Assembly (NCBI GenBank): GCA_008080735.1
Contig: SHMW01000010.1
Span: 24,976 to 88,975, forward strand
Length of the DNA stretch: 64,000 nucleotides
Direction: 5' to 3'
DNA from: Promethearchaeota archaeon
GTDB lineage: Archaea > Asgardarchaeota > Lokiarchaeia > Sigyniarchaeales > SOKP01
Shown here: positions 1 through 64,000 of the stretch, one piece after another
Position numbering within the stretch: the first letter of the stretch is position 1
How the letters are laid out: each line of letters opens with the position of its first letter
Made by a program: the position numbers and the translations under genes
Notes under the pieces: generated by a model
The model's input: the letters and a program-made list of their open reading frames with translations, nothing else
Databases searched by the model: none
Told to the model about the DNA's origin: nothing

Positions 1-492
1 CATAATGCGAGTAATCTTCATTATGATTTTAGAATAGAGTTAAATGGAGTTTTAAAGTCTTGGGCAGTACCAAAGGGACCATCACTCAACCCTAGTCAAA
101 GGAGATTAGCAGTGGAAACAGAAGACCATCCCATAGATTATGCCGAGTTTGAAGGAGTGATACCGGAAGATGAATATGGTGGAGGGTATGTAATAGTGTG
201 GGATTTAGGCACTTTTAAAAATATCACAAAAAAAGATGATAAGGAAATCTCACTAAACCAAGCATACGATGATGGCCACATTACTATTCTATTGAACGGA
301 ACGCGTCTTAAAGGCGAATTCGCACTAATCAAAACAAAACGTGAGGATCAGTGGCTTTTAATCAAAAAAGGTGATTCTGAAGCGAATCGAGACATAAATA
401 TTATAGAAGAATATCAAGATTCGGTTCTTTCTAATAAAACTATAGATGACCTTAAAAAGGCAAAAAAAGGAAATCTTGACAAATTTTTGTAA
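1..492 (+). CDS. LigD-type 3'-phosphoesterase (PE) domain protein, 5'-truncated by the window edge
   Basis: Frame is open from base 1: HNASNLHYDFRIELNGVLKSWAVPKGPSLNPSQRRLAVETEDHPIDYAEFEG...YGGGYVIVWDLG, the LigD PE-domain motifs. No ligase or polymerase domain follows before the stop. Confidence 0.88.
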   Translation, partial: HNASNLHYDFRIELNGVLKSWAVPKGPSLNPSQRRLAVETEDHPIDYAEFEGVIPEDEYGGGYVIVWDLGTFKNITKKDDKEISLNQAYDDGHITILLNGTRLKGEFALIKTKREDQWLLIKKGDSEANRDINIIEEYQDSVLSNKTIDDLKKAKKGNLDKFL

Positions 493-510
493 GACACAAT
501 TAGGATTAGA

Positions 511-2484
511 TTATGTATTTTTATTTATATGGATTTCACAATCTTCACTATCGCAAAAAATTTGTCCTCGAGCTTGTTCTTTGACATTTTCCAAATATAA
601 AGGCTTAAGATACTTTGATAGTCTCTGGTATTCTTCTTCCGAAATCTCCTCAAAAGGAGCTTGTTCATAGCCGTGTTCTTTTAAAGGGAGAAAAGAAATC
701 GCTTTAAGTTCATCTTCAAAACTCTGTAGTAAATATTTTATGTCATTTTTCTCTTCATCTTTAAAACTAACCGTTACAGATACTTGATTATCTGACCAAT
801 ATTTTTGATATAATGCGGCATTTTCTGCTTGTTCCCAAATAGATACATCTGCCTTCCCACGAGTGAAATATTCTTTTTTCACAGGGAATTCAATGATCAT
901 AGTGTTTTCAGAGTATTTGTCTTTTATTACCTTGTAGCCAGCTTCTTTTGCTATCTTAACTAATTCAGAACCCTCTTGTACCCTTATTCTGCGTATATAA
1001 TATTTCGAATGAGGGAAATGGATGCCATGAGACACACCGGGCAATAAACTTACTGTACCGCTTGGTTTTACCGTAGTAATTTTAATAGACTCTGGAACAC
1101 ATAACCAGTCTGAATAATTCTTATCAAGTTTTTTTAGATATTTATATCCTTTTTTACACCATTAATTCATTTTATTTTTTCCGTGTCTTGAAAAAGCTTC
1201 TGTTATGCCTGTCTGAGAGATACCCATCCTACGATTTTTCAGCATTACTGCGTTAGTAACTTTTACTTTAGTGTTTACAAGAGTCACGGTTTTAGCATAA
1301 ATATACGCATATTTTAGAGTCTCTTTAAATTCTTCCCAATTTTGATGCCGTGAAGGATAGGTTTCTGCCAAACAACAGAGTTCAAAAGATTCTAGTGTTT
1401 GTTCTCCACATGGATTCATACCCATTGCGTTTTTATCTTTATAATCTGGAGGATCTATCATTCGCGAATATTTTTGGGCATTTTCTAACCAAAATAGACC
1501 GGGTTCTCCATTTTTCGCGATTTGCTCAGAAATAAAAGAATAATCCATACCTTTCTCCGCTATAATACTGTTATTACTTACCCATCGGTGAGATTTGAGT
1601 TTTTTCTGATTCTGCTTAGCCTTTATAAAACTCTTATCATCTGGATTACCTAATCCAATTTCCGCACTCCTTCTTACCCCGCCCGCGACGACACACTTTC
1701 CAATTAAATTCATTATATCAAGAATATCCAAGGAATTTATAGGTTCTCCAATTCTTCCGTTTAGAATAATGTCAATAGTATTCAGCATATTCTCTAATGG
1801 TTCTGGACCCGATGCGGTTCCCCCAAAACTTTTGAGTGGTTCTCCTTTAGGACGGATCTTTGAATAATTAAAATCTGGTTGTTTTTCTCCTAAAAAATAT
1901 GCATCTAACAACTTTTTAAGTGCTTTAACCCATCCTTCTCTATTGTCGGGAATAGTGAATCTAAATTTCTCGTTTTTAGGTTGTTTGATAAATAATTTAC
2001 CCGCCCCTCTGGTGTCAAAACCCACCCCTACACCCACCATTAGCGAGTGCATGAGAAATTCAAAAGCTTGGGTATATTTAACGTCAATATCGTTAGTAGA
2101 GACAAATCCACAATTATTTAATGCCATAGAACCATGTTCTGCTATGAATTCCGTGCCCATAATCCAAAATCCTCTCCCTGGTGGTGTAAATTTGAAACAC
2201 CATATTTTTTCATACATTCTTTGGGCGGATTTCCTTGCTTTTTGCTCATTCCACGGTAATCTTAAATCTTGACAATGTTCTTTCTGAATTGAGAAGCAAC
2301 CTTCGACAACTCTCTTCACCGTTTCCCAATATTCTTCCTTTCGCGCCCTTCCATGGATATATCTCGCATAAGTTCGTTTATAGATAAAATATCCCAAAGG
2401 ACCCCAATCGGGTTGCTTTCCTTTATAATCCTTAAGGAAGTTTTTGTTTAGCTTAAAACAATTTATATCTAAATTATCAATCAT
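511..2484 (-). CDS. nrdJ: Class II (adenosylcobalamin-dependent) ribonucleotide reductase, interrupted by one in-frame TAA at 1162-1164
   Basis: ORFs 1162-2505 and 511-1044 are in the same frame. Reading across the TAA gives ...KNKMN*WCKKGYKYLKKLDKNYSDWLCVPESIKITTVKPSGTVSLL... Motifs: PPGRGFW, NNCGF, NPCGEQTLESFELCCLAE, C-terminal CDSEDC. Confidence 0.85.
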
Positions 2485-2716
2485 TTGGATCCTTCCTAAA
2501 TTCACCGATTACTTCTTAAAATGATAGATAAAAATTCTCTCTGATTAACTTAAAGCTTATGATTATATTGTATTGATTTTAATGACATTTTTTAATCTGC
2601 CTCCTTTATGCTTAAATCTGGCTATTGGCTGGTTCATATAATAATTAAGGGATTTCGTCTTTATTCTAATAAATTTAATGATAAATTTTTAAAATTCTTT
2701 AATCATTTTGGAAAGT

Positions 2717-4165
2717 ATGAACGTGAAGAAAATTGATGACAACATCTACGAAATACCAGCTCATAAAATTGGGAACTTCGAGATGAAAGTACCAGTTAAA
2801 ATTTACGCTAATAATTATATACTTGACAAAATCAAACAAGATAGGACGCTAGACCAAATTAGTAATGTTGCTACCTTGAAGGGAATCAGAAAGCACGCAA
2901 TTGCTCTTTCCGATGCACATCAAGGATACGGATTTTGTATCGGAGGCGTTGCGGGAACTGACGCAGAGTCCGGTATGGTAAGTCCTGGAGGAGTCGGATA
3001 TGATATCAATTGTGGGGTTAGGCTCTTAAGAACCAATTTGTATGAAAATGATGTAAGAGACGTCATTGAAGATTTATTAGAGAGAATATATAGAAATATC
3101 CCAAGCGGTCTCGGTTCGGAAGGAAAAATTAATATTTCTTATTCAGATCTAGACAATTTAGCTGATAATGGTCTTAAATGGGCATTAGAAAATGGTTATG
3201 CAACAAAAAAAGATTTAGAACATGTTGAGGAGAATGGATGTTTAGAGGGTGCAAATTCAGATTTAGTGTCAAAAAAGGCAAAACAAAGAGGTATTGACCA
3301 AGTAGGTTCACTCGGGAGTGGAAACCATTTCCTAGAAATCCAGAGGGTTGACAAAATTTTTAATAGGGAAATCGCAAAAAAGGTTGGCATATTAGAGGAA
3401 GGACAAGTCACGGTGATGGTACATACGGGAAGTAGAGCATTTGGACACCAAGTGTGTACGGATTCATTGAGAATGGTTGAAAAAGCTATGAAAAAGTATG
3501 GAATTGAAGTTCCAGACAGAGAATTGGCTTGCGTTCCCGCAAATACTAATGAGGCGCAAAATTACCTAAGCCAAATGGCTTGCGCGGCTAATTTTGGTTT
3601 CTGCAATCGACAACTGATTACTCATTGGCTAAGAGAATCATTCGAGCAATTTTTCAAAAAAGATATGAATGAATTAGATTTAAATCTTATCTATGGAGTG
3701 TGTCATAATATTTTAAAGATTGAAGAGCACAAAGTAAATGGCTCTAAAATGAAACTTAACATCCACCGAAAAGGTGCAACAAGGGCTTTTCCTGCGGGAC
3801 ACCCTGAAATTCCACAAGACTACAGAGATATCGGACAACCCGCATTAATACCAGGAACTATGGGTTCAGCCTCATATTTGTGTGTAGGTAAGGAAAAAGG
3901 AATGGATTTATCATTTGGTTCAACTGCTCACGGTGCTGGAAGGGTAATGTCGCGGAGGAGTGCAGATAAAAAATGGCCTGCTCGTAATGTGTTAAATGAC
4001 TTGTCTAGTCGTGGTATTCATATAAAGGCTGCCAATATGAGAGTTGTCGCGGAAGAAGCTCCTGGGGCTTATAAAGATGTAGATCAAGTTGTCCAAGTGA
4101 GTCATGATTTAGGGATAGTAGAAAAAATCGCTCGTTTCAAACCTATTGGGGTTGTTAAAGGATAA
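2717..4165 (+). CDS. rtcB: RNA ligase RtcB
   Basis: DAHQGYGF, GVGYDINCG, SLGSGNHFLE, HTGSR, HRKGATR, STAHGAGR and EEAPGAYKD motifs. Confidence 0.96.
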   Translation: MNVKKIDDNIYEIPAHKIGNFEMKVPVKIYANNYILDKIKQDRTLDQISNVATLKGIRKHAIALSDAHQGYGFCIGGVAGTDAESGMVSPGGVGYDINCGVRLLRTNLYENDVRDVIEDLLERIYRNIPSGLGSEGKINISYSDLDNLADNGLKWALENGYATKKDLEHVEENGCLEGANSDLVSKKAKQRGIDQVGSLGSGNHFLEIQRVDKIFNREIAKKVGILEEGQVTVMVHTGSRAFGHQVCTDSLRMVEKAMKKYGIEVPDRELACVPANTNEAQNYLSQMACAANFGFCNRQLITHWLRESFEQFFKKDMNELDLNLIYGVCHNILKIEEHKVNGSKMKLNIHRKGATRAFPAGHPEIPQDYRDIGQPALIPGTMGSASYLCVGKEKGMDLSFGSTAHGAGRVMSRRSADKKWPARNVLNDLSSRGIHIKAANMRVVAEEAPGAYKDVDQVVQVSHDLGIVEKIARFKPIGVVKG

Positions 4166-4170
4166 TTATT

Positions 4171-4605
4171 CTATAATTCTAACGAATTAAGCATTTCTTT
4201 TCTTTTTATATCTTTTTCTAATACATTTTTAATGGTTTTTCTAAAATTCGCATTTAAGTGAATAGGATTTTGCTTTACATAAATCTGTTTCATATATTTT
4301 TTTATAAATTGAAACTTGATTTCTAAAAGGATTTCGGTTGTCTCATTTGATTTTGTTTTACTAGTACATTTAGCGACGATAAAGTTTTCAGTAAAATCAT
4401 CCTTTATAAAATAGAAGCAATTTTTCCTGACTTTTAAGCTATTTATCCCATTCTCCCCCGTTTTGAGTTCAAAATTTTTTAGAGCAGAAAACAGATTAGC
4501 TAACATAGAATAATTTAGTTCCCTATTCTTTTCTTTGGAGAGATTATAGGAAAAAATCGAAGTCCCTCTTTTATTGATTATATATATACCCTCTATACCT
4601 TTCAT
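4171..4605 (-). CDS. Longin-like domain protein
   Basis: IEGIYIINKRGTSIFSY...MLANLFSALKNF...INSLKV pattern, shared with the longin-like domains at 32889 and 58469. Confidence 0.6.
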   Translation of the reverse strand: MKGIEGIYIINKRGTSIFSYNLSKEKNRELNYSMLANLFSALKNFELKTGENGINSLKVRKNCFYFIKDDFTENFIVAKCTSKTKSNETTEILLEIKFQFIKKYMKQIYVKQNPIHLNANFRKTIKNVLEKDIKRKEMLNSLEL

Positions 4606-4702
4606 TACCAACTCTCTTAATTAGTAGTCCTATTTGTATTTATATATTTCCCCAAATTAATCTAATGCAAATCGATCATTTAAATCTTGCATTTATACTT
4701 TT

Positions 4703-5842
4703 TTACTCACTCTTAAAATATTTTTTGTAGATTAGGTAAAAAAGCAGACCGATAATAAATCCTATGGTGATATTGAGAAAAAAACATCCTAAAGCTGAGA
4801 TGATAATTAGGGGAATGGTTTTCCAATCCTCAATCTTTTTTAGGGCTACTTTTCCTAATGTAAATGAGGTAAAAATTAGCATCGCGCCTAAAATTCCTTC
4901 AGGAAAATAAATAAATATGGTAAATAATAAATCTGAGAAAAAGAGTCCCAACACTAATTCAATAGTGCCTTCGAAAATCATTGAGCCCCCCGTTCTCGCA
5001 CCGAAAGCATATTGTGCTGCCAATCCCCCAGATCCATGACATAATGGCATTCCTCCGAAGAATGGACTTACAAGATTAATCACTCCCATATTGGAGGCCA
5101 AGTTATTAGAATTAATATCACTTTTCACTTCTGGAAATAATTCTTTTATTAATGCAATCGTAGCGATCATAACATTGGTTAGCGTGAGTATTAATTGACC
5201 GATTCCGGCTACTAAAAACCCAATAATAATGTTTTCTATCGTTGGTAAATGAAATGGGATGTGAGGGATATTAAAGGCTAAGACATCTATGGTTAGTATC
5301 CCCGAGAAAATCATAATGCATACCCCTAGAATCACTAAAAATATTGCTGTAGGGACTTTCTCCCAGCGAATGAATAGAATAATGATGATAAGAGCGATTG
5401 TTCCTATGATATAATCATTTATAAATAAGAGTAGAGCAGACCAGCCTAAAATAAAAGATAATCCAAGTTGAATTCCCCGTACAGATAATTTTGGGACTTT
5501 TTTAGTAATTTTATCAAGAATCTTGGTAGCTCCAAGAATGAACCAGACAATTCCCGTGGAAAATCCTGTAGAAATAACTTTGTTTGGAGTCCATTTTTGA
5601 GAAAGTGCGATTGTACCAATCGTTTTTTGTGGTTGGACGGGTAATGGGAGATTATAACGTATCCCTAATACTATATTGGTTAACCCTAAACATAAGAAAA
5701 TGCCAGCGGGGTTTAACTTAACTAACGAAACATACCCGATTAAGAACGGGACTAAAGTTCCCCAATCTCCAAATGCCCCACTTAGCTCGTTTAATGAAAA
5801 TTTTCTCGCTGCTTTTTCTTTGAAATTTTCGATTTCAGAAAT
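4703..5842 (-). CDS. Molybdate/sulfate transporter, MOT1 family
   Basis: ELSGAFGDWGT, PLPVQPQK and GGMPLCHGSGGLAAQYAFGARTG motifs with multiple TM helices. Start is uncertain: ATT 5842 after a GAGGTGA RBS, GTG 5851 or TTG 5863. Confidence 0.85.
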   Translation of the reverse strand: MSEIENFKEKAARKFSLNELSGAFGDWGTLVPFLIGYVSLVKLNPAGIFLCLGLTNIVLGIRYNLPLPVQPQKTIGTIALSQKWTPNKVISTGFSTGIVWFILGATKILDKITKKVPKLSVRGIQLGLSFILGWSALLLFINDYIIGTIALIIIILFIRWEKVPTAIFLVILGVCIMIFSGILTIDVLAFNIPHIPFHLPTIENIIIGFLVAGIGQLILTLTNVMIATIALIKELFPEVKSDINSNNLASNMGVINLVSPFFGGMPLCHGSGGLAAQYAFGARTGGSMIFEGTIELVLGLFFSDLLFTIFIYFPEGILGAMLIFTSFTLGKVALKKIEDWKTIPLIIISALGCFFLNITIGFIIGLLFYLIYKKYFKSE

Positions 5843-5909
5843 ATATCTCACCTCGATTATCAAAGAATCGTACTTATAATATAAAGAGCTTTAGATTATT
5901 TTTTATTTA

Positions 5910-7034
5910 TTACTTATCTATATGTTTATCCCAAATGAGTTCAAATAGAGCGCCTTTATCGTTTTTGCTATAGATAATTTTACCTCCATATCTATCCATT
6001 ATTTTTTCAATGATGGTAAGACCTTTTAATTTTCTATTCTGTGTGGGGTTTTGGAAATGTGATTTAACAATCTCTTCTGGTAGGCCAGGACCGAAATCTT
6101 GTATTTTAATCGTTGCAGAATTATCATCTTCACATAGGGAAATATCTATCTTTTTGGTATTTGTGTGCTTAAACGCATTCCTAATTAATTCTTTGAGAAG
6201 CAAGTCCAAATAATCATCAGCTAAGACATTACAGGTGCCTTCAATTTCAATTGGTTGAGAGTATTCTTTTTTTATCTGTTCAATGATGTTTCTTGGATTA
6301 ATCTCTCTCAAAGAACTTTCCCTTGTGAAAAGTTCTTTTAATTCTTCAATATGTTCAATAGAATCTAAAATACTTTGAATATGTGGCATTAGAGTTTCTA
6401 TTATTTCATTAGATAATTCTGAATCTTCTTGTTTCATTTGTAAAAAACCGTAAATAAACGTGAGGTTGTTGGCAATTTCATGTCGAACGGTACTAGTTAA
6501 TAATTTAAGGTTGTCTCGTTGTTCTTTGATTTTTTCCTGAGCTCTTCTTAGTGTCTCATTGTTAAATATGAGTTCAAGGTGAGCATCCACAGCTACTTTC
6601 ATCTCTTTCATTAGATTTTTCTTTTTCTCTGAGAAATTGCGCTCTTTCTTGTCGAGCACACAGATTGTTCCGAAAACGTCGCCCGTCGGCCATTCCAGAG
6701 GAAATCCTAAGTAGGAGATTAATTTATTTTCTTCCAATCCCGGTTTGTTTTTATGAATGGGATCCTTATAGGCATTAGGTACTTCATGCATTTTTTTTCT
6801 CTTTATAGTAATTTCACAGTATTTATCAAAAATTGTCTCTTTATAATTCTTAGGTATTGGATTTCCCTCGTTCTCGCTTGTTATAATTGCCTCAAGATAT
6901 GGATCTTCATATTTCATGATGATTGCCGCGGGGACACCCATTAATTGGGCTAAAGCATTGACTAATCTTTGCCATTTATCCATTATTGATTGCGGCAAAT
7001 CTAGGTCACTAACTAACATTTGAGTTTTCCCCAT
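5910..7034 (-). CDS. GAF-domain sensor histidine kinase
   Basis: GAF (SYLGFPL...FGTICVLD), H-box RHEIANNL, N-box ELIRNAFKH, G1 box IQDFGPG. Confidence 0.88.
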   Translation of the reverse strand: MGKTQMLVSDLDLPQSIMDKWQRLVNALAQLMGVPAAIIMKYEDPYLEAIITSENEGNPIPKNYKETIFDKYCEITIKRKKMHEVPNAYKDPIHKNKPGLEENKLISYLGFPLEWPTGDVFGTICVLDKKERNFSEKKKNLMKEMKVAVDAHLELIFNNETLRRAQEKIKEQRDNLKLLTSTVRHEIANNLTFIYGFLQMKQEDSELSNEIIETLMPHIQSILDSIEHIEELKELFTRESSLREINPRNIIEQIKKEYSQPIEIEGTCNVLADDYLDLLLKELIRNAFKHTNTKKIDISLCEDDNSATIKIQDFGPGLPEEIVKSHFQNPTQNRKLKGLTIIEKIMDRYGGKIIYSKNDKGALFELIWDKHIDK

Positions 7035-7256
7035 ACTAGATTAATTAAACTAATTATTTTTAAATTCTGTTCTTAATAGATTTAATAGTCTATATTAATA
7101 TATTGAGATATATTCTATATTCAGAAAAATAAAAGAAAATAATAGTACGAATCTATTTTTAGGTTCCAGAATTTAGGTTAAAATCCCTTAAGGGATGAGT
7201 TTTCTCGCATTTTCGATGATAAAATTAAGGTAAAATATTTCCAGTAATTTCTTACT

Positions 7257-7415
7257 TCATAAACTCTCATATAATTCTGATGGTTTCCCACCGCACCCAA
7301 AGGTAAAAGACAAAAATTTTCTCTTTTTTTCACACTGGGGGCAGTAATAATTTCCCGATTCCTCTTTATCATCAAATGTAAATCCACATTCTTCGCAGAT
7401 CACATAGCTTTTCAT
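7257..7415 (-). CDS. 52-aa zinc-ribbon microprotein, Cys paralog of the selenoprotein at 10074-10193 (not in ORF track)
   Basis: Hand translation: MKSYVICEECGFTFDDKEESGNYYCPQCEKKRKFLSFTFGCGGKPSELYESL; CxxC...CxxC plus a fifth Cys. Confidence 0.8.
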   Translation of the reverse strand: MKSYVICEECGFTFDDKEESGNYYCPQCEKKRKFLSFTFGCGGKPSELYESL

Positions 7416-7572
7416 ATCCAATTTATGCTAAATAGATTATTAAAAACCAGAGGTTATAATCCCTTAATAATTGGAATGACCTTGAGATAATAGATAATAA
7501 AAAATTCATATTATACTATTTTCTAAAAATTGAGAAATAAAAAGTGTTAGGACAAAATCCGTGAGAATTGAG

Positions 7573-7704
7573 TTAGGATTCTGATTCTTTTTCAGACTCC
7601 ATCTTAAAGAATTCGGTGTATTTCCCACAATTAGCGCAGTAATACTTTCCTGGTTCATCTTCATCATCGATCGCGGTTCCGCATGATCTACAAATAACAG
7701 TCAT
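7573..7704 (-). CDS. 43-aa zinc-ribbon microprotein (not in ORF track)
   Basis: Hand translation: MTVICRSCGTAIDDEDEPGKYYCANCGKYTEFFKMESEKESES; aligns with 7257-7415 (VICxxCG...DD.E..G.YYC..C). Confidence 0.8.
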   Translation of the reverse strand: MTVICRSCGTAIDDEDEPGKYYCANCGKYTEFFKMESEKESES

Positions 7705-7768
7705 AAATTAATTTAGGATAATGGGATATATTAATGTTTACTCCATTTCAAACTGTTCCTTTTATCAT

Positions 7769-8401
7769 TTAAATGATACAAATTGGATCAGTCAAAAATC
7801 CGTCTCCCATTGGGATACTGTCAAAGATAGCTCTTGCGTAATTGGAAGAGTATCTATATGCGCAAAAGTCCCCTATGAAAGTTCCGCGTAAACCATAATG
7901 AAGATGAGAGCCATCATTTGCATATAGCAAATCTGCAATTGGGTCACCTATATTCACACGTTGAAGTATAGATACTTTAATGGCGTTTCGTTGTAAAGTG
8001 TTATTATAGGTATCATCGCCGTTAAAATTAGGTTCTATACATAATTCGACTGCCCATCCCCAATTTATAAGAATACTTACACTGAATAATATATTAGAAT
8101 TTTCTGAATGAGGATTTTTATGTTCTGTTATACCCATAACGGTGCCTTTCACGGGTGAGATTATAGTCACTGTATCATTAATAACGAGATCAATTCCATT
8201 ATGGTGTGTTCCAGGACCGCTCCAATCTGGTACTCCATAAGGACGAATATGGTCAATTTTCCCAGATTCTTCAATTGGAAATTCTAATGATGGATCGAAC
8301 GGTATTGGGGAAACGCCTATAAGTAGGATCGCAGTAACGAATAATGAAAGGAGAAGAATGGGAATAAAGACCAATAACTTTTTCTTTTTGGTCCAATTCA
8401 T
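7769..8401 (-). CDS. Membrane-anchored M23 family peptidase-like protein
   Basis: N-terminal TM anchor, HxxxD (HNGID), SPVKGTV, RVNIGDPIA and HxH (HLH) motifs. Confidence 0.7.
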   Translation of the reverse strand: MNWTKKKKLLVFIPILLLSLFVTAILLIGVSPIPFDPSLEFPIEESGKIDHIRPYGVPDWSGPGTHHNGIDLVINDTVTIISPVKGTVMGITEHKNPHSENSNILFSVSILINWGWAVELCIEPNFNGDDTYNNTLQRNAIKVSILQRVNIGDPIADLLYANDGSHLHYGLRGTFIGDFCAYRYSSNYARAIFDSIPMGDGFLTDPICII

Positions 8402-8526
8402 TTTTTCATGATTATAAAACTATAAAATATTATTTAAGTAAAAAATGTATGATTTTGATAATAAATTTTTTCTCAACATTAATCATCGAACTATTAAGAG
8501 AGGATATGAAATAAAAAATGAAAGGG

Positions 8527-8596
8527 TTCCCATAACCCGCGCGAGGCAGTCATCAAATGTCTCATTTTTTTACATTTGACTCATCCAAAATGGGAA
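8527..8596 (-). promoter_or_regulatory. SECIS element 1 (3'-UTR of the UxxU Prx-like gene)
   Basis: Minus strand: TTCCCAT...gg ATGAG TCAAATGT AAAAAAATGAG ACATTTGA TGAC ...ATGGGAA. UGAN/NGAN core, 8-bp helix, A-rich loop and lower helix, starting 3 nt after the TAA. Confidence 0.88.
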
Positions 8597-8599
8597 ATT

Positions 8600-9091
8600 T
8601 TAACAATATTGTTTAATTGCGTTGAGAATAGTCTCGATATCTGGTCTGTCCGTCTTAGTTTCAGCAATATATTTCCACATAATTTTTCCCGAGTTGTTAA
8701 TTAAAAATTTAGACGGTATAGCTTGCTTAGATTTAATATTTGTTTCTGCTATATTTTCATATATCTCAATATCGAATTTTTCTGCAATTTCTGCGTTCTT
8801 ATCTGAGATTTGTGAAAAATGTAGGTTGTTCTGCTCTTGATATTCCCGCATATGGTTTTCACTGTCCGATGATATTGAAATAAGTTTAACATTGTATTTT
8901 CGGATTTTTTCTAGGTTCTTATTTAAGAGAATAGAATGCTGTTTTCAATGACCTCACCAAGTCCCTCGGAAGAAATCGATAAGTAATCAACTATAATTAT
9001 CTATTATCTCTGATAAATCAATTATATTTCCGAGAATGTCTGTAATCTTAAAGTATGGTGCGTTTTTTCCAACCATAAGTCCTTCATTCAT
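8600..9091 (-). CDS. Peroxiredoxin-like (AhpC/TSA) selenoprotein with a UxxU motif and a third in-frame TGA
   Basis: ATG 9091 is in frame with ORF 8600-8851: MNEGLMVGKNAPYF...NYS*LLIDFFRGTW*GH*KQH...LISISSDS...AIPSKFLIN...DRP. TGAs at 8987-8989, 8954-8956 and 8945-8947; SECIS downstream. Confidence 0.85.
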
Positions 9092-9307
9092 AATTTAGGC
9101 ACTGTGATTATATTATTGAAGTATAGGTGTTTAAACAATCATCTTAAATGTATTATAAATAATAAATTATGACCAATATCTAAAAACAAATTTATAATGT
9201 TTTTTTATTGTATTTTGAATTGTACATTTTTTTCAGCTTTTCTCCCCAAAAGTATGATCATGCCGAATTTTTAAAAGCTTAAAAAAATAAGAGAAAAGAG
9301 TCTAAAT

Positions 9308-9376
9308 ACCAGAACCTGGACAAAAGGTCGTCAACAAATGCCTCATTTTTTCTGCATCTGTATCATTCTCTCTGGT
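9308..9376 (-). promoter_or_regulatory. SECIS element 2 (3'-UTR of the UxxC Prx-like gene)
   Basis: Minus strand: ACCAGA..ga ATGAT ACAGATGC AGAAAAAATGAG GCATTTGT TGAC ...TCTGGT. Same geometry as SECIS 1 and the same AAAAAATGAG loop sequence. Confidence 0.88.
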
Positions 9377-9377
9377 T

Positions 9378-9893
9378 TTATAATTTTTTATCAATTTGCT
9401 CTGTTAGCAACTTGATTGAGGGCCTATCTTCCCTTGTACCAATATATCTCCATGCAATTTTCATTTCCTTTCCAATTAGAAAGGTGGAGGGAATCGCTAA
9501 TTTAGTCTTAAGATAGATTATATCTATGGCGCTTCCAAAGGTATACACATCAAATTTCTTCGCAATCCTCGCTCCTCTGTCAGAAACTAAAGGAAATGTA
9601 TATCCAAACTTACCGGATAATTCTTTTAAATGGTTTTTACTATCACTGGCAATTGCTATAAAGAACACCTTTCGTTTTTGAAATTCAGTTATATTTTTAT
9701 TAATTCTCTCTAAATGTTCTTTGCATGGAACTCAAAATGCGCCTCTAAAGAAATCTAATAGGATACCCCCAGAATCCTTCAAAACTTTTGTAAAATCTAA
9801 AATATTTTCGTTGATATCTACCAGCTGGTCAATAGGGATTTGAGATCCCACTTTTAATCCTTTATCAGAATCTTTATGCTCAATATCATTCAT
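9378..9893 (-). CDS. Peroxiredoxin-like (AhpC/TSA) selenoprotein with a UxxC motif
   Basis: ATG 9893 is in frame with ORF 9378-9668: ...GLKVGSQIP...GGILLDFFRGAF*VPCKEHL...IAIASDS...AIPSTFLIG...EDRP. A single TGA at 9732-9734 sits at the first redox-Cys position; SECIS downstream. Confidence 0.9.
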
Positions 9894-10001
9894 ACAAAAA
9901 GAGATCATGTGGAATGATTTATTTATTCCTTTTTTAAAAAATAACTTAATTATATTGACAGTGATCAGGAAGATAATTCTTATATATTGATGAGAAACCC
10001 T

Positions 10002-10060
10002 TGCAAGGTGGTCAACATAAATCTATAATTTGTATTTATGTCTCATTCCGTTAAAATGCA
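10002..10060 (-). promoter_or_regulatory. SECIS element 3 (3'-UTR of the zinc-ribbon micro-selenoprotein)
   Basis: Minus strand: TGCA...ga ATGAG ACATAAAT ACAAATTATAG ATTTATGT TGAC cacct TGCA. Perfect 8-bp helix, UGAG/UGAC core and an 11-nt loop containing AAA and ending AG. Confidence 0.82.
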
Positions 10061-10073
10061 CAGTATATAGTTT

Positions 10074-10193
10074 TTATCATTTGAAGCTAAAGACCATAAA
10101 ATATTGGATTGATTTTCACAAAGGGCAATAATGATAACCGTTGGTCTTCTTATCCAAATGTAATATTTTTCCGCATTTTTGACAAATTATCAT
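10074..10193 (-). CDS. Putative zinc-ribbon micro-selenoprotein, CxxC...CxxU...U (not in ORF track)
   Basis: Hand translation: MIICQKCGKILHLDKKTNGYHYCPL*KSIQYFMVFSFK* then TAA. TGAs at 10116-10118 and 10077-10079 both align with Cys in paralog 7257-7415; SECIS follows. Confidence 0.8.
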
Positions 10194-10338
10194 ATATTCT
10201 CTAAGAGTGTAAGCTTTTATTCTAAATTAAAAATAAGTTCTATATTTTAAAATATCGATAATTTTATTATCCAAAATAAATAAATGTTGATTAATCCAAA
10301 TTTTTTTCGAAAATATAACTAGAATCTTCTTGATCAAA

Positions 10339-11382
10339 ATGGAATTTGTCCGATATAATGAAGAGAAATATACAGTTGAAAAAGGATTCTTAGATTTAGG
10401 TCTGTTAGGTATAAAAAACTTACGAGAAGTCAAAGGACTAAACAAATTAAAAGATATTTACCACTTGGAATTGAGCTCTAATGAAATTTCTTGTATTGAT
10501 GGTTTAGAGGAACTCACCTCATTAGAAGTTTTAAACTTAGGGAGCAATTCGATCCTAGAAATATCAGGATTAGAGAGTTTAGAAAATTTGGAAGTATTGC
10601 ATCTAATTAGTAATCAGATCGCAGAAATTAAAGGATTAGAAAATCTAAGAAATCTAAAAGAACTCTATTTGCGAGGAAATCAAATTAAGAAAATAATGGG
10701 ATTAGAAAGTCTAAATAAATTGGAAAAATTAGACCTTTCTTGGAATCTTATCAAATCGATAGAAGGATTAGAAAATTTACAGAATTTACAAGTCCTCTGG
10801 ATAGCAGGAAATATAGTCACTCAAATTTCTGGATTAGAACATTTGAGTTCTTTGAAAATCTTAAATTTAGCGGGAAATCAAATACAAAAAATAACGAGTT
10901 TGGATAATCTGGAAGAAATAGAAGAGCTTTATCTAAATAACAATCGGATAAAAAAAATTGAAGGTATGGGGACTCTGAAAAACCTTGAATCACTATGGCT
11001 AAATGGAAATAAAATAAGCAAGATTGAAGGATTGGATAATCTTTCAAATCTAAAACTGTTAAATCTTAAAGAAAACAACTTACCAAGAATTACTGGGTTA
11101 TTAAAACAAAAAAATTTGAAAGAACTTTATTTATCTGGAAATGAGATAGGACATATTTCCGGACTTGAAACTTTAACTAATTTAGAAACGCTCGATCTAA
11201 ACGATAACAATATAAAGAAAATTAATGGCTTAGAAGCTCTAATGAATTTAAATTCCTTATGGATTAAAGGGAACCAACTACCTGAAGATGTATTAGAAAA
11301 ATTAGGGGGCATAGATTCGTCTGGATTTGCGAATGATCCTATTAAATTTGTAGAATATTGTCTAATCAATATTTCCCAATAA
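10339..11382 (+). CDS. Leucine-rich repeat protein (SDS22-like, 22-aa repeats)
   Basis: About 13 tandem LxxLxLxxNxIxxIxGLxxL repeats. Confidence 0.92.
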   Translation: MEFVRYNEEKYTVEKGFLDLGLLGIKNLREVKGLNKLKDIYHLELSSNEISCIDGLEELTSLEVLNLGSNSILEISGLESLENLEVLHLISNQIAEIKGLENLRNLKELYLRGNQIKKIMGLESLNKLEKLDLSWNLIKSIEGLENLQNLQVLWIAGNIVTQISGLEHLSSLKILNLAGNQIQKITSLDNLEEIEELYLNNNRIKKIEGMGTLKNLESLWLNGNKISKIEGLDNLSNLKLLNLKENNLPRITGLLKQKNLKELYLSGNEIGHISGLETLTNLETLDLNDNNIKKINGLEALMNLNSLWIKGNQLPEDVLEKLGGIDSSGFANDPIKFVEYCLINISQ

Positions 11383-11413
11383 AAAGTAGTAAAAAAAAAT
11401 GAAAATGATATCT

Positions 11414-12691
11414 TTATTTATCTCTTTCTTCTTGGATCTCTTCTAAAGTTTGTCCTTTAGTTTCATAAGGTTTTAGGAGTAGAGTAAATAGAGGAACAAT
11501 CATTAATAAGCCCGGAACTATCCAAAATATATTCATTTGAGGATTCAGTATGAACAAAGCTGAAGCACTTAATGGAGCGATAACATAAGAAATTCGAGCC
11601 CCAGTTGCAGCTATTCCTGTCGCCGTGGATCTTATCTCTGTTCTATAAACTTCTGCGAAATAAACCATTATCCAAGTAAACACTACGGGCATAAATAAAT
11701 AACACATCCAGAAAGCCAGAAAATGTCCAATTGTTCCCATTAAGATAAAGCCTGTAATTGAACCAACACACCCAATAATTAAGGTAGCTTTCCTTGATAC
11801 TTTATCCATTAAAACTCCTGAAATTAATGCTCCTACTAAAATCAACAGCCCCCCCACCAATAAAATGGTTTTCCATTCTAACGGCATGGTAGTATTAACC
11901 TTTGTATAGTATGTCTCACCCCAGCTTGTACCGAATTTAAATGCAATTGCCCAGATTCCATAAACAATTGTAGAAATCACGATATAAAGCCCATCCCTTC
12001 TTGTAAGAGATTTAAGAGCTCTTTTAATCTTCATAAGTTCATGACCCCTATCTTCCTTACTCTGAGACCATCTTTTTGGTTCTTTCATGAAATACCACAT
12101 GACCAGTAATCCCAGCATAAAAAAGAAGAAGACACCGTATGTCCATCTCCAACCCAAAGCTGCTTCAATATCTTCTCCAATAAGTGCATAAAGCGGAATT
12201 AAACTGATCAGAGTTGCGATACCACCTAATAAACCACGCTTTTTAGGATTAGCTTCTTCGGATACAGGTATCTCCCACATATTAGAGAGAGTCCCAGTAA
12301 TAACGATTGCATATAAGATATAAAATATCAGCAAATTTATAGCAATAAGAGGCAACAACAGCGAGGGAATACCCATCACTATTAACAACAATAATATCCC
12401 CTTTTTTCTTCCAAATGCATCCGAAAACCATGCAATGAGAAAAACTGAGAATGTTATAATTCCAAAGATCCCTTGCCAAAAGGCAAATTCAGCCTCTGTT
12501 ATTCCGAACTCATCTATTATACCAGCAATCGCAACGGCTTCCATTAAGTTTAAATTATTATCCATAAGTCCAACTAATCCCATAAAAATAACGATGTACC
12601 ATTGATATTTGCTCGAACGTTGAAATTCTTTGTCTTTTTGTTCCATCTCTTTTTTCTTTGCTAAAGCATCAATTTTTCCAATTTCAGACAT
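11414..12691 (-). CDS. MFS transporter
   Basis: Multiple TM helices; SDAFGRK motif A, EEANPKKRG, AEVYRTEIRSTA, ETKGQTLEEI. Confidence 0.9.
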   Translation of the reverse strand: MSEIGKIDALAKKKEMEQKDKEFQRSSKYQWYIVIFMGLVGLMDNNLNLMEAVAIAGIIDEFGITEAEFAFWQGIFGIITFSVFLIAWFSDAFGRKKGILLLLIVMGIPSLLLPLIAINLLIFYILYAIVITGTLSNMWEIPVSEEANPKKRGLLGGIATLISLIPLYALIGEDIEAALGWRWTYGVFFFFMLGLLVMWYFMKEPKRWSQSKEDRGHELMKIKRALKSLTRRDGLYIVISTIVYGIWAIAFKFGTSWGETYYTKVNTTMPLEWKTILLVGGLLILVGALISGVLMDKVSRKATLIIGCVGSITGFILMGTIGHFLAFWMCYLFMPVVFTWIMVYFAEVYRTEIRSTATGIAATGARISYVIAPLSASALFILNPQMNIFWIVPGLLMIVPLFTLLLKPYETKGQTLEEIQEERDK

Positions 12692-12897
12692 AGATTTGAT
12701 CTATCTAACTTTTATTTTTCAATTATGAATTTTTCAACATTAGTATTTATAAGTTTTTTCTTTCAGATGTGTTATCAAATTTCTCTTAATAAATATTTCC
12801 TATCGAAAAAAATCTGTAGATTAAAATAATTTAATTTCATCTTAGATTTATTAAATTTAAGAAAAAAAAAATTAGTATAAATTTTTAAATATTTTTA

Positions 12898-14163
12898 CTA
12901 TCTATCTCTCTCGATTTCTTCGAGTGATTGACCTTTAGTTTCATAAGGCTTTATCAATAAGGATAGCATCGGTATAAGAATTATTATTCCTGCAACAATC
13001 CATAATGAAAACATACCTGGGTCTAAAGAAAATAATCCAAATGCAATTAAAGGTGCTGTAACGTATGATGATCTTGCTGCTGTGTTTGTAATTCCTACAG
13101 CTGTGGATCTTATTCTAGTTGGGAAGATTTCTCCGAAATAGACCATTATCCATGCTAATACTATTGGCATAAACAAGTAAATCATCCAGAAAAATATAGG
13201 AATTTGGGTTATGCCCAAAAAGAAGAAACCTATCGCTGCACCAATGCAGCCTACTAATAAGGTTCCAATTCTTCCTAATTTATCAAGTAACAATCCACCA
13301 ATACCAGCACCGACCATAGTTAGTAAACCTCCTATTGTTAAATAAGTATCAAATGTATCATCTGAAATTCCCACGATATCCGTATAAAATTCTCCACCCC
13401 AGCTAGTCCCCATTTTGAACGATATTGACCAGAGAGTATATACAATAGCGGATATAAGTACATAAACCCCATCTTTGCGTGTCATTGATTTTATTGCATC
13501 TCTTATTTTTAAATATTTCCCTCCATGATCCTCTTTCCTACTTCGTTTCCATCTTTCAGTCTCATTCATAAAATAAAGAGGAATAAGAAGTATTAAGAAT
13601 AAGAAAAACATTATTCCATATGCCCAATACCATCCAATGGAATTAGCTATTGGTCCAGCAACAAATGCATATATAGGTATTAAGCCTATAAGGAATGTTA
13701 AGCCCCCGTATAATCCACGTTTTTTTGGGGGAGATTCTTCAGTTATAGGAATTTGCCATGCATTTGATTGAGTCGCCATTATTGAAATTCCATACATAGT
13801 CATTACAAAAAAGAAATTCCAAGGAAGCAATCCTATAAAAAGACAAGGAATTGCTAATGTAGCCATAAGTAATAAGATACCTTTTCTTCTACCAAAAGCA
13901 TCAAAGAACCATGCAATAAAGAAAACACTGAATGAGATTATTCCAAAAATTGATTGCCAAAATGCGAATAAATCTTTATTTAACCATGGATAAAAATCTA
14001 TGATCTCCGGTATTATCCTAGATTCAACGAGTGAAATAAAATTGTCCATGTTCCCAACTAAACCCATAAAAATCACTAGAAAAATCATATAGCTACGAGA
14101 TCTTGGTTCAAAAGTTTTTAGTTCTTCTTCTTTTTTTTTTGCTAAAGCATCTAATTTTACCAT
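12898..14163 (-). CDS. MFS transporter, tandem paralog of 11414-12691
   Basis: DAFGRRK, EESPPKKRG, GEIFPTRIRSTA, ETKGQSLEEI; colinear with its neighbour. Confidence 0.9.
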   Translation of the reverse strand: MVKLDALAKKKEEELKTFEPRSRSYMIFLVIFMGLVGNMDNFISLVESRIIPEIIDFYPWLNKDLFAFWQSIFGIISFSVFFIAWFFDAFGRRKGILLLMATLAIPCLFIGLLPWNFFFVMTMYGISIMATQSNAWQIPITEESPPKKRGLYGGLTFLIGLIPIYAFVAGPIANSIGWYWAYGIMFFLFLILLIPLYFMNETERWKRSRKEDHGGKYLKIRDAIKSMTRKDGVYVLISAIVYTLWSISFKMGTSWGGEFYTDIVGISDDTFDTYLTIGGLLTMVGAGIGGLLLDKLGRIGTLLVGCIGAAIGFFFLGITQIPIFFWMIYLFMPIVLAWIMVYFGEIFPTRIRSTAVGITNTAARSSYVTAPLIAFGLFSLDPGMFSLWIVAGIIILIPMLSLLIKPYETKGQSLEEIERDR

Positions 14164-14474
14164 AGATTCATTTTTCAACTTAAAACTATATAAATGTTTT
14201 TCTTTTTTGAATAAAAATTAGAAATAATGAGTATATTATATCTGAAATTTTCAAATAAAATACCAATTGACTTAAAAATGTCTGAGAAATTTTAAATTAA
14301 ACAGAATATATGAACGGACACTCGTATAAATTATTCCTAAGCTTAAGATTATATTAATAGACTGATTTTGTCGAAGATTCGCTTTTGGATTCTAAATTTA
14401 TGATTGTATAAATACTACTAATTTTATTAGGAACAAAGATATATCTTTCATAATACCCTAGCGAGGTATTTGAT

Positions 14475-15740
14475 GTGAAAAATAATAAAGTAAAAATCAA
14501 TCCATGGAAAAGCGCGAAAAAAAAACTTAAAATCGCCGCACGAGAATTACGTATGGATCCTAATACATTAAATTATCTAAATAAAGTGGAGCGTATCTTA
14601 TCTGTGTCAATTCCGATTCTCATGGATGACGGCACTTTAGAAATTTTTGAGGGATTTCGGTGTCATCACAGCACATTAAGGGGACCCGCGAAGGGTGGTG
14701 TGCGCTATTCCCCTAATGTCAACATAGATGAGATAAAAGCATTAGCTTTTTTAATGACGTGCAAGACAGCACTTCTAAATCTGCCCTTAGGAGGATCTAA
14801 AGGGGGAATTCGGGTAGATCCAAAACAATTGTCGAAAAAAGAATTAGAACGATTAACACGTCGCTATACTGCCGAAATTATTAATGTTATTGGCCCCGAT
14901 TTAGATATCCCCGCACCAGATATGGGTACAGATGAACAAATTATGGCGTGGATATTTGACACGTATTCTATGCAGAAAGGGCATCCAGTTCCTGGTGTCT
15001 GTACAGGAAAACCCCCCGAGATAGGGGGATCTGTGGGAAGAACAGGAGCAGTTGGCACGGGAATGTTCTATGTGCTTGAGGAATTTTGCAGGAGAAAAAA
15101 CTTAGATATCAGATCTATGTCTGTTGCAATTCAGGGATTTGGAAAGGTTGGAAAGGAAATTGCTAAAAAATTATATGATTCAGGATGTAAAATTGTAGCA
15201 GTAAGCGACACTAAAGGAGCGATTCTTGATCAAGAGGGACTTAATATAGATGATGTTATAGGGTGCAAGAATTCGGGAAATCCAGTGATTGAGTTTGAAT
15301 CTAGAAATGGAGAACAAATTACTAATAAAGATTTATTAGCTATGAAATGTGATATTCTATGCCCTTGTGCTACGGAAAACCAATTATATTCTGGAAACGC
15401 CGATGATGTCAAAGCACAAATAATTCTTGAGGGAGCTAATAGCCCTTCAACATCAAAGGCAGATAAGATATTTGAAGAAAAGGAAATTTGGGTTATTCCG
15501 GATATTTTAGCAAATAGTGGTGGGGTATGTATTAGTTATTTCGAATATGTACAAGATATCCAATCATATTCATGGGATTTGGAGAGAATTAATCGAGAAA
15601 TGAGAACTGTGCTTTTAAAAGCTTTCGAGGAGGTATATAACTTATCTTTAGAAAGACGAATCTCTTTAAGAACTGCGGCATACATGATAGCGGGCAATAG
15701 ATTAGCAAAAGCACATGAATGGAGGGATCTTTTTCCATAA
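14475..15740 (+). CDS. gdhA: Glu/Leu/Phe/Val dehydrogenase (glutamate dehydrogenase), paralog 1
   Basis: GPAKGGVRY, LPLGGSKGG, DIPAPD, QGFGKVG, PDILANSGGV; GAGGT RBS before the GTG start. Confidence 0.9.
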   Translation: MKNNKVKINPWKSAKKKLKIAARELRMDPNTLNYLNKVERILSVSIPILMDDGTLEIFEGFRCHHSTLRGPAKGGVRYSPNVNIDEIKALAFLMTCKTALLNLPLGGSKGGIRVDPKQLSKKELERLTRRYTAEIINVIGPDLDIPAPDMGTDEQIMAWIFDTYSMQKGHPVPGVCTGKPPEIGGSVGRTGAVGTGMFYVLEEFCRRKNLDIRSMSVAIQGFGKVGKEIAKKLYDSGCKIVAVSDTKGAILDQEGLNIDDVIGCKNSGNPVIEFESRNGEQITNKDLLAMKCDILCPCATENQLYSGNADDVKAQIILEGANSPSTSKADKIFEEKEIWVIPDILANSGGVCISYFEYVQDIQSYSWDLERINREMRTVLLKAFEEVYNLSLERRISLRTAAYMIAGNRLAKAHEWRDLFP

Positions 15741-15764
15741 AAATTATGAGAGGGGATTATAAAT

Positions 15765-17015
15765 ATGAGTATGAATCCATTTGAAATGGCTCAAAAACAA
15801 ATAGACCTTGTTGCGGAATATATAGATATCGATTCTAATATTCTTAGATTTATAAAACGAGTTGAGAGAGTACTAATGGTGTCTATTCCAATAATAATGG
15901 ACGATGGAAGGTTGCAAATTTTTAAAGGGTATAGAGCACAACATTCAACCGTACGAGGAGCGGGAAAAGGAGGAATAAGATACTCTCCCGAAGTGAGCTT
16001 AGATGAGGTGAAAGCATTAGCTACATGGATGACTTGGAAAACGAGTCTATTAAATTTACCATTAGGAGGAGCAAAAGGAGGGGTATTATGTGACCCCGCA
16101 AATTTATCTAAAAATGAAATTCAGCGCATTACAAGGAGGTACACCTCAGAAATAATAAACATAATTGGGCCACATTTAGATATTCCAGCGCCTGATGTCA
16201 ATACAAATAAGGAGATTATGGGGTGGATTATGGACACCTACTCAATGAATAAAGGACGTCCAGTCCCTGGAGTCGTGACTGGAAAGCCTATCGAAATCGG
16301 TGGTTCAGTTGGCAGACAATCTGCGACGGGAACAGGTCTTTTTTTTGTTTTAGAGGCTTTATGTCATAAATTAAATCGGGATTTGAAAGACCAAGAGATA
16401 GTCGTGCAGGGTTTCGGAAATGTGGGAGGAACTATTGCAGAATTGTTATATGAGAAAGGATGTAAGGTCTTAGCGATTTCAGATATCTCAGGAGGACTTT
16501 ATTCAAATGAGGGGTTAAACATAAATGAGTTAATTGAATGGAGAGACAAAGGGAAATCATTAAAGGAATATCCTAATGATCATTATAAGAAAATTTCGAA
16601 CAATGACCTCCTTACAACTGAATGTGATGTTTTAATACCTGCTGCGGTTGAGAATCAAATTACTATTGACAATGCGGGAGATCTTAAATGCGATATAGTC
16701 TTGGAAGGTGCGAACGGTCCAACCACTCCAGAAGCGGATGAGATTTTAAATAATAACAATATTTTGGTGATTCCCGACATACTTGCGAACTCAGGAGGCG
16801 TATGCGTCAGTTATTTTGAATATATCCAAGATACCAGTTCCTACTTTTGGAGCTTAGAACGTATTAATAAGGAGTTAAAAAAAATTATATTAAATGCTTT
16901 TGAGGAGGTATGGACAATTTCACAAGAAAAACAAATTACCCCCAGAATTGCCGCATATATAATCGCTGTAAACCGAGTAGCAAAAGCTGTTGAATTAAGA
17001 GGTTTTTATCCTTAA
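15765..17015 (+). CDS. gdhA: Glu/Leu/Phe/Val dehydrogenase (glutamate dehydrogenase), paralog 2
   Basis: GAGKGGIRY, MTWK, LPLGGAKGG, DIPAPD, QGFGNVG, EGANGP. Confidence 0.92.
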   Translation: MSMNPFEMAQKQIDLVAEYIDIDSNILRFIKRVERVLMVSIPIIMDDGRLQIFKGYRAQHSTVRGAGKGGIRYSPEVSLDEVKALATWMTWKTSLLNLPLGGAKGGVLCDPANLSKNEIQRITRRYTSEIINIIGPHLDIPAPDVNTNKEIMGWIMDTYSMNKGRPVPGVVTGKPIEIGGSVGRQSATGTGLFFVLEALCHKLNRDLKDQEIVVQGFGNVGGTIAELLYEKGCKVLAISDISGGLYSNEGLNINELIEWRDKGKSLKEYPNDHYKKISNNDLLTTECDVLIPAAVENQITIDNAGDLKCDIVLEGANGPTTPEADEILNNNNILVIPDILANSGGVCVSYFEYIQDTSSYFWSLERINKELKKIILNAFEEVWTISQEKQITPRIAAYIIAVNRVAKAVELRGFYP

Positions 17016-17128
17016 ATTCGCGAACTAATGTCAAGAATTTTAGCTTCTCAGAGGGATAGCAAAATATAAATAATTTAATTTTTATTATTTACTAAAAAAG
17101 TGCTGATAGCATAAAAGACCAGAGCGTT

Positions 17129-17467
17129 ATGAGCTTTTTTCCATTTATTGACTTTACCGGACCATTTATAATATTTGCCATAATTGGGATTGCCATATTT
17201 GTTATTTTTATCGTAATCATTATTGTCATTTTAAAATCCATATTCTCCAATAATAATTACAGTTCCAAAACATCGAGCACTCACCAGCCTTACGAACCTC
17301 AAGATCCTACACAAGTTTTAAATCCATATAGGGCAAAACCAGAAAAAATTGAAAAGGAAAAAGAGAAAAAAGAAGCTTCCAAAGAACAACATAAATTCTG
17401 TCCTTTCTGTGGCGATAAAATACCCACAAATGCAAAATTCTGTCCTTCTTGTGGGACTAAACAATAA
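17129..17467 (+). CDS. Single-TM protein with C-terminal zinc ribbon
   Basis: Hydrophobic N-terminus; FCPFCG...AKFCPSCG. Confidence 0.8.
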   Translation: MSFFPFIDFTGPFIIFAIIGIAIFVIFIVIIIVILKSIFSNNNYSSKTSSTHQPYEPQDPTQVLNPYRAKPEKIEKEKEKKEASKEQHKFCPFCGDKIPTNAKFCPSCGTKQ

Positions 17468-17573
17468 CTTTTTCTATAATTGCTTGTTCTTTTTTAAAAC
17501 TTTTATTATAAATTTCTTAATTTTAATATTCTTTAATCCTCTAAATTTAATGGCACAAGTAGCTTTAAGAAAA

Positions 17574-18347
17574 TCAATAATCTAGAGAAAATAATTTGGT
17601 TATAATAGAATCGACCGAAGCGAGGGATTGAGCGTTCTCTGGTAGATCTATAAGTGGCTTTCCTTGTAGATCAAATTGAGATATTATCTCATCATCTGGG
17701 ATTTTTCCAATCACTTGTAAGTCCAACCTTGCAATATGATCCGTTAGAGTTTGAAAACTTCCCTTGACCTTGTTCAGAATTAATCCGATATACCTGGAGC
17801 TTGTAAATCTTTGTGCCGATTCTTTTATTGAACTCGCGGTCTTTATCCCTCTGACGGACATATCTGATATGATTAATACAATATCTACATTTCTTATCAC
17901 TTTACGATTTATTTGCTCTAAACCTGCCTCACAATCAATTAATATGAAATCATAATCTTTAGAAATAGAATCTATAACATTTCTTAAAAGATTATTCAAC
18001 GGACAAAAACATCCTTCAATTTTGGGTTGACCAATAGATAAGACTCCAAAAGATTTCGTCTCTTTCACGATATTATAGATTTTATAATCAATATTACGAG
18101 CAATTTTATCCACTTCTAAGGTTCTATTTATTGATTCTTCAATTATTTCCGTTCTCACATCCTCAATGGTTTTTTCGGGAATCAGATTAACCATATAACT
18201 GAGATGTGGATGTGTGGGATCAGCATCTATTAGGAGGAGTTTTTTATTATATTTCTCAGATAACAATTTCGCCAATAGTGTAGTCGTCACACTTTTTCCA
18301 GACCCACCTTTACCCGTAATTGCAATAATTTTTGGACCAATTTCCAT
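17574..18347 (-). CDS. cooC: CooC/AcsF-type nickel-insertion ATPase
   Basis: Deviant Walker A GKGGSGKS, IDADP, GCFCP metal motif, DCEAGLEQINR. Confidence 0.82.
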   Translation of the reverse strand: MEIGPKIIAITGKGGSGKSVTTTLLAKLLSEKYNKKLLLIDADPTHPHLSYMVNLIPEKTIEDVRTEIIEESINRTLEVDKIARNIDYKIYNIVKETKSFGVLSIGQPKIEGCFCPLNNLLRNVIDSISKDYDFILIDCEAGLEQINRKVIRNVDIVLIISDMSVRGIKTASSIKESAQRFTSSRYIGLILNKVKGSFQTLTDHIARLDLQVIGKIPDDEIISQFDLQGKPLIDLPENAQSLASVDSIITKLFSLDY

Positions 18348-18363
18348 TTCATATCCTACTCTT

Positions 18364-19137
18364 TTATTTTTCTATCTTCTTTCTTCTCTCTAGAATTTCT
18401 TGGATATTCTGGCATGCGGATATATAGGGACATATTTCACATGCCCATTGATAGTCGCAGTCAATACGTTTCTTCCAATCTTCAATCTTTTTTTTCCATC
18501 GCTGATTCATCTCTGCTTTCATAGTTGAAACACACGTGAGGAATTCCGTGATAATTTGCTTATCCGAATTAATCATAAATACTTTCATAGAATTGATAAA
18601 CCCCTCAAATCGTTTCTTATAGCTATGTATTATAGCTTTACCAAAAAATTCAAACGAGAATCCTTTCTTAATTACTTCATCGCTTATTCTACTCCAAAAT
18701 CGTCGTGGTATTGAGCGAATAGAAAATCCTTCAATATCATTTGAGATGGAAGAGAAATGTCGTAGCTGAGTAAAAAGAGAATCATCCAATTGATCTGACT
18801 GAATCAAAATAAATATTCCGAAATTAATTGCTTTTGTATTGATTTGCTGAATTTCGTTCCCTAATACAAAAACCAAATCTCTATCATCATCTAACTTTTT
18901 GTTTGTAGGATAAATCAAAGAAAATGAAGTATTTGACATTCCTCCGAGTTCTATTCCAAGTTCTTCTTTAAGAACTATCCCTTTGTTTTTGTCTATCTCA
19001 ACACTTATTTCGCAATTTTTGAAATAATTTGTTAGTGAATCATTTATTTCATACACACTAAGCGGTTGGGAAGATGTTTTTTTATCCTCAAAAAATACGA
19101 TTATACGTGCGAGATGATCATTAATATTCACTATCAA
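18364..19137 (-). CDS. Short acetyl-CoA synthase (CdhC/AcsB)-related domain protein
   Basis: LKEELGIELGG...SFSL pattern recalls an internal ACS beta-subunit domain; C-terminal CxxxxxCxxCxxxxxC; directly upstream of cooC. Confidence 0.5.
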   Translation of the reverse strand: MIVNINDHLARIIVFFEDKKTSSQPLSVYEINDSLTNYFKNCEISVEIDKNKGIVLKEELGIELGGMSNTSFSLIYPTNKKLDDDRDLVFVLGNEIQQINTKAINFGIFILIQSDQLDDSLFTQLRHFSSISNDIEGFSIRSIPRRFWSRISDEVIKKGFSFEFFGKAIIHSYKKRFEGFINSMKVFMINSDKQIITEFLTCVSTMKAEMNQRWKKKIEDWKKRIDCDYQWACEICPYISACQNIQEILERRKKIEK

Positions 19138-19239
19138 TCAATCAGATTCATTTATATAAACTAATTTATTTAGAAAATAATTAAATATTTATAAATTAAA
19201 GATCAATTTAGTTGTATTAAAGTTTGGAGTTAAAAAACA

Positions 19240-19659
19240 ATGATTGAAATTCAACAACCCAAGGATCTTCTTTCTGTTTCTATTAAAAACATTTTAAGTT
19301 ATAGAGATGAGAATGAACTGCAGAAACTGATTAAAGATTATAATAAAAAAATCATAGTCGAGATAGAGAATTTTTATCCCTCTATGGTCCTATTCCAAGA
19401 AAATACTATTTCGTTCGATTTTGGAGAAGATCTTGGAAAAGCAGATTTGAAGATTAGAATGAGTTTGGATACTTTATTAGACCTTGCATATGGGAGATTA
19501 AGTCTCCCCAAAGCAATTCTAACCAGAAAATTAAGGATTAAAGGCATCTATAAACTAACAACAGTTCTTAGATTCAAGAAAATCTTTCTTGACACCCTTA
19601 AAATGGTCGCAAAAGAACCTAATCAAAATTACTATGAATTAAATCAAAATATCCGATAA
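19240..19659 (+). CDS. SCP2 sterol/lipid-binding domain protein
   Basis: ADLKIRMSLDTLLDLAYGRLSLPKAILTRKLRIKG matches the SCP2 C-terminal signature. Confidence 0.75.
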   Translation: MIEIQQPKDLLSVSIKNILSYRDENELQKLIKDYNKKIIVEIENFYPSMVLFQENTISFDFGEDLGKADLKIRMSLDTLLDLAYGRLSLPKAILTRKLRIKGIYKLTTVLRFKKIFLDTLKMVAKEPNQNYYELNQNIR

Positions 19660-19673
19660 GTGGTGAGAAAAGA

Positions 19674-21155
19674 ATGACAATTACGAAAGAGAAAGAAGAT
19701 TATAATGGTGTGAGTAAAGAGAAAGTCTATGAAAAACTCGTCCAAATCTTTGGGAGCACTAATATAAGTCAGAGGGCAGTGGATTTATATCCCTATTCCT
19801 ATGATATGACTGAATGTGAACCTCATATGCCCGATTTTGTAGTGATTCCGGAAAATAAGGAGCAACTTATTGAGTTAGTAAAGTTTTGTAATACAAATAT
19901 CATTCCTATCGTTCCTTATATCACAGGAAACAATGTCGGAGGGCTAACTATACCCGAGAAAGGAGGTATCATCATTGATTTCAGCAAAAAAATGAATAAG
20001 ATCCTCCATATTAACGAAAATATGATGTATGCTCTATTAGAACCGGGCGTTACGTTTGGACAATTAAAAAAGCATTTGGACACGATCTATCCTCATTTGC
20101 GATATAGTTATCCGTATGCTCCGCCTTATGCGGGAGTAGTAGGGAATGCTATATTGAGTGGTATGAATAATCTATCGTGTAAGATTGGATCTATGGGTGA
20201 CTCGATCAATGGTTTAGAAGTCATTACCGCAGATGGACAAATAGCCAGGATAGGATCTTGTTTTTATGGAAAAGATGAGGCAGACAAGGATAGTTGGTTT
20301 TGTAGGTATCCCATGCCAGATCTGATGGGAATATTTGTAAATTGGCAGGGGATGACTGGGCTCGTGACGAAATGTGCTGTTCAGCTTTGGCCGAATCCAC
20401 CTTATAATAAAACATTTCTTGTTTTAGTTAAAGGATTAACGGATGTAGCACCAGTTATAAGAGAAGTAGGTAAAACTGATGTTGTTGATGACATTTCAGC
20501 CGTAAGTACCGAAGTAGTTAAAATGACAGTAGAGATTCCAGAACCTGAAAAATATCCCGGTGAGCCTGATTTTGCCGCGCTTTTTCCCATTTCTGGAAAG
20601 ACAAAAAAATTACTCGATGCGAAAAGTGAAATAGTTCTCGATAAATTGAATGAATTAAAAAAGAGTGGAAAAAATATTATCATCGCTGATGTGGATGAGT
20701 TTGCTAAAATTTTTAATTTACGTGTTCGATGTCATTTAGATCTTCCTGCGGTTCTATTATCCTTAGTGGAGTATTCTGGTCTCACTTGGTTTGGGTCCTA
20801 TGCTCCCACACATAAATTAGAGCATTTAATAAAAAATGTAGATGAAATATTTCATAAACATAACGTTCCATCGTTTGTATACATGAAAATTATGAAATCG
20901 GGTCATTATGGGATTTTCAGGCCTATTATCCGATATAATAAATATAAAGAAGGAGAAGAAGAGCGAATCCATACACTATTAAATGAGATTACTGAATTTT
21001 GCATATCAGAGGGATGCATTCCCTACAAAACACCAATTTGGATGACAGAAAAGATGCGAAAAAAAATTAATACTGGTTGGCTACATCTTTTTGAAAAGAT
21101 TAAAAAATGCATGGATCCAAACGGAATTTTCAATCCTGGGAGGTGGAATACTTAA
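19674..21155 (+). CDS. FAD-binding oxidoreductase (GlcD/D-lactate dehydrogenase-like)
   Basis: PDFVVIP, EPGVT, GLEVITADG, GMTGLVTK, DPNGIFNPG. Confidence 0.85.
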   Translation: MTITKEKEDYNGVSKEKVYEKLVQIFGSTNISQRAVDLYPYSYDMTECEPHMPDFVVIPENKEQLIELVKFCNTNIIPIVPYITGNNVGGLTIPEKGGIIIDFSKKMNKILHINENMMYALLEPGVTFGQLKKHLDTIYPHLRYSYPYAPPYAGVVGNAILSGMNNLSCKIGSMGDSINGLEVITADGQIARIGSCFYGKDEADKDSWFCRYPMPDLMGIFVNWQGMTGLVTKCAVQLWPNPPYNKTFLVLVKGLTDVAPVIREVGKTDVVDDISAVSTEVVKMTVEIPEPEKYPGEPDFAALFPISGKTKKLLDAKSEIVLDKLNELKKSGKNIIIADVDEFAKIFNLRVRCHLDLPAVLLSLVEYSGLTWFGSYAPTHKLEHLIKNVDEIFHKHNVPSFVYMKIMKSGHYGIFRPIIRYNKYKEGEEERIHTLLNEITEFCISEGCIPYKTPIWMTEKMRKKINTGWLHLFEKIKKCMDPNGIFNPGRWNT

Positions 21156-22346
21156 ATGACCGAGATTAGCGTTCCAGAAGGTATAATGGGAAAAGAATAT
21201 GTTCAGTTGGCCTTTGATCACTGCATTAAATGTAGTACATGTAAATTTTCATATAAAGGATTTACGAGCTCATGTCCTTCAGGAGAAAATTTCCTTTTTG
21301 AATCCTTTTGGGCTTCAGGGAGAATCAGAACCACGAGAGGGCTCTTATTAGGTGAGTTGGAGTGGACACAAGATTTAAAAGATGTGATTTTTGCATGTCC
21401 TACGTGTGGAGCGTGTATGGACGCGTGTCAAGCACCTCACGCAGATTATATTGTCGATATTATTGAATCTCTAAGAGAAGTGGCAGTAAAAGAGATCGGC
21501 CCCGCGGATAATCAAGAGAAATTAATTGAGCGAGCAACCAATCCAGAAATGTGGAATCCCTATGGAGAACCCAATTCTGACAACGAAAAATTAAAGCAGG
21601 AATATAATTTGCCCGATAAAGCGGAATGGGTATATTTCATCGGATGCACTTCTAATTATAGACAAAAATCTTTACGTGACGCAACATTAAGGTTATTAAA
21701 AAAGGCGGGAATAGATTTTACGCTAATTGATGAGCACTGCTGTACCAGCCCGATGATAAGAACAGGACAAGTAGAAAATAGCAAAGAGTTTATGCGATAT
21801 AATATAGAGAAAATAAACGAGGCGGGAGCGACGAAAGTCATAAGTTCTTGTGCGGGATGCTATCGAACATTGAAAAAAGATTTTGAAAAATTTGGAGAAG
21901 ATTATGATTTTAAAGTATATCATACGGTAGAATTACTGAAAAAACTTTTTGATGAGGGAAAACTAAAAATTAAATCAGACTATAACAAGGCAATTACCTA
22001 TCATGATCCATGCCATTTAGGGAGACATATGGGGATATATGAAATACCGCGAGAAGTCTATAAAAAAATCCCGGGAATAACATTTGTCGAAATGGAGAGA
22101 AATAGGAACCATTCATGGTGCTGTGGAGCGGGTGGTGGTGTGAAAATCGGATATCCGGATTGGGCGATAAACATCTCTAAAGAGAGACTTGACGAAGCAA
22201 ATAAAACTGGAGCAGAGGTCATCTCTTCTACATGTCCGTTTTGCAAAACAAATCTTAGCGATGCGAATAATCAATTTGAGTATGGGTTTGAAGTCTTAGA
22301 TTTAGTAGAAATCTTGGATTCATTAGAAATTGAAGTCTCAGATTAA
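21156..22346 (+). CDS. Fe-S oxidoreductase with CCG domains (GlcF/HdrD-like)
   Basis: CIKCSTC, CPTCGACMDAC, YFIGC, HCC, CAGC, YHDPCHLGR, CCGAGGG, CPFC; abuts the upstream gene. Confidence 0.88.
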   Translation: MTEISVPEGIMGKEYVQLAFDHCIKCSTCKFSYKGFTSSCPSGENFLFESFWASGRIRTTRGLLLGELEWTQDLKDVIFACPTCGACMDACQAPHADYIVDIIESLREVAVKEIGPADNQEKLIERATNPEMWNPYGEPNSDNEKLKQEYNLPDKAEWVYFIGCTSNYRQKSLRDATLRLLKKAGIDFTLIDEHCCTSPMIRTGQVENSKEFMRYNIEKINEAGATKVISSCAGCYRTLKKDFEKFGEDYDFKVYHTVELLKKLFDEGKLKIKSDYNKAITYHDPCHLGRHMGIYEIPREVYKKIPGITFVEMERNRNHSWCCGAGGGVKIGYPDWAINISKERLDEANKTGAEVISSTCPFCKTNLSDANNQFEYGFEVLDLVEILDSLEIEVSD

Positions 22347-23539
22347 TTTTCTTTTTTCTTTTTAAGTTGTTCTTTCGCAACTAATAATTCAATTTTATCC
22401 TCTAATTCTTCGAATGTTAATTGTTCAACCTTATCATTATATCCAAGTTGTTTTAATTTTTCAATCTTTTTGGCACGTTCCTTTTCTGATTTTTTTTGTT
22501 TGAATTCTAAGAATCCTAAATGGTCGGTCTTGGCTCTTGATTTCGATTTTTCTTCCTCTGGCACTTTAGAGAGTAACTCTTTCACATCTCCCACACTTTC
22601 AAACTTTTCTTTCATTTCCCTCATTATTTCAATTTGGACGTTCATCGATTTCGGATCCTTTTCCCCGCGAAATACCTTGGTTGTATTTGTCTCACTGAGT
22701 GAATATTTTTTATTTACAGAAGGAGGGGTTTTTGTCCCAGGGGGAGGATTCAGCTGAGTTGGAGATCCCGGAGCACCAGGCGGAGCTTGTAGATATACTG
22801 GATTTGATGGGGCTGAGGATTTATTTAACGCAATTTGTTTGATTGCAGAATTTAATTCTTTAATTTCAGTTTTTAATTCTGATAGTTCCCCAAACCCTTT
22901 CCTGACCATGTGTAAGGTTGTATCCCACGTTTTCTCCCCCTTCAATTCATGCCATTTACGATATTCAGACTCGGAAATGGTGATATGTTTCTTAGTCTGA
23001 TTTGCTGTTCCCGATCTGCTTTTGATGATATTTCGCGTTGAAGTCGCTTTTTGCATACTACTTTTTGATTTTGACTGTTGCTTAGATTTAGATTTATTAA
23101 CACTTGTTTTTTTCTTATAAGAATACCGGGTCTTTGTTTCATAGACTACTTCTTCTTCCATTATTTCAAGTGATTCTCCATCATCATATAAGATTTCTGA
23201 CAATTGAAAAGATCTGTTGATAAAGATTTCCTCTCTCTCTCCAGAGTAATAAAAAATCGTGAGACGAATAATTTTGATTTTAAGGTTTTCAATATCATTT
23301 AATTTGTCCAATTCAATTGAAAATGCAATAATATTCGCAGAAAAATGAAAGTCTTTAATTGATAATAAAAACGGTTCTTGAATGATATTAGGAGCCCTAT
23401 CATGTACTTTTAGCAACTCAAACTTTATATTCATACTTTTGATATTATCGGGAAGTAAACGCTCCATATCCTCTTGATCTTTCTGGAACTTAAAAAGAAG
23501 TCTATTCTGATCTTCCCAACATAGTTGTAAGAGTTGCAT
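22343..23539 (-). CDS. Hypothetical protein with possible RHH-like segment, coiled coil and Pro-rich region
   Basis: 398-aa ORF; KHITISESEYRKWHELKGEKTW; APPGAPGSPTQLNPPPGTKTPPS. Confidence 0.7.
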   Translation of the reverse strand: MQLLQLCWEDQNRLLFKFQKDQEDMERLLPDNIKSMNIKFELLKVHDRAPNIIQEPFLLSIKDFHFSANIIAFSIELDKLNDIENLKIKIIRLTIFYYSGEREEIFINRSFQLSEILYDDGESLEIMEEEVVYETKTRYSYKKKTSVNKSKSKQQSKSKSSMQKATSTRNIIKSRSGTANQTKKHITISESEYRKWHELKGEKTWDTTLHMVRKGFGELSELKTEIKELNSAIKQIALNKSSAPSNPVYLQAPPGAPGSPTQLNPPPGTKTPPSVNKKYSLSETNTTKVFRGEKDPKSMNVQIEIMREMKEKFESVGDVKELLSKVPEEEKSKSRAKTDHLGFLEFKQKKSEKERAKKIEKLKQLGYNDKVEQLTFEELEDKIELLVAKEQLKKKKEN

Positions 23540-23710
23540 AATTTAATCAATATCCTAATTTTGTCGGATGTATTGAATGGAATATTCCTTTAACAGATGT
23601 AAAGATCTCTGGAATTTAAATAATAATAGTCTTTCAATTTATTGTAAAATAAAGCTAAGAAAAAAGGATTAGATTATTAGAAATATATTTTTTTTGATTC
23701 AAGTTGGGTT

Positions 23711-24154
23711 CTATATACTTTCGATTTCTTCTTCAAACGCTTCTAACGCTAATTCAATAATTTCTTGGAACGCCATCGCGTCTTGTAGATTTCCCTCGAC
23801 AGTTATGTCACCAGCCATATATGCGCTGGTTGCATCTATCTCTCCAAATAGTAAACCCGCACCCGTCTCAAAATTAGCAGTAAAAGTAAAGGAGGGGTCT
23901 TCTAATTCTCCTTCTCCATATTCCATATCACCTTCGTTGACTTTCACCCAAAACTTTTTGTCTTTATCTGAGATTATCATTTGAACAGCGATATTCATAT
24001 CTTCAATTTCCTCCTTTAAATACTCACTCTTCTCTGCTAATTGGCTATATAATTCGAATGCTTTCAATGTATCATCAATATCTGCAGCTTCAGGACCTCC
24101 TTCAAACTTTTCTTTCATTTCCATTAACAAATTTTCATCAACCATAAAACTCAC
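23711..24154 (-). CDS. SCP2 domain protein
   Basis: DPSFTF...LLFGEIDATSAYMAGDITVEGNLQDAM. Confidence 0.85.
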   Translation of the reverse strand: MSFMVDENLLMEMKEKFEGGPEAADIDDTLKAFELYSQLAEKSEYLKEEIEDMNIAVQMIISDKDKKFWVKVNEGDMEYGEGELEDPSFTFTANFETGAGLLFGEIDATSAYMAGDITVEGNLQDAMAFQEIIELALEAFEEEIESI

Positions 24155-24299
24155 ATTTTAATAACTTGTATTGTTTATCTATAGTTTATATCCGATATTA
24201 TTTAAACTATACTGATCACCACTAAGTTTTAAATAAGTTCCCATCTAATATAGATTAAACAAATTAATATAAAATTCGAAAAAGAAAAGCTGAATAGTT

Positions 24300-24755
24300 A
24301 TGGTAAAATTTGAGGAATTACAAGACGAAGCAGATAAATTTGCTGAAGAATATAAAATAGCTTTGAATGAGAATACCAATTATGAGGAAGCTGCTAAAGA
24401 TTGGGGTGTAGAGCAAGAGGGTGGAATGATTTATTATATGGAACACACGGGAGAAATTGAAGAGGATATTAGACTTTGGTTAGATCTGAAAGGAGGGAAA
24501 TGTCTTGATGCGAAGATTTTACGTCCTGGTGAGGAGCCACCACGAGAACCCATCCTTTCTTTAAGCGCCCCAATGCCGATATGGAAGGCGTTAGCTTTTA
24601 AAGAATTGGATCCTATTACCGCATTGATGCAGAACAAACTTCGAGTGGGCGGTGATATGGGATTAGCTATGCGATATTCCAAAGCAGCCTTGGAACTAGC
24701 AAATTCCACCGAACAAACAGATAGAACCGTGTTGACGAAATATAATTTAGAATAG
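24300..24755 (+). CDS. SCP2 domain protein
   Basis: IWKALAFKELDPITALMQNKLRVGGDMGLAMRYSKAA. Confidence 0.85.
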   Translation: MVKFEELQDEADKFAEEYKIALNENTNYEEAAKDWGVEQEGGMIYYMEHTGEIEEDIRLWLDLKGGKCLDAKILRPGEEPPREPILSLSAPMPIWKALAFKELDPITALMQNKLRVGGDMGLAMRYSKAALELANSTEQTDRTVLTKYNLE

Positions 24756-24803
24756 GATTATTTTTTGCTAGATTTATCCTACTTTTTTATTCATCATCCT
24801 TAT

Positions 24804-25559
24804 TTAGAAAAGAATCTCTTCCTTTAAATCATATAAGAATTCTAATGCTCTCATCCCATTTTTCGTAATTGAATAGGGCCCCTTGCTTTCTTTTTGGGTG
24901 ATATAGTCTGCCTCTAAGAGTTTCTCAAGGTGAAAATGAAAATGTCCCCCTTTTATCCCCATGTTATCCTCCAATTGGTTATAATATAAACTTCCATTGC
25001 TCAGGATTTTTAAAATTTTTATTCGCTTTTCATTTGATAAGGGGGAAATAAGCTGATATTCCTTTTCTATATCATCCAGAGATGATATATTATCTGTTAA
25101 ATCATATAATTTCTGAGCAGAATCCCTTCTTTCGGAACGAGCCGTATAAATCAGTTTTTTTAATGCTTCATATACATGCATTGCTTTCGCAAGACATTGC
25201 TCATCGGGACATACTTGTTTGGATTGCGCATTATCTATATTTTGAATATATGCATTTAATAAGTGAGTTGCCGCATTTGGGCCCTTTTCGGTGAAAACCC
25301 TCAAGATTTTCAGAGCTCCTTTCTCGATCATCGTGGTACATTGCTCTAAAATATGACAGTCTCTTGGTCTATGTTTTAAAAATGTTTGGACTTCCTCATC
25401 AGCTGTAATAGTTAACAGTGAAATATTATCCTCCTTATATTTAGTTTGGGTAAGCAAATCTAACTGAATTTTCATCTTTAAGACAAGATCTTGTAAAAAC
25501 GTGATACTTTTGTTGAGATCTTCGAGTTCTTGATGAAGGGGTGGTTTTTTTTCTTGCAT
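24804..25559 (-). CDS. ArsR-like winged-helix transcription regulator with Cys-containing N-terminal domain
   Basis: PLSNEKRIKILKIL...YNQL...GHFHFHLEKLLEADYI...YSITKNG. Confidence 0.85.
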   Translation of the reverse strand: MQEKKPPLHQELEDLNKSITFLQDLVLKMKIQLDLLTQTKYKEDNISLLTITADEEVQTFLKHRPRDCHILEQCTTMIEKGALKILRVFTEKGPNAATHLLNAYIQNIDNAQSKQVCPDEQCLAKAMHVYEALKKLIYTARSERRDSAQKLYDLTDNISSLDDIEKEYQLISPLSNEKRIKILKILSNGSLYYNQLEDNMGIKGGHFHFHLEKLLEADYITQKESKGPYSITKNGMRALEFLYDLKEEILF

Positions 25560-25564
25560 TATAA

Positions 25565-25603
25565 TACACTATTTTACTATATTACTATAGTAGAGTAGAG
25601 TAT
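25565..25603. promoter_or_regulatory. Candidate operator between the divergent ArsR-like and DUF3795 genes
   Basis: Perfect palindrome TACTATAGTA at 25583-25592, with repeated ACTAT half-sites on the left and AGTA on the right. Confidence 0.45.
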
Positions 25604-25656
25604 TTTAAGAACTTTTTTATAGTTAGAAGGAATTATAAAAATATCTAAGAATTGAG

Positions 25657-26133
25657 ATGACATTAAAGATGGAAAATATAAATAAAGACTTGCTTGCTCC
25701 GTGCGGACTCTATTGTGGGGCATGCGCAATATTTATCGCCCACCGAGATAATAATGAAAAATTCAAAAAGGCACTTCTCCCGGTCTATAAGATGTTTGCC
25801 AAAAGTATTGATGATATCGCATGTACTGGATGTCTTTCAGAAGGGATTGTTTTTCCCGTATGTCAGAGCTGTCCGATTAAAAAATGTACCAATAAAAGAG
25901 AGTTAGAAGGATGTTTTGAGTGTGATGATTGGCCGTGCAAGTATATCACCAACTTTCCTATACAAAAAGCGAAAAACGTGATGATGCGGACGATTCCCAC
26001 GTGGCGCGAAATGGGAACACAAAAGTTTGTTGAGCTAGAAGAAGAGAGATATCGATGTCCAGAATGTGGAAATCAGTTATTTCGCGGAGTTCGTAAATGC
26101 AATAAATGCGATACTACTGTTGAATTAGACTAA
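25657..26133 (+). CDS. Cys-rich DUF3795-like protein
   Basis: APCGLYCGAC, CTGC, CQSCPIKKC, CFECDDWPC, C-terminal CPECG...CNKC. Confidence 0.8.
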   Translation: MTLKMENINKDLLAPCGLYCGACAIFIAHRDNNEKFKKALLPVYKMFAKSIDDIACTGCLSEGIVFPVCQSCPIKKCTNKRELEGCFECDDWPCKYITNFPIQKAKNVMMRTIPTWREMGTQKFVELEEERYRCPECGNQLFRGVRKCNKCDTTVELD

Positions 26134-26229
26134 AAATTTAAATGTTAGAAATTAAACGGGGTATCATAGTTAAATAGGGAAGAGCCCCTATAACGATTTA
26201 GTTCATATATTCAATTTAAATCTCATTTT

Positions 26230-27396
26230 ATGAAGTTTCAAGCTAAAGATCAAGGTCTCCATTCAAAACAACACAATAGCATTAAATTTATACATGCGAG
26301 CGATATTCACCTTGGGTGTGCTCAATATCAAAATGAATATCGTGCTGATGACTTTATTACTGCGTTCAAACAAGTATTATATTTAGGCATTAAGAATTCA
26401 GTTGATTTTATCATCTTGGCGGGGGATGTCTTTACTTCCATAGATATATTACCCGAAAAACTCTTACAAATAATTAAGCTTTTAGAAAAGTTTCACAAAA
26501 GAACAAATAATATAATACCAATTATTGCGATTGAGGGAAACCATGATTTAAGAAGATATTCTCGCGGATTAAAAACAGAAAGAACACAATCATGGCTTAA
26601 ACTGATGAACCATCTTGGGTTAATGATTCTTTTGCAAGCTTGTGAGAATGGAGATAAAAGGCAAAAATTAGAATTTCAAGAATATAACTCTAAATCTAAA
26701 ATAGGGAATTTACTGAAAATTAGATTTGCCAACATATTTGGAACTTCTTATAGGGGAGAGAGGCCAAAATCACACATTCTAAATCTTTATAACTCTATTG
26801 AAAAAAAAGAAGATGAATTTAATATCCTGCTTCAGCATTTCGGTATTGCCGGACAGATGGATAACGTACCGGGTTTAAATCTATGTGTAGTTAATAAATT
26901 AAGTAATAAAGTGGATTATTTGGCCTTAGGACATTTCCATTTGCAATATACAATCGGCGGATGGATTTATAATCCAGGATCTACTGAGGCAGCTTGTTCC
27001 GTAGATAATTTATTTAATCGAGGTGTCTTTTTTGTAGAAGTTTTTAAAGATGCTAACGGATTCTCTAAAAGGGTGAAATCTATTAAATTGATAAACAGAG
27101 AGATACTTTGGAAGACAATTTGTTTACCTTTTCAATTCAAAGAGAAAAACAAGTTCTTCGAATACCTTTTATCCCAATTAAGTCTGTATCTAAAAGATTT
27201 TAGGAATGAACTAAAACCCACCAATTATCAATTACCATTATTATATCTTAAAATAATCGGTATTAAACCTGTAAAAACATGTAAAATAACCAAAAAAGAA
27301 ATTAGAAAACTGATATGCGGTAGTTTTTCAATATTGGATGCTCGTATTTATTTTGAATATAATAGACCATCAAAGTCAATAGTACAATACTTATAA
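26230..27396 (+). CDS. Mre11/SbcD-like metallophosphoesterase nuclease
   Basis: HASDIHLG, AGDVF, EGNHD, YLALGHFH and YNPGSTE motifs. Confidence 0.85.
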   Translation: MKFQAKDQGLHSKQHNSIKFIHASDIHLGCAQYQNEYRADDFITAFKQVLYLGIKNSVDFIILAGDVFTSIDILPEKLLQIIKLLEKFHKRTNNIIPIIAIEGNHDLRRYSRGLKTERTQSWLKLMNHLGLMILLQACENGDKRQKLEFQEYNSKSKIGNLLKIRFANIFGTSYRGERPKSHILNLYNSIEKKEDEFNILLQHFGIAGQMDNVPGLNLCVVNKLSNKVDYLALGHFHLQYTIGGWIYNPGSTEAACSVDNLFNRGVFFVEVFKDANGFSKRVKSIKLINREILWKTICLPFQFKEKNKFFEYLLSQLSLYLKDFRNELKPTNYQLPLLYLKIIGIKPVKTCKITKKEIRKLICGSFSILDARIYFEYNRPSKSIVQYL

Positions 27397-27414
27397 AAAA
27401 ATAAAAAAAGGAAT

Positions 27415-28368
27415 TTATGGAATAGAACTTGGATCCCATGGTACAGGAATTTTGAGCGTTAAATTGATTGTAATCCCCCCAAAAAATGTATCAAAGATGA
27501 TATGATAACTTAAGGTAGCATTAGTAGTGGCTAAATCTTCGACATAGCTAGTATCAATAATAACCGTTATATTTTTATTTGCAACTCCCGAAAAAGCCCC
27601 GATTTCTGAATATTGGGTAATTGTAGATTCTCCAATTTTTGTATTAGGAGGTAATGTAGTTTCGTTTTCACTGGAATCTACCCAGATTTCAGATTTGAGA
27701 TTTACATTTCTCAGTGGATAAATGCCACCGTTAGAGAGATCATAATTAAGAGTAAAATTTAGACTATTAGGAGCGCTATAATCGAAACCAGATGCTCCCG
27801 TATTAATACTCGGTCTTATCATTACTCCGCTTCCGATTAAAGTTAATATATAAATTGCCAAGCCTAAACTAATCAATGTTCCAATTACTTTAAATAATAA
27901 ACTCGGTCGCGCTCTTCGTTTGTATTCTGCAGAATCTTTCGAAACTCCCCGTAACTCAAACGCTTCAAAAAGATATTGAAGGCTTCTCACCGCTGCTGCT
28001 CCCAGAGAAAGCCACGCAATAAGCTTAAGCCCCAATCCAATTTCTAGTTGTTCCGTTGATATGGAGAAATTTCCTAATTCCACAGTTGGGTCGAACCCTC
28101 CAAAGATATAAAATAGATACACTCCAGAATATATAGTCACGATGAACATAATGACTCTATTTTTCGCAGAATCTTTCGGATATGCGCTCTTTAGGACTGC
28201 GATAAAAACGCCTATTATACCAAATATGATGATGCCTATAATAAAATATTGGCTCAGCGCAAAAATCCCAAAAAAGTCCAGCAAGAACAAGGCAGTAAGC
28301 GGTGCAGCGATGTATAAAATTGCATAGAGGATTCCGTTTAGAATCATCTTACCAATTTGAATTTCCAT
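27415..28368 (-). CDS. Hypothetical multi-pass membrane protein
   Basis: 317-aa ORF with about 5 hydrophobic helices and a beta-rich C-terminus. Confidence 0.7.
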   Translation of the reverse strand: MEIQIGKMILNGILYAILYIAAPLTALFLLDFFGIFALSQYFIIGIIIFGIIGVFIAVLKSAYPKDSAKNRVIMFIVTIYSGVYLFYIFGGFDPTVELGNFSISTEQLEIGLGLKLIAWLSLGAAAVRSLQYLFEAFELRGVSKDSAEYKRRARPSLLFKVIGTLISLGLAIYILTLIGSGVMIRPSINTGASGFDYSAPNSLNFTLNYDLSNGGIYPLRNVNLKSEIWVDSSENETTLPPNTKIGESTITQYSEIGAFSGVANKNITVIIDTSYVEDLATTNATLSYHIIFDTFFGGITINLTLKIPVPWDPSSIP

Positions 28369-28560
28369 AGTATTTTTTCAACTTACTATTATGTTTAATA
28401 TTTTTGTTGATAATAAGATTTGATTAAAGGGTAATAAATGTTCTCTTTTTATTCTAAATAAGTCAGATGAAATTCTGATTTAAATTAAGATATTTAGAAA
28501 TGATAAATGTTAGTTATTTAAATTTAGAACATTTATTTCTTTTAGCGATGCGAGTTGAAA

Positions 28561-28959
28561 ATGATGATAGTTCAAAAAACACATAAAAAGATTAATAAGA
28601 ATTTGAGTGGAACACCTATTGAATTAACTGAAGGTTATAGCAAGATTAGGCTTACCACCATCGAAGAAATGATTTTAGATGAATCGGGATTGATCCACGG
28701 AGGATTTACATTCAGTCTTGCTGATTATGCGGCGATGCTTGCCGTGAATCACCCAAACGTAGTATTAACCAAAGCAGAAGTGAAATTTATTAAACCTGTT
28801 CTGCTCGGAGATACTCTCATTGCAGAAGGAAGAGTAAAAAATCAGGAAGGTAAAAAATCAGAGGTTAATGTGGTGGTCAAGAAAGATAATAAGACAGTTC
28901 TTGAAGGAACTTTTTTTTGTTATAGCCCAGATCAACATATACTTGGAGGAGGATCTTAA
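28561..28959 (+). CDS. PaaI-family hotdog-fold thioesterase
   Basis: GLIHGGFTFSLADYAAM...FIKPV; TAATG overlap with the next gene. Confidence 0.88.
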   Translation: MMIVQKTHKKINKNLSGTPIELTEGYSKIRLTTIEEMILDESGLIHGGFTFSLADYAAMLAVNHPNVVLTKAEVKFIKPVLLGDTLIAEGRVKNQEGKKSEVNVVVKKDNKTVLEGTFFCYSPDQHILGGGS

Positions 28960-30698
28960 TGAACGCAGGGGATATAATCGGACAAGTGCTAAAGAATAAA
29001 GGTGTGGAATTTATTTTTACACTCTGCGGGGGACATATCGCACCTATTTTGGTGGGTGCTAATAAAAGTGGTATTCGAGTAATTGATGTGCGTCACGAGC
29101 CTACCGCGGTTTTTGCTGCAGATGCAATTTCACGGCTTACTGGGATCCCAGGAGTGGCCGTAGTTACGGCAGGGCCTGGAGTGACTAACTCTGTTACCGC
29201 TATTAAAAATGCTCAAATGGCCCAATCTCCGCTTATTTTACTGGGAGGTGCTGCCGCGACCATGCTTCAAGGAAAGGGTGCCCTTCAAGATATAGAACAG
29301 ATTGAATTATATAAATCTATTACTAAATGGGAAACATCTATAGAGCAAAATTGTGATATCGAGCCTGTTTTGAATGAAGCTTTCGATGTTGCTACGTCGG
29401 GCATCCCGGGACCCGTATTTATTGAATGCCCTATTGATATATTATATGAGGAGGAATTGGTGCGAGAATGGTACGGACGGCAATCTAAATCGAAGAAATC
29501 ATCCTCATTCAAACAAAAAATGGTAAATTGGTACTTGAGACGTCATGTCGATAAATTGTTCGCTTGCTCCATAGATGAGGTGAAATCTAAATCCGACCAA
29601 GAGATAATTCCATTTGAAGTCGATCAAGAACACATAGAGAAAATAGCTTCCCAAATTAATAATGCCAAAAATCCAATCTTGGTATTAGGAGGACAGACCA
29701 CAAAACGAGTGGAATTAGTTGAGGAACTCTCTGTGGGCTTGAAAAAATTTGGTGCCCCAGTTTTTTTGGCAAGTATGTCGAGAGGATTGATGGGAAAGGA
29801 TCATTCTTCATATTTTCGCCACGGTCGTTCTAAAGCTCTAAGAAATGCCGATGTTATAGTAATTGTTGGAATGCCTTGCGATTTCCGATTAGGATATGGA
29901 AGATCGATTAATAGGAATGCATTTCATATCGCAATAAATCGAAGCGAGGAGGATTTAACGAAAAACAAAAAACCAGATTTAGCTATCCAAGCCGATCCCG
30001 CTACATTCCTCGTTGAATTGACCAAATCGTATTCATTTGATAAGGATAAATGGTCGGAATGGTATGAAATGCTAAACGAATGGGAAAAAGAGGGAAAAGA
30101 AAAAATTGAACATTTCGCAAGAGTGGATACGGATTATTTAAATCCATTAGCATTTTTAAAAGAAATTGAAAACCATATTGGAGAGGATGCAATTATCATA
30201 GGGGATGGCGGAGATTTTGTTGCTACTACTTCATATATCATTAAACCACCTAAACCGTTATCATGGCTCGACCCTGGTCCTTATGGAACCCTTGGAGTTG
30301 GTGCGGGATTTGCGTTGGCCGCTAAACTGGTTCATCCCGATTCTGAAGTATGGTTGTTCTGGGGAGATGGTGCTGCAGGATATAGCATCGCTGAGTTCGA
30401 TACATTTGTTCGCCATGATCTTCCTATAATTGCTGTTGTGGGAAATGATGCGGGATGGACTCAAATAGAGCGAGATCAGGTGGAATATTTAAATGATGAT
30501 GTTGGAACTGTTCTAAGATACACAGATTATCATATAGTAGCTGAAGGTTATGGGGGAGAAGGATTACTACTAAAAAATGAGATAAATATCTCTCGGCTGA
30601 TGGAACAAGCGAAGCTTTTGGTAAAGAACGGGTCTCCCATACTGATAAATGCTCTCATGGGGAAAACAGATTTCCGAAAAGGGTCCATTTCAATGTAA
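28959..30698 (+). CDS. ThDP-dependent enzyme, acetolactate synthase-like/ILVBL (2-hydroxyacyl-CoA lyase-like)
   Basis: [44 protein letters not shown]...GNDAGW ThDP motif, DFRKGSISM terminus. Confidence 0.85.
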
Positions 30699-30729
30699 AA
30701 TACCCAATTACATAATAATTTACTACTTG

Positions 30730-31638
30730 TTATTTTATACTCAAATCAAAAAATTCAATTGCGTTTTGTGTCGTTTTTTCGGCTACTTCTTCTTGAGAGA
30801 CCTCATGAGTATATGCAATAGCTGCAATTGAATAGCGAACATTTGCAGGTACATTATAAGGACCCCTTTTATAAGGATGTTGATAATAGCTATCAGTTTC
30901 AGTGACAAGCGCTTCTATAGGTGAGCCTTTAGTATTTTCTCTCCAATTTTTATATCCATATGCTGAACTCGGTACAGACAATATAAAACCTTTTTCGGGT
31001 AAAGATATACCATACTCCCTCGGGCCAGAGAAGCAATGAAACATAACTCTATTTGGATCTATTTTATAATCATCCAGAATTTTAAGTATCTCCGTGGTAG
31101 CTCCATCTGGCTGATTGAACTTATGGTTTGAATTTTCTTTATCATATTCATGGGGTGCAGGGTTTCTAACGTGGAGGGTATAGGGCTTACCTATATCTTT
31201 AGTTTTTTTGAATATCTTTTCTAACTCCTCCACTTGCTTCTTTCGCTTTTCTAATGTCTTTGCATGATGGAAATCCAATCCAACTTCACCGATAGCTAAG
31301 TATTTCTCTGGATTTTGTAGTACATATTCTATCCATTCTTCCCATTTTTCATTATATTTATTTCTTGAGGTATAAGTGACGGTTTGTGGAGCCCATCCTA
31401 TTGTAAAACCGTAATTTTTATCCACTTTTTCCATAAAGTCCAGAGTCATCTTCATCGTCTCTAAATCTATAGAACTCGTAACTAGATATAGACCTCCCAT
31501 CTCGAAATAATCGTTTAGCTGATCTTCATCTGAAGGTAATTTATCATTTTTTTTCGGTCTTGGAAATGGAAGATGACAATGCGAGTCAATAAAAGGCAAA
31601 TTCGGTTTTGGTTCGGGAATTTCTATATTTTTCGGCAT
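30730..31638 (-). CDS. tatD: TatD family nuclease/hydrolase
   Basis: DSHCH, AIGEVGLD, LHVR, FHCFSG, ETDS. Confidence 0.88.
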   Translation of the reverse strand: MPKNIEIPEPKPNLPFIDSHCHLPFPRPKKNDKLPSDEDQLNDYFEMGGLYLVTSSIDLETMKMTLDFMEKVDKNYGFTIGWAPQTVTYTSRNKYNEKWEEWIEYVLQNPEKYLAIGEVGLDFHHAKTLEKRKKQVEELEKIFKKTKDIGKPYTLHVRNPAPHEYDKENSNHKFNQPDGATTEILKILDDYKIDPNRVMFHCFSGPREYGISLPEKGFILSVPSSAYGYKNWRENTKGSPIEALVTETDSYYQHPYKRGPYNVPANVRYSIAAIAYTHEVSQEEVAEKTTQNAIEFFDLSIK

Positions 31639-31774
31639 TATTTTAAGGAATTAAAGCTACATTATATTCTTTTTTACATCATTTTCCCAAGAGAAGCGAA
31701 ACCTAATTGTAAATCAATTTATAAATGTTTTTATTAGAGCAGATTTAAATAGTCAAAACCTTATCAATATCTTG

Positions 31775-31791
31775 TTGACTTTCTAAGTCAA
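31775..31791. promoter_or_regulatory. Inverted repeat TTGACTT-N3-AAGTCAA, candidate TF site
   Basis: 7-bp arms in the divergent tatD/31819 intergenic region. Confidence 0.4.
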
Positions 31792-31818
31792 TATATTTGT
31801 ATTTATCATAATATCGAG

Positions 31819-32076
31819 ATGGTTATGAAAGGGTTAAAACAGTTTTATGTGGCTAAATTCAGAGGTAAAATAAAGAAATATATACGAGTGGAGAGTTTTT
31901 CAATAGAGGAAGCAATAGAAGATATTTTAACACGTGTTCCTCAAAAAGATGAGGGTTATGTAAAAATATACAAGGTTAATTTTATCACGAGCAAAAGCGT
32001 GTTAGTAAAGAAAATCTTGATTTTATGCGAATTATTTATGCAAAAACAAGAAGAAAAACCCGTTATTCATTATTAA
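31819..32076 (+). CDS. Hypothetical protein
   Basis: 85-aa ORF filling the gap between genes. Confidence 0.55.
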   Translation: MVMKGLKQFYVAKFRGKIKKYIRVESFSIEEAIEDILTRVPQKDEGYVKIYKVNFITSKSVLVKKILILCELFMQKQEEKPVIHY

Positions 32077-32139
32077 ATCAAAATTTATAGCAAATATATA
32101 ACCACATCTCATTAAAAACCGAATAGGAGAGGAACTTAT

Positions 32140-32550
32140 ATGGCAGAACAGATTTTACATAAAATAGAAGAATTAAGAAAACTTAAACAAGAAATTGAGC
32201 CAAGGATAGAAGAATTGGAAGAAAAACGCGATTATGAGATTGTAGAGATAAATAAAAAATACGATAAAAAGATCTCAGATGTGTCAAACGAGGTGGAATC
32301 TTTTAAGAAAGACTTAATGGAGAATCTATATCAATCGTTTGAACAAGCTGTTATGAATGAATTTGACAGCAAACGAAGTACAAGCGAATATAGTATTACT
32401 TCACAAATCAGAGATTACAGAGATTCTATGAATGAAGTTGATCTTTTCCCAGACGAGCTCATAGAAAGATTGGATAAAATTATTGCTGAAGAAGAACCAA
32501 TCGAAAATCTTGCTTATGATTTGGAATCAATTAAAACTCAGTATTTCTAA
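32140..32550 (+). CDS. Hypothetical coiled-coil protein
   Basis: GGAGAGG RBS; E/K-rich heptads. Confidence 0.8.
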   Translation: MAEQILHKIEELRKLKQEIEPRIEELEEKRDYEIVEINKKYDKKISDVSNEVESFKKDLMENLYQSFEQAVMNEFDSKRSTSEYSITSQIRDYRDSMNEVDLFPDELIERLDKIIAEEEPIENLAYDLESIKTQYF

Positions 32551-32683
32551 AAAATTTACCCTCCTTTTTAATCTAATTCTTCTGGAGATATAGATAATAT
32601 ATAATCTCCATATCACTCCATTTAATAAATAATTTCTATGTTACGTCTATTATAAATTGGTTGTAGATTCATAAGGCATAGAA

Positions 32684-32827
32684 ATGGAGATATTAGAATC
32701 GGAAATTGAAATTTATAATTCAAAAATGCGTTTATTAAATTGGTTATGGGATGAAATAAAGCTATTTGACTCAGAGCTGAAGAAAAAGATCAATCAAAAA
32801 GGACAAAATCTGCCAATTAATCTGTAA
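32684..32827 (+). CDS. Possible 47-aa small protein (not in ORF track)
   Basis: MEILESEIEIYNSKMRLLNWLWDEIKLFDSELKKKINQKGQNLPINL; amphipathic helix in otherwise unassigned DNA. Confidence 0.4.
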   Translation: MEILESEIEIYNSKMRLLNWLWDEIKLFDSELKKKINQKGQNLPINL

Positions 32828-32888
32828 AAATGTTTTTCTAAAGTTAAATAAGAAAAAAATGAATTAATTAAGCTAAGAAGTAATAAAA

Positions 32889-33632
32889 TCAAGAAATCTT
32901 AGTTGTAATAAAATCAGGAATTATATTTCCAAAAAATTCATGCGAAAATATAGTGAAAACTGCCATATCTCCTTTTCGGAACCCACCAATCCAATGTTTT
33001 TCCGCTCTCATTAAAACTTCATTGATTTTACCTGCCTTGAGTTCATTACCCATACGATCTATGAAATTAAACAACATAGAACTAAAGGATTCAAAACTTT
33101 TTTCAGTTATATCGGGCGGTACATCGCTCGCGATCACTCTATCATTCTTAAGATCGAAAACAATTATACCTTTGATATTTTCATCGCTCGCGGCTTGTTG
33201 GAAATAATTTAAAATAAAATCTCTATTATTTTGTTTTTTTAGTTTTCCGATTTCAGTAGAGATTTTCTCATATTCCTCCTTAAAATCATTGAACGCAGCC
33301 ATCTCATCCTTCTGAGCATCAATCGTCTCTTTTGGATACTTTTGTAAAAATGCCCTGCTTAACCGCTCTGCTATAATTTTATAAATTCGATTATCGATCT
33401 CATCAGAAGGATCTGCGGCGACTATCGAAAAAATGGGATCTCGTGCTGAATAATAGAAAGTATAGGAATCCATATTAATCGAATCAATACAGCTATTTCC
33501 TACCTCCTTCGCGAAATTCTGAATCGCACTTAGGAAGCACCCAATCAACGAATTATCTGTAAAGGAGTCATTCGGGCTAATCGTAAAGAGAGGCAAGCCG
33601 TCTTTGGATATGATTAAATATGATTTTATCAT
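32889..33632 (-). CDS. Longin-roadblock two-domain protein
   Basis: N-terminal YLIISKDGLPLF...LIGCFLSAIQNFAKEVG...IDSINM (longin-like); C-terminal IKGIIVFD...VIASD...RMGNELKAGKINEVLMRAE (roadblock/MglB-like). Confidence 0.72.
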   Translation of the reverse strand: MIKSYLIISKDGLPLFTISPNDSFTDNSLIGCFLSAIQNFAKEVGNSCIDSINMDSYTFYYSARDPIFSIVAADPSDEIDNRIYKIIAERLSRAFLQKYPKETIDAQKDEMAAFNDFKEEYEKISTEIGKLKKQNNRDFILNYFQQAASDENIKGIIVFDLKNDRVIASDVPPDITEKSFESFSSMLFNFIDRMGNELKAGKINEVLMRAEKHWIGGFRKGDMAVFTIFSHEFFGNIIPDFITTKIS

Positions 33633-33655
33633 TTCAAACAACTATGGATAATGTT

Positions 33656-34228
33656 TTATTCTTCTTTAATAAAATGAATATCCGTTTTTGTTCCAGTTGG
33701 GGTGAATGAGCTGTAATCTATTTCGATGGGTGTTGACTCGTCAGCAATCGCAGTGGAGGAGGCGAGAATTAACGCCATAGGACAAATGCCCTTTTGATCT
33801 CCAATTATTTCATGGATAGGATTTGAAAGAGAGCAATCGGGGATGACAATTTGATATTTATCCTCTCCTTTTTCGACAATATGTCCGGTCTTTGTTATTC
33901 CGGTCATTTTTAAAATTTCCATCCATGTTTCCATCGCTTTTTTGGGATTTTTAGACTCAAAAAGACTCGAGATCTTTGGATCCTCGTCTTTTATAGTTTT
34001 CATTGTCTTAACAATTTCGGGAAACACATGGCTTTTATAACCTCTTCCACCAATTAATTCGATCATCGCTTTTTCATATCCGAAGAGCGCAGAATGCAAA
34101 GTAGAAAGCACTTTCATCATAAGGGGATGAGGGAATTGGCTTTTCAACCACACCATAAACACGACAAAGAACACCACAAATGCGATTAAAATCCCCAAAA
34201 CTGTATAGAACCATATATCTGGTACCAT
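33656..34228 (-). CDS. N-terminally membrane-anchored V4R/MetOD1-like protein
   Basis: TM helix, then YQIVIPDC...GICPMALIL...; fold guessed from motif spacing. Confidence 0.5.
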   Translation of the reverse strand: MVPDIWFYTVLGILIAFVVFFVVFMVWLKSQFPHPLMMKVLSTLHSALFGYEKAMIELIGGRGYKSHVFPEIVKTMKTIKDEDPKISSLFESKNPKKAMETWMEILKMTGITKTGHIVEKGEDKYQIVIPDCSLSNPIHEIIGDQKGICPMALILASSTAIADESTPIEIDYSSFTPTGTKTDIHFIKEE

Positions 34229-34404
34229 TCTAATCTCCTAATTATTCTATATACCTAATCTAGTTTATATATTCTATTTGTTATAACCAATAAAAAAATT
34301 CGAGAATTTATAGTTTAGTTATTTTTAAGATATATGGAGGCAAAATTCCGATTGATTTAATAATAATTAGTGTGATTTATCCTATAAAAAACAGTTTTAA
34401 AAAA

Positions 34405-35343
34405 ATGTCAAAAATATCCTCTCTCCTCAAAAAGAAGTTTGTCCCGGTATATATATGTTTTATTCTAACAATTCTTCTATACGGAATAATTTTCCTCCTT
34501 GCGAGATTTCCAAACATTTTATTTGGGCTTGGTATACCTGAGGAATTCGTAACCCACTTTGTAAAGATTATACCTGGTCCGTTATGGTCTGATATTCTAT
34601 TATTATATCTGATTCCGTTGGGAGTTTATATCGGAATGCAATATTTAAGCCCTTATTCTACGCGATTTTATATGAGACTCCATAAATCCTTTTATGTGCT
34701 AAGAACAAAGCCCATTTATGGAATTAATCCAAATGAAGGTCACATTAGCACAGGAAAAATATTCTTACGATTATTGAAAGGAAGTTTCTTAAGTTTTGTG
34801 ATTGCCACTGGAATAATGCAATTTGGTCTCACGCCAATATTTCGTCATATTACGGGTGAGCCAGGAACGATAATAACCTTATTTCGTGCAGAAGCAATCT
34901 TTTTAGCGACTTTCTTTTTCAGCTTTTTAATTGTGATAATCTATTTTCCTATTTGGAATCTAGAAGATTCGGGACTAGTTGCTTATAGGAAATTTACAAA
35001 GAAACGGAAAAACCCAGATATTGAGGGAGTAAATCGGATTTTTCGAGATTTCATAGAATATTCTATCAGCTTTTCAACAATTTTAGTATATTTCAATCTT
35101 TTCTTTAACACTTTAACTTGGGTTATAAATTACGATCCGACTGGAGCATCTCTATTAATTCCTCTTATCTTAATATTTCTCCCGTTCCTGATTCCTGGGT
35201 TATATGCAATACCGATGATTCTCTATGAGCTGAATTTTGATAAGAATATGAAAAGAATCCATAAACATTTGGAAAAAAAGGAGATTCCCCATATAGCCGT
35301 TCCAGATTTTTATGATTTAGTGAAGAAAGGAGAAAAAAAGTGA
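34405..35343 (+). CDS. Hypothetical multi-pass membrane protein
   Basis: About 6 hydrophobic segments; WNLEDSGLV. Confidence 0.72.
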   Translation: MSKISSLLKKKFVPVYICFILTILLYGIIFLLARFPNILFGLGIPEEFVTHFVKIIPGPLWSDILLLYLIPLGVYIGMQYLSPYSTRFYMRLHKSFYVLRTKPIYGINPNEGHISTGKIFLRLLKGSFLSFVIATGIMQFGLTPIFRHITGEPGTIITLFRAEAIFLATFFFSFLIVIIYFPIWNLEDSGLVAYRKFTKKRKNPDIEGVNRIFRDFIEYSISFSTILVYFNLFFNTLTWVINYDPTGASLLIPLILIFLPFLIPGLYAIPMILYELNFDKNMKRIHKHLEKKEIPHIAVPDFYDLVKKGEKK

Positions 35344-35410
35344 ATAATTTCATTTTTATTCTTTTTTCTTTTAATTTTTTATTTCTGAGCTATGAACCTT
35401 GTTGATGATC

Positions 35411-36721
35411 TCAATCCCTTATCAAGCTTGAATTCTCAAATGATTCCTCTAATCTCGGTTTTATAAAATGGATTGAACTGAGATAGAAGGGGACTAAACA
35501 TAGTTCCACGATAATTGATATAATAAAGGGAGCTGTCAAGTCTATGAAATCAACAGCTAACCCCCCCAACAAGGGTCCCAAAATAAATCCTCCATTTCTT
35601 AAAAATTGATATAATCCCATCAATTTCCCTCGATTTGAGATTGTTATTCTGCTATAGAGATTGAGTATCAGAAGATTACTCAAATTAACTATTGCGGTAT
35701 CAATAGTAAGTAACATAGAAAAAAGTATTATATTGTCAACATTTATTATACACCATGTTGTAATAGCCCCTATAATGCTGATCGTTACGATGCCCAGTTT
35801 TGGACTTATTTTATCGAGCCCACTGCCAAGCTTTGGGGCAACGAACATTGCGATAATTCCGCTCGGAATATACGCGAGCATCGCAAATATGGTATTATTA
35901 ATGATTTTTTCAAGAACATATACATTGAGAAAGGGTTTTGCCAAAGAACCATTGATATTACTCATCAATATTACTACACTTAGAAATCCAATCCCAACCA
36001 AGATTCCAATATCCGTTTTTTGGGGTGATTTAGATTTTGCTTCACTATGTGTAGCAGAGATTGCATTAGGATTATTTTCGGAAAATTTAAGAGATTCGTC
36101 TACTCGATTCATAAATAAGATTCCCGCAACAAAATTAGAGAAGCCATATATTAATATGGAAGAATATGTGAAAAAAAGATTCCCTGGCAAGAATTCAATT
36201 CCAATACTTAGAATTCCGAAACCGAGTAATCCCCCAATAAAAAGTCCTTTCCCGACCGCAGAATCTCGTTTTCCATATGCATGTGAACGATGGTCTTTAT
36301 TAGATTTTTCCGCGATTATTGTATCGAATGGGATCCAGAAAAAACCTGCAAAAAATCCTATCGAAAACGTACCTACTCCCATATAAATTAATGATTTGAA
36401 TACTATGGCAAAATATAGTACAAAATATGCGAGACCTCGTCCAAATGAGCCCAATAAAATTAAATTCGTCTTAGATTTGACTTTATCGGTTAAAAACCCT
36501 GTAAAAAGCGTGCTTATTATTAATCCTATCGTTTGAACGGAAAAAATCAATCCAATCTGGAATCCGGTAGCACTTAATTCTTGACTTGCATAGATGGGAA
36601 TAATAAATTCCAGAAAAAAAAAGCCGAGGCTATTGAATATTACATTGTTTATAACAGATTTAAAATCTTTCGTATATCTATTTTCTTGTGTCTTGGTCTT
36701 TGGATGAGTATCTTTCTTCAT
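35411..36721 (-). CDS. MFS transporter
   Basis: GFLTDKVK motif A, multiple TM helices, NRGKLMG...GPLLGG. Confidence 0.85.
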   Translation of the reverse strand: MKKDTHPKTKTQENRYTKDFKSVINNVIFNSLGFFFLEFIIPIYASQELSATGFQIGLIFSVQTIGLIISTLFTGFLTDKVKSKTNLILLGSFGRGLAYFVLYFAIVFKSLIYMGVGTFSIGFFAGFFWIPFDTIIAEKSNKDHRSHAYGKRDSAVGKGLFIGGLLGFGILSIGIEFLPGNLFFTYSSILIYGFSNFVAGILFMNRVDESLKFSENNPNAISATHSEAKSKSPQKTDIGILVGIGFLSVVILMSNINGSLAKPFLNVYVLEKIINNTIFAMLAYIPSGIIAMFVAPKLGSGLDKISPKLGIVTISIIGAITTWCIINVDNIILFSMLLTIDTAIVNLSNLLILNLYSRITISNRGKLMGLYQFLRNGGFILGPLLGGLAVDFIDLTAPFIISIIVELCLVPFYLSSIHFIKPRLEESFENSSLIRD

Positions 36722-36813
36722 TTTTACAGAGCTGCCAGATACCTTTGAAAATATTTCATAGTAAAAATATTTTACAATTGCGTTCTCTAAGGTCTTTTTA
36801 TTGGAAACTTGAA

Positions 36814-37827
36814 TTAAATTTTTATCAAAACTTTGATATCTTGATGAGTTTTTTCCGCTAATTCCTCAAAAAGCTCGGGTGTTCCATCCAGAGGAACAAT
36901 TCTAGTAATCATAGTTTTCAAATCAATATGACCATTTTTTACAAGATTTAAAGCCGTCGAAAACGTATCGTTTATATAACCAAAAACACCTTTCATCGTT
37001 ACGCTTTTTAGGACCATCGACATAAATCCTTTCATTTCGAATGGCTTAGTATGAAGTCCAATCAGTGTTATAATACCTCCCCGTTTGATTAATTTCATCG
37101 AATTCATAATTGTATCTGGAATTCCCACGCAATCAAAAATATAATCTGGACCTATATTTTCTGTCAATCGATTTATTTTTCCCCATTTATCAGGGGGAAA
37201 CACATTACTCGCCCCAAAATTTAGCGCTAGTTCTTGTTTTGATTTGACGGGTTCAAGTACACTAATTTGACTCGCTCCCCCAGCATTAAGGACTTGAATT
37301 ACAAATAGTCCTATACCTCCAGCACCTATCACTGTGCATGACTTCCCAATTTTAAATCCTGAATCTTGGACTGCATACAAAGCCACAGCAAGAGGCTCAA
37401 TTAAAGCGCCTTCTTCTAATGAAATACTATCTGGTAGTCTGAATAACCTTTCCGCTTTAACATTTATAAATTCTGCCATTGCTCCGTTATACGTCGTCCC
37501 GAGTGCGCTTGACCAACGACATAAGTTTTCTTGACTATGAGCACACCAATAACATTGGTCACAAGGAAGAGCTGGGTTAGCGGTCACCTTGTCCCCTCTC
37601 TTCCATCCTTTCACCTCCTCACCCATTTCCACAATTTCCCCCGAGAATTCATGCCCGATAACTATCCCGGGAGTTTCCAAGACGCCGGTTTTAAACGATT
37701 CCACATCAGAGCCACAGATTCCGCAATATTGTACTTTTATTAGGACCTCATCCTTCTGTATAGTAGGTTGTGGCAAATCATCCTTAACGACGAGATTATG
37801 TTTACCCTCAAAAAATACCCCTTTCAT
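36814..37827 (-). CDS. Zn-dependent alcohol/polyol dehydrogenase (MDR family)
   Basis: CGICGSD, GHEFSG, CDQCYWC...C, EPLAVA, GAGGIG. Confidence 0.92.
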   Translation of the reverse strand: MKGVFFEGKHNLVVKDDLPQPTIQKDEVLIKVQYCGICGSDVESFKTGVLETPGIVIGHEFSGEIVEMGEEVKGWKRGDKVTANPALPCDQCYWCAHSQENLCRWSSALGTTYNGAMAEFINVKAERLFRLPDSISLEEGALIEPLAVALYAVQDSGFKIGKSCTVIGAGGIGLFVIQVLNAGGASQISVLEPVKSKQELALNFGASNVFPPDKWGKINRLTENIGPDYIFDCVGIPDTIMNSMKLIKRGGIITLIGLHTKPFEMKGFMSMVLKSVTMKGVFGYINDTFSTALNLVKNGHIDLKTMITRIVPLDGTPELFEELAEKTHQDIKVLIKI

Positions 37828-38124
37828 ATGCACTTTTCCATCCAAATCTAATTTATAATTAATTAATTGTAAACTTTTATCCATATATAATTAATCCGAT
37901 TAACCTAGAATTTTCTTACAGAAAGTTTATATTCGTGAAAGTCTGCTTTCATGATTAAAGGTATATATTGGAATATTGTTGAGGTGATATTTCTAATTAT
38001 TCAATATCAAGAAATTAAAAAAATTCTTATATTGTTTTTTTATGTTTTTTCTACCACCAATTTTTTTTTAATTTGTATCACTTAATCTATTAATCAGAGC
38101 TAAAAATATCGAGAGGATTTTAGT

Positions 38125-40386
38125 ATTCCACTGACGAGAATTGGTAAAAAAGATCTTGTTCCAATCATTTTGGTCAATTTGCTACTCTTCGTAAGCATCG
38201 CCTGTGCAAATATGCTCATACCATCATATGCTGCGATAAAAGAAGAGTTCGGCATCCCAGAATCATTAATCGCCATCCCCGATGCGTTTTTTGTATTAAT
38301 TAGCGCGATTTTTGCGCTTATCTGGGGATATTATACCGATCGTATCAATAGGACGAAACTCATATTTGCCGGAGCATTTTCTTGGACGGTTGGGATGTTG
38401 CTTACGGCTTTCTCTTTTAATTTGCCCATGGTAATTTTTTCCCGTATGTTAAGCGGTGCTGGACTTGGATGTGTACTGCCTGTTGGATATTCTATTATTT
38501 CCGATGCCATCCCGCCCGATGAACGATCTGGATGGTTTGGGATGCTCGCAATCCTCAGTTCCGTTTCCAATGGGATCGGGCAAGGATTATCTTCGTTTAT
38601 AGGACCTATTCTCGGGTGGCGTTTTCCGTTTTTCTTACTCTCTGGAATTAGTCTTGTAATCGTATTTTTATTGTTTTTTGTCAAGCTTCCATATCGAGGT
38701 GCTAGTGAAAACGAACTAACAGAATTAGGGGATATGAACCTGGAATATAGCTATAGAATTTCCCAAGCGGACTTAAGAGAAATACTTGGCAAAAGTACAA
38801 ATAAATATCTTATCATTCAAGGCTTCTTTTCCATCATTCCGGGAACAATTTTTATATATTTTCTTACCTCGATGTTCGCCTTATATTATTTCCATCCTCT
38901 TCCTCAAGAAATACGACTTCAGACCGCAACTATTTTTGCAGCATTAGTAGGAATCGGGTATCTCTTAGGTAATATTATCTTGTCAGCCCTTGGAGATTTC
39001 TTATTTAAAAAAAACAAGAAAAATCGAGCACGGTTGGCGACTGCGTGTATGATTCTTACTGTACCAATTTGCTTAATGATGCTGCTTTTTATTCAGCCTA
39101 TCAATTTAGGGGCTTTAGGTGTGAGCTATCCTTCTCCCATCCCAACGAGTGAGATTGGTTCTTATCTATTTGCAACCATCGGGGCGATTTTTACCGCCTA
39201 CCCTAATTATATCTTCTTTTTTATATTTGCATTAATAGGTTCAATCCTCAGCTCGGGACCAGTAGCAAATAGAAATGCTATAATGATTGATGTAAATTTA
39301 CCAGAGCATAAAGGTACGGCTGCTTCATTTTTCAATCTCTCAGAACAAATCGGTAAAGGGCTAACACTATTAATATCATTTCTCTTAATCTCTCTTTTGG
39401 GAAGTATTTACAATATGATGGTATTTTCTGTGTTTTTCTGGCTTCCCGCAGGGATATTATGGTTTTTTGCAAGTCGAAAGGTTGATGATGATATGGATAG
39501 AAAATCTCGTATTTTGAAAGAACGCAAACAAGTAACATTAATTGATTATATTTTTGAAGTAGAAATTCAAATGGATAGGGCAAAACAAAAAATTCAAGAT
39601 GCAAAATACTATATTAAAGAGGATAAGCAAAAATTTTTAAATCTCTTAAATGATGCACTCGAAATATTAGAAACATGTGAAAGGTTATGTAAAACAAGAA
39701 GCATTACCAATATCGAAACAAAAGTGAGAAAATTAAGGGAAAAGATTGAAACTGTGAGAAAAGATGTGACCCAAATTTATAAGTTACTCGAACAAGAAGA
39801 TATCTCAGAACAAAGGGCTAGGAGTTTAAATGAGGATTTAATCCAAATAAAATTATGGATGGGAGAGTGGGAAAAATCCACATTTGGTACGATACAAACC
39901 TATTATGATGATGCATACCTTAAAATCGTTGAAGCTCGTTTGCTGCGAAAAATGAATCTGATGGAAGCATTGAGAAAAATTCAAAATGCCATCAGCATTT
40001 ATCATCGAGTCAAACATTTACTTAGCGAAAGAATTGATAATGTAGACAAGAAAAAAGATTTATCTGATGAAGATTTAATGGAATATGAGAAAGAGATGGA
40101 ATTATATAGAAAATCTCGTGATGCATTATGGGCTACAATTCATTTAAAAAATCAGGTTCAGAATATTATCGAGAAATTAAATGAAAATGGAATTGAACGA
40201 GAAAACTTAGAAAAAATTTCTGATCTTACATCAGAATACCATATAAATTTTCAAAAAGTCATATTAGATACATTTGCTGAAAATCAAAAAACCCGGGAAA
40301 AATTAAAATCCATATTGAATGATATAAACAGAAGTTTCAATGAGTTTGATGAGTTATATGAACTTCAAGATCTCCACATTTTCTAA
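38125..40386 (+). CDS. MFS transporter fused to a long C-terminal helical domain
   Basis: WGYYTDRINR, SDAIPPDERS, DVNLPEHKGTA; the last ~300 aa are soluble and charged. Start is uncertain: ATT 38125 or TTG 38170. Confidence 0.85.
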   Translation: MPLTRIGKKDLVPIILVNLLLFVSIACANMLIPSYAAIKEEFGIPESLIAIPDAFFVLISAIFALIWGYYTDRINRTKLIFAGAFSWTVGMLLTAFSFNLPMVIFSRMLSGAGLGCVLPVGYSIISDAIPPDERSGWFGMLAILSSVSNGIGQGLSSFIGPILGWRFPFFLLSGISLVIVFLLFFVKLPYRGASENELTELGDMNLEYSYRISQADLREILGKSTNKYLIIQGFFSIIPGTIFIYFLTSMFALYYFHPLPQEIRLQTATIFAALVGIGYLLGNIILSALGDFLFKKNKKNRARLATACMILTVPICLMMLLFIQPINLGALGVSYPSPIPTSEIGSYLFATIGAIFTAYPNYIFFFIFALIGSILSSGPVANRNAIMIDVNLPEHKGTAASFFNLSEQIGKGLTLLISFLLISLLGSIYNMMVFSVFFWLPAGILWFFASRKVDDDMDRKSRILKERKQVTLIDYIFEVEIQMDRAKQKIQDAKYYIKEDKQKFLNLLNDALEILETCERLCKTRSITNIETKVRKLREKIETVRKDVTQIYKLLEQEDISEQRARSLNEDLIQIKLWMGEWEKSTFGTIQTYYDDAYLKIVEARLLRKMNLMEALRKIQNAISIYHRVKHLLSERIDNVDKKKDLSDEDLMEYEKEMELYRKSRDALWATIHLKNQVQNIIEKLNENGIERENLEKISDLTSEYHINFQKVILDTFAENQKTREKLKSILNDINRSFNEFDELYELQDLHIF

Positions 40387-40438
40387 ACACCTTAACCCCT
40401 TTACCCTGTTAAATAGATCCTAACTAATCCTTATTCAT

Positions 40439-40777
40439 TCAATTTAAAAGTGTTGAATATTCTGCTTTCAATAGAACCTTGTAACTTTCTTTTTCACCTT
40501 CATTGAGCTCTTTCGGTGATTTTCCTTTTGAATGATAATGATCTGGTTGGTCGAAATCAAAGCAGAGATTTATTAAAAAGAGCAAACAATTTTTCACTCG
40601 CTCATAGTTTTCTGCCTCTCTATCAAGATGGTCCATCAGCTTGACCAGATACTTTGAATTATATAACCATTTTTCCTTGTTATATTCTTTCATGCCATTT
40701 TCTCCTAATTCGTTATAAAATTTCAATATCTCATCAAAACAATCTTCCATTTTCATTATCTTTTTTTTCATTCTCAA
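40439..40777 (-). CDS. Hypothetical protein
   Basis: 112-aa ORF with typical composition; several ATG start options. Confidence 0.6.
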   Translation of the reverse strand: MRMKKKIMKMEDCFDEILKFYNELGENGMKEYNKEKWLYNSKYLVKLMDHLDREAENYERVKNCLLFLINLCFDFDQPDHYHSKGKSPKELNEGEKESYKVLLKAEYSTLLN

Positions 40778-41055
40778 CCATTTTTATTGAATGCATGGAT
40801 TCACATAAAAAAATACCTTTAAAAAGATATCTATATTCCATTTTTCCCTTGAAAATTAGGAAATCTTTTTATGAAACCCCTTAAAGCACCCTATTACAAA
40901 TTAGTAAAACTTCTATTAAAAAACAGATCCTAATAGATTAAAAATTATTAGGAGGAAGATAGAGGTTTTTCTAGGGCGGCATTTGGAAAATGTGATATTT
41001 TCCAATAAGATAAATTTTGGAAATAATCTAACTTAAGATTTAAAAAAAGATGATA

Positions 41056-41604
41056 TTATGCTTCAATTTTTTCAATGAAGTTTTCGATATCTTGCTCAAG
41101 TTCGTCTACATCTTCGATTTCTTTAATTTCACTACTCGCAAGTTTGTTTAAGAATTCTTTTAGCATTTTTTCTTTTTCTTTATCAGTGGGGAATAAGAGA
41201 GAACTTTTATAATGCTCCCAATCCAAGATATTGGTGAATATTAAGAAGAGTGTTTCCATATGACTGTATTCGATCAAGGATAATACCTTATCTTTTGTAA
41301 TCAGGTTCTTTGTAGAATCCTTATAAAAGTTGCTCAAATCGTTATAGTAGTTTGTAAGCCTCGCGATATTATCCAGTTGTGCTTGGAGTGCTGCTTGATT
41401 TATGGGACTGTCCTTATCTTGGTACATGATTTCGAAGTAATTTGAAATGAAGTCTTTAAGCTTCTGAAGTTTCATTTGGAAGAGTCGTGTCTTCACTATT
41501 CGTTCAAACAGAGGACTTTCCTTATATTTATAAAACTTTAGCTCGAACTTCACGAGATCAAGAATATCAAAAAACAATTCTCTGACATTTATATCTTCAG
41601 CCAT
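41056..41604 (-). CDS. Hypothetical protein
   Basis: 182-aa helical ORF preceded by a GGGGT RBS-like sequence. Confidence 0.75.
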   Translation of the reverse strand: MAEDINVRELFFDILDLVKFELKFYKYKESPLFERIVKTRLFQMKLQKLKDFISNYFEIMYQDKDSPINQAALQAQLDNIARLTNYYNDLSNFYKDSTKNLITKDKVLSLIEYSHMETLFLIFTNILDWEHYKSSLLFPTDKEKEKMLKEFLNKLASSEIKEIEDVDELEQDIENFIEKIEA

Positions 41605-41999
41605 CTATTTTACCCCTATAATTATGATTTATTACAATAATATTTAACCCAAACTCCTATAAAAATGATTTGTTTATGTTTTTTATAGATATTGAATAAT
41701 AGCTAAGTTCTTCTAATATTCCATTTTATAAAAAACATTCTTCACATGAAATATCCTTTCTGCGAGAATTAGTCAAAACATATATTGATTGAAATAAGTG
41801 ACATCCTTGGCACAAGTTTAATTTGATTAAAAAACCCAATCCGACAATAAGATATTTTGTGATATCGCAACAGACAAACCGAGAATGAGTATATATTTTA
41901 ACAATTAATTGATAATATTTAATAGTAAGGAGTTAGGTAGTTGGAAAAGACGTACCACTTTTTCAAGGTATAAATACAAGTTTTGGGGTATTTTTTAAG

Positions 42000-42602
42000 A
42001 TGATGAATAGTAGAGATAAAAAGGATAGAGTGAAATGTGAAATTGCAAATATTTTTATGAAAATCTCATGTGAGAACTCTAATAATGATGAATTAAATGA
42101 GATTGCGAAGCAAACCATTCAAGAAGAAACGAAAGGAGAATTTAATAATTATCTTGAGCTAACAACGATTTGGTTTCAATCAATAATTGGTCTTAAAACC
42201 TCACCTTCTACGGGCAGATCCGATAATCGTAAAATGGCGCATGTTTCTTTGAATAAACTATTAAATAAGGTGAATGAATTTCACGATTTTATCTCTGCAA
42301 ATGAATTATACTTGGAGTTTCTCCCTCAAATTAAGCAGCGTTATGTAAATATAATAACTAATTGTCCTGAAGCAGAGAGAATCTTAGACCAATTTAAAAA
42401 TGTCGCAAATAGGAATTTGGAAAAAGTTAACCTTCTTGAAAGCGATTTCCGATTGTTATTAAACCATCTGGGAATATTTCCAGAGGATCGAACCATGAGC
42501 GATAGGGAACGCCATAAAAACCTGAAAATAATGGATTCTCTGATTAAAATGATTATTTTGCTCCATAAACCTATCGGAAGTGTATATTCAAGATTTCAGT
42601 AA
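42000..42602 (+). CDS. Hypothetical protein
   Basis: 200-aa ORF. Confidence 0.65.
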   Translation: MMNSRDKKDRVKCEIANIFMKISCENSNNDELNEIAKQTIQEETKGEFNNYLELTTIWFQSIIGLKTSPSTGRSDNRKMAHVSLNKLLNKVNEFHDFISANELYLEFLPQIKQRYVNIITNCPEAERILDQFKNVANRNLEKVNLLESDFRLLLNHLGIFPEDRTMSDRERHKNLKIMDSLIKMIILLHKPIGSVYSRFQ

Positions 42603-42726
42603 GTGGTCTTTAATTTTTTTGTTCTTTTCCTTTTATCTTTTGTTTATAAAAATTGTGAAAAATAGAAGTAGACATATCAAACAGACTTAATATTTCAATT
42701 CAATAGGATTAATTTAGTGATATAGT

Positions 42727-42996
42727 ATGGAGAAATCGGATAAAAAATCGTTTCTCTCAATGATGGGTAATGTGATAGGATATATTGCCTTACTTGGCTC
42801 AACCATCTGGGTGCTCAGAGCTTTTATAATAATCGCCACACAAGGCTATATTATGGCTTATGAAACAAATTCTTTGGTGTTGGGATTCGAGATTTTTATG
42901 ATGTGCTGCATTTTGGGATTTGGTATCTTTAGATTGATAGGATACTTGAAAAACAAGGTTAAAGAATTTAAGTCTTTGAAATGGAAAAAATGTTAG
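42727..42996 (+). CDS. Small two-TM membrane protein
   Basis: Two hydrophobic helices and a basic tail. Confidence 0.65.
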   Translation: MEKSDKKSFLSMMGNVIGYIALLGSTIWVLRAFIIIATQGYIMAYETNSLVLGFEIFMMCCILGFGIFRLIGYLKNKVKEFKSLKWKKC

Positions 42997-43184
42997 CTAA
43001 TGAAGATGTTTTATCGGCTCATAGAAAAATAAAGAAGGGAGAAAATAGAAAAGTCGGGAAGGTCAAAAATACAGGGGAGATTGACGAATATTTTAAGAAA
43101 AAGAAAGTTTTTGAGACTTTTTTTAAGTAATAAGTGATGATTCTTCTTTAAGATTAAAGATGTAAGAATAGTGGGCGAGAGCGT

Positions 43185-44051
43185 TTATCCTTCTCCCTTA
43201 AAGATAAAATCACGAATCGAGGAGATCACTAGTTCGGGATCATCATGCATTACCCAATGTGAGGAATCTTCGCTCTTCACGATTTTTAAATCACCTACGT
43301 AGTCCGAAAGACCTTCCAATACCACTGGTTTGACATAATTATCCTTCATTCCAAAAATAACTAAAGTAGGCACACGAATCTTTCCCGTCCAATCCTCATA
43401 ACGTCTATTTGCCCTATAATAATTTACAGATGTTTCCAACACATCTGGTTGAGACCACGCATCAAGGTACATGGCTTTGTCCTCCTCTGAGAAAGCATCT
43501 TTATTTCTCGCATTCTGGAAAGTGGCAAATCTGAGCATCTGAAAGTCCTCACGCATGAGCAATTCATCGCTTCCTTCCTTAATCAATTGGGATATATATC
43601 CGCTCGCTTTTTTCTGGCTCTTATTCTTTTGAATTTTATCTCGAAATACTTTATAATGAGGTGCATTAAGGATAATTAACTTATTGAGCTTGTCAGGATA
43701 TTTTTCCGCAACGGCCCAAGCAATCACACCCCCCCAATCATGCCCCGCTAGATTGAATGTGTTTAATTCTAATTTCTCACTTAGATGTTTTATGTCTTCT
43801 ACAAGAATTCTTAGATCATACTCTTCCACTTGTGTTGGCTTATCGGATAAATTAAACCCTTTTAAGTCTGGAACAACCAATCTGAATTCATCTTTCAGCC
43901 CAGAAATAATGTTTTTCCAACCGTACCAAAAATCAGGAAATCCATGTAATAGCATCAAGGGTGGTGCCTCTTCTGGACCAGCCAGCACTACATGAAGGCT
44001 CACTCCATTAATTTTCACATATGTTTCTTCAACATCGGAATTCAAATTCAT
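43185..44051 (-). CDS. Alpha/beta hydrolase (epoxide hydrolase-like)
   Basis: LLHGFPDFW, GHDWGG nucleophile, NAPH, YYRA, SHWV. Confidence 0.92.
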   Translation of the reverse strand: MNLNSDVEETYVKINGVSLHVVLAGPEEAPPLMLLHGFPDFWYGWKNIISGLKDEFRLVVPDLKGFNLSDKPTQVEEYDLRILVEDIKHLSEKLELNTFNLAGHDWGGVIAWAVAEKYPDKLNKLIILNAPHYKVFRDKIQKNKSQKKASGYISQLIKEGSDELLMREDFQMLRFATFQNARNKDAFSEEDKAMYLDAWSQPDVLETSVNYYRANRRYEDWTGKIRVPTLVIFGMKDNYVKPVVLEGLSDYVGDLKIVKSEDSSHWVMHDDPELVISSIRDFIFKGEG

Positions 44052-44089
44052 TTTACCATCATCTTAGAAATAATGAATACACCATTAAA

Positions 44090-45019
44090 TTATCTTGCTA
44101 AATAGTTTTTAAACATTATTGCTATGCGATGAGTTTTTAAGATGTGTATAGGAGAACGTAGCATAAACCAAAGATCTTCCGAAGGATGATCTCTTAGAGC
44201 TAAAAATTTTTTATAAAACTTTTTACTCTTGTTCGAAGGGTTTTTTTGAGAGTTTAGAAAGAGACGGGAAATAATTTTATCCAAAGTCGATGCTTCCTCG
44301 AAGGCATAATAATTTGAAGCTCGCAATGACCATTTAACTGCTTCTAATTGGTATTTAATTGCTTTTAATGAACGGAATGGTGATATTAAAAGAGAGAAGA
44401 AAGATATCATTAGATTCATAACTAAACTCTTGAGAATATCAGCGACAGGGACATCGAGTTTATTTGTGATTTGATCTATCGAAGTACCGCATAAGGTTTT
44501 ATTGCTCTCAATAACATTATTAAGTACAATGTTTCTTGGGGCAAATAAGAGACTAAAAACACGATTGACGCCAAATATTTTGCAAAAATCTTTTTTTCGT
44601 ACATATCTTTCCTTGGTAAGGAAATGACTGATAAACATACCCGTTGATTGCTGTATTGCTATTAATGCTTTTTTCGGGAGAGACCCATCTTGATCACGGA
44701 ATTTATGTTTTATTTCTAACGTTATAATGCTTTTCTCACACTGCTTCATCAATTTCGAAGGTGTATCGTTTGAAAGAATGATCAGCAAATCGCAATCAGA
44801 CACGCTATTATTATCAAATTTTTTCGGAATTTGGCTCCCAAACAAGGTTAATGAGATGAGAGATTCTAACCCAATATGTAGCTGAATAATTCTCAGTACA
44901 TCTTTAATATAATTCTGTGATTTTTCGTTAAGTTCACTTAATTTCGAATTAAGCTCTTGGGTGATACTATATTTTATGTTTCCTTCATCTCGTATTTTGA
45001 ATACATGACAAGAAATACA
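44090..45019 (-). CDS. Nucleotidyltransferase (Pol-beta superfamily) domain protein, start codon unresolved
   Basis: Frame is open 58 codons upstream of TTG 44845 (...YIKDVLRIIQLHIGLESLISLTLFGSQ...SDCDLLII); hGS...DxD motif. Confidence 0.65.
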   Translation of the reverse strand, partial: CISCHVFKIRDEGNIKYSITQELNSKLSELNEKSQNYIKDVLRIIQLHIGLESLISLTLFGSQIPKKFDNNSVSDCDLLIILSNDTPSKLMKQCEKSIITLEIKHKFRDQDGSLPKKALIAIQQSTGMFISHFLTKERYVRKKDFCKIFGVNRVFSLLFAPRNIVLNNVIESNKTLCGTSIDQITNKLDVPVADILKSLVMNLMISFFSLLISPFRSLKAIKYQLEAVKWSLRASNYYAFEEASTLDKIISRLFLNSQKNPSNKSKKFYKKFLALRDHPSEDLWFMLRSPIHILKTHRIAIMFKNYLAR

Positions 45020-45101
45020 TTAAAGAGTATTAAATTTTAGAAATTGTAAAAAATGAAAAAATGAAGGTGTGTTAAAATAAGAATAAATAGATAGAGTTTA
45101 A

Positions 45102-47111
45102 TTAGATACGGTTTCCCGATTTATAACCCTTTTCAATTGCTTCCAAGGCCGTTTCAGGTTTTCTCGCTGAACCGATTTTTTGTACATCGATGCCTAATTT
45201 CTTAATCGGTTTATAGAGCTGGTCATTGGACCTTACCCCAGTAGCATAATAGACTTTATCCACGTTATCGATAATTTGGTCCACACCTTCCTTATCTTCG
45301 TATTTCACATAGTCATCGCCAATCTCTGTGACATTGACATTTGCCAATTTCTCGACTCCAAGCTTATCAACTTTATCTAACAACACCCATTTTGTTGTTT
45401 TACCCAAAATTGAACCAAATTTAGGGAGTCGCTCGAGAAGGGTAACTTTATTTTTCCCTCGGTATAACATATCCATCGCCACATCACTTTCCAAAGCATC
45501 GTAAAAGGTTAAGAATTTAAACTCTTCACAAGATAATGATCCAAATTCAGCAAGATAGATGGCTAATTCGATTCCTGTAGCACCACCGCCAATTATAACA
45601 TTATTTCTGCCCACGGGAGCATCTTTTGTGAACACATCATTGGCCCAATACACATGGTCTTTATCTATTCCTGGTATCTTTGGTTTAATAGGAATAGATC
45701 CAGTTGCGAGGAACACCGCATCGGGGTTGAATTCTTGAACTGTTTCCAAGGTGACCTCATTATTGAGGTTTACATCTATATTCAATTTATTGATCCAATA
45801 CGTATAATCGTCGATCATTCGCTTGAACTCATTCCTACCGGGTGGAATCCAAATTACATTAATTAACCCACCAATTTTATCTTCTTTCTCAAATATCGTT
45901 ACATCATGCCCTCGCTTTGCTGCGATGCGTGCTGCTTCTAGTCCAGCAGGTCCAGCTCCAATTACCATAATTCTTTTCTTTTCCTCTATGGGATTTAATT
46001 CTCGTCTCTGCTCATCAGCCGCTCTAGCATTTCTTAAACATGTGATTGGTTTCAGGGCAAATACATGATCGAAACATCCTTGATTGCACGCTACACAATG
46101 GATAATAGAATGGAGGTCCCTATCTTTCGCTTTTTGAGGTAGAAACGGGTCCGCAATTAGGGCTCTTCCCATACAAATCGCATCGGCTTTCCCAGCTAGC
46201 AAAGTTTCTTCTGCAACAATCGGGTCATTTATCCGATTGGATGAGAATATGGGAATTTTTACACGCCGTTTGATATTTTCAGCAAGATAGGTATAGGCTC
46301 CTTCTGGAACATCCATAGTTAGTTGCGGTACTTTAGTTTCATGCCATCCACCAGTCACATTAAAATAGTCCAATAAATCGGCTAATTCCTCTGCTACCAC
46401 GCCCTTTTCTTTATAAGTATTACTTCCAGGGACAAAATCATCTCCAGAAATACGATATCCGATAATATAATCATCAACAGCCATTCTCATAAGTTCTATT
46501 GTCTCTTTTGGGAATCGTAAGCGATCTTCTAGATCTCCGCCATATTCATCAGTACGTTTGTTAGTTTTTGGAGAGATAAATTGATCCATTAAATAACCTG
46601 CATTTGCACATATTTCAACCGCATCGAATCCCGCTTTTTTCGCTCGGACAGCCGCATCGGCAAAGGCTTGTTGCTCACGTTTTATATCTTCATGCGTCAT
46701 TTTTCGAGGTGTGGTATTACTGAAATTACTATACACCTCTGACGGTGCGATTGGTTGTTTGCCGATTATTTGTGGAAATGCATATGCCCCACCATGATAT
46801 AATTGACAGCAAACTTTGACGTCGTCTCGTGCACTGTGAACCGCTTCAGTAAACTCTTGTAATCCGGGAATAAATTTATCATCATCTACAGCAATCATCG
46901 ATGGCAATCCCTTTCCATAGATGTCTACATAGCACCCACCGATAATGAGCATTCCAGCTCCACCTCTAGCACGTTCTACATAAAAATCTATGAGTCTGTC
47001 GGTGATAGCTCCCTGGTCCGCCAATCCTAAATGCATTGCCGGCATAATGATTCGATTCGAAATTTCAGTGGTTCTAATTTTAAACGGAGTAAATAGTTTA
47101 AAGAACTTCAT
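45102..47111 (-). CDS. fadH: 2,4-dienoyl-CoA reductase-like NADH:flavin oxidoreductase
   Basis: OYE barrel (NRIIMPAMH, ERARGG, AGFDAVEI, RTDEYGG), CVACNQGCFD Fe-S motif, GAGPAGLEAA. Confidence 0.82.
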   Translation of the reverse strand: MKFFKLFTPFKIRTTEISNRIIMPAMHLGLADQGAITDRLIDFYVERARGGAGMLIIGGCYVDIYGKGLPSMIAVDDDKFIPGLQEFTEAVHSARDDVKVCCQLYHGGAYAFPQIIGKQPIAPSEVYSNFSNTTPRKMTHEDIKREQQAFADAAVRAKKAGFDAVEICANAGYLMDQFISPKTNKRTDEYGGDLEDRLRFPKETIELMRMAVDDYIIGYRISGDDFVPGSNTYKEKGVVAEELADLLDYFNVTGGWHETKVPQLTMDVPEGAYTYLAENIKRRVKIPIFSSNRINDPIVAEETLLAGKADAICMGRALIADPFLPQKAKDRDLHSIIHCVACNQGCFDHVFALKPITCLRNARAADEQRRELNPIEEKKRIMVIGAGPAGLEAARIAAKRGHDVTIFEKEDKIGGLINVIWIPPGRNEFKRMIDDYTYWINKLNIDVNLNNEVTLETVQEFNPDAVFLATGSIPIKPKIPGIDKDHVYWANDVFTKDAPVGRNNVIIGGGATGIELAIYLAEFGSLSCEEFKFLTFYDALESDVAMDMLYRGKNKVTLLERLPKFGSILGKTTKWVLLDKVDKLGVEKLANVNVTEIGDDYVKYEDKEGVDQIIDNVDKVYYATGVRSNDQLYKPIKKLGIDVQKIGSARKPETALEAIEKGYKSGNRI

Positions 47112-47335
47112 TTATTTTTCCTCTAAATTTTGTTTTATACTAATAATTAAACTATAATCTTTGAAATATATAATTTTATAATTTTGAAAAAATGAATTTT
47201 CATTCTTGAAGATTTCAGAAATTTTTATTTTAACTTTTTTATTTATATAATCTGAGATTGGAGTTATCATACTTTTTACTTAATTATGATAGGATAGTCA
47301 CTTAAAATTCTAATATAAGAAAAAATCGTTAAGAA

Positions 47336-48124
47336 CTAGCGAAAATAAGAATCTACACCCTTATCCTTCTGATATTCTTTCATAAAATGATTGGCTTGCT
47401 CCTTAAACTTATCGAGCATATCTTCCATCTCCTCGATTTTTTTGTCAAGCTCAGAGTAATCCATATCTATATGAAAGTAGTCCTTTATAATGGTGACTAG
47501 AGATTTTGAGGCTTTAGGATCGAGATTTATCATTCTGAGTGGTAAGGTTTCAGCTAAGAGGCAAATTCCTGATGCAAAATTATTTTTCCCCGCCCATGCG
47601 GGTAAAATCCCGTTTGCTCCCGCTATAACACCGCTTTCCATTAGTTCTGTATGCTCAAATTCTAAAAAACTCTCGGCAAGAGACTTATCTGTACCAGACA
47701 CGAATACTGTCGGCACTTCTTTGTCAGTAGATTTATCGGACACCATTGCCCCCGCACTTAAATACATTCGAATATTCCCCTCAGTTAATTTATCCATTTG
47801 TTCACAAAACTGCTTTGAAAATTCAAATACTCCTTCTGGTGATTGTGGTTGGTAATCTCCTGTTAGGACAAAGATATCTCCCTCTTCCCGTGCTTTATAG
47901 TATAATTTGGCGGTGGGGATATCTAATGCACCTTTTTCAACAGAACTTTTGGGAGGGAAATCAAAATATTGAATTTCATAGACTAACTCCGCGTCTATTG
48001 AATCTTTAATGGAACTTATTGCCAATTTACCAACTAAGGCGATACCTGGCCAGCCTATTAATACTGTAGGATTATTTAGCTGCTCTGGGTCAATTTCACG
48101 TTTCTTGTCGAAAAATATATACAT
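47336..48124 (-). CDS. Proteasome assembly chaperone (PAC2) family protein
   Basis: GWPGIALVGKLA, LTGDYQP, IAGANGIL, CLLAET...DPKAS. Confidence 0.85.
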   Translation of the reverse strand: MYIFFDKKREIDPEQLNNPTVLIGWPGIALVGKLAISSIKDSIDAELVYEIQYFDFPPKSSVEKGALDIPTAKLYYKAREEGDIFVLTGDYQPQSPEGVFEFSKQFCEQMDKLTEGNIRMYLSAGAMVSDKSTDKEVPTVFVSGTDKSLAESFLEFEHTELMESGVIAGANGILPAWAGKNNFASGICLLAETLPLRMINLDPKASKSLVTIIKDYFHIDMDYSELDKKIEEMEDMLDKFKEQANHFMKEYQKDKGVDSYFR

Positions 48125-48263
48125 ATTAATTCTAATTTAACCTTCTAATTTAATTTTTTTTCTATTGCGTATATTATCTTCGAAATATTTTTCAGAATTT
48201 CTCTAATTTACTAAATTCGGAAAAAAATGAAAGTATAATAAAAATAATAATAGATTTAAAACA

Positions 48264-49274
48264 TTATTCAAATCGAAGAGATCTACCGCAATTTGGACAT
48301 TCATCGATAATTTCTTTAATTCTTTCTCCGCAGTAAGGACAGAACATACCTTCTTTAAGTTGGAATGGCTTAGATGATCGTGCTTTCGCTTTCCACCCGG
48401 AAGGCTCAGGAATTCCAGTAATTATTCCTTTTTCTTTAAGATTAAGTGCAAATAATGGAGTTAATAGGCACAACATAAGGGGTGTTAATAATATATTGAC
48501 CAACTGATAACTGAGGCTATAGAATAAGAGCATAAAATAATTTCTCGTTGCCGGATTTAACCAACTAATATAGGTCGCATTATTCACAGGCCAAATTATA
48601 TCTAAGAGTAATGTATAGGGGAAATTAATCATCGCTGTGATAATTAAACTTAATACCGCAATTCCAATAATTTGTAAAAAAGAGCCTTTCGCAATCGATC
48701 TCGCGTTTGAAATTGAGTTATCAAATTCATCTGCACTATAAGTGAATATAGAGAATATAAAATAGCCAAAAATAAGGATTCCGGGGATTAGTAAAAATAT
48801 AAGCCCAAAAGGAAATCCAATTCCTAAAATAAGGATGACGAGGAGAAGGTTAAAATTTACTCTATCTTTCATAGTTTCCCATAGATCAACATCCCGATTC
48901 AGATACATTTGGTAAAGGTAGTAACCAACTAAACAAAAGCCAAAGATCGTAAAGATATTATCAATTAGAAGCTGAAATATCATATTGCCAATAAATAAGG
49001 CGAAATATTGAATTAAAATATCATAATTTTCTTGTGAAGGCATTTCGCCCGTTTCTATAATCTGGTCCAAAATTGTATTTGCTTGTCCACTTAGCAAACT
49101 TTCTTGATAAAGGAGATCGGGTAAAAGAAAGGTGGTGAGAATAATCGGGATAATCGAAAGGAGAAATAAGGGTATAATTACCTTAGCATATGAATTTTTG
49201 AAAAAGGTTAAACCATCCAAAAAAATATCAAGAAATCGTCTATTTGATCCTCCCTGAGTATTATAAAAAGCCAT
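48264..49274 (-). CDS. Multi-pass membrane protein with C-terminal zinc ribbon
   Basis: Several TM helices, LLIPGIL; FCPYCG...CPNCG. Confidence 0.75.
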   Translation of the reverse strand: MAFYNTQGGSNRRFLDIFLDGLTFFKNSYAKVIIPLFLLSIIPIILTTFLLPDLLYQESLLSGQANTILDQIIETGEMPSQENYDILIQYFALFIGNMIFQLLIDNIFTIFGFCLVGYYLYQMYLNRDVDLWETMKDRVNFNLLLVILILGIGFPFGLIFLLIPGILIFGYFIFSIFTYSADEFDNSISNARSIAKGSFLQIIGIAVLSLIITAMINFPYTLLLDIIWPVNNATYISWLNPATRNYFMLLFYSLSYQLVNILLTPLMLCLLTPLFALNLKEKGIITGIPEPSGWKAKARSSKPFQLKEGMFCPYCGERIKEIIDECPNCGRSLRFE

Positions 49275-49392
49275 ATACTTAATTGTTATTTTTCAGTAAA
49301 TTTTAACTTTTTTTATTTTTTCCCAAATATAAAAGCAGTGATTTTATATTCTGGAATAATTTTAAAAGAGTAATAATTTTTAATTCTAATAG

Positions 49393-51315
49393 ATGCAAGG
49401 AGAGATAGGAGTATCAAATCGGAAAGCACCATCGTTTTTTTCTTATTTCGACCTATTAACTAATAGGGTTGTCATATACCTTGGATTAATAATCGTTCCT
49501 CTTTTGATAAGTATTGTATCAACTGTATTCAACCAATTGTACTTTGGAAGCTTTAATTTTATGGTTGCTTTAGATTATTTTTTTCAGATTTTTATAATTT
49601 TTTTTCTTAGCGAAACAATAACAATAGTTATATCCCTCGTTTATTCAAAAAAGGCTCCAATCCTTAAACTGCCTCCCCAAGGTTGGTCATTCCAATTGAA
49701 CGAGATTTTTAACTTAATTATCGGGATAATATACATTTCAGGTCATTTTTTAAGTTGGATATTAGGAAACATTACTTTTCAAGAAATATTTTTTATCTTA
49801 GGAATAATAGTTGCCTATATTGTGGCATTTGTGATTTATTTTTCTTTCACCACTGTCGGACAACCTGGTTTTTTTATACTTTCATTGTCCCAACCCGTTA
49901 TCGGGATAGTTTTGTATAGTATTTTTACCGCACAGTTTTCTGTAGATTTCTTTATAAAAGCGATTGTTTTTTGTTGTTCTTGTGCGCTTATTTTTACGAT
50001 ACCATATGCAAAAGGGTTATTCCAAGTAAGTAACATCTATAAAGAGGCCACTGGGCTTGGAGGATATAAATTTATACGTTCTTTCGTGTTATCGATGCTG
50101 ACAGAAGGAAATGATTACCAAATCGAAGAACTTTTTGATGAGGTGGGGCATAAAGCAAATATTAAGGTCCAATATCTTTTCATTAAATCCCAAAAATCGG
50201 ATAAAATTAAGGGATTGTTTGTTATTCCAGATGTGCATTTTGGGCCTTTCAAAACCTGTGGGTCTTCAGATTTGCCTGAACTGATATATAAAACGCTGGA
50301 ACGTATTCCCGGTGCAACAGTATACCATACTACCAACGACCATTCGAAAAACTTAACCAAACAATTAGAGGTAGAAAAAATAACAAAACAGATAACCCAA
50401 GACGTGAAAAAAGTTGAAAACATTTCTCAAAGTGTATGGGTTAGATATATCGGAGGATTTTCCAGGGATCTCGATAATACAGCAAAGATTCTAGGATTAA
50501 GGATCAATCAAGTTCCCATAGTAATTCTAACCAGACATCCCTTACCTTCTGATGATATTCAGTCCGAAATAGGAGCCAAAATACAAAAAGAAACGAGAGA
50601 CATGGGGTATGATGATATAATTGTTATCGATGCTCATAATTCCATAATTGGAGATGAAGTTCTGATAAAAGATGGGAGTAATGAAGCCAAAGACTTAATT
50701 AATGCTACAAAGAATTTATTACTTAAATTCAAGGAATATCCAAATGACAATGATGATACTGAAATGTTGTATGGGGTTGCAAGAGATCGGATGTTAGAAT
50801 ATAGAGAAGAAGACGGAATTGGATATGGGGGAATAATTCTGCATTTATTTCAGAATCAAAAAACTAAGCAAAAAACAGCACTTATCCATTTTGACGCAAA
50901 TAATGCGTATTCTGATATACGCTCGTATATTTTAAATATGCTTCAGAATATAGGCATTGAAAAAGGAGAAATAACCACATCAGATTCCCATACTGTCGCA
51001 CGGAAATTTACCAGTAGAGGCTATTCTCCTCTTGGGGATAAAATTAAAGTGAATGAAATCTTGAAAAAAGTCCAGAATCTTATTAGGAAAGCAGAGGAGA
51101 ATCTAGAACCCGTAGAATTCCTCTATAAACGTTCTATAATTGAAGATATAAAGATATGGGGCGAACCGAAGTATTTCGATGTTGTAATGAATACTTTGAA
51201 GGAAGCAATAAAGGTGACTCAGAGATTATTGGGATTAAGCTTGATTGCTCCCACTTTCTTTTCCTTAATTTTGTTGCTTTTTTACTATAACATCAATATT
51301 ACAGATATTATCTGA
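49393..51315 (+). CDS. DUF2070 family membrane protein
   Basis: N-terminal TM block; PDVHFGPF, GSSDLP, IDAHNS, FDANN and TSDSH motifs; C-terminal TM. Confidence 0.8.
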   Translation: MQGEIGVSNRKAPSFFSYFDLLTNRVVIYLGLIIVPLLISIVSTVFNQLYFGSFNFMVALDYFFQIFIIFFLSETITIVISLVYSKKAPILKLPPQGWSFQLNEIFNLIIGIIYISGHFLSWILGNITFQEIFFILGIIVAYIVAFVIYFSFTTVGQPGFFILSLSQPVIGIVLYSIFTAQFSVDFFIKAIVFCCSCALIFTIPYAKGLFQVSNIYKEATGLGGYKFIRSFVLSMLTEGNDYQIEELFDEVGHKANIKVQYLFIKSQKSDKIKGLFVIPDVHFGPFKTCGSSDLPELIYKTLERIPGATVYHTTNDHSKNLTKQLEVEKITKQITQDVKKVENISQSVWVRYIGGFSRDLDNTAKILGLRINQVPIVILTRHPLPSDDIQSEIGAKIQKETRDMGYDDIIVIDAHNSIIGDEVLIKDGSNEAKDLINATKNLLLKFKEYPNDNDDTEMLYGVARDRMLEYREEDGIGYGGIILHLFQNQKTKQKTALIHFDANNAYSDIRSYILNMLQNIGIEKGEITTSDSHTVARKFTSRGYSPLGDKIKVNEILKKVQNLIRKAEENLEPVEFLYKRSIIEDIKIWGEPKYFDVVMNTLKEAIKVTQRLLGLSLIAPTFFSLILLLFYYNINITDII

Positions 51316-51455
51316 TATAACGGCAAAAACCACAGAATTTTAGGATTTTAATACTAATACCCACCCAAATTTTTAAATAGAAGATTTCCATAATATTTTA
51401 TATTCCAAGTTCTTAGTAATATATGTGAATTACTAAGGGAGAGCGGTGAAATAAT

Positions 51456-52178
51456 ATTAGTTTAGATGCCTTATCTTTTCTAAACGGCTTTTTGAGTTTG
51501 ATATTTGTCATTATCAGTATCCTTGTGGGGGTTATGCTGATCTATTCATATTTTAAAAGAGAAGAGATATTTTTAGTACTAGTTGGAATAAGCATAATCG
51601 GAATTGTGAGTCCTTGGATGCCAAGTAGCATCTCTTTTCTCGTGGCCCTATTTAATGATGGGATGGGAATTCCAGAGACATTATATTATATTATAGGAAA
51701 TGTAAGTGGTCCAATCTTTATTTTTATTTGGTTAGTTGCCTTTACTGAATTTTACTATCAAAAATATAGAAAATTTGTTTTAATCGCTTCTGTTGTTTAT
51801 GGAATTTTCTTTGAAATTGTGTTTTTTGTGTTATTGATATTAGATCCAACAAATATAGGGAATTTTTATCCCCCTGTGGATGTTGAGTTTACTGGAATTT
51901 ATTTGGTATTGGCTATTTCGATAATAATGATTTTTTTTATTACAGGCATTATTTTTTCCTATGGTTCAATTAATACTGATGACCCAGAATTACGACTGAA
52001 AGGATTTTTTCTTATGGCAGCATTCATCTCATATCTTTTAGGTGCCTTTTTAGATGCTGCGGTTCAACAAAATTATATATATTTAATCGTGACCAGAGGT
52101 ATTTTAATATCTGGAGCGATTGAATGGCTCTTTGGCTTTATAACACCTAAATGGCTCAAAGATATGATATTAGATTGA
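51456..52178 (+). CDS. 7TM membrane protein, paralog of 54192-54908; probable ATT start
   Basis: Seven hydrophobic segments; homology with the paralog extends upstream of TTG 51492 (DALSFLNG vs DAFTILNG). Confidence 0.8.
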   Translation: MSLDALSFLNGFLSLIFVIISILVGVMLIYSYFKREEIFLVLVGISIIGIVSPWMPSSISFLVALFNDGMGIPETLYYIIGNVSGPIFIFIWLVAFTEFYYQKYRKFVLIASVVYGIFFEIVFFVLLILDPTNIGNFYPPVDVEFTGIYLVLAISIIMIFFITGIIFSYGSINTDDPELRLKGFFLMAAFISYLLGAFLDAAVQQNYIYLIVTRGILISGAIEWLFGFITPKWLKDMILD

Positions 52179-52424
52179 TATATATACAAATAAAAATCTA
52201 AGCTATTTTCCAGATTTTTTAATAACTCCGCTTAGATCCTTCAGTCTTTACTTTCTTTTTTTAACTATCGCGAATTACAAGTGGGTTTTTAGACATATGT
52301 GTCCTACGAAAAATATCTAAAAATTTAAAATTTCCTTCGAGCAAAAAGAATAAACCTTTAGATTTACTTACTCTTTCTATATTCAATATCTTTTACTTAA
52401 AATTAGAATAAAATTGATAATATA

Positions 52425-53924
52425 ATGGCTCATAGCTCAAAAGAAATTTCTGAATCAGATTTTGTACCTTTAAAAGAAAAACTTGCCTATTCTTTTGCAA
52501 ACATGCCGGGTACTTTTTACGGCTCTGTGATGGGACTGATACAATCGTTCTATTATGCATGGATGGGACTCCAAAATAGTTGGATTATCGTTGGTCAAAT
52601 CATATATGCTATTTGGAATGTGGTAAATGATCCCTTTTTCGGAAATATAATAAATAACACAAGATATTTTAATAAACGCCGAGGAGAGTATCAAAGATAT
52701 ATACCATATATAAAATATGGCGCGCCTTTGTTTAGTATCGCATTTGCGTTAGTTTTTTTCCCTCCTGATATTTTACGCGGAGATCCTTCACTGGGTGTCC
52801 AAATTTGGTTATTTATATGGTATTTAGTAAGCCAACTTGCGTATGATACTTTATTTACAATAGTACTATGCGCTCATGTCGCTCTCCTCCCTCAAATGAC
52901 TCTAAATCAACGAGAAAGGGAAAAAATACAAATTCTCTCCACTGTTTTTACATTACCTGGTGTGTTAATCGGTTTCATTCTTCCCTTAGTCTTTTTAGCC
53001 AATCCAACGGTAGAATCGATAGGAATGTTCCAAATTTTGGTCATTGGGATTGCTCTCTTTGGTTTAATTCCCTATATACTCTTGTCCTATGTAGTACCAG
53101 AACATTCCGAGCATATTCCTCAAGAATCTACGCCATTAATTGAGAATCTTAAATTAGCTTTTAAAAATAAATCATATGTAATCTATCTTGTGTATGATGG
53201 GGTTAGTGTGTACTTGGTAAATGTAAGCATGGCGACTCTTCCCTTTTTCCTTACTTGGGTGCTTGCTCCAATGACCACATCCGAATTAGATATGATTCTC
53301 TTTTGGATCCCTCCATTAATATGTTTAATCGCGGGTTCTTATATTCACTTAAAACTGGCCGATAAATATTCCATTAAATTAGCTCTAAGCTTTTATCAAG
53401 GGGTGATTGCAATTGGTTATTTTCTCTCATTTGCGTTAGCATTTACAGGAGAGTGGTATTTATTGTGTATAGGGTTTTCAATAGTATTTTTGGCATTTCC
53501 AGGGGATTTTATCCTTCATAATCCTATGCGCGCTGATACGATTGATTACGATTTCTGGAAAATTTCGGGAGAACGCAGAGAGGGGTTATATGCGGGTATA
53601 GGTCCCTTAATAAGTAAACCGATGATAAGTGTCGCCCTTGCGACTCCTACAACATTAATGACAGCATTCGGACTTATTTATATTGGTGGTAGCTTGCAAC
53701 CTACTCTGGGTCAATTCAATGCTTTTCTAGGGGTGAATATAGCCATGGGATTAATACCTGGGATAGTTGCGTTGATAGGCTTCGTGATATGGGTAATCGC
53801 ATATCCATTAACTGGTGAGGTGATTGATGAAATGAAAAGCGCACTGGTGAAAATCCATGAGGAGAGACGATCGGAATATTTGAAAGAATTAGGAAAACAA
53901 GAGACCAAAAAAACAGATAAATAA
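52425..53924 (+). CDS. MFS transporter, GPH/MelB-like
   Basis: KEKLAYS, WNVVNDP, ADTIDYD...GERREGLYAG. Confidence 0.88.
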   Translation: MAHSSKEISESDFVPLKEKLAYSFANMPGTFYGSVMGLIQSFYYAWMGLQNSWIIVGQIIYAIWNVVNDPFFGNIINNTRYFNKRRGEYQRYIPYIKYGAPLFSIAFALVFFPPDILRGDPSLGVQIWLFIWYLVSQLAYDTLFTIVLCAHVALLPQMTLNQREREKIQILSTVFTLPGVLIGFILPLVFLANPTVESIGMFQILVIGIALFGLIPYILLSYVVPEHSEHIPQESTPLIENLKLAFKNKSYVIYLVYDGVSVYLVNVSMATLPFFLTWVLAPMTTSELDMILFWIPPLICLIAGSYIHLKLADKYSIKLALSFYQGVIAIGYFLSFALAFTGEWYLLCIGFSIVFLAFPGDFILHNPMRADTIDYDFWKISGERREGLYAGIGPLISKPMISVALATPTTLMTAFGLIYIGGSLQPTLGQFNAFLGVNIAMGLIPGIVALIGFVIWVIAYPLTGEVIDEMKSALVKIHEERRSEYLKELGKQETKKTDK

Positions 53925-54191
53925 TACACGAGAATATATTCTTTCTCCTTAATCTTTTCGTTTTTTTATTTTTTATATTTTGAAATTATCTTAATTATAA
54001 GATACAAAAATAGTTCTTAGACCCTTCTTATAATAAAAAAATGAGTGTATAAATCGTATAAACATTCAGATTAATGTAGCAGAGAGTAAAGGTTTAAATA
54101 CAAGAGTTCTATCATAATAACTAAAAACTTTATCAAAAGAATATCAAAAATAATATCATATTGAATATTTTTTTTTCGGAGAATAGACAAA

Positions 54192-54908
54192 ATGGATGCG
54201 TTCACAATATTAAACGGAACTTTAAGCATAATTTATGTATCTATTTCGATTTTAGTGGGACTCACTATGATTTTGAGCTATAGAAAACATAAAGAAAAAT
54301 TACTGATTTTAGTGGGACTCACGTGGATTGGGATTGTGAGCCCTTGGTATCCAAGCAGTATCTCTTTCATCGTTGCTTTTTTCAATAATGGGGAAGGAAT
54401 TCCAGAGGTAGCCTATTATTTGATTGGAAACATCGCAGGACCCGTCTTTATTTTTATCTGGTTAGTAGCTTTTACCGAATTCTTTTTTCAGAGTTATCGA
54501 AAATTAATTCTAGGCGGGAGTATAGTATACGGAATCGTGTGGGAGATCTTGTTTATTTGGTTATTACTTCAAGGACCCGGAACCATCGCAGATTTTTTCC
54601 CGCCGATTGATGTGGATTATAAGGGATTTTATTTAGTATTGGCGCTTTCTGTTATCGCAATTGTATCCTCTACAGGAATTTATTTTTCCTATCGATCCAT
54701 CAAAACAGATAAACGGAAAACGAGAATAAAAGGATATTTTCTACTGGCAGCATTCATCTCTTACACGGTTGGCGCGATTCTGGATGCCGCAATACCCCAA
54801 GATTATATATATCTCATTCCAACTAGACTCATTTTGATATCGAGCGCCATTTTTTGGTATTTTGGTTTTATTATGCCAGAATTCGTAGAGAGACGACTGG
54901 AAGAATAA
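54192..54908 (+). CDS. 7TM membrane protein
   Basis: Seven hydrophobic segments, no soluble output domain; colinear with 51456-52178. Confidence 0.82.
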   Translation: MDAFTILNGTLSIIYVSISILVGLTMILSYRKHKEKLLILVGLTWIGIVSPWYPSSISFIVAFFNNGEGIPEVAYYLIGNIAGPVFIFIWLVAFTEFFFQSYRKLILGGSIVYGIVWEILFIWLLLQGPGTIADFFPPIDVDYKGFYLVLALSVIAIVSSTGIYFSYRSIKTDKRKTRIKGYFLLAAFISYTVGAILDAAIPQDYIYLIPTRLILISSAIFWYFGFIMPEFVERRLEE

Positions 54909-55031
54909 CAATCGTTGCTACCACTTTAAAAATCGTGAAATAGTATACAAATATCACCAAGGTATTACTCTTTTTTTTTATCTGGGAATATAATTTCTTT
55001 TTTAACCAACTATTTGAATTTTGAAACTATT

Positions 55032-55565
55032 ATGTTATTAAGATCAACTATTCAAGACGAAACCATTAAGGTTTCAATTATCGGGTTCCCTGCGGTCGGG
55101 AAAACAACTATGACTAAAATGTTAGCTCAAAAGGAGACCACCAAGAAGTATGTGCCTACCGCAGGATTTGATTTAAAGACCGTTAAATTTGGTCCATATA
55201 AATTAAAGATCTGGGATTTTGGAGGTCAAAAAAATTATTTGAAAAAGTATTTAGAGGATTTTGTCGTAGGTTCTGATTTGATCTTTATCGTGACCGATTC
55301 AACTCCGAAAAATGTATTAAATTCCCGCCAACTCATCGATTATGCAAAAGAGATCATGGAAGAAGAGTGTCCCATTATTGCCATTGCAAATAAGCAAGAT
55401 CTCTGTAAAAAAGATGGAAGGATGAATCATAATCGAGTGGCAGACCTACTTCATACAAAAACTATTGGACTCACCGCGATCGATTCTGATGAGCGTATAC
55501 GACTCATGAAAACAATAGAAAATGAATTGGAACAAGTATTAGAACGGAGGAACAGAAAAGAATGA
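55032..55565 (+). CDS. Small GTPase (Arf/Rab-like, Ras superfamily)
   Basis: G1 GFPAVGKTT, G2 YVPTAG, G3 WDFGGQ, G4 NKQD. Confidence 0.92.
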   Translation: MLLRSTIQDETIKVSIIGFPAVGKTTMTKMLAQKETTKKYVPTAGFDLKTVKFGPYKLKIWDFGGQKNYLKKYLEDFVVGSDLIFIVTDSTPKNVLNSRQLIDYAKEIMEEECPIIAIANKQDLCKKDGRMNHNRVADLLHTKTIGLTAIDSDERIRLMKTIENELEQVLERRNRKE

Positions 55566-56134
55566 ATTTCGATAAAAACGAACTTTTTGGAGCGGCTCTA
55601 ATTGGGTTTGATATGATCGATGGACCTTTTCTTAAGTGGAAAAAGGAATTTAAGGAGAAAGATGAAGTGGTAAAATTGGATGATTTTGCGATGAATTTCT
55701 ATTTATCCTTTCGCGGGGGGAATTCGGGAAAAAAGCCAAGAGCAATCCTTTATGATAAATTCTATATTGTTGCATTCCCAAAAGACCTTGAATTATGCTG
55801 CTTATTTATGAAACCAAAAGGGATTGAAGCAAATATCACTAAGCTCAACAAAATAGCCTCCAGAATTATGATAGAAATGGACGAGGACGAAGAGTGTGAG
55901 AGTGATGAAAAGAATCAAAAAACTGATACTGATTCTGACGAGGATACCATAGAGGAAATTAAGAGATTAATTCTCAATATGTTGAATGATACGAAAATGA
56001 GCACTCCCGAAATGAGAAAATATTTTAAGCTTACTAATGCGGAGATTTGGAAGATTATGTCGGATCTGGAAAGTTCTAAGAAAGTTGTACGTGCAGGTAA
56101 AAAAGGAAGAGCTCAGTTATGGACCGTTCCCTAA
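55562..56134 (+). CDS. Putative uDENN/longin-like domain fused to a winged-helix domain
   Basis: N-terminal ALIGFDMIDGP, acidic linker, C-terminal ILNML...STPEMRKYFKLTNAEIWKIMSDLE...VVRAGKKGRAQLW; ATGA overlap with the GTPase gene. Confidence 0.6.
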   Translation: MNFDKNELFGAALIGFDMIDGPFLKWKKEFKEKDEVVKLDDFAMNFYLSFRGGNSGKKPRAILYDKFYIVAFPKDLELCCLFMKPKGIEANITKLNKIASRIMIEMDEDEECESDEKNQKTDTDSDEDTIEEIKRLILNMLNDTKMSTPEMRKYFKLTNAEIWKIMSDLESSKKVVRAGKKGRAQLWTVP

Positions 56135-56198
56135 TCTCTACCTTTTTTTTAATCCAAATTTCATTTTTAAAATGGCTAAAAACAGATAATATGATACC

Positions 56199-57011
56199 TC
56201 AAATTTTTCTGTGAATCCATTCTTTTTCTTTTGTAAGCATTCTGGAAAACATCATATAACAGATATCTGGAAGTTCCTTATCTTGATTATGAATGGTAAT
56301 ATATCTGAGGATGTGATTGAGGAAAAAGATTCCGACAAGTTCAATATGATAACTACCAATCTTTTCGAGATTTTCGCCCGAATAGGAGATGTCTAACTCA
56401 TTTTGACTGTCGTTGTAAATAATTTCGACATAAATCTTTGGAAAGACTTCTTTCTTGAACCTCCATCCTGTCGTCGTTTTCCATACTTTTGCCCCTAAGA
56501 ATTCCTCAAGTGGTTTCTGGTCTTCTTGAGTCAAAAATTTAAAGGGCTCTTTTCTCTGCTTTAGTACCTTCTGCATCAGCTCCGTCATTTGGTCATATTT
56601 CTTTTCAAAAGGTTCTTTTCCTTTAATCCGGCGTTCGATAAAATCCATTATGATGTCAATATAGGTGGCACTATCTTCTCCAGGCACCCAATGGACTCTT
56701 TCTCCCGAAAAGAGAAATTGAAATTCAGCTTCAATTCCCATGCCAAACTCATCCCCCAAATAACTATATGCCATGTGAATATTTACTTCGGGAAACATCT
56801 CTTTGGTAATTGTCCAATCCTCACTGAATCCAATATTTTCGATTACCCCACCGATATCTTCACGGATAATTTCTTCAATTTTGTCTTTATCTGTGTCGAC
56901 GAATAATTTATGTTTCGCTTTGCTGATATCCTCAAGTTCTTTCTCGTGAGGTCCACGGACCCCCGTGGCATCGATTTGTCCCACTGTAATATACCTTGAT
57001 TTTTTAGTCAT
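56199..57011 (-). CDS. Hypothetical protein with an internal duplicated domain (possibly DUF3786-like)
   Basis: Repeats WTITKEMFPEVNIHMAY...FLFSGE and WRFKKEVFPKIYVEIIY...ISYSGE. Confidence 0.6.
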   Translation of the reverse strand: MTKKSRYITVGQIDATGVRGPHEKELEDISKAKHKLFVDTDKDKIEEIIREDIGGVIENIGFSEDWTITKEMFPEVNIHMAYSYLGDEFGMGIEAEFQFLFSGERVHWVPGEDSATYIDIIMDFIERRIKGKEPFEKKYDQMTELMQKVLKQRKEPFKFLTQEDQKPLEEFLGAKVWKTTTGWRFKKEVFPKIYVEIIYNDSQNELDISYSGENLEKIGSYHIELVGIFFLNHILRYITIHNQDKELPDICYMMFSRMLTKEKEWIHRKI

Positions 57012-57045
57012 ATTTGTTTCACACTAATCTTATCTATATTGTAAA

Positions 57046-58386
57046 TTATGCTCCTTTTTTTTTGAATTTTGCGACAAAAAATCCTTTCGTACCGTGGAGT
57101 GCGGGAAACAATCTTCCCATTCCTTCTGGTAATGTATCATTTATTCGATATGGATCAGAAAAATATTCTGGTAGATCCATTGGTATAAGCTTGTCAAGTA
57201 AATGTTTTGTTTGTAATTCTCCTTCTTCCGCATAGAGACTACAAGTCGAGTATACTAAAGTTCCTCCAGGTCTTAGGTGAGAGAATGCCGATTTTATCAA
57301 TTTCTCTTGGAGAGTTACGTTTTGATACAGAAAAGAACGATTTTGCCTCCATTTTAGTTCTGGATGTGAGGAAAAGGTTCCGCTTCCCGTGCAAGGGGCA
57401 TCCAACAAGATTTTGTCGAACTTAGTATCATTCCGCAGAGGGGGATCAATGCTGTCCCCGTTCATAATAGAAACACTAGAAGTTTTATAACTTTTAAGCA
57501 TGTCTTTCATTTCATAAACCCTTGCCAAATCAAAATCCACCGCAACAATCGTGTTTTGATTAAAGCAGAGATTTGAAAGCAAGATTGTTTTAATCCCAGG
57601 AGCAGCGCACATATCCAAGATAGAATCTTTCTTCTCGGGAGATAATAATCTAGCAATATAGGCGGAGCCTTTATCCAGAATTAGCAGATTACTTCTTTTA
57701 TAAAATCGAGTTTGGAGTATCTGGGAAACATGTGTTGAGGGAATTATAAACATTGAATTTATAATGGGATCTTCCGAAAAAGGAATTTTCTTTTCTATTA
57801 GAAATGCTTTAAAATTCTCTTTAAGATCATTCTTTATATTTCGCTGGATTTCAATTATAGCGATAGCTGTTTTTAGGTTTTCGGGTGTATCTAACTTTTC
57901 CATATTTTCAACGATAAAGTTAGGTTGTAGGTATGGCTTCAATCTTCGCAAGACAAAAGTAGGAATTGCCTTATCGATGCTGATTTTTTCTAAAATAGAT
58001 TTATTTGAAAACGCCTTTGTCCAGGAAAACGTTTGAAGTTTGCTGTAAAAATTCAACAATGATTTTTTACTCCGATTTGGAACGTGAAGCTTTATGAAAG
58101 GCTGTAAATCGTTAAGAATTTTCTCAAATGTCGCATTTTCCCAGAATTTGCGATAAATAATGAGAAAATATAGCGCTTTAATAGTGGTTGTTATATCTAC
58201 AGTGTGTTTGACGGCCCTAATCGTGTAGCTGTAAATAAAATTTATTTTATTCCAATATCTAACGATTTCGCTATAATAATGAATAGAAGTTCGGTCTTTA
58301 CGAACCTTTTCGGATAATGGGAACGTTTCTGAGTTCAAGAATCGGATTAAAAGACCTATCACTCGTTGTAACGAATCTTGGTTCAT
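57046..58386 (-). CDS. RsmB/NOP2/Sun family RNA m5C methyltransferase
   Basis: DMCAAPGIKT, DKILLDAPCTGSG, LVYSTCS, GFFVAKF. Confidence 0.92.
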   Translation of the reverse strand: MNQDSLQRVIGLLIRFLNSETFPLSEKVRKDRTSIHYYSEIVRYWNKINFIYSYTIRAVKHTVDITTTIKALYFLIIYRKFWENATFEKILNDLQPFIKLHVPNRSKKSLLNFYSKLQTFSWTKAFSNKSILEKISIDKAIPTFVLRRLKPYLQPNFIVENMEKLDTPENLKTAIAIIEIQRNIKNDLKENFKAFLIEKKIPFSEDPIINSMFIIPSTHVSQILQTRFYKRSNLLILDKGSAYIARLLSPEKKDSILDMCAAPGIKTILLSNLCFNQNTIVAVDFDLARVYEMKDMLKSYKTSSVSIMNGDSIDPPLRNDTKFDKILLDAPCTGSGTFSSHPELKWRQNRSFLYQNVTLQEKLIKSAFSHLRPGGTLVYSTCSLYAEEGELQTKHLLDKLIPMDLPEYFSDPYRINDTLPEGMGRLFPALHGTKGFFVAKFKKKGA

Positions 58387-58468
58387 TGATTTTGAAAAAA
58401 ATTATAAAGAATTGGGGAATAAATCGGTAAATGTTAAATAAAAAAAGAGTTAAGAAATTATAAATCTA

Positions 58469-61400
58469 TTACTGATACGAAAATTGAAAGCTTCTGAGAT
58501 AGTTCTCCTTCTTCAAGTTAATTATGGTACTTATGACCTTATTTCTCGGCTCATCTCTACCCACCATCCCAAAGCTCAAGAGATCGGAAAAAAAGAAATA
58601 CTCCTTTTCTTTTTGTATCTCATTAGCCAACTCTATTAGATCTTTTTCTAAATTATCAAGGTCGTCAGAGTCTTTATTTTGGTTAGTCTTTAGCGGATAC
58701 ATCAAAGAGATATTAAAATATTTTTCAACCAGTTTATCAGCTCCCTTAAACACGGATGTATCTCCTTTGAATGAGGTGATGAGGTTCTGGTATCGATCTT
58801 CGAACTCTTTTGTGAATTGAATTTGTTGCTCTTTCAAGTATTCGGAAGGCTGTTGCTCGGCAATTAATGCGATTCGTACATAATCCCCATCAGTTAAATT
58901 GATATGAAAATCATAGTAATTCATTTCAAACCCTTTTGCTTGTTTGGATAAGCCGTTCTTCTTAAATTCTCGCTTAAATGACGAAATTGCGTGTAAAAAT
59001 CCGCTTATTAGGTCTGGGTCTAACTTCTCAGAGGATATTTGCTGACTGTATATGGCGACACCAACCTCCTTATGAATGATCATAATATAGGAAAGTTTGA
59101 GGAGATCTTCAAGAATCATCGCATCCGTTTTCCATTTTTCTCTCAATCGCTCCATTTTTCTATGTCTAAGTACCATATACCCTGAGATACCTAAAATGAT
59201 CGCGATAAAGAGCGGGCTTAACATTATCATTGTGTCTAGAAATAATGTAACGCCATTTATCACTCTAAATTTCGTTGATGATGATTCCGATACTGCATAG
59301 ACATTTTCTTCGGCACATTGTACCCGTATGTAATATCCTCTTCCAGTTTCCTTCAAATCCAAATTGACTGAGGCTATCCCGTTCTCATCGGTTATGACGG
59401 GAAATTGATCTACAACTTGATCACTTGGATTCATCACTTGAAAATAAATCTTCAAATTAGTTATGGCCGTCCCGTTATCACCAGTCACATTCACGGAAAA
59501 GTATTGATTGCCCGCCATATATTCAGACGCAAATCCCGAAAGAAATTCTATTGTTGGTTTAATTTTATAGATTTCATAGGTTCCATTGACATCAAACCGA
59601 ACAAAGGGCCATATGGAAGTAATAACAAATTCATAATAGCCCCCCTCTGCAAAACCATTTTCTATTTCTGATTCCCAAGAACCTTGCTGAAGTCCATAGT
59701 TATTCACTTTCAAGCCATTTACTTCCATACCCAGATATTCGGGAGTGGTATCACCTTCGTCTACTCCAAACCCGATTTTCGAAGTGATGTCCGATGAAAT
59801 TAAATTCCGGATGTATATATATAAACTGACTTCATCTATACTCACATTAAATCCTTCAATTGTATCACTATTATACCTCAATCTCATTCTAAATAGATTA
59901 TCCGCTGATTCATTTAGTAATCTTAAAAATATCCAAGTTAAACTTGTATCAATTTCGGTGATGATTGTTTTTTCATTGTTATGTGCATAAGTTTTATTTT
60001 CGCTAATAGGAATCCAAGTATAATTTTCAAAAATTACCTCAAATGGACCTGTATCCATCTCTCCTTTGTAAACTTCTAAAATGGCATGTGTTAAATCTAC
60101 TTGATTTTGAAAACTAGTATTAGAGCTTATCCTAACCTCCATCTTGGGTAAATAAGGGTAAGGATACTTTACTAACCAATCGTAGAAATTAACATCCCAG
60201 AGGGAATTATTAAATTCATTTAAAATATTAAAATTAAATTCTGCTGTTAAATTATTCGAATCTGCTTGTAAATTCAAATATTCATTATCATTTTCGAAAA
60301 TTGTTGATAATTCATAATTCCCTTGGCCCTTATTTGTATCATTTTCAACTATTAGCTTATTTGGGTGCTCCAAATTCTCAATGAGAGGATCATATTTTTG
60401 AATTTCTGTTAGAGAGTCTATTTCACCAATTTCAATAGTAAGTTTATCAATGCTAACATTAAAGCTTCCATTCCCATTACCAGTATATTCAAACATGAAT
60501 CTTAAATTATTGTTATCGTTACTATTAATCCATTTAAGGAATTCAATTTTTTCATTTGGATCTCTTATTTCATAAGTCATGAGCTCTGAATTGTTGTTTT
60601 TTAAGTTAAAAAAATGAGAAATGTTTTGCCATCCAACTATAAAAGGTTGTTCAAAATTCCAAGCATATAGAGTTCCATCCTCAATATTTTCAGGGTGAGA
60701 TACATTTAGAGCTAGAGAAATTTCAATCTTAAAGAGTTTCGTATAGTGATTCAAATACCAATCTATCAATCCAAAAAAACCAAGAAATCCAAGAGCTTCA
60801 TCATATAAATCATGATAAGTACCTTCATAATTACGCAGATCCTCTAAATTGAAATCAGTAATAAATTTGACGTTATTAGACTCATTAGCAACAATATATT
60901 CATTTCCATCCATGTGTTCGACAAAAGAAGTCGGGTCTCCATCTTGTAGGGTTCCCTCTTCTTCCGTGGTGTTGACAACATTATTAAGAGTATAATTATC
61001 AAATATGAAATCGGGAGATTGGGCAAATATTTCTCCCTCTCCGATATCATCAGCTGCACCCTCATCAAGATTGAAATAGAGAAATTTTGGACCTCCTCCG
61101 TTATCAGTATCATCAGGTGGTATTTTTACGCGAAATGCAAACCAATATTTATCTATTCCATCCTCAAAAGTATGTTTGGTGTTTGAAATATTTAGAAATA
61201 CGGGACCATAATCAGAGGATTTAAAATCAAAAGTCACCCATTCGGGATAAATCTTGATAGGATGTGGTTTTTGAACCTTTCCCAGGGTTTCATTCGGGTT
61301 GGGCGTTCCAACCTCATCATCCGAACAATTTACAATCGCAACCTCCCACGAATTTTCATCCGTAAAATAAGTCTTATTGTTAATATCCTGAATTAAAATA

Positions 61401-61819
61401 GTCACATTATTGACATACTGACTCATTCTCACATAAAATTTTTGATACACATATATCGAGCCGTTCGGAGAGCTCCTGACCGAATCTGAGAATTCAGTTT
61501 CAATATTTTTTGTATAATTCAGCGCAGAGAGATTCTCAAAATTCATTTTCGCATAGGAAAGATGATGATTTGGTAGAAAAAGTCGGGGTGGTTCATTTAA
61601 TGCGGGATTTATAGTATCAATTAAGCAATCGGTATCAGTTTGAGTTATATTGGTGAAGACTTTATTTTCTCTGTTTATCTCGTTCAGAGAGAGATTTTCA
61701 GCATAATTGATTCTCATCGGATTTTGATAAACACAAAGAGCAAGAGGAACGATAAGCGACAAAAATAATATACTTACCACTAAATAACTTTTATTCACAC
61801 TTTTCATAAACAATCCCAT
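58469..61819 (-). CDS. Large membrane protein: signal/TM, ~830-aa beta-rich ectodomain, TM, cytoplasmic longin-like domain
   Basis: N-terminal hydrophobic segment; N/D/E-rich ectodomain; TM LSPLFIAIILGISGYMVL; then YIMIIHKEVGVAIYS...DPDLISGFLHAISSF. Confidence 0.75.
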   Translation of the reverse strand: MGLFMKSVNKSYLVVSILFLSLIVPLALCVYQNPMRINYAENLSLNEINRENKVFTNITQTDTDCLIDTINPALNEPPRLFLPNHHLSYAKMNFENLSALNYTKNIETEFSDSVRSSPNGSIYVYQKFYVRMSQYVNNVTILIQDINNKTYFTDENSWEVAIVNCSDDEVGTPNPNETLGKVQKPHPIKIYPEWVTFDFKSSDYGPVFLNISNTKHTFEDGIDKYWFAFRVKIPPDDTDNGGGPKFLYFNLDEGAADDIGEGEIFAQSPDFIFDNYTLNNVVNTTEEEGTLQDGDPTSFVEHMDGNEYIVANESNNVKFITDFNLEDLRNYEGTYHDLYDEALGFLGFFGLIDWYLNHYTKLFKIEISLALNVSHPENIEDGTLYAWNFEQPFIVGWQNISHFFNLKNNNSELMTYEIRDPNEKIEFLKWINSNDNNNLRFMFEYTGNGNGSFNVSIDKLTIEIGEIDSLTEIQKYDPLIENLEHPNKLIVENDTNKGQGNYELSTIFENDNEYLNLQADSNNLTAEFNFNILNEFNNSLWDVNFYDWLVKYPYPYLPKMEVRISSNTSFQNQVDLTHAILEVYKGEMDTGPFEVIFENYTWIPISENKTYAHNNEKTIITEIDTSLTWIFLRLLNESADNLFRMRLRYNSDTIEGFNVSIDEVSLYIYIRNLISSDITSKIGFGVDEGDTTPEYLGMEVNGLKVNNYGLQQGSWESEIENGFAEGGYYEFVITSIWPFVRFDVNGTYEIYKIKPTIEFLSGFASEYMAGNQYFSVNVTGDNGTAITNLKIYFQVMNPSDQVVDQFPVITDENGIASVNLDLKETGRGYYIRVQCAEENVYAVSESSSTKFRVINGVTLFLDTMIMLSPLFIAIILGISGYMVLRHRKMERLREKWKTDAMILEDLLKLSYIMIIHKEVGVAIYSQQISSEKLDPDLISGFLHAISSFKREFKKNGLSKQAKGFEMNYYDFHINLTDGDYVRIALIAEQQPSEYLKEQQIQFTKEFEDRYQNLITSFKGDTSVFKGADKLVEKYFNISLMYPLKTNQNKDSDDLDNLEKDLIELANEIQKEKEYFFFSDLLSFGMVGRDEPRNKVISTIINLKKENYLRSFQFSYQ

Positions 61820-61878
61820 GACTCAACAAATTTGTATATTACTACATAGTAATTATGGATTGATTTTTAAATCTTAGG

Positions 61879-61896
61879 TTTCTATTCGAATAGAAA
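61879..61896. promoter_or_regulatory. 18-bp perfect palindrome TTTCTATTCGAATAGAAA
   Basis: 60 bp upstream of the 61819 start; a second inverted repeat ATTACTA-CA-TAGTAAT lies at 61838-61853. Confidence 0.5.
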
Positions 61897-62033
61897 TTCG
61901 CGTGGATTAGAAGAAAAAAAGCAGGCTCCTCAGAAATGGAGAATCAAGTTAGATATTGAGAAGTCTGGTAGTTTTTCATGGATCTAATCGGTAGGGCATA
62001 AAACAAAATGCAGTTAATTACATATTATATAGT

Positions 62034-62735
62034 TTATAATAAAATTTTCAAGCCCTTGCTTTCCAATCGACTAACAGTTTGAGGGATTTGGGTTATATTA
62101 TTTCGTATGAGTTTAAATAATCGCAAGGATTTCATGGTTCCAATCTCATTTGGAATTGATTGAATGTTATTAAAACTAAGATCGAGCACCTCAAGTCGTT
62201 TCAATTCCGAAATGATGTCTGGAATTTTGAGTATATGATTGCCTATCAAATCTAATTCGCGGAGATTCTTCAATGAAGATAATGATTCAGGTAAATATTC
62301 AAGATAATTCCACGCGAGATTGAGCGTTCGTAAGTTCTTCAAATGGGTTAGCACTTCGGGAAATTCATATAATCCCATTTTAAATAGGCTAAGTCCAGAA
62401 ATTGTCCCATCCTCAATCGAGAACCCAACAGAATTATAGCTAATCGAGGGTAAAAGCGGCAATTCCCTCTCAAAGCTAATCTCCAAAATTTTGAGAATAT
62501 CACTTTCTTTCTTGGATAGTTGATTCCGAAGATATTCAGCTTCGTTTTTCCGCTTTAGATTATCATAACATAAACAACAATAAAATTCAAGAGAATTACA
62601 TTGCCATAACTCAATCACCCTTTCTTTCGAGAGGTCTTTATTTTTGAAATAAAATTCACCGAACTCAATTGGTCTTTTGCACTGATAACACATCCGTTTT
62701 TTAAAGTCTCGTGGTTTGGGAAATTGAAAGCTCAT
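62034..62735 (-). CDS. LRR protein with N-terminal Cys-cluster (Zn-finger-like) domain
   Basis: CYQC...YCCLC; LxxLxLxxNxLxxLP repeats of 23 aa. Confidence 0.85.
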   Translation of the reverse strand: MSFQFPKPRDFKKRMCYQCKRPIEFGEFYFKNKDLSKERVIELWQCNSLEFYCCLCYDNLKRKNEAEYLRNQLSKKESDILKILEISFERELPLLPSISYNSVGFSIEDGTISGLSLFKMGLYEFPEVLTHLKNLRTLNLAWNYLEYLPESLSSLKNLRELDLIGNHILKIPDIISELKRLEVLDLSFNNIQSIPNEIGTMKSLRLFKLIRNNITQIPQTVSRLESKGLKILL

Positions 62736-63035
62736 ATATGAGAAATTCGAATTTAAGATATTTTATTAGGAAACAGAAAAAAGGGAATATAAACCTTTTT
62801 TTTATAATTGAAAGGAAACTCCGATTTAAACCCAATATGAAAACTTCATGATTTAGAAAAAACGCCAGAAGAGTCTGGTATATCCGATAAGATGGTTATT
62901 ATCAATTCTCATCCAAATCACAGGATTTCAGGCAAGAAAACCCAATGGTTTTTCTATGAGTTCTCATTAAATTGTATAATTAGAAAATTGCTTCCAATTT
63001 ATTTAAAGGAATGAATTTGACAAGGTGAAATTATT

Positions 63036-63791
63036 ATGTGGTTAATATTACTTGTATGGTTTGTCGTTATTATCGTGTCTACAGTATTTATCAGTCAATA
63101 CATTAAAATGAGCCAACGTTCGGATGTGGCGATAGCGTTTTATGTACTGTTTATCACGATGTCGCAGATTCTGGCCGCGAAAATTGGAGACTTTAGTATT
63201 GGAACCTTCACAATAGCTGCCCCCGTTGCCGTGCTGATCTTCCCGTTTACCTTTCAGATTACAGATATGGTTAATGAAGCATTTGGAAGAAAAGAGGTTC
63301 ATAAAATGATTTTCATCGCTTTCATCACACAAATTCTCATGACGATTTTTATTTGGTTTAGCATCGAGATTACCCCATTTATTTTCTGGGGAGATAATCC
63401 CGCAGAGACAAACACATTACAAACCTTTTGGACTAGCTTCTTCGGGTCGACAATTAGAATCACCGCCGCTTCCTGGATCTCGTTTATCATTACCGAAAAT
63501 CTTGACGCGCTGGTCTATTCTAAGATTAAAAAGCTCACCAAGGGTAAAAACTTGTGGATTCGAAACGTATTCAGCGATATTCCAATGTTGGCGCTTGACA
63601 GCTTTATCTTTGTAACGATTGCATTCTTAGGAATAACCGACATCTGGCCCTTAATTTTAGGGCAATTACTTACCAAATGGTTTTTTGGTGTATTGGACAC
63701 TCCTTTTATCTATCTGGCACGCGGCATTATCGAAGATAGGATAGATCCTCTGGGAAAAGTTATAAATAAATTCAAATTCGTTGGGAAATAG
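63036..63791 (+). CDS. yhhQ: Queuosine/archaeosine precursor transporter (YhhQ/VUT family)
   Basis: ILAAKI, FPFTFQITDMVNEAFG, RITAAS, LWIRN...DSFIFVTIAF. Confidence 0.85.
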   Translation: MWLILLVWFVVIIVSTVFISQYIKMSQRSDVAIAFYVLFITMSQILAAKIGDFSIGTFTIAAPVAVLIFPFTFQITDMVNEAFGRKEVHKMIFIAFITQILMTIFIWFSIEITPFIFWGDNPAETNTLQTFWTSFFGSTIRITAASWISFIITENLDALVYSKIKKLTKGKNLWIRNVFSDIPMLALDSFIFVTIAFLGITDIWPLILGQLLTKWFFGVLDTPFIYLARGIIEDRIDPLGKVINKFKFVGK

Positions 63792-63894
63792 TCTCATATG
63801 GTTAATTCTTTTCTATTCTTTTTTTATAAAAATAAGATTAAATTTTAAAATATTTATTTAATTTCAATCCCACATTATATTCAGATAGAGAATT

Positions 63895-64000
63895 ATGACA
63901 CAAGATAAACCAAAAACAGGATTTTTTCGAGTAAGTGGTTTGGTTCTCTTCTTTTTTACGGTCTTGGTTACAGTCTTGGCATGGATTACCTATGGATCTC
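63895..64000 (+). CDS. Membrane protein N-terminus, 3'-truncated by the window edge
   Basis: MTQDKPKTGFFRVSGLVLFFFTVLVTVLAWITYGS, open to the window end. Confidence 0.5.
   Translation, partial: MTQDKPKTGFFRVSGLVLFFFTVLVTVLAWITYGS

Follow-up and report, generated by a model that had tools for sequence, protein, structure and literature searches.

Our results point to three neighbouring selenoprotein genes on the minus strand of the window (the whole stretch of 64,000 nt that was analysed), each separately signalled by its own type-I lokiSECIS element, with the third gene belonging to a family of micro-proteins that have selenocysteine (Sec) as C-terminal residue. We assign this reading a probability of about 80%. 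The sequence-only reading had reported that these genes contain a total of six TGAs in frame, and all six are present where it had placed them: two in the micro-gene, one in the Prx-like gene PrxL-a and three in PrxL-b. The lokiSECIS elements and the PrxL genes confirm published knowledge, and the micro family is the new part.

We infer that Sec is inserted at the in-frame UGAs. In the proposed mechanism, each mRNA would carry a type-I lokiSECIS just past its UAA, with a core resembling the AUGA/GA kink-turn, a stem of 8+1 bp, an A-rich loop of 11–12 nt and a mini-hairpin on the 3′ side. This element would let an archaeal/eukaryote-type SelB bring Sec-tRNA(Sec) to the UGAs upstream. PrxL-a (UxxC) and PrxL-b (UxxU) would act as Prx-like thiol/selenol oxidoreductases. 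The micro-protein would combine a Cys4 zinc ribbon with a short β-strand tail ending in Lys-Sec, its UGA being the last sense codon and backed by UAA or UAG. The additional U26 of the micro-protein would have arisen by a TGT>TGA change at the fourth metal ligand, in the window's genome only.

The same hairpin follows the TAA of all three genes, as had been claimed. The element of the micro-gene (9997..10056, minus strand; AUGA core at 10046..10043) was found by pattern scan and scored 73.3 bits (E 5e-12) with R1, a covariance model built from the lokiSECIS hairpins. Those of PrxL-a (9316..9376, minus strand; AUGA at 9366..9363) and PrxL-b (8535..8595, minus strand; AUGA at 8584..8581) scored 52.3 bits (E 1.7e-7) and 62.9 bits (E 9e-10), respectively. 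In this same order, the ATGA cores lie 27, 11 and 15 nt past the TAA, and the helices are ACATAAAT/ATTTATGT, ACAGATGC/GCATTTGT and TCAAATGT/ACATTTGA. The micro-gene element has a stem of 8+1 bp and an 11-nt loop (ACAAATTATAG), followed by UGAC and the mini-hairpin ACCUU-GCA-AGGGU. The loop of PrxL-a has 12 nt (AGAAAAAATGAG) and that of PrxL-b has 11 nt (AAAAAAATGAG), and both elements continue with UGAC after the stem. All three loops are A-rich and end in AG. A GC hairpin with a T-run is found at 8538..8515, on the 3′ side of the PrxL-b lokiSECIS.

An alignment of 16 elements shows which parts of the hairpin are kept. AUGA stands directly 5′ of the main stem in all three elements of the locus and is invariant in the alignment, as are the GAC directly 3′ of the stem and the AAA and final G of the loop. 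Eight pairs of the stem are of the Watson-Crick or GU type, and the closing pair, which comes on top of these, is frequently non-canonical. Both sides have changed in all nine stem pairs, and 91% of the cells that should pair do so, versus 31–46% when the partner strand is slid. The observed covariation was reached in none of 500 shuffles, which bears out the earlier claim that the helices differ in sequence while pairing is kept. The folding energies of the single hairpins are unremarkable (MFE z-scores of −0.6 to −1.3), so the support for the structure comes from comparison between sequences and not from thermodynamics.

Published lokiSECIS elements have an AUGA, a 9-bp stem including the closing pair, an 11-nt loop that starts with A and ends in AG, and a GA after the stem, and they lie just past the stop of a UGA-containing gene (PMC4989117; PMC11227280). 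The three predicted hairpins are canonical lokiSECIS elements, the type-I, eSECIS-like elements of Asgard archaea, and do not differ from the published form in any essential respect, except that the PrxL-a loop has 12 nt instead of 11. Hence, the eukaryote-like 3′ SECIS that the sequence-only reading had proposed for each gene of this Lokiarchaeial genome is of a kind already described (PMC4989117). Compared to eukaryotic SECIS (Rfam SECIS_1 and related), the elements have the AUGA...GA core and the A-rich apical loop in common, but they have a shorter stem, and their flanking sequences on the 5′ and 3′ sides give no clear lower helix. No Rfam SECIS family matched the region 8000–10800 of the window at E<=10. 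A mini-hairpin of 4–6 bp lies directly 3′ of the GAC in 49 of the 49 lokiSECIS elements examined; we did not find it described in the text of PMC4989117 and PMC11227280.

When R1 was run on the 4.15-Mb genome, for which the estimated contamination is 7%, it gave ten matches, nine strong and one weak. Eight of the strong matches sit 3′ of TGA-containing genes of the VhuD, VhuU, PrxL or micro type, and the ninth lies 3′ of an unannotated small ORF that contains a single TGA. Thus all nine follow TGA-bearing ORFs, and the hairpin does not occur equally often behind genes that lack a TGA. The weak match, on contig C12 (33 bits), is a probable false positive, with no TGA gene upstream and a loop that does not end in AG.

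The machinery for Sec, which the sequence-only reading had named as a check, was found in the genome. It comprises SelD, whose gene itself has an in-frame TGA, SepSecS (389 bits), a SelB-type factor (244 bits) and a PSTK-like kinase for which PSTK is the best family (179 bits). The tRNA-Sec gene adjoins that of SepSecS on contig C15 and came to light in a blastn search that used a tRNA-Sec of the same genus as query. It was missed by ARAGORN and by the Rfam tRNA-Sec model, in the latter case because it carries two inserts; after splicing in silico it shows a 9/4 fold and the anticodon UCA. These components and the dedicated SECIS elements also speak against a reassignment of TGA to Trp or Gly throughout the genome, as in codes 4 and 25. 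Such a reassignment would fit the position of U35 in PrxL-b, where homologues have Gly or Ala. Yet, Cys is the aligned residue for five of the six TGAs, all but U35, and TGA is the stop of 18% of the long ORFs. We reject this explanation as contradicted by the stop-codon usage and consider its probability negligible.

Both larger genes encode predicted oxidoreductases with a thioredoxin-like fold, as had been proposed. PrxL-a (9381..9908, minus strand; TAA at 9380..9378) matches Pfam PF00578 (AhpC/TSA) with 68.8 bits (E 5e-19), and PrxL-b (8603..9091, minus strand; TAA at 8602..8600) with 81.1 bits (E 8e-23), at a cut-off of 26 bits. In an alignment with 11 homologues, the redox box of PrxL-a reads FFRGAF-U59-V-P-C (TGA codon 59 at 9734..9732), while PrxL-b has a double-Sec box, FFRGTW-U46-G-H-U49 (TGA codons 46 and 49 at 8956..8954 and 8947..8945). 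Its third TGA, codon 35, lies at 8989..8987. The true start of PrxL-a is likely Met6 at 9893, and Cys5 is probably upstream of it.

Lokiarchaeota have Prx-like selenoproteins known as PrxL.1 (UxxU) and PrxL.2 (UxxC), reported to have no Cys outside the redox box (PMC4989117). The predicted PrxL-a is of the same type as PrxL.2 and the predicted PrxL-b of the same type as PrxL.1, both already published in that study. They share the AhpC/TSA fold, the FFRGxW-U-xx-U/C box and a lokiSECIS for each gene. In contrast to the published PrxL, PrxL-b carries one more TGA, its third, at a position of Gly or Ala and ends in Cys163, outside the redox box. The absence of further Cys residues has descriptive and not catalytic significance, and it does not hold for PrxL-b.

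The micro-selenoprotein gene (10077..10193, minus strand; TAA at 10076..10074) has 39 codons, with TGA at codons 26 (10118..10116) and 39 (10079..10077), and its product reads MIICQKCG...YHYCPLU...FSFKU. Homologues were found at 32 other loci, giving 33 loci that were examined in all. These loci were seen only in the window's own taxonomic family and encode proteins of 37–39 residues, and the variability by codon position (0.38/0.28/0.52) has the pattern of a coding sequence. The gene ends in Lys-TGA followed by TAA or TAG at 28 loci, all 28 with an R1 SECIS downstream, at 27–49 nt past the stop save for one at ~136 nt. At the five others it ends in Lys-TGT(Cys)-stop, and none of these has a SECIS before the next gene; the 33 loci share ancestry, and a single clade may account for the Cys forms. 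Because 28 loci end in Lys-TGA-stop and five in Lys-TGT-stop, the conserved predicted Sec of the micro-protein is its C-terminal residue and not the Sec of the CxxU motif. The latter had been stressed in the sequence-only reading, but it occurs in the window's genome only.

The terminal UGA lies 33–55 nt from the AUGA core, a distance at which it could terminate translation partly or fully. It has been argued that recoding needs a minimal distance between UGA and lokiSECIS, so that UGAs closer to the element serve as stops (Mariotti et al., PMC4989117), and the VhuD and PrxL genes indeed use TGA stops near or within their SECIS. Gene callers likewise yield micro-proteins of 36 residues. These observations would fit an alternative explanation in which the terminal TGA is a plain stop and the product ends in Lys. 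The hairpin would then be an RNA element with another role (terminator, stability element or protein-binding site), and the window's copy a pseudogene truncated at 25 residues. However, 27 of the 28 genes would in that case keep a covarying SECIS that has no UGA to act on, and the SECIS is missing exactly in the five genes that have Cys in place of the TGA. A second in-frame stop directly follows the TGA in all 28, while only 5% of the TGA stops of long ORFs in the genome are directly followed by an in-frame TAA or TAG. A type-B paralogue, moreover, has Cys at the aligned position. The known terminating UGAs are at most 15 nt from the core, whereas the distance is at least 33 nt in the micro family, which is beyond the mRNA channel of the ribosome. 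This last argument rests on the established size of the ribosome footprint. We consider the plain stop improbable and prefer the reading in which the terminal UGA encodes Sec.

Two of the six TGAs lack counterparts elsewhere. U26 of the micro-protein (CPLU) is replaced by TGT or TGC at all other loci. U35 of PrxL-b is likewise found in the window's genome only, its homologues having Gly or Ala. Every full-length PrxL match among 86 related genomes has one or two TGAs; of two matches that seemed to offer counterparts of U35 with three TGAs (G257 and G231), one stems from a contig that is masked or frameshifted and is artefactual, and the other is incomplete. U26 and U35 might thus be errors of assembly or consensus, or fresh nonsense mutations in decaying copies, which would leave only four genuine Sec codons. 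Both were seen in one metagenome-assembled genome with some contamination (7%, as estimated), and a Sec that replaces a conserved Gly or Ala instead of Cys is unusual. Conversely, both genes are otherwise intact and have kept the invariant residues, the conserved C-terminal parts and the SECIS; the peptide on the 3′ side of U26, for instance, matches the closest orthologue in 10 of 12 residues. One substitution suffices to turn the Cys codon TGT into TGA, in a gene that already decodes UGA, and one 3′-UTR SECIS can serve several UGAs, up to six in HdrA-VhuD (PMC4989117). Errors or decay are therefore a rather unlikely explanation, though one to be taken more seriously than a plain stop at the terminal TGA. 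Since a 3′-UTR SECIS does not fix the position of the codon, U26 and U35 are most likely also read as Sec.

The remainder of the micro-protein has the features of a small zinc ribbon. Its CxxCG...CPxC knuckle has the spacing of the Cys4 type, and a three-stranded zinc ribbon was predicted with a pLDDT of 84.6, in agreement with the metal-binding micro-selenoprotein originally proposed. The putative metal ligands of the family are four Cys (or Cys3Sec). The best profile match in the PDB was a generic ribbon (9fhl_C, E 2e-4). Pfam zinc-ribbon matches were all below the family cut-offs, and Foldseek found nothing in the PDB at E<=1e-3, the best hits being ribosomal L33-like ribbons. Neither PDB comparison, by profile or by Foldseek, points to a function. 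A protein-cluster search with a database homologue as query returned generic zinc-ribbon clusters only. The claim that these genes are invisible to standard gene callers holds in part: the last Sec residue is cut off, yet the public databases do contain unnamed forms of the micro-protein, 36 aa long and one residue short.

Two small zinc ribbon paralogues lie on the minus strand of the window. One (7573..7704) has 43 aa and an acidic tail, with neither TGA nor SECIS. The other (7260..7421, ~52–54 aa, ...CPQC...FTFGCGGKP..., stop TGA at 7259..7257) has Cys residues opposite U26 and U39 in the alignment with the micro-protein; no SECIS accompanies it, and the genome-wide covariance scan gave no R1 match there. 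On the other side, a leucine-rich-repeat protein is encoded on the plus strand (10330..11382), divergent from the micro-gene, and of all neighbours of the micro-gene this one is kept most constantly across related genomes. A sigma-70 promoter scan was set aside, because it is inapplicable to archaea.

The three genes had been described as a single compact redox module, a description that related genomes do not establish. The micro-gene adjoins a PrxL gene in five genera, but this adjacency is absent in three others (g2, g9 and g10), and in three genomes (G003, G015 and G024) the micro-gene is present although PrxL gives no match at E<=1e-25. That the micro-protein and PrxL are redox partners is conjecture. 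Possibly, the micro-protein serves as a small carrier stabilised by a metal, with a selenolate at its C-terminus that undergoes exchange with the U/C redox box of PrxL, a suggestion that we offer only tentatively.

Published Asgard selenoproteomes comprise seven families (PMC11227280; review PMC13188914), and the micro family was not found in those published lists that could be searched. These lists relied chiefly on homology with selenoproteins already known, an approach that could not find a gene of 37 codons whose only UGA looks like a stop. We lean, by a modest degree, towards a broader interpretation. The micro-proteins would be an unlisted Asgard family, among the smallest selenoproteins and, to our knowledge, the first with a C-terminal Sec in archaea. 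The minimal spacing between UGA and SECIS would be 33 nt or less, Sec would have spread opportunistically to a metal ligand and a Gly/Ala site, and the selenol tail may be a mobile redox arm for PrxL. Spread to new positions is to be expected if recoding by a 3′-UTR SECIS is indeed independent of position, and the locus illustrates how additional Sec codons can arise once a gene has its own SECIS. The family adds to the selenoproteins of those archaea that are closest to eukaryotes. It also provides a natural setting in which to test at what distance from a eukaryote-like SECIS a UGA can still be recoded, and how a Sec-UGA is distinguished from an adjacent stop. Being minimal and open to synthesis, the peptide lends itself to the study of a C-terminal selenolate carried by a metal ribbon.

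The micro-protein resembles the HVO_2753-like and CPxCG-related small Cys4 zinc-ribbon proteins of archaea and the knuckles of the rubredoxin type in its size, its CxxCG...CPxC motif and its three-stranded ribbon, but the F-K-U tail is specific to the micro family. We know of no such small archaeal zinc-ribbon protein with Sec. In eukaryotes, Sec is found at or near the C-terminus of thioredoxin reductase (Gly-Cys-Sec-Gly), SELENOK and SELENOS. The predicted micro-protein has in common with these proteins a Sec in the C-terminal tail, a UGA among the last codons and a kink-turn SECIS in the 3′-UTR. It differs from them in that its Sec would end the chain, without a Cys next to it, on an archaeal zinc ribbon of 37 residues that bears no sequence relationship to the eukaryotic proteins.

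Three minus-strand frames in the window are open only when TGA is read through. The first is the micro-gene, which encodes a small zinc-ribbon protein (10193..10077, 39 codons, TGA at codons 26 and 39, stop TAA 10076..10074). Downstream lie two genes with a Prx-like AhpC/TSA fold, PrxL-a (9908..9381, 176 codons, TGA at codon 59, stop TAA 9380..9378) and PrxL-b (9091..8603, 163 codons, TGA at codons 35, 46 and 49, stop TAA 8602..8600). Hairpins begin 27, 11 and 15 nt past the TAA of the micro-gene, PrxL-a and PrxL-b, respectively, each with ATGA-N, an 8-bp helix, an 11–12-nt A-rich loop ending in AG, the complementary arm and TGAC. The sequence-only reading, a selenoprotein cluster whose three genes share in-frame TGAs and a common hairpin core, was essentially right; its coordinates held on re-checking, and the helix sequences were identical to those claimed. 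The intergenic gaps (165 and 286 nt) are AT-rich, T-runs follow each SECIS, and there is one terminator-like site. From the gaps and T-runs, the three genes appear to be separate units.

The lokiSECIS, a eukaryote-like hairpin for decoding selenocysteine (Sec, U), lies just past the stop codon and has AUGA ahead of a 9-bp stem, GA behind it, and an 11-nt loop that opens with five mostly-A nucleotides and closes with an ultraconserved G after A (Mariotti et al., 2016, PMC4989117). The three window hairpins show every one of these published features and are canonical lokiSECIS elements. An alignment of these three with 13 elements from related genomes supports the claim that pairing is kept by covariation despite differing helix sequences. 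By pair counting, both partners vary in 9 of 9 stem pairs, the share of paired cells is 91% versus 31–46% when the partner is slid by 1–3 columns, and none of 500 shuffles reached the observed covariation. No Rfam SECIS model matches the window hairpins, in line with the statement that standard tools miss lokiSECIS elements (PMC4989117).

A covariance model of these elements found 10 places in the 4.15-Mb genome. Three are the elements of the window, three follow VhuD-type genes that encode two Sec residues apiece, and two follow VhuU-type genes (C102:1739-1798 and C80:19209-19269), in both of which the frame stays open into the SECIS until it meets the UGA of the AUGA core. A fourth VhuD element, outside these 10 places, was found by pattern scan only. 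The ninth place (C102:10369-10428 (+), 57 bits) follows an unannotated small membrane ORF with one TGA. This ORF encodes a transmembrane helix and then ...NGEPSG-U-AC..., and is possibly a further small selenoprotein. The tenth (C12:31771-31833 (-), 33 bits) follows a long ORF without TGA; it reads AUGA...UGAA, its loop lacks the AG end, and chance or the decay of a former element probably accounts for it. Equally frequent hits behind genes without TGA, named beforehand as evidence against the cluster, were therefore not found: one place in ten, and a weak one, has no TGA gene upstream.

Directly after the GAC, all 49 lokiSECIS elements examined (three in the window and 46 in other loci) carry a covarying mini-hairpin of 4–6 bp with the consensus RNCCYU-loop-RGGGU; those of the window are at 10006..9994, 9326..9307 and 8545..8533 (-). 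Shuffled flanks give such a mini-hairpin 53% of the time. It was not found in the text of PMC4989117, and may stand in for the lower helix of the eukaryotic SECIS.

Lack of Sec machinery would likewise have spoken against the cluster, and all components were found. SelD (181 bits), whose gene contains a single in-frame TGA, and a SelB-type factor (244 bits) score above cut-off, SepSecS scores 389 bits, and a PSTK-like kinase (179 bits) falls under the equivalog cut-off, with PSTK by far its best family. The tRNA-Sec, which each of the six other genomes in the genus carries, was not detected by Rfam or ARAGORN because two inserts interrupt the gene. With a same-genus tRNA-Sec as query, blastn placed it on contig C15 at about 60226-60370 (-), adjoining SepSecS. 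One insert, of 21 nt, follows the anticodon, and the other, of 29 nt, sits in the T-loop, with boundaries drawn from alignment alone. After removal of both inserts in silico, ARAGORN folded a tRNA with anticodon UCA and a long D-stem, in which the acceptor stem has 9 bp and the T-stem 4 bp. In G001, a genome of the same genus, the gene is uninterrupted; G006 has a 119-nt match. Judged by these gene matches, the Sec machinery of the genome is complete.

Full-length homologues of the micro-gene, searched in six frames over 60 relatives and then by profile over 400 genomes of the phylum, were confined to the window's own taxonomic family. The 33 distinct readable loci encode 37 residues, rarely 39–40, with the pattern M-[IL]-x-C-x-x-C-G...G-Y-x-[YF]-C-x-x-C-K...[YF]-F...K-X, and pairwise differences at the three codon positions (0.38, 0.28, 0.52) bear a coding-sequence signature. 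In 28 of the 33 loci X is TGA, directly followed by TAA or TAG, and all 28 have a match to the covariance model downstream, 27–49 nt past the stop (one at about 136 nt). In the other five, in contrast, a TGT (Cys) occupies X just before the stop, and none has a SECIS ahead of the next gene, the sole SECIS being behind the following PrxL gene. As background, TGA is the stop of 18% of long ORFs in the window's genome, and just 5% of TGA-ended long ORFs have an in-frame TAA or TAG after it. The comparison therefore identifies the conserved Sec of the family as its C-terminal residue. A Sec codon abutting the stop is an unusual feature.

The terminal UGA might instead be a plain stop only. From the many Loki selenoprotein genes that have a UGA stop near their SECIS, Mariotti et al. 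(PMC4989117) inferred that a minimal distance must separate UGA and SECIS, which favours this possibility. In the cases examined, such stops fall in the AUGA core or at most about 15 nt away from it, and in VhuU the AUGA itself furnishes the stop. In the micro family, the core lies 33–55 nt downstream of the terminal UGA. At this spacing, a ribosome that holds the UGA in its A site would, given the established footprint size, leave the hairpin outside its mRNA channel. Moreover, a plain stop would mean that 27 of 28 genes retain a covarying SECIS but no UGA for it to decode, and would explain neither the obligatory second stop nor the SECIS loss in Cys forms. For these reasons we consider it improbable. 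Partial termination beside Sec insertion is quite possible.

The SECIS would recruit the SelB-type factor and Sec-tRNA(Sec) to upstream UGAs, presumably independent of codon position. For this reason U26, the internal TGA of the micro-gene, and U35, the TGA at codon 35 of PrxL-b, both specific to the window's genome, are probably also read as Sec. U26 is TGT or TGC in all other loci, a single third-position change away, and the peptide past it is still conserved (10 of 12 residues as in the closest orthologue). The column of U35 (...NYNG-LLIDFF...) holds Gly or Ala in 12 of 12 other aligned homologues; the nearest in the genus share at most 57% identity and have TGAs at the two redox-box sites only. 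Alternatively, both codons might be assembly errors or early decay, a less likely but still credible explanation. The micro-selenoprotein of the sequence-only reading thus stands by its conserved C-terminal Sec codon, while the "CxxU" Sec that it stressed is limited to the window's genome.

AlphaFold2, with the family alignment, predicted a three-stranded ribbon (pLDDT 84.6), and searches of Pfam, PDB sequences, Foldseek and Atlas with the family gave only generic zinc-ribbon resemblance. Two paralogous small zinc-ribbon genes lie downstream (7188..7704 (-)); the tail of one is acidic and that of the other reads ...FGCGGKP.... The latter (7421..7260) has Cys at both positions aligned with the Sec residues. 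Just beyond are an MFS_MOT1-type (molybdate-transporter-like) permease and a GAF-histidine kinase (4703..7034 (-)). In several relatives (e.g. G199, G202, G214), the micro-gene has paralogous ribbon matches a few hundred nt away.

In genera g1, g4, g5, g11 and g12 (13 loci), a PrxL gene directly follows the micro-gene on the same strand. This adjacency is absent from g2, g9 and g10; there the micro-gene is constantly flanked by a divergent LRR gene and, downstream, by a gene that looks AlaX-like by eye. On an environmental contig, the micro-gene is followed by several small called ORFs in a row (48, 45 and 54 aa, without Pfam match), which we tentatively read as PrxL cut at TGA plus small ribbon genes. 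Three genomes have the micro-gene without a PrxL match, and the pairing is not an obligate partnership. Our best guess, a tentative one, is that the micro-protein acts as a mini-carrier stabilised by metal and that its terminal selenolate undergoes exchange with the redox box of PrxL.

Public protein sets hold the family as unnamed 36-residue products ending at Lys. Published lists name seven Asgard selenoprotein families, and the micro family is absent from such lists in the searchable literature, to which it would be a new selenoprotein family, well supported by comparison. The other two thirds of the finding, lokiSECIS and PrxL, are already published. PrxL-a and PrxL-b match AhpC/TSA in Pfam (E 5e-19 and 8e-23) and share an FFRGxW-U-xx-C/U box. 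PrxL matches occur in 86 of 134 other genomes of the taxonomic family, each full-length match with 1–2 TGAs; of two others given as "3 TGA", one was an artefact and one a partial match. PrxL-b ends in Cys (…KQYC, 8603..8605 (-)), unlike the 12 homologues aligned. Both genes are of published types, PrxL-a with UVPC as in PrxL.2 and PrxL-b with UGHU as in PrxL.1 (PMC4989117). Similarly, the VhuU-type genes of this genome resemble VhuU.1, for which the same stop, supplied by the AUGA core, was described (Mariotti et al., PMC4989117).

Follow-up and report, generated by a model that had tools for sequence, protein, structure and literature searches.

The gene considered here lies in a 64,000-nucleotide stretch of the genome of a Promethearchaeota archaeon (the whole stretch is called the window below) and contains three in-frame TGA codons. 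The question that it raises is whether all three are translated as selenocysteine (Sec, U), and what a third Sec would mean in a protein type described with one or two. The reading frame, gene A, runs from an ATG at 9091 to a TAA at 8602-8600, 163 codons with TGA read through, and an in-frame TAA is found two codons 5′ of the ATG. Translation places the three TGAs at codons 35, 46 and 49. Codon 46 occupies 8956-8954 and codon 49 occupies 8947-8945, in the context LLIDFFRGTW-TGA-GH-TGA-KQH. The original prediction had described this segment as FFRGTW-U-GH-U-KQ, the active site of a peroxiredoxin-like (PrxL) protein, next to a paralog with a UVPC box, and minus-strand translation showed both descriptions to be exact. 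The paralog, gene B, has one TGA (9734-9732, context FFRGAF-U-VPC), is 39% identical to gene A and lies 290 nt upstream of it. It is concluded here that gene A very probably encodes a thioredoxin-like oxidoreductase of the PrxL.1 type with the PrxQ/BCP fold, in which all three UGAs are decoded as Sec by means of a single eukaryote-like SECIS element in the 3′ UTR and the SepSecS, PSTK, SelD and EFSec machinery of the genome. We infer Sec insertion at each UGA from the codons, the SECIS, the machinery of the genome, conservation and purifying selection. The two-Sec type as such was already published in 2016, and the third Sec codon is the one uncommon feature of this gene.

Table 1. Features of the gene A locus, in positions of the window
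Feature	Positions	Strand	Basis or remark
Gene A, PrxL.1-type Prx-like selenoprotein, 163 aa	8600..9091	minus	translation, Pfam AhpC-TSA, AF2 model
Codon 35 TGA, NYS-U-LLIDFF	8987..8989	minus	first residue of central beta-strand 35-40
Redox box U46-G-H-U49 (TGA GGT CAT TGA)	8945..8956	minus	start of helix 47-58
Cys163 (TGT/TGC), last residue of gene A	8603..8605	minus	conserved in closest relatives
LokiSECIS of gene A, with lower helix	8527..8596	minus	pattern and covariation
Gene A 5′ region, probable promoter/5′ leader	9092..9190	minus	comparison with L002 185-284
LokiSECIS core of gene B	9331..9366	minus	AUGA 9366-9363, GA 9332-9331, 12-nt loop
Gene B, tandem PrxL.2-type paralog, 176 aa, box U-V-P-C	9378..9908	minus	translation

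The same three TGAs are present in three further assemblies, which makes a sequencing or assembly error unlikely. Two of these are JGI metagenome assemblies (3300035158 and 3300034152; loci L139 and L140), identical to gene A at 490 of 492 positions, and the third is a Logan contig (SRR12689834; L002) carrying an ortholog with 88.8% DNA and 83% protein identity. Other searches returned less. A metagenome scan with the gene A protein gave no match, the back-translated patterns having put Cys codons in place of TGA; nor was there a match to the degenerate DNA pattern that spells DFFRGTW-TGA-GH-TGA-K exactly, and a word-index protein search with shorter gene A fragments returned only the window's own pieces. 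Among Pfam families, gene A matches AhpC-TSA (PF00578, E 8e-23) and Redoxin (E 8e-16). It has no match to PF13911 (AhpC-TSA_2, PRXL2/FAM213) at E ≤ 0.01, and a precomputed PF13911 match stands beside PF00578 in some of its distant homologs.

The lokiSECIS of gene A has a lower helix in which UUCCCAU (8596-8590) pairs with AUGGGAA (8533-8527). Its core (8584-8550) begins 16 nt past the stop codon and contains AUGA at 8584-8581 and GA at 8551-8550, separated by a 9-bp stem (8580-8572 with 8560-8552) and an A-rich loop of 11 nt (8571-8561). Published descriptions of the lokiSECIS of Lokiarchaeota give these same dimensions, 9 bp for the stem and 11 nt for the apical loop (Mariotti et al. 2016, PMC4989117; also PMC11227280). 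By pattern search, this architecture was found 3′ of the stop codon in 32 of 37 PrxL homologs from related genomes. When 29 distinct elements are aligned without gaps, eight of the nine stem pairs change on both sides. Of the stem cells in this alignment, 91% are paired; shifting the partner by 1-3 columns lowers the figure to 28-60%. Because only elements with 8 or more pairs had been chosen, the percentage paired is inflated, whereas the compensatory changes are not affected. The strict lokiSECIS pattern has seven matches in the 4.1-Mb genome and none in a shuffled genome; three of the seven are inside the window. The third of these, at about 10046 on the minus strand (C10:35021), is upstream of gene B, and the three cluster within 1.6 kb. 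The other four (C7:24791, C13:33825, C42:13569 and C102:10379) presumably belong to other selenoprotein genes, e.g., HdrA-VhuD and VhuU, and the type II SECIS of SelD is not expected to match the strict pattern. An Rfam scan of 7000-11000 gave no SECIS family even at E ≤ 10, lokiSECIS being outside the Rfam models, and single-sequence minimum free energy (MFE) folding of the 3′ UTRs of genes A and B gave z-scores near 0 and did not recover the SECIS shape. The element was recognised only by its pattern and by covariation across homologs.

The genome, a metagenome-assembled genome (MAG) of 4.1 Mb that is 93% complete, encodes SepSecS (E 2e-116) and, 6 kb from it, EFSec/SelB (244 bits, just above the 242-bit cut-off). 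It also has a gene for a PSTK-like kinase (E 2e-52), and its SelD carries an in-frame TGA and is thus itself Sec-containing. A tRNA-Sec was not found with ARAGORN and Rfam, an absence that says little, as ARAGORN returned only 13 tRNAs in total. One tRNA-Cys (C1:11422-11511) measures 90 nt and probably contains an intron, and tRNA detection in this MAG clearly needs intron-aware tools.

The MAGs with homologs of gene A bear the title Promethearchaeota or Promethearchaeia and so belong to the Loki-type Asgard archaea. PrxL proteins were found in 92 of the 161 species-representative genomes of the window's class (E ≤ 1e-10); virtually every match among the 161 genomes has one or two TGAs, and three are found only in the source genome. 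The first redox-box position is TGA in all 37 PrxL genes that were extracted, and this, together with the conserved SECIS, means that the TGA pattern of the box is not due to chance. At the second position TGA occurs in 12 of these genes, TGT in 15 and TGC in 10. A survey of 76 further PrxL loci gave 59 UxxC, 14 UxxU and 3 CxxC motifs, the CxxC trio being from Acidobacteriota and the only bacterial loci among them. On a maximum-likelihood tree of PrxL, UxxU and UxxC must have been exchanged at least 4-5 times; with switches so often repeated, the second Sec is easily gained or lost by a single third-base change. Both redox-box TGAs of gene A are kept in its orthologs, a check that the original prediction had proposed.

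The three Acidobacteriota loci (L136-L138, from MAGs) are the nearest non-Asgard relatives that were found. They have CPYC or CSYC in the context LVIDFFRGRWC, Pro at position 35 and no Sec, at 23-26% identity, and the archaeal PrxL family may have its bacterial kin in them. Six Loki-type UxxC or UxxU PrxL genes (L109, on DATKTW010000172.1; L097, L106, L132, L071 and L073), 42-44% identical to gene A, come from MAGs labelled Nanopelagicaceae bacterium, Thorarchaeota, Odinarchaeota, Hodarchaeota and Hermodarchaeota; the contig with the Nanopelagicaceae label looks like a mis-binned Asgard contig. Four Logan proteins (P0003, P0006, P0007 and P0011) have W at the redox positions in the public calls, e.g., FFRGNW-W-NH-W-KQH. 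Apparently these short contigs were translated with a code in which TGA is Trp, and Sec was stored as Trp.

Codon 35 has a different history from the redox box. It is GGA in 22 of the 37 PrxL genes, the nearest relatives included, and in the 76 further loci it encodes Gly 70 times, Ala three times and Pro three times (the bacterial outgroup), with no TGA. TGA35 was found in the four assemblies with three TGAs, the window among them, which represent two lineages 11% apart in DNA. The next relative of this group (JGI 3300022699) has GGA at codon 35 and a UGHU box, and the maximum-likelihood tree groups the sequences as ((A, L002) 100/99, L001) 100/97. On the evidence of this alignment and tree, TGA35 is derived from a Gly GGA codon by one G-to-T change. 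The change is a recent one, confined to one sublineage, and UGA35 would be tolerated because a SECIS in the 3′ UTR recodes any in-frame UGA. By topological reasoning from strand 35-40, which leads into the redox box, residue 35 should lie at the end of the strand away from U46 and U49. U35 would most likely be a Sec without a catalytic role, placed where the central strand begins and thus at its far end from the redox box. The simplest reading is that of a tolerated, near-neutral Sec allowed by recoding that does not depend on position.

It is less readily accepted, and in our judgement unlikely, that U35 has a function of its own, either as a selenol (in a selenenylsulfide relay with Cys163, an intersubunit link or a metal ligand) or as a checkpoint for selenium availability. 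In the checkpoint variant, UGA35 would abort translation before the active site whenever Sec-tRNA is scarce. The retention of TGA35 in two diverged lineages speaks for a function, though the same retention over 11% divergence is expected of a neutral change too, and one origin of TGA35 is known and no more. The conserved C-terminal Cys of the gene A clade points in the same direction, most PrxL proteins in the 76-locus survey being without Cys outside the redox box. Judging from thioredoxin-fold topology, strand 35-40 would begin, and helix 152-162 would end, at the pole opposite the redox box, and this arrangement also favours a function. A terminal Cys is present in gene A and its TGA35 ortholog L002, and likewise in L001 and P0003 (with the endings …QYC, …ENC and …EKC), and L033 has a Cys four residues from its end (…KKCNAH). 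L001 and P0003 have Gly at position 35, however, and since Cys163 thus predates U35, the two did not arise together. The C-terminal Cys could serve this subclade, and it alone, as a resolving or relay residue. The absence of Cys outside the redox box had been reported for PrxL proteins earlier (Mariotti et al. 2016, PMC4989117). A tolerated U35 remains the preferred reading.

The AF2 model of gene A, built on a 27-sequence alignment, has a pLDDT of 95.7 and a pTM of 0.91, and its best structural matches are peroxiredoxins of the BCP/PrxQ and AhpE groups (TM up to 0.87-0.90). This could be taken to mean that the product is a canonical peroxiredoxin which works by the peroxidatic mechanism of BCP/PrxQ, with Sec replacing the peroxidatic Cys. 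The structural matches (TM 0.8-0.9) support such an assignment, as does the alignment with HMMER of U49 with the peroxidatic Cys of A. pernix BCP, the best sequence match of gene A in the PDB. The PxxxT/SxxC signature of peroxiredoxins has been lost, however: R42 stands at the Pro and U46 at the Ser/Thr, so that U49 alone matches. The catalytic Arg is missing as well. In the alignment, the Arg of BCP falls on Q123, a nearly invariant residue, and a three-residue gap precedes the invariant P126; no conserved Arg was found on this strand, which follows helix 4, among 26 aligned homologs. A cis-Pro takes the place of the peroxiredoxin Arg in thioredoxin-like oxidoreductases, and an invariant Pro on that strand, as in gene A, is what they show. 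U46 and U49, moreover, which fall on the redox box of the 26 homologs, align residue for residue with both Cys of the WCxxC box of ResA. Judged by these residues, the product is not a canonical peroxiredoxin, and the peroxidatic mechanism is quite improbable for it. PrxL is likewise set apart from canonical peroxiredoxins in PMC4989117.

As a thioredoxin-like oxidoreductase, the product would attack its substrate with U46, whose place at the helix 2 N-terminus is taken in ResA and thioredoxin by the attacking Cys, and U49 would act as the resolving residue. The two would alternate between the diselenol state and that of an intramolecular diselenide, and the latter would need re-reduction by a low-potential donor. 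The product would be a cytoplasmic (seleno)thiol:disulfide reductase or a hydroperoxide scavenger in an anaerobe. We infer the diselenide, the low potential and the substrate by analogy. The neighbouring genes (an M23-like membrane protein, a GAF histidine kinase, MFS transporters and an LRR protein) give no lead to a substrate or a reductant.

Whether the gene is translated through UGA35 was addressed by comparing gene A with L002. The two differ by 55 substitutions, with no indel and no new stop, and in a neutral simulation the absence of a new stop together with the retention of all three TGAs had P = 0.04. The dN/dS ratio is 0.25 for the whole gene and 0.19 for codons 36-163, where 19 amino acid changes were counted against 29.2 ± 2.7 expected neutrally (simulation, P = 3.5e-4). 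Codons 1-34, with 13 substitutions and a dN/dS of 0.81, are indistinguishable from neutral (P = 0.34). They are the least conserved region of PrxL (majority-residue frequency 0.60 vs 0.72), and 7 of 10 family-conserved positions in them are kept in both TGA35 lineages. As this part is without significant constraint, the case for translation through UGA35 rests on the part downstream of it. The dS of gene A (0.32) is similar to that of the downstream neighbour gene (0.41), and gene A is the less constrained of the two (omega 0.25 vs about 0.09). A restart of translation after codon 35 was considered and ruled out, there being no in-frame ATG, GTG or TTG before Met81. With no in-frame start between codon 35 and the box, the constrained part of gene A requires read-through of UGA35, and it is likely, in our estimate, that this UGA is read as Sec.

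Were UGA35 a true stop, gene A would be a young pseudogene of the sublineage, and the UxxC paralog next door would do its work. A Sec at codon 35 is indeed without precedent, Gly being found there in nearly all other Asgard homologs, the rate in codons 1-34 is compatible with neutrality, and gene B is close at hand. Against this, TGA35 is older than the 11% DNA divergence over which neither indels nor new stops have accumulated, codons 36-163 are clearly under purifying selection, the lokiSECIS differs from that of L002 in one loop base and nothing else, and the 5′ region is conserved. We regard a pseudogene as very unlikely. The original prediction had named decay in orthologs as the observation that would speak against it; none was seen, and the gene is under purifying selection relative to its 11%-diverged ortholog.

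The conserved 5′ region consists of about 100 nt upstream of the gene A ATG that are nearly identical to L002, compared with an 11% difference in the coding DNA, and it is more conserved than the synonymous sites of gene A. It contains a TATA-like TTTATAAT/TATAATA and is probably, judging from its conservation, a promoter or leader. Directly downstream of the UGHU PrxL gene, a protein of 210-217 amino acids is encoded in three contigs (7769-8401, minus strand, in the window; L001 890-1522; L002 957-1610). It has an N-terminal hydrophobic segment and a weak match to Peptidase_M23 (E 1e-4), and it is strongly constrained (dN 0.039, dS 0.41).

The original prediction left it undecided whether the protein is related to selenoprotein L (SelL) or convergent with it. 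The sequence similarity did not go beyond the superfamily level, and convergence gained support. The NCBIfam model for SelL-related redox proteins (NF040769) gives gene A 52.2 bits, under its cut-off of 120, level with the models for BCP (54.9 bits) and ResA (52.8 bits), and the same three-way tie is seen for all 27 aligned PrxL homologs. This tie and the repeated switches between UxxC and UxxU favour convergence within one superfamily, which is the better reading of the sequence evidence. That gene A should be an ortholog of animal SelL, with UxxU by common descent, is extremely improbable: UxxU in a Prx-like thioredoxin fold is common to both and the SelL_rel_redox model recognises each of the 27 aligned PrxL proteins (E 9e-17 at best), but the score is far under the cut-off and equal to those for BCP and ResA, and the archaeal second position toggles between TGA and TGT/TGC so often that UxxU arises easily. 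According to PMC11227280, moreover, Asgard archaea are without any eukaryote-specific selenoprotein family, which also counts against SelL orthology.

UxxU Prx-like sequences were reported from ocean metagenomes in 2008. In 2016, Mariotti et al. described PrxL.1 with two Sec (UxxU) and PrxL.2 with one Sec (UxxC) in Lokiarchaeota and proposed a SelL-like diselenide for PrxL.1 (PMC4989117). It was later found that 43% of Sec-using Asgard archaea have Prx-like selenoproteins (Huang et al. 2024, PMC11227280). In the portion of the 2024 Asgard Prx-like sequence set that was available, neither the X-LLIDFF form nor the UGHU box is present among the sequences. In a 2026 review, the entry for Prx-like thiol:disulfide oxidoreductases reads 'UxxC, UxxU' with 1~2 Sec (PMC13188914). 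Hence, a Prx-like UxxU selenoprotein of thioredoxin fold in an Asgard archaeon, as predicted, is upheld by the SECIS and the Sec machinery, but its novelty is not, as it was published in 2016; for this feature, gene A adds one more Lokiarchaeal genome in agreement with the 2016 and 2024 publications.

The value of the locus is modest and lies elsewhere. The resolving position of PrxL, which flips repeatedly between Sec and Cys, offers a natural series for comparing the benefit of a diselenide with that of a selenenylsulfide. The change from Gly to Sec at codon 35, in a gene under purifying selection in two lineages, would be a clean example of a new UGA rescued by an existing 3′-UTR SECIS, and even a neutral U35 would document a rare event, the birth of a Sec codon at a position other than Cys. 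Such a birth would be possible only because the distal SECIS recodes every in-frame UGA. The codon thus bears on how independent of position recoding of the Asgard/eukaryote type is and on how multi-Sec proteins such as HdrA, VhuD and SelP grow. If recoding of every in-frame UGA holds true, it would help to explain the many-Sec selenoproteins of Lokiarchaea.

Among known systems, the PrxL.1 of Lokiarchaeota (PMC4989117) is the closest in kind. It has the AhpC/TSA fold, belongs to the same phylum, has Sec in place of both redox-box Cys and occurs alongside the one-Sec PrxL.2 type, and its lokiSECIS, with a 9-bp stem and an A-rich loop of 11 nt, is likewise by the stop codon. Gene A differs from it in adding a third UGA at Gly position 35, the published proteins having 1-2 Sec, and a C-terminal Cys. 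SelL (Shchedrina et al. 2007) shares with gene A the UxxU motif, the Prx-like thioredoxin fold and the use of one 3′-UTR SECIS for two UGAs three codons apart. It is from animals and other aquatic eukaryotes, and its similarity to gene A is at the superfamily level only. SelL has been shown to form a diselenide (Shchedrina et al. 2007, as cited in PMC4989117 and PMC2398784). The bacterial Prx-like selenoproteins (PF00578, PMC13188914) belong to the same Pfam family and have Sec at the first box position, but their SECIS is of the bacterial type and within the reading frame, whereas that of gene A is eukaryote-like and in the 3′ UTR.

With the two groups of Cys proteins, the likeness is divided between fold and active site. 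The BCP/PrxQ proteins (S. solfataricus Bcp4, 3hjp; A. pernix PrxQ, 2cx3) have the fold of gene A (TM 0.87-0.90, rmsd 2.0 Å) at an identity of about 19-21%, whereas gene A is without the catalytic Pro, Thr and Arg and has a CxxC-type box. ResA and TlpA have the W-C-x-x-C box at the helix N-terminus and a conserved Pro on the strand facing it, and the NCBIfam ResA model is the family match with the best E-value across the PrxL alignment. They are membrane-anchored, extracytoplasmic and Cys-only, unlike the PrxL proteins, which have no signal or anchor sequence, contain Sec and retain the extra N-terminal hairpin of the peroxiredoxin fold.

Follow-up and report, generated by a model that had tools for sequence, protein, structure and literature searches.

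The window analysed here, a stretch of 64,000 nucleotides of Lokiarchaeia DNA, carries on its minus strand (10074..10193) a 39-codon gene for a zinc-ribbon microprotein, which very probably belongs to an archaeal, lineage-specific family of selenoproteins with selenocysteine (Sec) as the last residue. Comparison of ortholog sequences established the gene, the exchange of TGA and TGT at its last codon, the second stop codon adjoining it, and a covarying SECIS element tied to TGA. The original prediction of an unannotated SECIS-bearing zinc-ribbon microprotein was confirmed, by ortholog covariation and coding constraint, for the open reading frame, both in-frame TGAs and the SECIS. The microprotein would be the eighth family of the Asgard selenoproteome. 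Its small size would allow the Sec, Cys and truncated forms to be made by peptide synthesis, so that its chemistry is directly testable.

The last codon of the microprotein gene

The open reading frame runs from ATG at 10193 to a TAA at 10076-10074 (codon 40). Cys codons are found at 4, 7 and 23 and TGA at 26 (10116..10118) and 39 (10077..10079), the latter directly followed by the TAA, giving a Cys4-type ribbon with the end F-K-U-stop. The gene was assigned to clade A of its family. Two Cys-only paralogs without SECIS are on the same strand: one of clade D (7573..7704), with an acidic tail and no Cys or Sec at +13, and one of clade B (7257..7415), with Cys at +13 and then a G-x-K-P tail. A third Cys-only paralog is on contig C117 of the same genome. 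Between the microprotein gene and both window paralogs sit two Prx-like genes with in-frame TGAs. When the microprotein was aligned to paralog 7257-7415, both TGAs, which are 13 residues apart, fell on Cys, and Phe was shared at +6, +9 and +11, in agreement with what had been predicted. Consensus sequencing error at either TGA is unlikely, because both were present without difference in contigs of two public runs (from one study, one run being possibly the source).

Orthologs were collected from 135 genomes of one Lokiarchaeia family by a profile search in which stops were read through, so that no bias was placed on the last codon. Full-length matches were found at 57 places in 56 of the 135 genomes, in 8 genera. 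The 57 distinct orthologs had a median identity of 47%. The profile search did not find an ortholog in 26 other members of the class, and no clade-A match was found in 265 other Asgard genomes searched, which does not imply absence. In layout, the family members are basic zinc ribbons with about 37 residues (CxxC-x13-CxxC) and a Lys-Sec-COOH end; length was 37 in 55/57, and M1, C4, C7, G17, C21, C24, K36 and U/C37 were invariant. Entropy at the three codon positions over the orthologs (0.93/0.74/1.32) indicated protein-coding constraint on the microprotein.

Lys-TGA-TAA/TAG ended 52 of the 57 orthologs and Lys-TGT-stop ended 5, while Lys-TAA/TAG was found in 0/57. The stop after the terminal codon varied (46 TAA, 11 TAG), and so did the preceding Lys codon (37 AAA, 20 AAG). 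This synonymous change indicated that the fixed TG(A/T) is not due to lack of time. Since TGA was exchanged with TGT and never with TAA or TAG, the conserved Sec would be codon 39, the last residue. Elsewhere in the family, the orthologs carry no UGA besides the terminal one, and the gene upstream is mostly divergent, which makes the terminal UGA the sole target of the SECIS. On a tree that is weak, about 1-3 events suffice to explain the forms with TGT (Cys), and all the genomes are kin.

The family was also found in metagenomes. A search of JGI data with a degenerate pattern that permitted TGA at the fourth knuckle, and that was blind to sequences ending in TAA/TAG, brought the additions, with three ENA loci, to 59 distinct sequences, of which 55 ended in TGA and 4 in TGT; none had TGA at knuckle 4. 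The SECIS at these loci, which are out of sample, lies mostly 33-51 nt behind the stop. A strain-specific DNA pattern had no match in the metagenomes, and two chance pattern matches in bacteria were without SECIS. One metagenome ortholog (L140:3001-3115) has a frameshift with the SECIS intact, and one in Cys form (L235) has an internal stop; each is an error or a pseudogene.

The SECIS element and its distance from the terminal UGA

The SECIS of the microprotein gene (9988..10058, minus strand) is of the lokiarchaeal, eukaryote-like type I. Its core (10046-10011) consists of AUGA, a 9-bp stem, an A-rich loop and GAC, and a small conserved hairpin follows on the 3' side. Cores of the same form, with a small further hairpin behind each, belong to the two Prx-like (AhpC/TSA) genes, also on the minus strand. 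The first (9378..9893) encodes a UxxC selenoprotein of the known family PrxL, with TGA at 9734-9732 and the SECIS core at 9366-9330. The second (8600..9091) encodes a UxxU selenoprotein, with TGA at 8956 and 8947 and the core at 8584-8549. The likeness of the three elements had been predicted, together with distances of about 30 and 70 nt; the microprotein core was measured to lie 30 nt past TGA39 and 69 nt past TGA26. As a separate observation, a small CC...GG hairpin right after the GAC core (9988-10010) recurred in nearly all family SECIS, including those of VhuD and VhuU; it is not in the consensus of Huang 2024 as we read it.

Taken alone, the microprotein SECIS had a folding energy not above that of shuffled sequences (z -0.5), and the Rfam search did not match it. 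Over 46 orthologs, however, 9/9 stem pairs had two-sided changes, and 91.8% were paired versus 29-50% when the stem was slid. We built a covariance model only from elements of the microprotein family, the window's own element being included by construction. Out of sample, the model matched the elements of both Prx-like genes and of three VhuD and two VhuU genes of this genome, as well as the new metagenome orthologs. An own SECIS was found in 52/52 TGA forms and 0/5 TGT forms. At the loci of the TGT forms, the sole SECIS lies behind the next Prx-like gene. The proposed survey of orthologs for TGA/Cys interchange and SECIS co-occurrence was thus borne out for TGA39, while TGA26 proved to be private to this genome.

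The spacing from stop to AUGA was 27-51 nt in the family, with an outlier at about 137 nt (L035); 51 of 52 TGA forms had the element 27-49 nt past the stop, and none had it closer than 27 nt. Measured from the UGA, the distance to the SECIS was 30 nt here and 30-54 nt across the family. For the Prx-like genes, scored by script, the distance from stop to SECIS was -4 to 18 nt in 16/17. A minimal UGA-SECIS distance has been proposed for lokiSECIS, with true UGA stops on or beside the element (Mariotti 2016, PMC4989117). The spacing in the microprotein family, never below 27 nt as against -4 to 18 nt in the Prx-like genes, can be read as selection that keeps the terminal UGA outside this minimal distance. 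The 52 natural UGA-stop-SECIS cassettes would then cap the proposed minimal lokiSECIS spacing at about 30 nt. In eukaryotes, a UGA-SECIS spacing of about 50 nt or more is needed. The bound would be shorter than this figure, and bears on eukaryote-type recoding before SBP2.

We therefore weighed these results against the suggestion, made in the original prediction, that the second TGA may act as the stop. In that case TGA39 would be an ordinary (tandem) stop, the hairpin would serve TGA26 or another role, and the product would be a 38-aa single-Sec protein. The proposed minimal distance itself, and the UGA stops that adjoin lokiSECIS elements in VhuD and VhuU (Mariotti 2016, PMC4989117), speak for such a stop, as does the fact that protein databases hold the microprotein as unnamed 36-aa calls, ended at the TGA by gene callers. 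However, the 51 other TGA-ending orthologs keep a covarying SECIS without any other UGA to act on, the terminal codon swaps only with TGT, and the SECIS was lost exactly in the TGT genes. An end of TGA followed by TAA/TAG is also rare as background, being found in only 21/2406 long ORFs of this genome (0.9%). An ordinary stop at TGA39 is thus extremely unlikely, and the conservation was the reverse of what had been suggested. Very probably, the SECIS 30-52 nt behind the terminal UGA recodes it as Sec and the following UAA/UAG ends translation.

A further alternative is a switch by selenium status. Reading the UGA either as stop or as Sec would yield two products, one of 36 aa ending in Lys and one of 37 aa ending in Sec, with different stability or binding; alternatively, what the ribosome does at UGA-UAA would tune the genes downstream. 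The basic charge of the protein suits binding to nucleic acid or an acidic partner, the gene opens its transcription unit, recoding could be marginal at so short a spacing, and SelS has a stop-versus-Sec isoform. On the other hand, the Cys end fixed in five lineages abolishes the switch yet retains Lys-Cys, which argues that the chalcogen itself is selected, and the genes downstream vary. We consider a switch quite unlikely.

The machinery for Sec was identified in this genome as SecS and EFSec (both on contig C15) and SelD with TGA (C63); a PSTK-like gene on contig C93 scored below cutoff. The search for tRNA-Sec gave no match above cutoff and no UCA tRNA, in a genome that is 93% complete and has few tRNAs called. 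SecS, EFSec and Sec-SelD were all retained in the four of the five Cys-form genomes that were checked. At one locus (L211), a microprotein gene with a TGA end and no SECIS of its own stands 51 nt before a Prx-like gene, and a single SECIS lies behind both. This arrangement looks intermediate in form, like the element shared by HdrA and VhuD.

The private TGA at codon 26

All 56 other orthologs, like the 59 metagenome sequences, have Cys as the fourth knuckle ligand. The closest relative of the window gene is a sister with Cys and 78% identity, and the window gene stands on a short branch. From these sequences, TGA26 is a recent, strain-private change from Cys to TGA. Sec as a conserved knuckle ligand was rejected, as TGA26 was found only in this genome and the metagenome pattern permitting TGA gave one non-coding chance match. 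The knuckle Sec by which the original prediction had defined the family is accordingly not a family trait, and neither is the Se-ligated Zn/Fe switch that it had proposed. As to the supposed novelty of a knuckle Sec, TGA26 itself is present here, but there is a weak precedent in a candidate of the FmdB family (TIGR02605; two GOS reads with CxxU; PMC2398784). That candidate is likewise a small zinc ribbon with Sec at a knuckle, but is bacterial and has no terminal Sec. TIGR02605 (cutoff 31.3 bits) had no match at the locus in three genomes.

TGA26 is probably read as Sec too, since the reach of a 3' SECIS extends to every in-frame UGA that precedes it; only this strain would then have a protein with two Sec and a Cys3-Sec zinc site. 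One lokiSECIS has been proposed to serve up to six UGAs (PMC4989117), and in Methanococcus three positions are recoded alike (PMC9622424). Among the Prx-like genes here, 20 are UxxC and 13 UxxU, so that a second-site change from Cys to Sec is common in SECIS-bearing genes. One metagenome ortholog (L253) has TGA at knuckle C7.

It was also considered that the family is real but the window copy is a fresh pseudogene, in which TGA26 is nonsense and the product a 25-aa peptide from a locally decaying cluster. TGA26 is unique, and the same cluster has another unique stop, a Gly-to-TGA change at 8989-8987 (minus strand) in Prx-like gene 8600-9091, where the 32 other Prx-like genes have Gly, Ala or Val. 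The window copy also has a 2-residue insertion, with 39 codons where most orthologs have 37. The neighbour's Gly-to-TGA and this insertion could mean that the local cluster is decaying. Against decay, the sequence past codon 26, the K-U-stop end and the 9/9-pair SECIS are all intact, and the proposed service of many UGAs by one lokiSECIS would cover TGA26 at its distance from the core. In addition, about 100 ordinary genes compared with sister genome G006 had no convincing internal stop; three G006 alignments did contain stops, but two of these look like shadow frames and the third like an N-terminal extension. As both private stops are TGA and both are in SECIS genes, read-through as Sec is favoured over decay, although the numbers are small. 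A pseudogene is therefore a possible but rather unlikely explanation.

We lean slightly toward the joint reading, in which the family is one of 37-39-residue proteins with terminal Sec and a SECIS 30 nt away, and the same SECIS turns Cys26-to-TGA and the neighbour's Gly-to-TGA into Sec missense changes. If this is true, the window gene would encode a natural two-Sec Zn(Cys3Sec) microprotein, and would offer a snapshot of new Sec sites arising once a gene has a SECIS.

Related proteins and possible function

The AF2 model of the microprotein is a three-strand zinc ribbon (strands 2-4, 19-23 and 28-34; pLDDT 86). Its best fold matches were generic zinc ribbons, namely bL33, USP fingers and the rubrerythrin C-domain, with Z up to 4.7. 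The ESM Atlas also gave only generic zinc ribbons, at about 0.9. Foldseek against the PDB gave no match at E≤0.001, and no Pfam or NCBIfam family reached its cutoff for the microprotein. Rubredoxin and the rubredoxin domain of rubrerythrin were matched weakly by fold (Z 2.2-3.1), and NF045767 was matched in part (E about 1e-3, below cutoff), which would fit a rubredoxin-like Fe(Cys)4 one-electron carrier, with the tail Sec as a partner contact. However, the bL33 and USP matches were as good or better, the CPxCG knuckle is not conserved, and the microprotein is basic (net charge 0 to +7 in the orthologs, median about +4), whereas rubredoxins are acidic. We consider an Fe carrier unlikely.

The paralogs keep the ribbon and differ at +13: clade B has Cys and G-x-K-P, clade C has Asp and the same tail, clade D has an acidic tail, and clade E is truncated. 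For this reason the tail is most likely the working part of the protein. In LysW, the last residue is the working arm. Unnamed ribbon paralogs were also noticed at L081:3833-4165 and at many g11/g2 loci, where up to 74 genomes have B (Cys-G-x-K-P) and C (Asp-G-x-K-P) genes in tandem, with an AlaX-like editing gene downstream of them; a paralog form of 32-33 aa ends with F-S-stop (G000 C117:1635-1736).

As a tentative reading, the ribbon would be a structural Zn scaffold for an exposed selenolate arm, which the neighbouring Lys would stabilise and which would do thiol/selenol redox work without an obligate partner. The arm would cycle between selenol and selenenylsulfide or diselenide and be recharged by general thiol-disulfide systems, and it may feed or buffer Prx-like and PDO-type oxidoreductases, no single one of them being obligate. 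This redox reading is favoured because a Prx-like gene adjoins the microprotein gene in 14/57 loci, because of the SECIS shared at L211, and because the neighbours at L133 are a Rieske protein, two thioredoxin-fold (PDO-like) genes and a thioredoxin reductase. A dedicated Prx-like partner is weakly supported, as 15/56 carrier genomes had no Prx-like match.

Instead of redox turnover, the task of the terminal Lys-Sec arm might be to bind soft metals or metalloids (Cu, Hg, Ag, As, Ni) or pass them on. The CC/CU-COOH ends of SaoC and DUF466 would be the parallel, and the paralogs with Cys or Asp at +13 would be ligand variants. Cys in clade B and Asp in clade C at the identical +13 position are easier to reconcile with a ligand than with a redox residue, proteins with a terminal CU adjoin metal or pyruvate transporters, and CooC-like and CdhC-like genes are often near the microprotein gene. 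Yet the Sec has no neighbouring Cys for chelation, no metal transporter is among the recurrent neighbours, and the CooC/CdhC neighbours look like conserved gene order. Metal binding is thus a doubtful alternative to the redox reading.

Co-occurrence lent no support to an obligate partnership with PrxL or with paralogs B/C: PrxL was found in 41/56 carrier genomes versus 46/79 non-carriers, and paralogs B/C in 40/56 versus 34/79. Functional links to the divergent LRR gene (44/57 loci) and to the AlaX-like gene (35/57 loci) were rejected; both reflect gene order, and both genes persist without the microprotein gene. Separately, a CooC/MinD-like ATPase gene adjoins a stand-alone CdhC-domain gene in the window (17565-19137, minus strand), an arrangement conserved with GDH and LRR genes in many relatives.

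The Asgard families reported with lokiSECIS are SelD, VhuU/FrhA, HdrA, VhuD, PrxL, AhpF-N and DsbA-like (Mariotti 2016, PMC4989117; Huang 2024, PMC11227280), the seven of Huang 2024 having been found by homology to known ones. The microprotein shares with them the type I AUGA_GA SECIS in the 3' UTR, the machinery and the Sec/Cys exchange, but is not homologous to any of the seven, has 37 aa with Sec last, and has its SECIS 27-51 nt past the stop where theirs is on or next to it. An inventory of 119 prokaryotic families from 2026 has none like it (PMC13188914). The claim of a new selenoprotein family thus held against both inventories. A literature search for an archaeal zinc-ribbon selenoprotein with SECIS found no paper, subscription journals being outside its coverage. 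Earlier surveys were unlikely to find the family because they were seeded by known families or database Cys homologs, and such surveys and gene callers were unlikely to see it because reading the UGA as stop removes just one residue.

Among known proteins with terminal Sec, SaoC (NF040734, Cys-Sec-COOH, UGA-UAG) and KCU-star/DUF466 (NF033934, Lys-Cys-Sec-COOH) likewise have UGA followed by a stop and Cys counterparts, and are missed by annotation pipelines (Haft, bioRxiv 10.1101/2022.07.06.499078). They are not homologous to the microprotein, however, and have a bacterial SECIS and a Cys-Sec pair, whereas the microprotein has an archaeal Lys-Sec on a zinc ribbon, the residue before Sec being an invariant Lys and not Cys. 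Sec is the majority state in the microprotein (52/57) versus 3/52 in SaoC. Neither NF040734 nor NF033934 was among the NCBIfam matches of the window protein. NF041197 (CxxC_Se_CxxC, RxU) is also small, with two CxxC and one Sec, but its Sec lies, judged by the model name, between the motifs and not 13 residues after the second; NF041197 (cutoff 40 bits) had no match at the locus at E≤1 in three genomes. The one-domain zinc-finger microproteins of archaea (CPxCG; Brz, HVO_2753; PMC6562870) and the LysW ribbons are similarly tiny stand-alone Cys4 ribbons. None of these is known as a selenoprotein, no curated family was reached, and the microprotein lacks the EDWGE end.

Scans of Asgard genomes that start from the SECIS seem not to be exhausted, as the SECIS model also exposed a second, apparently unreported family. 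Its members (L120:1294-1491 on G000 C102, which is outside the window, and L278-L288) would be small proteins that cross the membrane once and carry a Gly-rich linker and U-x-C, or variants of this motif. In each of the 11 other family genomes matched, a SECIS follows the UGA at 57-118 nt. By appearance the protein is superficially like SelK/SelS (TM, Gly-rich, late Sec). A well-formed SECIS (L127, G000 C7:24724-24803, minus strand) lies behind an ORF ...DPGC-TGA-TGA that runs 33 codons on, which is possibly a selenoprotein, or two genes. Weak matches of the model at L128 (G000 C12:31762-31835, minus strand) and L126 (G016 C60) had no upstream in-frame UGA target found. A single match in a complete genome of another family (L107, G055 C1:2055111) lies behind a short G-U-C frame.
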